From a virus, in IMG/VR virus record IMGVR_UViG_3300045988_059683, positions 1 through 6,031 of that record: a stretch of DNA of 6,031 nucleotides. The stretch is one strand, 5' to 3'. Below the pieces are notes generated by a model that saw only the letters and a program-made list of their open reading frames with translations, searched no databases and had not been told where the DNA came from. Numbering within the stretch: the first letter of the stretch is position 1; each line of letters opens with the position of its first letter. The position numbers were made by a program, and so were the translations under genes. Below, one piece after another: positions 1 to 6,031 of the stretch.

Positions 1-77
1 TCGCTCTTGAAATAGCTGTTGCCCTTTTGGTTCTTATACCATTGTGCGTCCGGTGGCTTCAGTCCAAATACTATCGC
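1..77. repeat. Terminal direct repeat, copy 1 (circular-assembly overlap)
   Basis: TCGCTCTTGAAATAGCTGTTGCCC...AATACTATCGC is identical base for base to 5955-6031. Confidence 0.97.
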
Positions 78-506
78 ATGGTAGTGCGGTCGTTTTGTTC
101 TGTCGCCGTATTCAGCTGCTAGGAAATATTTTATTGGCTTCTTGTATGCTTTCCGTAGCCGCTTTAAAAATAGCTGTACGTCTCGTTTGCTTACTGTCTG
201 ACTTTGAATGCTCCTGTAGCCTTTAAGGATCTCGCCGTATGGTATGTGCTCATCGTCATATGTCAGCGTTAGAAAAATTACATCGTCCCATTCTTTGGCT
301 TCTAGCTCTATTCTGGTTGCCCATTGGTCAGCCATCTGTTTTCTGCAATATTCGCACTTACCGCATGGTAACAATGCGAATTTTCCTTTTTTTATTCCGT
401 CCATGATGTTCGTTTGTAGTCCTTGCTTGGATAGGTTCTCCAGACTTCCCCATAGTTGCGGTTTTTTCGTGTCCATCTGAAATACTAATGGTTTTGTACA
501 TGGCAT
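1..506 (-). CDS. VP4: Replication initiation protein (HUH rolling-circle endonuclease, microvirus VP4 / phiX174 A-like), N-terminal part. The ORF runs off the window start and continues at 5954.
   Basis: It is missing from the ORF track because it has no in-window stop. Hand translation from ATG 506-504 gives MPCTKPLVFQMDTKKPQLWGSLENLSKQGLQTNIMDGIKKGKFALLPCGKCEYCRKQMADQWATRIELEAKEWDDVIFLTLTYDDEHIPYG...YFLAAEYGDRTKRPHYHAIVFGLKPPDAQWYKNQKGNSYFKS. It shows a CxxCxxC cluster, motif 1 (FLTLTY) and the HUH motif (HYH = 78-86). The frame joins 5954 exactly (..FKS-E-WLQKIWGKGMIDF..). Confidence 0.92.
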   Translation of the reverse strand, partial: MPCTKPLVFQMDTKKPQLWGSLENLSKQGLQTNIMDGIKKGKFALLPCGKCEYCRKQMADQWATRIELEAKEWDDVIFLTLTYDDEHIPYGEILKGYRSIQSQTVSKRDVQLFLKRLRKAYKKPIKYFLAAEYGDRTKRPHYHAIVFGLKPPDAQWYKNQKGNSYFKS

Positions 507-513
507 TTTTGTT

Positions 514-548
514 ACCGGCACAAGCTTCCTTGTCTATCTTGTGCCGGT
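514..548 (-). promoter_or_regulatory. Perfect 11-bp stem / 13-nt loop hairpin 7 nt upstream of the rep start codon
   Basis: ACCGGCACAAG (514-524) pairs with CTTGTGCCGGT (538-548). On the coding strand this reads ...ACCGGCACAAG-ATAGACAAGGAAG-CTTGTGCCGGT-AACAAAA-ATG. The only SD-like string (AAGGAAG) is in the loop. Confidence 0.6.
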
Positions 549-572
549 TGACACCTCGCTTTCTTTATTGTT

Positions 573-590
573 GTAGTAGTAGTAGTAGTA
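573..590. repeat. (GTA)6 trinucleotide microsatellite, which is (TAC)6 on the coding strand
   Basis: There are six perfect tandem GTA units, flanked by TTG TTG and GTG. The tract is noncoding and lies between the rep-proximal hairpin and the 10-mer array. Confidence 0.95.
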
Positions 591-591
591 G

Positions 592-772
592 TGTTGAAAG
601 TGTTGAAAACTCGTTTTTTTAACGTTACTACGTTTATTTATTGCCTTTTTCTATGTTGAAAACTTTGTTGAAAACTTGTTGAATTGTTGAATGTTCGTCA
701 TTTTGACGAATTTCTTTGTGCAACTTTATGTTGAAAACCTGTTGAAAGTGTTGAAAACTCAAGTTTTCCACA
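592..772. repeat. Iteron-like array: nine direct copies of TGTTGAAA(AC), one inverted DnaA-box-like copy and a central hairpin
   Basis: TGTTGAAAAC occurs at 601-610, 654-663, 666-675, 729-738 and 749-758. TGTTGAAAG occurs at 592-600 and 740-748. TGTTGAAT occurs at 677-684 and 685-692. An exact 21-mer is duplicated at 592-612 and 740-760. A hairpin TTCGTCA/TGACGAA lies at 694-710. An inverted TTTTCCACA lies at 764-772. Confidence 0.9.
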
Positions 773-800
773 TTCTTTATTTTCTGGATTATTGTTTCTT

Positions 801-835
801 TGCGCGTGTGTGCACGTTTCGTGCGCGCGCGCGTA
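801..835. repeat. Alternating purine-pyrimidine inverted repeat (imperfect 15-bp hairpin; Z-DNA-prone tracts)
   Basis: TGCGCGTGTGTGCACG (801-816) and GTGCGCGCGCGCGTATA (821-837) each alternate Pu/Py strictly. Positions 801-815 pair with 821-835 using four G-T pairs, with loop GTTTC. Confidence 0.7.
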
Positions 836-897
836 TAGTGATAATAGACTGTTTGTCTTACTACAGCGGCAGCCCCCGCGTAGGGGGGCGTGACGCA

Positions 898-928
898 AGG
901 GGGGCCGCAAACTAATTGCGGCCCCCCT
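898..928. other. Perfect 13-bp G/C-rich stem-loop in the noncoding region downstream of VP2
   Basis: AGGGGGGCCGCAA (898-910), loop ACTAA, TTGCGGCCCCCCT (916-928). A second G/C hairpin GCCCCC/GGGGGC lies at 872-889, and a 9-bp hairpin with one mismatch lies at 966-989. No U-tract follows on the coding strand. Confidence 0.8.
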
Positions 929-1009
929 CTTCTATACATGATTGTGTTTTGGTTGCCGCTTGTCTGGTGTCCCCTGTGTTGGGGAAACCTTAGCTTTGCG
1001 CGGAAAGAG

Positions 1010-1882
1010 TCAGTCTCCTTTGTATGGTTCTCCAGATTTGAATCCATCTATTAGTTTGCGTCTTCTTGCTGTTTTGTTGATAGTATCTTCGGCTACTTTG
1101 TCAACGCCTTCTTTTGCTGCTTTGCCAGCTTTTTTTACTGCGTCTTTTGCTTTTTTTCCTGCTTTCGCAAGGCCTGAACCTAATTTGTTAGCTGTATAGG
1201 CGTACTGTTGCGCTTGTTTTGCGCTTGATGTTGCCATTTCGCTTGCCGCTTGTTCCCAGCTTTTTGCACTCTTAAACTGTTTTGCGCTGGTGCTCTCTTT
1301 TGCCAGCTGTAAGTATCTGTCTGCTAGCTCTGCCGTGTTGTTGCCGTATTCGTACATCGCTGATACGCTTGCGGCCTGTGCGCTCTGCTGGTTATAACGT
1401 TGGCTTCCAATGCTTGCAGATGCTCCTGATGTTGCGCTTGTTGCCCCGTTGGTCGCTGCTAGAATAGGATTGATGCCCGCTGCGATCATGTCCTTCACGG
1501 TGTCTTGATAGGCCGTTCCGCGCATTTCCTTCTCAAATGCTCTTTCTGCTGCTGCTTCTGCGCTGTTGTACTTTTTGGCGCTTGCTTGGCTTCCAGCGTT
1601 CGCGAGGTTGCTCAGTAGTCCGCTCATCATTTGTAGCGCGTTTGCGGTGTTTACACTGCTCTGGTTGCCAAATGTGGCAATACCTGTTGGTGTGCTGATT
1701 TGCGTTGAACCTATCTGCTGTGGTGCTGTAATACTGCCTGTTGTGGTCTCGTTGCCTTTGCTGCTCTCGCTGCCGGCTCCTTGGCTGTCTTTGGCGCTGC
1801 TCTGGTTGCTGTTCGTTATGATACCTGTTAACATGCTTAGTCCTTGCATGAGGTACGGCATAAAGCTTAATAACGTTTCCAT
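1010..1882 (-). CDS. VP2: Minor capsid / DNA pilot protein (microvirus VP2, phiX174 H-like)
   Basis: This 290-aa ORF lies directly after VP1. It has a hydrophobic N-terminus and is Ser/Ala/Gln/Gly-rich. Its conserved core AERAFEKEMRGTAYQDTVKDMIAAGINPILAA is the typical VP2 signature, and it has a Lys/Ala-rich C-terminus. Confidence 0.88.
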   Translation of the reverse strand: METLLSFMPYLMQGLSMLTGIITNSNQSSAKDSQGAGSESSKGNETTTGSITAPQQIGSTQISTPTGIATFGNQSSVNTANALQMMSGLLSNLANAGSQASAKKYNSAEAAAERAFEKEMRGTAYQDTVKDMIAAGINPILAATNGATSATSGASASIGSQRYNQQSAQAASVSAMYEYGNNTAELADRYLQLAKESTSAKQFKSAKSWEQAASEMATSSAKQAQQYAYTANKLGSGLAKAGKKAKDAVKKAGKAAKEGVDKVAEDTINKTARRRKLIDGFKSGEPYKGD

Positions 1883-1884
1883 TC

Positions 1885-1910
1885 AAAAATAGCCCCGCTT
1901 TTGCGGGGCT
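1885..1910 (-). terminator. Intrinsic-terminator-like hairpin between VP1 and VP2
   Basis: The coding strand reads AGCCCCGC-AAAA-GCGGGGCT-ATTTTTGA, followed at once by the VP2 ATG (1882). The stem is 8 bp and G/C-rich (1891-1898 / 1903-1910), the loop is 4 nt, and the T5 run is at 1885-1889. Confidence 0.7.
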
Positions 1911-1920
1911 TCCTCCTTTT

Positions 1921-3585
1921 TTAGATTCTTTCGATGCCGGGAATGCTGTAGATAGGCATCTCGCGATACCAGTCTTCCGTGAAGTAGAAGTCACACAAGA
2001 ACTGGTGGCTTACGTTGCTCGTTACTGCAATCGTTCGGTCAATGTTCTGTTGCCCTTCTTGTATCCACTCTGCCGAGAGACGCGGCAGAGCGTCATAATC
2101 GTCCGCATAGTGCCAGGCGTCCAAGCTCGTCTGGTGGTTAGAACGCATTTCGCCGGTTATGTAAGAAGGTTTATAGCGGTAATCTGCCCATGCTTCTTGA
2201 TAGCCGAAGATTTCATTGTCTTCATCCGTGCCCTGTGCATAGATTTCGCGGTTATATACTGGCTGTTCTCCCAGTGCTGCCAAACGCGGGTCGTAGTAGG
2301 TGAATCGCCCGCCACGTGTCCACTTGGTCGCAAGTCCCTGTTGGTAACTGTGCTCCACTCGTACTACTGCCAGACCGATGATATAGCCGTACTCAGTCGC
2401 CGCATAGTCCACCATCTGTTTGCTACATGTGGTCAGACTGTATGCCGCCGTGTTGCCCAGTGCCTGTCCGGTTGTCGTGTCCGTCTGGCTTGTCTGAACG
2501 ACCTGATTGACATTGATTGCAATACGCTGGCCGCCGATGTATTCAGGAATCTGAAGCCGGCTGTCCGGGCTTGTTACACCCCACGTACCAGACAGGAACT
2601 CGCGGTACCTCGTGCCGTTGCGTGCATCTGCTTCAAAGATGTGCTGCAAGGCGATTGCCATGCGCAAGTCCTGAATGCTTACTCCGGTTACGGCGCTAAG
2701 GTTTGCGCCTAGATATGCCACATCTCCTACATGTTTGGTTTCGCTCGAGCTTCCTGTTACTTGCGAAATTTTTTCTCCCGATTGGTTGTTGGTAATTCCT
2801 GGTATGTAACTGTCTATAGCTTCTTGGTTGAAGTAGATTGCTTGTTTTCCGCCTGCTGTCCCGTATTCTGTTAGTTCTTTGTTTTTGTACATTCCTACCG
2901 GCGCATTGCCTGTCATGCTGATTTCCACAGGATCAGACTTTAACGGAAATGGGAGACAGGATGTGAAGTAGTCGTGGAATTTTCCGGCCTTTGCCGGTTT
3001 CATTCCGTATAGTGCCCCTTCGTTCATGTTCGTTGTTTTTTCCGGGTCGTTGGCGCTATATTGGATGTCTACCGTTCCATTGCCCGCCGGCACTCCGCCA
3101 TCGTCGGTTTTTTTATAGCCTAGCATTAACGGTGCTTCTATATTTTCATCTCTGAACCATTCGTTGTAGATCATCGCGTAGGCGCGTGCCGGCAGTGCGT
3201 TTACTTTGATTGTTTTGTTTATGTTCGTAGGCAGTCCGAAATAATCGCCGATGCTTCCGTTTTGGATTCCCTTATCTACTCCAAATTCGCAAGTCGGCGT
3301 GCTGTATTCGGTTTTTTCTTCCCAGTAGTCGGTATCGTTCTCGCCGAACATATTTTCCCAGTGGTTCCACAGCAGACGGCACGGAACAAAAAAGAAATAG
3401 GTATCCATGTAGCAGTTATCCATGACCGGATAGATGGGCGTACTCATACGAATAAGCCCGTTCAGGCGTACCCGTGCGGTATCACCCGGTAGTACTTCAT
3501 CGCAGTAGATTGGCACTAAGTCGCCCTCGTTAATGGTCGTTAAGAGCTGGTGACTCCGGTCAAACTTGCTGCGTGGTCGTTCCAT
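1921..3585 (-). CDS. VP1: Major capsid protein (microvirus VP1 / phiX174 F family)
   Basis: This is the largest ORF. The N-terminal RSKFDRSHQLLTTINEGDLVPIYCDEVLPGDT is the conserved microvirus capsid signature. I prefer the ATG at 3585; the ORF track starts at a GTG at 3594, three codons upstream. Neither start has an SD. The stop is TAA at 1921-1923. Confidence 0.95.
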   Translation of the reverse strand: MERPRSKFDRSHQLLTTINEGDLVPIYCDEVLPGDTARVRLNGLIRMSTPIYPVMDNCYMDTYFFFVPCRLLWNHWENMFGENDTDYWEEKTEYSTPTCEFGVDKGIQNGSIGDYFGLPTNINKTIKVNALPARAYAMIYNEWFRDENIEAPLMLGYKKTDDGGVPAGNGTVDIQYSANDPEKTTNMNEGALYGMKPAKAGKFHDYFTSCLPFPLKSDPVEISMTGNAPVGMYKNKELTEYGTAGGKQAIYFNQEAIDSYIPGITNNQSGEKISQVTGSSSETKHVGDVAYLGANLSAVTGVSIQDLRMAIALQHIFEADARNGTRYREFLSGTWGVTSPDSRLQIPEYIGGQRIAINVNQVVQTSQTDTTTGQALGNTAAYSLTTCSKQMVDYAATEYGYIIGLAVVRVEHSYQQGLATKWTRGGRFTYYDPRLAALGEQPVYNREIYAQGTDEDNEIFGYQEAWADYRYKPSYITGEMRSNHQTSLDAWHYADDYDALPRLSAEWIQEGQQNIDRTIAVTSNVSHQFLCDFYFTEDWYREMPIYSIPGIERI

Positions 3586-3610
3586 TCGCGGCACTTGCGC
3601 GAAATGGTTC

Positions 3611-4027
3611 TCACTGTTTCTGTTCGTTTTCCTTCACTTCTTCCTTCTTCTCTTCTTCTTTCGGCTTTGGCTGTTCGGTCTGTTTCAGCTGTTCCAGCAT
3701 TTCGGCTGCAGCTTCTGCTTTTTCGTGCATCGTCATGATATCCTTCGGCAGATTTTCGAGGTCTGTATCTTCGGTGTATACTACGCTCTTAGCCTTGATG
3801 CTGGTGTCTCCAGCTTCCAGCCGCGCGATTGCGCTTGCAAGGTCGTAGCCCTCGCCCGCTTTCTGGATTTTCTCGTATGTGTTTTCGTTCGGCTGCTTGA
3901 TGTAGTCGGTTGTGCCGTTCGGTCGTTTGACCGCTTTCCACGTTGGCGCGGTCTCGCTGCCCGGATTGTTTGTTACTCTCTTGGTTGGCACACCGTAGTA
4001 CTTTACCATCACATCAGGATTTAACAT
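3611..4027 (-). CDS. Putative internal scaffolding protein (VP3-like), 138 aa
   Basis: The ORF lies immediately upstream of VP1. A strong SD (GAAGGAG) lies 7 nt before ATG 4027. The protein is hydrophilic with an acidic/lysine-rich tail (EQPKPKEEEKKEEVKENEQKQ). The functional call rests on position and composition only. Confidence 0.5.
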   Translation of the reverse strand: MLNPDVMVKYYGVPTKRVTNNPGSETAPTWKAVKRPNGTTDYIKQPNENTYEKIQKAGEGYDLASAIARLEAGDTSIKAKSVVYTEDTDLENLPKDIMTMHEKAEAAAEMLEQLKQTEQPKPKEEEKKEEVKENEQKQ

Positions 4028-4268
4028 TGTCCGTCTCCTTCAGGTCGATGAGCCGCACGATGTGCTCGGGCATCGCTTCGCTCATGTAGCCCGTTTCGGT
4101 GTCGAACTCGCCCAGTTCTACGAGCGAAATATCTTCGATTTCACTCGGTTTGCTTTCGTTGGCCTTCCATCGTGCCGTTCTTACCGCCTGTGCCCTGTTG
4201 TTCTGCAGAAACGGCTGTGAATAACCGTTGGTCAATGCATCGTGGAATGAATAGAATTTCAGTTTCAT
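4014..4268 (-). CDS. Small nonstructural protein, 84 aa (possibly gokushovirus VP5/ORF5-like); function unknown
   Basis: An SD (AAGGAAA) lies 7 nt before ATG 4268. The ORF overlaps the next gene by 14 nt. The pattern F..D....GYSQPF...N...A.R.......P.....L..LGEFD.ETG resembles a small protein I recall from many gokushovirus-like genomes. This was not verifiable here. Confidence 0.6.
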   Translation of the reverse strand: MKLKFYSFHDALTNGYSQPFLQNNRAQAVRTARWKANESKPSEIEDISLVELGEFDTETGYMSEAMPEHIVRLIDLKETDNVKS

Positions 4269-4279
4269 GTTTTTTTCCT

Positions 4280-4390
4280 TTACTCTTTGTTCGCATCCTT
4301 CAGTGCGTGGTAAATTTCATCGAGCTTTTCAAGGATTTTCATCATCAGCGCAATTGCTTCCTTAACGTCCTTGATTTTGATTAATGCCAT
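4280..4390 (-). CDS. Hypothetical 36-aa amphipathic helical peptide
   Basis: It is below the ORF-track length cutoff. Hand translation gives MALIKIKDVKEAIALMMKILEKLDEIYHALKDANKE. A strong SD precedes it (AAGAGGTGG-CTTA-ATG), and its TAA stop is embedded in the SD of the next gene (TAAAGGAA). Confidence 0.5.
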   Translation of the reverse strand: MALIKIKDVKEAIALMMKILEKLDEIYHALKDANKE

Positions 4391-4421
4391 TAAGCCACCT
4401 CTTTTCTTTGGTTTGTGTCGC

Positions 4422-4538
4422 TTACAGCCGGATACCGCCTCGCGATACCTTCGGTCTTACGTTGATGTTTTTTACCTTCTTTGCAGTCTGGGTAAAGTGT
4501 TTCTGGTCTCCTCGACCCGCTCCGCTTCTGTGCGCCAT
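4422..4538 (-). CDS. Small highly basic DNA-binding/packaging peptide (phiX174 J / gokushovirus VP8-like), 38 aa
   Basis: It is below the ORF-track cutoff. Hand translation gives MAHRSGAGRGDQKHFTQTAKKVKNINVRPKVSRGGIRL, with 10 K/R and one acidic residue. The C-terminal RGGIRL is, as I recall, typical of microvirus basic peptides. A consensus SD (AAGGAG) lies 8 nt before ATG 4538. Confidence 0.7.
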   Translation of the reverse strand: MAHRSGAGRGDQKHFTQTAKKVKNINVRPKVSRGGIRL

Positions 4539-4550
4539 TAGTTTACTCCT

Positions 4551-4616
4551 TTATTTGTTTTTTCTGTTTTTTACAATTTGCTTTTTGGTCTGGTCTCGTA
4601 CATTCCATGATTTCAT
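4551..4616 (-). CDS. Possible 21-aa basic micro-ORF (or 29 aa if started at ATG 4640)
   Basis: Hand translation gives MKSWNVRDQTKKQIVKNRKNK. An SD-like AAGGAAAA lies 6 nt before ATG 4616. The TAA stop is embedded in the SD of the J-like gene (TAAAGGAG). It is very short, so this is a weak call. Confidence 0.25.
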   Translation of the reverse strand: MKSWNVRDQTKKQIVKNRKNK

Positions 4617-4681
4617 TGCTGATTTTCCTTTCCAGGTCATGGCGTCATTTGATTACCGCTTGATTTTGATACGTTCCATTG

Positions 4682-5074
4682 TTACATCCCCTTTCTGTAT
4701 TTTTTTCCGGTTCGTACATCAAAGTGTACCCAAGTGTTGTGTACGATAATGCCGCATTCATCTGGGACGATTTCATTCAGTTTGTTGGCAAGTTCTTTTG
4801 CGCTCATTCCATCGACTCGGATATCTGCTGCCATACCGCGCATGTGGTAGCTGTATTTTGCTCCGTTGTATTTTTTGTTCCACTCTGGTGTTCTGTATCC
4901 GCTGGTGATAATGACTGGTTTCCCTAGTTTATGTCGGAGGATGTCCAGAATGTTATACAAGTAGTCATCTATGAATACTATCGGACTTCCGTCTTTACAT
5001 GCAAATTCTTTTACTTTGAAGTGTCTTGCAAGTTGTACGTTTCCGTCTGTGTTCATGATATAGCTTTTAAGCAT
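4682..5074 (-). CDS. Zinc D-Ala-D-Ala carboxypeptidase-type peptidoglycan hydrolase (peptidase M15A / Peptidase_M15_3-like), 130 aa
   Basis: The M15 pattern reads HFKVKEFACKDGS...LGKPVIITSGYRTPEWNKKYNGAKYSYHMRGMAADIRV...NTWVHFDV, with the putative Zn ligands His (SYH), Asp (AAD) and His (VHFD). I start it at ATG 5074, which has AAGGAG 11 nt upstream overlapping the stop of the previous ORF. The track start at 5101 is a TTG with no SD. Confidence 0.88.
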   Translation of the reverse strand: MLKSYIMNTDGNVQLARHFKVKEFACKDGSPIVFIDDYLYNILDILRHKLGKPVIITSGYRTPEWNKKYNGAKYSYHMRGMAADIRVDGMSAKELANKLNEIVPDECGIIVHNTWVHFDVRTGKKYRKGM

Positions 5075-5090
5075 TTTTGTCAATTCTCCT

Positions 5091-5261
5091 TTAAAGCTCA
5101 AATGTTTGGTCTATTCTGTAAAGTGTTACTTTTATTACGTTTGCTTCTGCTCTACATTTTTTCGCTTTTTCTTTTGCGTCTCTGGTTGTTTCTATCCACA
5201 TCCTTTGTTCTTTTGTACCGTTTTGGAAATGCACTCTTACTAAGAATTTGTACTCTTTCAT
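5091..5261 (-). CDS. Hypothetical 56-aa protein, first gene behind the promoter and translationally coupled to the M15 peptidase
   Basis: It is below the ORF-track cutoff. Hand translation gives MKEYKFLVRVHFQNGTKEQRMWIETTRDAKEKAKKCRAEANVIKVTLYRIDQTFEL. An SD (AGAGAGG) lies 8 nt before ATG 5261. The TAA stop (5091-5093) lies inside the M15 SD (TAAAGGAG). There is no hydrophobic segment. Confidence 0.6.
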   Translation of the reverse strand: MKEYKFLVRVHFQNGTKEQRMWIETTRDAKEKAKKCRAEANVIKVTLYRIDQTFEL

Positions 5262-5291
5262 GGTGCTTACCTCTCTTTCTTTTCTGACTCT

Positions 5292-5308
5292 ATTATATCA
5301 TATGTCAA
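5292..5308 (-). promoter_or_regulatory. Extended -10 sigma70-type promoter (TGaTATAAT) reading toward ORF56 and the M15 peptidase
   Basis: The coding strand reads CCTATTGACATATGATATAATAGAGTCAG. A perfect TATAAT lies at 5297-5292 and is preceded by TGa. The hexamer at the 17-nt spacing is only CGGAAA (3/6). A perfect TTGACA (5308-5303) sits only 5 nt upstream, so it cannot serve as the -35. Confidence 0.6.
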
Positions 5309-5333
5309 TAGGTTTTTCCGTGATTTTGCTGCT

Positions 5334-5365
5334 TTGTAATAAAATTGTAACCTTTTCTTGTAACC
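5334..5365 (-). promoter_or_regulatory. Three direct repeats GGTTACAA / GGTTACAA / TATTACAA (coding strand) upstream of the promoter
   Basis: The plus strand shows TTGTAACC at 5345-5352 and 5358-5365, and TTGTAATA at 5334-5341. The copies start 11 and 13 nt apart and lie about 35-70 nt upstream of the -10 hexamer. Confidence 0.4.
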
Positions 5366-5464
5366 CGGTTTTGCTCCTTTGTTTTGAAAGCGCTTTAGCG
5401 CCTTGCCGTATGGAGCGCAGCGGAATTCGGCTAAATAAAATCTTCCTTTTTAGCGCTGTGCGCG

Positions 5465-6031
5465 TCATGCTTTTGGTTCACGCCACTTTTGTCTTAGCTT
5501 GTCTTTTTCTTTCTGAATGTTGAGATAGGTTTCGTAATCCACGTTCGTGTTCTGTTCGAGATTGACTAAACTTTGTATTGCGTTGCGTCTACGTTTGGCT
5601 CTAACCTCTCTCAGCTCGTCAGAATGTGCCTTAAAATAGCTTTCTGTGTCTTGGCTGGTATCCTTATCCTTATCTAGTATCTTATCAAAATAGCGTGGAG
5701 GCCTTTTCTCGCGGCCTCCTGCGCATATGATGCTATCTGTTTTTAAGATTTCGTCTTTGTGTTCGTTTAGATACTTTTCGCCGATTCCTTTTGACATGAT
5801 TCGGAACTCTGGTTCTCGACCTTCCATCCAGTATTTAGCCGCTTGCTCTGCGCCTATGGCTTTTTTGTTGACGTACTGTGCTACGTATGCGTAGCTTCCC
5901 GGCTGTGCTGGTGAAAAGTCTATCATGCCCTTGCCCCAGATTTTTTGTAGCCATTCGCTCTTGAAATAGCTGTTGCCCTTTTGGTTCTTATACCATTGTG
6001 CGTCCGGTGGCTTCAGTCCAAATACTATCGC
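5465..6031 (-). CDS. VP4: Replication initiation protein VP4, C-terminal part (5955-6031 duplicates 1-77). The full gene is 996 nt / 331 aa on the circle.
   Basis: The track ORF 5465-5926 is open upstream to the window end in the same frame. It carries the catalytic double-tyrosine motif YVAQYVNKK (Y at 5885-5887 and 5873-5875), which has the same Y-x3-Y spacing as phiX174 protein A. The stop is TGA at 5465-5467. Confidence 0.92.
   Translation of the reverse strand, partial: AIVFGLKPPDAQWYKNQKGNSYFKSEWLQKIWGKGMIDFSPAQPGSYAYVAQYVNKKAIGAEQAAKYWMEGREPEFRIMSKGIGEKYLNEHKDEILKTDSIICAGGREKRPPRYFDKILDKDKDTSQDTESYFKAHSDELREVRAKRRRNAIQSLVNLEQNTNVDYETYLNIQKEKDKLRQKWREPKA
5955..6031. repeat. Terminal direct repeat, copy 2 (circular-assembly overlap)
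   Basis: Identical to 1-77. It lies inside the rep coding sequence, so it is an assembly or permutation overlap, not a biological terminal repeat. Confidence 0.97.

Follow-up and report, generated by a model that had tools for sequence, protein, structure and literature searches.

The basal unwinding system of the Bacillus subtilis chromosome origin, reportedly delineated by Richardson et al. in 2016, comprises the incC DnaA-boxes 6/7, a GC spacer, DnaA-trios and an AT-rich element. In published accounts, such an unwinding module runs from the nearest box over a 4-5 bp GC-rich spacer into the DnaA-trios and AT-rich DNA, and DnaA binds the 3'-GAT-5' strand, so that the box strand reads 5'-CTA-3' (PMC8235120; Richardson et al. 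2019, PMC6669920). The proximal boxes are orientation-dependent, and distal boxes work with helical phasing (PMC8235120, PMC6669920). The non-coding cassette described here, from a gokushovirus genome, shares with the B. subtilis system two abutting boxes of the same orientation, a short spacer, 5-6 CTA triplets and AT-rich DNA, as well as further boxes upstream at helically phased distances. It departs from that system in residing in a 6-kb single-stranded DNA phage and not beside dnaA/dnaN and in measuring ~214 nt. Furthermore, the clade of the window (the window being the whole analysed stretch of 6,031 nt) lacks the GC spacer and is off by 1 nt in register, and the AT-rich part of the window spans ~15 nt.

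Host DnaA is also recruited by the double-stranded theta replicons pSC101, F, RK2 and P1 oriR, through 1-5 origin boxes that lie near the own initiator gene and beside iterons for the own Rep; to our knowledge, no DnaA-trio array has been described in any of them. Similarly, the cassette is located in a mobile replicon near its own initiator gene, but iterons distinct from the boxes are missing and initiation on the phage side relies on a HUH nuclease of the rolling-circle type. Dense boxes outside the chromosome origin, a trait shared by the cassette, are also found in titrating clusters, namely E. coli datA and the DnaA-box clusters of B. subtilis, and we know of no titration locus that carries trios with an AT-rich unwinding element. 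Finally, the origins of Rep-encoding single-stranded DNA viruses are situated near the rep gene, as is the cassette: that of phiX174 comprises 30 nt inside gene A, and CRESS-DNA origins combine iterons with a nonanucleotide stem-loop. These origins are however recognised by the viral HUH protein in a strand-specific manner, whereas the cassette corresponds to the motif of a host protein and can be located on one strand or the other.

Gokushoviruses are the dominant microviruses of animal guts and almost all uncultured. We know of no mapped replication origin for them, and the present one would be the first single-stranded DNA phage known to us with the full box-trio-AT unwinding grammar of oriC. 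Full-text literature searches, of incomplete coverage, yielded no paper in which DnaA boxes or trios are connected with Microviridae, microviruses or gokushoviruses, and none linking DnaA-trios with phage origins.

The box array in the gokushovirus genome

The source record is a circular gokushovirus genome of 5,954 nt, the 6,031-base window including a 77-nt terminal redundancy, and its closest GenBank records are the human-gut gokushoviruses MT121961 and KX513876 (~87% identity). All recognisable genes are on the minus strand (Table 1), and the array sits between the VP2 stop (1010) and the VP4 ATG (506), in agreement with the 503-nt noncoding gap that an earlier note on this DNA had reported. 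An open reading frame at 634-1047 was rejected as a gene, as it has no Pfam match and stop codons interrupt the homologous frame in five relatives (L048, L102, L068, L025 and L050). A promoter or terminator reading was likewise rejected, as no sigma-70-type promoter was detected on the coding strand within 450-1100, the matches being restricted to the non-coding strand and at shuffle level. Known RNA families gave no match near any gathering score.

Table 1. Positions of the cassette, its elements and the phage genes in the window
Feature	Position	Strand	Detail
Whole conserved non-coding cassette, ~214 nt	559..772	-	blastn, alignment
AT-rich stretch after trios, coding strand CAACAATAAAGAAAG	559..573	-	11/15 A or T
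DnaA-trio array, six perfect 5'-TAG-3' (5'-CTA-3' on coding strand)	574..591	+	
Cluster C, two abutting boxes: TTTTCAACA (609-601), CTTTCAACA (600-592)	592..609	-	directly before trios
Small inverted repeat AACGT-TACT-ACGTT	621..634		B-C spacer; -3.8 kcal/mol, z = -2.9
Cluster B, four boxes: 693-685, 685-677, 674-666, 662-654	654..693	-	
7-bp inverted repeat TTCGTCA-TTT-TGACGAA, 3-nt loop	694..710		A-B spacer
Cluster A, three boxes: 757-749, 748-740, 737-729	729..757	-	
Inverted tenth copy, TTTTCCACA	764..772	+	replaces first box of cluster A
VP4/Rep	506 across junction to 5465	minus	PF23343
VP2	1882-1010	minus	
VP1	3594-1921	minus	Phage_F, E = 2e-148
VP3, VP5		minus	
Peptidase M15	5101-4682	minus	

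The heptamer TGTTGAA occurs nine times on the + strand (592, 601, 654, 666, 677, 685, 729, 740 and 749) and is absent from the remainder of both strands, with the expected chance count of a 7-mer being ~0.7 in 12 kb. These are the nine same-orientation repeats of the earlier note, all of whose positions were recovered: TGTTGAAAAC at 601, 654, 666, 729 and 749, TGTTGAAAG at 592 and 740, and TGTTGAAT at 677 and 685. The exact duplication of a 21-mer (592-612 = 740-760) was reproduced as well, and a count against shuffled controls, which the note had proposed, returned 18 matches to TGTTGAAA with at most one mismatch, compared with a mean of 5.9 and a maximum of 14 in 200 shuffles. The coding-strand form of the unit is TTTTCAACA. 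In the window, each forward box is either TTTTCAACA or CTTTCAACA and thus has A where the consensus TTATCCACA has C at position 6, and cluster B takes the form CATTCAACA-ATTCAACA-AG-TTTTCAACA-AAG-TTTTCAACA. The perfect inverted match to TTWTNCACA that had been claimed for 764-772 is indeed present, as TTTTCCACA, and is the one copy in the window to fit this consensus, which is the relaxed form of E. coli; a single such match is expected ~0.4 times by chance in a genome of this size.

Two hairpins had also been proposed, one of which holds. The inverted repeat at 694-710 folds with -6.7 kcal/mol (z = -3.8), while the 750-771 hairpin, at -5.0 kcal/mol (z = -1.7), is weak and no better than shuffles, 12 of 200 folding equally well. 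Absent from the earlier note, the array runs on into six TAG triplets and an AT-rich stretch, which are likewise parts of the conserved cassette.

Conservation and arrangement among gut microviruses

Relatives of the cassette occur in other gut microviruses. A blastn search with 560-780 recovered 33 GenBank microvirus records at 68-97% identity (72-97% for the cassette), from human, pig, mink, raccoon, dog and monkey faeces; most of the matches have no annotated feature, and a 'hypothetical protein' is given in 4. The exact mid-array 17-mer TTCAACAATTCAACAAG is found in at least 119 IMG/VR stretches, ~104 of which are 5-6 kb microvirus genomes with the whole cassette. The conservation that the earlier note had suggested examining by alignment is borne out in the 33 GenBank records and in more than 100 IMG/VR genomes: across 103 distinct cassettes, conservation is 90-100% in the columns of the boxes and of the triplet array, with VP1, VP2 and VP4 only 29-57% identical to those of the window in many cassette-bearing genomes. 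The order on the coding strand is cluster A (3-4 boxes), a ~40-nt spacer with an inverted repeat, cluster B (4 boxes), a ~45-nt spacer with a small inverted repeat, cluster C (2 abutting boxes), 0 or 4 bases, (CTA)5-6, CAACAAGT and finally AT-rich DNA.

Pooling of the 9-mers at the ten positions of the 103 cassettes yielded TTTTCAACA 296 times, CTTTCAACA 194, AATTCAACA 104, TTTTCCACA 65 and TTATCCACA 19 times. At position 6, A accounts for 82% and C for 13%, and otherwise only the first three positions vary appreciably. The third position of cluster B is TTATCCACA (19/103) or TTTTCCACA in relatives, most of which possess four boxes in cluster A, the fourth being TTTTCCACA in 37/103; perfect canonical DnaA boxes thus replace TTTTCAACA at homologous sites. 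An array of Spo0A 0A-boxes, the consensus of which is TGTCGAA, was also considered and excluded, since position 5 is never G and TTCGACA is represented by 0 of ~1,000 box instances.

The most invariant part of the cassette is (CTA)5-6 with the bases that follow: 5-6 CTA units are present in 93/95 relatives, and CAACAAGT after the trios is near-invariant (87/95 cassettes). Most cassettes outside the window clade place a 4-nt spacer (CTCC, CCCC, GCCT, TACT and similar) ahead of five CTA. In the window clade (26/95 cassettes), the last box is directly succeeded by six CTA with no GC spacer, and the trios are consequently 1 nt out of register relative to the other cassettes and to bacterial origins. 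The register of the trios matters in B. subtilis (PMC8235120 / PMC6669920), and in H. pylori unwinding is still possible after the spacer has been replaced by a trio (PMC8235120). The AT-rich stretch of the window is shortened by a 9-nt deletion where relatives read CAACAAGTTAATATATAA, making it the sole cassette of 95 without GTTAATATA; the 22 nt after the trios average 80% AT in relatives, and a Ruminococcus origin (L338) reads CTACTACTACaacaataaatatata at this position.

The spacers diverge in sequence. At the place of the 621-634 repeat, one relative (L003) carries GCGTATCAACGC, preserving the pairing with different bases, and other clades exhibit an unrelated inverted repeat (TGCACAAA...TTTGTGCA) at the 694-710 position with the spacer length kept. 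The module is not supported as a general microvirus feature. None is present in the three cultured gokushovirus genomes phiMH2K, Chp2 and SpV4, hence it is unnecessary for the subfamily as a whole, and the 12 matches to TTATCCACA-N4-CTACTACTAC in viral_contigs include none of microvirus size.

The placement of the cassette relative to the genes was assessed in 99 genomes. In 37 of them, as in the window, it is on the coding strand and upstream of VP4, with VP2 on its other side; a further 3 carry it on that strand but downstream of VP4, and in the other 59 it is both downstream of VP4 and on the opposite strand, an arrangement confirmed by the open reading frames of L109 and the annotation of MG945694. 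It is always a neighbour of the VP4 gene, whether upstream or downstream, and the coding-strand composition is equal in both orientation groups. Moreover, the distance between the anchor boxes of clusters A and B is 63/64 nt (73/97) or 53 nt (18/97), and that between B and C 74 nt (91/97), equivalent to ~6, 5 and 7 helical turns and kept despite differing spacer sequences. Such phasing is characteristic of proteins assembled on duplex DNA, and inversion would be intolerable for a signal on the packaged single strand, whether it serves nicking, priming from a hairpin or packaging; the two observations together point to a cassette that functions on double-stranded DNA. A strand-specific model, where DnaA on the TAG strand would expose the CTA/CAACAAGT strand for nicking by VP4, was dropped in general form because of the inverted cassettes and the unchanged coding-strand composition, although it could still apply if the phages with an inverted cassette package the antisense strand.

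These data bear directly on the two readings put forward in the earlier note. According to the first, the repeats are iterons of the HUH initiator and lie next to its gene, an arrangement known from CRESS-DNA viruses and iteron plasmids; they would position VP4 close to its nick site. The constant neighbourhood of VP4 is in line with this view, as is the near-invariance of CAACAAGT, which bears a loose resemblance to the core of the phiX174 origin (CAACTTG and then AT-rich sequence). However, the motif remains constant while VP4 falls to 32-46% identity, with no co-variation, and it matches the boxes found in the origins of bacteria, which lack VP4. A nick site also needs the packaged strand, here assumed to be the coding strand, which is difficult to reconcile with inversion in 59/99 genomes at equal composition, and there is no conserved nick-site loop, the 694-710 hairpin having a loop of 3 nt and an unrelated counterpart in other clades. 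We consequently hold VP4 iterons to be very unlikely.

The second reading invoked DnaA, and is retained with regard to DnaA recruitment, as the box variant matches Oscillospirales origins (below) and relatives carry TTTTCCACA/TTATCCACA. Its more specific part, a complementary-strand origin in which a DnaA box in the hairpin stem at 750-771 recruits DnaA, DnaB and DnaC as an ABC primosome, fares differently. The window clade does contain the inverted pair TGTGGAAAA-CTTGAG-TTTTCAACA, but the inverted copy at 764-772 is confined to ~27/103 cassettes, all of the window clade, and is missing from the remaining ~3/4, L003 and L004 among them. The hairpin is furthermore no more stable than shuffles, and the other nine boxes all share one orientation, precluding mutual pairing on a single strand. 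With the cassette also helically phased and present on either strand relative to the genes, a priming hairpin of this kind appears highly improbable.

Likeness to bacterial chromosome origins

A scan for TTTTCMACA-N4-CTACTACTAC in 185,579 species genomes returned at least 120 bacterial loci against ~9 expected by chance; 100 of those listed are flanked by the dnaA end ~200 nt upstream and/or the dnaN start 70-300 nt downstream. Among the matches listed, 21 genuine origins have A at position 6, 17 of them from gut or rumen Clostridia (Ruminococcus, Acutalibacteraceae, Christensenella, Eubacteriales and Lachnospiraceae MAGs). The forward boxes of the window agree with this Clostridia-origin variant and disagree, by the A at position 6, with the E. 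coli consensus.

The correspondence extends to the layout of the module. The Bacillus spizizenii origin reads TTATCCACAAATCCACA-AGCC-CTACTATTACTTCTACTA-TTTTTTTAAAAATATATA, the last part being the AT-rich one, with dnaN thereafter, and the phage L109 reads TTTTCAACTTTTCCACA-GCCT-CTACTACTACTACTA-CAACAAGTTAATATTATA, with CTACTACTACTACTA being (CTA)5; order, strand and the 4-nt spacer are identical between the two and fit the published definition. In the window, two adjacent same-orientation boxes (609-592) are directed toward the unwinding site, as in Bacillus and in the Ruminococcus origin L467, and are accompanied by six CTA repeats on the box strand (at least three being required), in the same strand relation as in 100 real origins. 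An AT-rich element is present beyond the trios, though 9 nt shorter, and the GC-rich spacer of 4-5 bp is missing.

Origins of gut Oscillospirales share further details with the cassette. Between dnaA and dnaN, the origins L467 (Ruminococcus sp. UBA5884), L466 and L468 (both Oscillospiraceae) contain 15 forward TTCAACA in 412 nt, 18 in 460 and 16 in 1,021, respectively, compared with 2-3 in the other 6-7.6 kb of each, and the number of canonical boxes in the L467 and L466 spacers is only 0-1. Box spacings of 9, 11 and 12 nt are common to these three origins and the phage. L467 reads GTTTTCAACACTTTCAACA-CCCC-(CTA)5, which equals cluster C of the window except for the spacer, GTTTTCAACACTTTCAACA comprising 19 bases. 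In addition, the 27-base string of cluster B, CAACAAGTTTTCAACAA(A)TCTTTCAACA, searched with N at the bracketed base, was encountered in six contigs from five Oscillospirales-type Clostridia MAGs (two contigs from one MAG), against a chance expectation far below 1; dnaA is present on five of the contigs and dnaN on four, and in three the match is located between the two genes. Thus, the cassette shares TTTTCAACA/CTTTCAACA boxes, spacings, the cluster B string and GTTTTCAACACTTTCAACA before the trios with this group of origins (L467, L466, L468, L464 of Acutalibacteraceae and L447/L465 of uncultured Clostridia), which unlike the cassette extend over 400-1,000 nt, where forward boxes number 15-18 or more and are joined by several in inverted orientation. 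As the box variant and strings are shared with Oscillospirales origins, the hosts are likely Oscillospirales, a prediction made from origin mimicry only. Another contig, L230, looked origin-like but does not adjoin dnaA, and was set aside.

Despite this likeness, blastn of the cassettes against the retrieved origins produced only 25-41-nt matches, positioned at the unwinding module. A recent capture from a host origin was rejected on these grounds, and the patchy alignment rather indicates mimicry or an old capture. Local identities of 27-41 nt to bacterial origins could be taken to suggest that the cassette is a captured piece of a host origin without function, or a homology patch used for integration at the host origin. 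Yet the similarity to any single bacterial origin is patchy, and the cassette 17-mer retrieved only chance matches and simple repeats from genome_contigs, with no integrated microvirus among the matches listed. The maintenance of boxes, trios and phasing in more than 100 genomes, whose proteins are at 29-57% identity, moreover argues for selection, leaving a passenger role barely plausible.

A predicted unwinding module and its possible roles

With the boxes in three phased clusters, followed by trios and an AT-rich stretch, the 214-nt cassette has the composition of a compact origin unwinding module. The array probably represents ten host-DnaA sites in the variant of gut Oscillospirales, and the cassette a compact mimic of the unwinding module of the host origin. 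Binding of DnaA to TTTTCAACA is here deduced from the position that TTTTCAACA occupies in bacterial origins.

In the proposed mechanism, ATP-DnaA would occupy the boxes on the double-stranded replicative form, and the trio-proximal pair would guide a DnaA filament onto the TAG strand, with duplex opening expected at 559-591, ~50 nt upstream of the VP4 start. This opening could then start replication of the replicative form by one of two routes: the host helicase may be loaded as at oriC, giving theta-type replication and perhaps a carrier state, or single-stranded DNA may be exposed for the phage HUH nuclease VP4. Overall, the data suggest that this phage group may use the host machinery for origin opening. 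A stronger proposal is that miniature host origins are functional in a large clade of gut gokushoviruses, with host DnaA opening the replicative form and perhaps also loading the host helicase; it is more tentative, and we regard it as possible without presuming it. If true, rolling-circle phages would start or maintain replication as DnaA-dependent mini-chromosomes, from which a plasmid-like carrier state may follow, and the DnaA-box variant would both limit and reveal host range, in this case Oscillospirales.

The DnaA-box evidence serves equally well a scenario in which the cassette binds DnaA without starting phage replication. As a sponge, the ten boxes on each of many replicative-form copies would deprive the host origin of DnaA and prevent new host rounds; as a sensor, DnaA occupancy would tie VP4 expression to the growth state of the host. 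Independence from orientation and position is congruent with pure binding, and the cassette of the window is found directly upstream of VP4, but a sponge requires neither correctly placed trios nor an AT-rich stretch, yet the (CTA)5-6 region is the most invariant of all. The strict helical phasing further suggests an ordered complex and not independent sites, and the coding strand displays no sigma-70-type promoter in 450-1100. We therefore judge the sponge or sensor unlikely, and favour the compact origin mimic.

For gokushoviruses, the conserved host-origin-like module represents a concrete candidate for the start of replication. It also offers a new handle for host prediction, through matching of the cassette box variant to bacterial origins, and hints that these phages may disturb host initiation by soaking up DnaA. 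A change in DnaA domain IV was tried as an explanation of the A at position 6, with no clean correlation: Oscillospirales have DHSTIVYA and Bacillus DHTTVIHA, and the Tyr is also found in cyanobacteria using TTTTCCACA. As a by-product of the comparison, TTTTCAACA is, as predicted from the origin sequences, the dominant DnaA box in the origins of Ruminococcus, Oscillospiraceae and Acutalibacteraceae.

Hairpins and alternating tracts between VP2 and VP4

Ahead of the gene for VP4, the phage HUH initiator, we observed a perfect 11-bp hairpin that separates a Shine-Dalgarno-like GAGGTG from the VP4 ATG, with a fold energy of -14 kcal/mol (z = -6.2). The hairpin is kept in the related microvirus L003 via two compensatory pair changes, and it may serve to draw the ribosome site near the VP4 start codon, or to control VP4 translation.

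Further features lie in the same VP2-VP4 gap. Two alternating purine-pyrimidine tracts, GCGCGTGTGTGCACG and GTGCGCGCGCGCGTATA, could form Z-DNA, and similar CG/TG tracts adjoin the cassette, the conserved non-coding block with its DnaA-box clusters, on one side or the other in most relatives. Downstream (3') of the VP2 stop, twin GC-rich hairpins, one of them with a perfect 13-bp stem (-28 kcal/mol, z = -5.7), could terminate transcription or serve as a signal for priming on the single strand; at this site the relatives L001 and L002 have just one short terminator-like hairpin.

Coordinates of the features described, in the window unless another genome is named
Feature	Position	Strand
VP4 ATG	506	
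VP4-leader hairpin, arms	514-524 / 538-548	
Shine-Dalgarno-like GAGGTG	552-557	minus
AT-rich element of the cassette	559-573	
Alternating tracts	806-840	
Twin GC-rich hairpins	865-928	
Hairpin with 13-bp stem	898-928	
Peptidase M15 gene	4682-5101	minus
Near-consensus promoter, L004 (MG945447)	~1560-1590	
Tandem repeat, L462 (Chlamydia phage Chp2)	2818-2842	

Cassette variants among relatives

Out of 95 cassettes, that of the window alone lacks 9 nt (GTTAATATA) after CAACAA, thereby shortening the AT-rich element, which could reflect a genuine variant or an assembly error. Parts of the cassette are duplicated internally in some relatives, with cluster A repeated in L096 to yield 12 boxes, and cluster C repeated together with the trios, its neighboring CTA triplets, in L068. 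In L004, where the cassette comes after VP4, the sequence downstream of the cassette contains a promoter close to consensus, with TTGACA and TATAAT separated by 17 nt that include TG.

DnaA helix and a Chp2 repeat

We compared the DNA-reading helix of DnaA across the bacterial origin loci L464-L468 and those origins among L329-L448 with A at box position 6. Oscillospirales using TTTTCAACA display GGRDHSTIVYA, as compared to GGRDHTTVIHA in Bacillus. The Tyr is also present in DnaA of cyanobacteria using TTTTCCACA, and thus it does not alone explain the box variant.

In Chp2, the VP3-ORF8 spacer holds two tandem copies of TGTGCAAAA, 12 nt apart and followed by phased A-tracts. The reverse complement of the unit, TTTTGCACA, matches the relaxed DnaA-box consensus TTWTNCACA, and in this cultured gokushovirus the repeat may constitute a DnaA-related element of another kind.

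Base composition and peptidase M15

In the window as in 99 related genomes, the coding strand is rich in A (36%) and poor in T (17-18%), opposite to the T-rich viral strand of phiX174. A peptidase M15 (PF08291, E = 1e-22) is also encoded in the window; it presumably serves to lyse the cell wall, and its gene is common to otherwise distant pig and human microviruses at 81-87% nucleotide identity.

Follow-up and report, generated by a model that had tools for sequence, protein, structure and literature searches.

How a soluble murein peptidase could gain access to the host cell wall is the question raised by the 6,031-nt stretch of viral DNA analysed here (henceforth the window), which is a complete circular gokushovirus genome from a gut-type clade and carries every one of its genes on the minus strand. 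Its whole-genome identity to MT121961 and KX513876 is 86–87%. Gokushoviruses are described as having no amurin resembling phiX174 E (Kirchberger & Ochman 2020). The original prediction pointed to a zinc peptidase gene, a small ORF directly upstream of it and a promoter ahead of both as a lysis module. The genes and ribosome-binding sites concerned are as follows.

4682–5074, minus strand: M15_3 peptidase, 130 aa from its ATG; a single domain and putative endolysin with no signal, SAR or TM segment.
5086–5091, minus strand: Shine-Dalgarno sequence AAGGAG of the peptidase, read from the sequence and sharing the last base of the ORF56 TAA.
5091–5261, minus strand: ORF56, 56 aa, basic (net +5) and soluble, with a predicted beta-beta-alpha-beta fold; probably a facultative accessory gene.
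5270–5275, minus strand: Shine-Dalgarno-like GAGAGG, read from the sequence, 8 nt upstream of the ORF56 ATG.

The peptidase was matched by Pfam PF08291 (Peptidase_M15_3) with E=1.3e-22 and 80.4 bits against a cutoff of 23.2, residues 27–128 aligning to profile positions 2–108 of 108. Matches to PF05951 (7.5e-08) and to PHROG 894 'endolysin' (1.1e-42) were also obtained. The zinc-ligand set is complete, comprising H77-x6-D84 and H117 (within VHFD) together with the SxxR motif SGYR; the M15A-type zinc peptidase previously read from these motifs was thus recovered by profile search with no metal ligand substituted. All 27 homologues compared keep S58-G59-Y60-R61, H77, D84, H117 and D119 unchanged, and in the alignment to the Streptomyces albus DD-peptidase (1LBU) H77 and D84 are paired with H154 and D161. 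Substitutions fall mostly at third codon positions (558/336/1316), indicating purifying selection, and homologues of 130 aa support the ATG at 5074 as the start codon. The structural model of the peptidase was only of moderate quality (mean pLDDT 66.5), with values of 80–93 in the core (residues 81–120) and below 50 in residues 1–32. Its top Foldseek matches were all LAS enzymes or domains (1LBU, hedgehog N-domains, VanY, VanXY and LdcB) with probabilities of ~1.0, but with E-values of only 3e-3 to 3e-2 and TM-scores of ~0.47. The NCBIfam equivalog model NF053624 for MepK, a peptidoglycan L,D-endopeptidase, gave 44.3 bits, below its cutoff of 185, and on this score MepK is a related domain and not an orthologue. 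The enzyme is almost certainly a true member of the M15 (LAS-type) zinc peptidases, of the endolysin type, and it would presumably be muralytic.

Two groups of known enzymes were useful for comparison. The zinc D-Ala-D-Ala carboxypeptidase of S. albus G (1LBU, MEROPS M15A) is the best PDB match in both sequence and structure and probably has the same core fold, but identity is only ~29% over 90 columns, and 1LBU is secreted and carries an extra N-terminal wall-binding domain. Outside the microviruses, the nearest homologues come from tailed phages of Faecalibacterium (FP_oengus, FP_Toutatis and Lelie; PHROG 894), where they are annotated as endolysins; they are ~135 aa long and 43–45% identical over their full length. 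Like the peptidase in the window, they consist of a single catalytic domain without a wall-binding domain or signal peptide; in FP_oengus, however, a holin is encoded two genes downstream of the endolysin, and the microvirus has none.

M15_3 peptidases were already analysed in human-gut Gokushovirinae and Alpavirinae by Roux et al. 2012 (PLoS One, PMC3394797), who reported horizontal transfer, an affinity to Faecalibacterium, adjacent unknown ORFs and, in prophages, the same context as in FP_oengus, and proposed an endolysin role. The gene in the window belongs to the same Pfam family and virus group, occupies the same VP4–VP5 position and differs in nothing essential from those gut gokushovirus peptidases. 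The earlier remark that such genes had been noted sporadically is therefore too weak, given also that 1368 protein clusters of this gene class are present in public data. GenBank 'peptidase M15' coding sequences of Human gut gokushovirus (KX513876, KX513877 and KX513868) are 64–67% identical to the peptidase at the amino acid level, and unannotated copies in MT121961 and KT264791 are 87–88% identical. Literature searches returned no paper in which a microvirus M15 peptidase had been characterised by experiment; those retrieved say only that it is 'likely involved'. At its core the finding is not new, as this class of genes had been published in 2012 together with a horizontal origin and a proposed function. 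What the present comparison adds is the conservation of the promoter, a hypervariable ORF slot, the occurrence of two peptidase alleles within the same backbone and the lack of a holin across the clade.

The peptidase was found in all 73 of the 73 loci chosen by VP1 similarity alone (≥67% identity), and the closest copies in IMG/VR are up to 96% identical. Two alleles, only ~42% identical to each other and both carrying the same motifs, occur at different positions of the same backbone. Peptidases 71–95% identical were found in genomes whose VP1 is only ~40% identical, and a ~400-nt peptidase segment was the only megablast match to distant genomes. Exchange of the peptidase cassette between lineages is evident from these identities; they also support the horizontal acquisition that had been proposed, and the peptidase is best explained as an accessory, mobile gene in a gokushovirus backbone.

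No export or membrane-spanning element was identified in the peptidase or around it. In mean hydropathy over 19 residues (Kyte-Doolittle; KD19) the peptidase reaches at most 0.71 and ORF56 at most 0.15, and the peptidase N-terminus, MLKSYIMNTDGNVQLARHF, is hydrophilic by the same type of test. Longer database versions of the peptidase were considered as signal-bearing forms and rejected, as their extensions are only basic, hydrophilic read-through. Among coding-strand ORFs of at least 20 aa in the window, none reached a KD19 of 1.4 except the N-terminus of VP2 (1.42), in agreement with the earlier reading that the small minus-strand ORFs lack a hydrophobic helix. A conserved holin-like ORF was absent from 128 related genomes, 7 of which have any ORF with a KD19 of at least 1.6, and scanning of the three coding-strand frames in the window and the same 128 relatives yielded no embedded hydrophobic amurin-like ORF. 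Compared with a canonical holin-endolysin cassette, the endolysin-type gene is present while the holin, signal peptide and SAR segment are absent by hydropathy. All sequence-level statements of the original prediction, including the lack of a signal or TM segment in the peptidase and of an embedded membrane-protein or amurin ORF, hold.

In our preferred explanation, the peptidase would be made in the cytoplasm without an export signal, would be unable to cross the membrane alone and would most likely cut murein peptide stems or cross-links of the host late in infection, aiding virion release. By analogy, a role in lysis is probable. Access to the wall may be provided by a membrane or wall lesion arising from a hypothetical lysis function of the gokushovirus backbone, a step that we put forward tentatively and with somewhat less than even confidence. 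Six related genomes (L140–L145) contain neither a peptidase nor a TM ORF and must still lyse their hosts, which speaks for an accessory nature of the peptidase. Peptidase-less relatives would have to rely on the same backbone function, and the peptidase would serve as an accessory 'finisher'. Taken as a whole, and together with the transcription unit described below, this explanation is held with slightly better than even confidence. With an enzyme that is universal, intact in its ligands and under purifying selection, and with no conserved holin-like ORF in 128 genomes, the clade offers a clean test case for gokushovirus lysis, and the peptidase gene is small enough for genome synthesis and rebooting tests of the kind carried out on EC6098 (PMC7062461).

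A second explanation dispenses with wall access altogether: the peptidase would stay in the cytoplasm and cleave the stems of UDP-MurNAc-pentapeptide or lipid II, starving wall synthesis. Precursor cleavage would explain why holin, signal and SAR segments are lacking across the 128 genomes, and the cytoplasm-facing D-Ala-D-Ala peptidases VanXY and VanY are among the Foldseek matches mentioned above. It would also conform to an established strategy of small phages, the single-gene block of murein synthesis exemplified by phiX174 E. The likeness to phiX174 E and other amurins, which block MraY, MurA or MurJ, lies in a small ssDNA phage without a holin and in a target within the murein pathway; the difference is that E is a small overprinted membrane protein that inhibits synthesis, whereas the window encodes a soluble hydrolase, gained by horizontal transfer, and no membrane ORF. 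The closest homologues with a known context are, however, endolysins of tailed phages that possess holins, and the proteins nearest in sequence, the S. albus DD-peptidase and MepK, act on murein outside the cytoplasm, which makes precursor cleavage improbable, at roughly one step above the explanations considered next. The broader proposition that the clade lyses its hosts by a soluble M15 peptidase without any phage-encoded membrane lesion, be it through precursor destruction or a lysis activity of a core protein, is likewise unlikely, if a little less so. Were it true, clostridial (Gram-positive-type) hosts would be suggested by the affinity to Faecalibacterium phages, the strong AGGAG sites and the extended −10 promoters; to our knowledge, infection of hosts of this type has not so far been demonstrated for any microvirus.

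The preferred explanation gives no part to ORF56, which had been named the obvious candidate partner of the peptidase. The ORF56 TAA (5093–5091) directly abuts AGGAG (5090–5086), and the peptidase ATG at 5074 lies 11 nt further on, leaving a gap of 16 nt between stop and start. The arrangement is one of close packing and not of stop/start overlap. ORF56 gave no match to Pfam, PHROGs or NCBIfam. Its family comprises 54 protein clusters in the database; every one of them comes from contigs of microvirus size, and a Pfam domain is present in none. The AlphaFold2 model of ORF56 (pLDDT 81.5) is a compact beta-beta-alpha-beta fold for which Foldseek returned nothing significant in the PDB (best match, the phi29 p56 UDG inhibitor, E=0.33) and its own family alone in BFVD; neither search revealed structural likeness to a known chaperone or holin.

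ORF56 could in principle be a dedicated helper of the peptidase, acting as an export chaperone or as a non-canonical membrane permeabiliser. The precedent is mycobacteriophage Ms6, in which Gp1 assists the holin-independent export of the endolysin LysA as a chaperone. The likeness consists in a small ORF immediately upstream of an endolysin without a signal peptide, reinforced here by the tight packing of the two genes and by the joint occurrence of an orf56b-ORF56-peptidase block in two unrelated backbones (L025 and L026), into which it has travelled with ORF56 88–95%, the peptidase 88–90% and VP1 only ~40% identical. Unlike Gp1, ORF56 is not conserved together with the peptidase and has no detectable similarity to any known protein. 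Homologues were detected in 14 of 146 related genomes by tblastn and in 55 of 146 by a family HMM (56 instances); 25 of these instances are separated from the peptidase by over 300 nt, and one is in the peptidase-less genome L140. Conversely, peptidases 92–96% identical (L013–L019, L021) are preceded by unrelated small ORF families or by none. In five genomes (L009, L117, L122, L127 and L131) the ORF56 homologue has its own promoter and a trailing hairpin, the next gene being orf38 in all of these but L009. ORF56 also lacks TM or amphipathic lytic character, as its low KD19 and compact fold indicate. Because of the patchy distribution, the distant copies and the near-identical peptidases without it, ORF56 is very probably an optional extra and not the dedicated partner, and the helper explanation is retained only as a faint prospect. 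By comparison of the related genomes, the interval separating the peptidase from the promoter (or from VP4) is a hypervariable slot occupied by at least a dozen unrelated small ORFs, of which ORF56, predicted to be a small soluble protein of the cytoplasm, is one. Attention is consequently shifted from ORF56 to the peptidase alone and the backbone proteins.

A local functional link between ORF56 and the peptidase in the window is conceivable in view of the tight packing and the joint travel in L025 and L026. Upstream, orf56b (5298–5468) was rejected as a gene, as its substitutions (87/122/142; 52 synonymous versus 178 non-synonymous) are unlike those of coding sequence; its conservation may be at the DNA level.

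Two further explanations fared worse still. Phages of thick-walled hosts often carry entry hydrolases, and the position of the peptidase as the second ORF behind the promoter would be compatible with a virion-associated or early murein hydrolase used for DNA delivery. Yet no fusion of the peptidase to the pilot protein VP2 or any structural protein was found in ~134 genomes, no portion of the peptidase can be recognised as targeting it to the capsid, relatives without the gene still infect, and its tailed-phage homologues sit in lysis cassettes and not beside tail-tip genes with structural domains; a function in entry is accordingly very improbable. That a membrane protein on the complementary strand serves as holin, either a 121-aa ORF (4384–4749, plus strand) or a 118-aa ORF (4931–5287, plus strand), can be practically discounted: both have an ATG start and segments with a KD19 of 2.4–2.7, and Roux et al. 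2012 noted a complementary-strand ORF beside the peptidase in one gut genome, but the plus strand is T-rich, rendering nearly all antisense ORFs 'hydrophobic' (~40 such), substitutions show no codon periodicity (94/80/83; 40 synonymous versus 144 non-synonymous) where the 121-aa ORF overlies DNA that is non-coding on the minus strand, stops or indels interrupt the antisense frame in the majority of relatives, and no full promoter match exists on the antisense strand of 121 genomes.

The preferred explanation, an accessory peptidase acting alongside the backbone, also concerns the unit from which the gene is transcribed. The features involved are listed below.

5292–5300, minus strand: extended −10 promoter element TGATATAAT, the sole match to TGNTATAAT in the window.
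5055–5083, minus strand: promoter-like TTGACA-17-TATCAT (11 of 12 positions) from the two-hexamer scan, spanning the peptidase start codon.
4422–4538, minus strand: orf38, 38 aa, net +9, matching phrog_10695; a backbone gene in the same transcription unit as the peptidase.
4280–4390, minus strand: orf36, a conserved amphipathic helical peptide of 36 aa; a backbone gene unannotated in GenBank relatives.
1891–1910, minus strand: terminator-like hairpin of 8 bp (7 G-C) followed by a T run, just past the VP1 stop.

A single match to TGNTATAAT in the window is weak when taken alone, as 30 of 200 shuffles also have one. The element TGATATAAT has no good −35 at 17 nt, TTGACA being only 5 nt upstream, and was missed by the two-hexamer promoter scan; the same TTGACAnnTGnTATAAT arrangement is present in L026, L039 and L042. 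Ahead of the ORF56 homologues a canonical TTGACT-17-TGGTATAAT was found in L117, L122 and L127; L009 (TGATATAAT) and L131 (TGGTAGAAT) have slightly different forms of it. In 121 relatives, 103 of the 132 extended −10 matches lie within 700 nt upstream of the peptidase, as do 90 of the 92 full promoter matches; these genomes are mutually related, so that p-values for this enrichment overstate independence. On this comparative evidence the element at 5292–5300 is a genuine and conserved promoter, as had been proposed, and no other strong one was seen on the coding strand. Its assignment to a dedicated lysis module was overstated. The minus-strand terminator scan identified no terminator-like site between the promoter and the hairpin at 1910–1891, the only one found, and the promoter therefore most likely drives the whole structural operon; it is best treated as the main operon promoter, with the hairpin as the presumed operon end. 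A conserved extended −10 promoter of the sigma-70/sigma-A type would thus initiate the main transcript, running in the order ORF56, peptidase, orf38, orf36, VP5, VP3 and VP1 and probably ending at the post-VP1 hairpin.

The promoter-like sequence at 5083–5055, inside the peptidase start, was overlooked in the original prediction. It was rejected as a working promoter, as its transcript would begin downstream of both the ATG at 5074 and Met7, and it is probably fortuitous and not productive in this genome. In relatives with wider spacing, such as L100 and L012, a true −10 does come after this TTGACA.

The two small backbone genes behind the peptidase show a coding signature in their substitutions, which for orf36 (609/283/1762) denotes strong purifying selection. 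The product of orf38 is likely a J/ORF8-type DNA-binding protein; among the 135 relatives whose genomes measure 5.1 kb or more (VP1 39–100% identical), 129 have the gene, including the six peptidase-less ones, and it was not detected in the distant loci L134–L139. orf36 was present in 91 of 93 genomes in the first survey, is 65–94% identical among relatives and, in lineage B, comes immediately after the peptidase. It was considered as a conserved partner of the peptidase and rejected, with 6 genomes carrying orf36 without the peptidase and 24 carrying the peptidase without a detectable orf36.

A VP1 scan of 185,579 species genomes, meant to identify the host through prophages, gave as its sole match a free 5,739-nt microvirus contig binned into the 'Bacteroides sp. 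CAG:545' MAG. Such a free contig in a MAG bin is not host evidence. Finally, the G+C content of the module is below that of VP1, as claimed: G+C (GC3) amounts to 0.333 (0.30) for ORF56, 0.412 (0.45) for the peptidase and 0.502 (0.56) for VP1, with a genome G+C of 0.462. The dip is strongest at ORF56 and the intergenic DNA and moderate across the peptidase.

The 6031 nt as given represent a complete circular microvirus genome. The 77-nt exact terminal direct repeat (1-77 = 5955-6031) is the assembly overlap of the circle, which leaves 5954 nt of unique sequence with the VP4 gene running across the junction. The minus strand carries all recognisable genes of the window, listed below.

Genes of the window
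506..1 and 5954..5465, minus strand: VP4 replication protein, wrapping the junction
5091-5261, minus strand: ORF56
4682-5074, minus strand: M15 peptidase
4422-4538, minus strand: orf38, basic 38-aa ORF
4280-4390, minus strand: orf36, 36-aa ORF
4014-4268, minus strand: VP5
3611-4027, minus strand: VP3
1921-3594, minus strand: VP1 (Pfam Phage_F, E=2e-148)
1010-1882, minus strand: VP2

The nearest GenBank genomes were Gokushovirinae sp. MT121961 (86.5% identity over 92% coverage) and Human gut gokushovirus KX513876 (87.2% over 83%); the latter already bears a 'peptidase M15' CDS annotation.

The original prediction of an M15 zinc peptidase was borne out by matches to Pfam Peptidase_M15_3 (E=1.3e-22, well over the gathering score), Peptidase_M15_2 (E=7.5e-08), PHROG 894 'endolysin' (1.1e-42) and 1LBU, the Zn DD-peptidase of Streptomyces albus, whose H-x6-D ligands align with its own. 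Residues S58-G59-Y60-R61, H77, D84, H117 and D119 were unchanged across 27 homologues, and both divergent peptidase alleles found among the relatives retain them. Structures were predicted for both the peptidase and ORF56; the AlphaFold2 peptidase model was only moderate (pLDDT 66.5) because of a shallow alignment, and its top PDB matches were all LAS or hedgehog-type peptidases. The assignment as an M15 enzyme is solid. Database homologues are 130 aa long, supporting a start at the ATG at 5074 and not the TTG at 5101.

As an observation the original prediction was accurate, but genes of this kind had been published before and are no new discovery from the window. M15_3 peptidase genes were described in 11 human-associated Microviridae, five being Gokushovirinae; four of these five had closest homologues from Faecalibacterium prausnitzii, repeated horizontal transfer was inferred, an unknown ORF adjoined the gene in 5 of 11 cases, bacterial and prophage homologues were seen to sit in lysis cassettes with a holin, and an endolysin role was put forward (Roux et al. 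2012, PMC3394797). These findings were restated, and peptidase exchange between microvirus families documented, by Kirchberger & Ochman 2020 and Kirchberger et al. 2022. M15 peptidases have also been described in cultured marine microviruses. A literature search found no experimental test of any microvirus M15 peptidase. With the peptidase as query, tblastn matched 649 phage records, IMG/VR returned 248 encoding loci, and the protein database held 1368 clusters (90% identity), the best 120 all on microvirus-sized contigs.

The window's genes were mapped onto 146 related genomes or loci. An M15 peptidase lay between VP4 and VP5 in 73/73 loci found by VP1 similarity alone (≥67% identity), so the gene is fixed in this lineage. 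Two alleles, only about 42–46% identical, occupy different positions: peptidase-orf38-orf36-VP5 for the window type and orf38-(orf36)-peptidase-VP5 for the other. Carriers of the second allele (relatives L095, L098, L107-L118, L120-L127 and L130-L132; VP1 70–91% identical to the window, peptidase 41–46%) mostly place it after orf38 or orf36, not before, L126 being an exception; two such alleles in one backbone imply that the gene was acquired independently, or replaced, at this locus. A second lineage with VP1 only ~40% identical has window-type peptidases (71–95% identity). In one such genome, L014, the peptidase is 95% and VP1 42% identical, and megablast of the window against L014-like genomes matched only the ~400-nt peptidase segment. 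It follows that the cassette moves between microviruses, which had been reported before (Kirchberger et al. 2022).

No route across the membrane was found for the enzyme. The original prediction had noted no signal or transmembrane segment at the peptidase N-terminus and no hydrophobic helix in the small minus-strand ORFs, and an all-frame hydropathy scan agreed: the VP2 N-terminus (marginal) was the only transmembrane-like stretch on the coding strand, and the maximum 19-residue Kyte-Doolittle mean (KD19) reached just 0.71 in the peptidase and 0.15 in ORF56. No conserved holin-like ORF (coding strand, ≥25 aa, KD19 ≥1.6) was present in 128 related genomes, only 7 of which had any such ORF, and N-terminally longer database peptidases showed hydrophilic read-through only. 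By comparison, in Faecalibacterium phage FP_oengus, whose endolysin is 45% identical to the peptidase, the second gene downstream of the endolysin is annotated as a holin, whereas the window has none. Six relatives of 5.2–5.5 kb (L140-L145) retain orf36 and orf38 and lack both peptidase and membrane ORF. Separately, KT264793 carries at 5057-5176, directly after orf38, a convincing 39-aa transmembrane ORF (VITFLAIMFSMIACYAIIVGSVYLTIMMVDDIKKWRNEK, KD19 2.59). It may be a holin or amurin-like gene, and neither the window nor any other of the 128 scanned genomes has it.

The best-supported reading is that a horizontally acquired endolysin-type Zn peptidase would help break down the host's wall late in infection, probably aided by a putative envelope-damaging function of the backbone. 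Since the peptidase has no route across the membrane and close relatives without it must lyse too, we infer that it probably relies on such a backbone function to damage the envelope first. Action in the cytoplasm on murein precursors is rather improbable; if true, it would make the peptidase an enzymatic analogue of amurins and is the most interesting alternative. The export problem is genuine and testable, yet no new discovery from the window. A role in entry is unlikely, as is an antisense-encoded holin: antisense ORFs are hydrophobic just because the plus strand is T-rich, and the 121-aa ORF at 4384-4749(+) lacks a coding signature and is broken up in the majority of relatives.

ORF56 had been proposed as the peptidase's partner, a hypothesis that the comparisons do not support. 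The described packing is present, its TAA stop (5093-5091) directly abutting an AGGAG that lies 11 nt before the peptidase ATG. The family comprises 54 database clusters, all on ~6-kb contigs or shorter fragments, and is real; its alignment shows whole-codon indels and a kept hydrophobic pattern. ORF56 is a basic, soluble protein modelled with fair confidence (pLDDT 81.5) as a compact beta-beta-alpha-beta domain; profile and structure searches gave no family or fold match outside its own relatives. A helper role by analogy with Ms6 Gp1-LysA would suit this adjacency and is nonetheless unlikely, as the patchy distribution argues against a dedicated link. Homologues were detected in 14/146 genomes by tblastn and 55/146 (56 instances) by family HMM; 25 of the 56 are separated from the peptidase by >300 nt, and a peptidase-less genome has one. 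The ORFs found directly ahead of the peptidase form at least 12 unrelated clusters; where the peptidase is 92–96% identical to that of the window, a different ORF or none comes before it. In L009, L117, L122, L127 and L131 a near-consensus promoter of its own (TTGACT-17-TGGTATAAT in L117, L122 and L127) precedes the homologue and a G+C-rich hairpin comes after it, with orf38 the next gene in all except L009. This arrangement is that of an independent accessory cassette. Across 121 related genomes the VP4-peptidase interval is a hypervariable slot with at least 12 unrelated small-ORF families (35–80 aa), often behind one conserved promoter and leader (TGATATAATAGAGTCAGAAAAG...): despite the very small genomes, a moron-like hot spot for accessory genes. 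The region's lower G+C was confirmed (ORF56 0.333, peptidase 0.412, VP1 0.502, overall 0.462).

The promoter claim stood in part. TGATATAAT occurs once only, at 5292-5300(-), and is conserved, also ahead of ORF56 homologues only 40% identical. By itself the lone copy is not significant (p about 0.15), and a generic scan found fewer promoter-like sites than in shuffles (4 vs 7.2 ± 2.4). Despite these weak single-window statistics the promoter is taken as real from comparison across 121 genomes: on the coding strand, 103/132 extended -10 matches and 90/92 full TTGACN-16/18-TANAAT matches fell ≤700 nt upstream of the peptidase, a stretch of 12% of the genome (binomial p ~1e-67 and ~1e-79, inflated by genome relatedness), and the opposite strand had zero full matches. 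The only terminator-like site on the coding strand, downstream of this promoter, is a strong hairpin at 1891-1910(-) (8 bp, 7 G-C, T run) that separates the VP1 stop from the VP2 start; past it, VP2 lacks a Shine-Dalgarno sequence. The conserved upstream promoter and this hairpin after VP1 suggest that TGATATAAT chiefly drives an operon from the peptidase to VP1 and is not specific to lysis.

A clostridial host has been speculated (Roux et al. 2012, PMC3394797). Strong AGGAG-type ribosome-binding sites ahead of ORF56, the peptidase, orf38, orf36 and VP3, the extended -10 promoters and the Faecalibacterium-phage endolysin affinity are indirect hints that fit such a host and prove nothing. Among bacterial genomes the sole match was CAVKUS010000079.1, a free contig of 5,739 nt that is itself a complete gokushovirus genome (VP1 81% identical). 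It is filed under a 'Bacteroides sp. CAG:545' MAG, in all likelihood through a binning artefact, and is not a prophage on this reading.

Two further small ORFs were noted. orf36, MALIKIKDVKEAIALMMKILEKLDEIYHALKDANKE, is a conserved amphipathic peptide (59–94% identity across ~105 related genomes) under strong purifying selection (609/283/1762 substitutions by codon position); it has no family match, is not annotated in GenBank relatives and occurs both with and without the peptidase. orf56b, 5298-5468(-), overlaps the VP4 stop (ATGA), is kept in about half of the relatives and in one (L097) is joined in frame to ORF56. Third codon positions are not in excess among its substitutions (87/122/142; 52 synonymous vs 178 non-synonymous), so what is conserved may be an element of the DNA or RNA and not a protein.

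Between VP2 and VP4, the intergenic region (520-1009) contains a perfect 13-bp G+C-rich hairpin at 898-928 (AGGGGGGCCGCAA / TTGCGGCCCCCCT, 5-nt loop) and a GCGCGCGC palindrome at 813-840, both spanned by a 137-aa ORF (634-1047(-)) with no family match. Seven exact copies of TGTTGAAA at 592-756(+) (0.24 expected; 0/200 shuffles reach 7) are set in larger, iteron-like 35–36-nt repeats adjoining a (GTA)n run at 570-589, and this array may be an origin or regulatory region.
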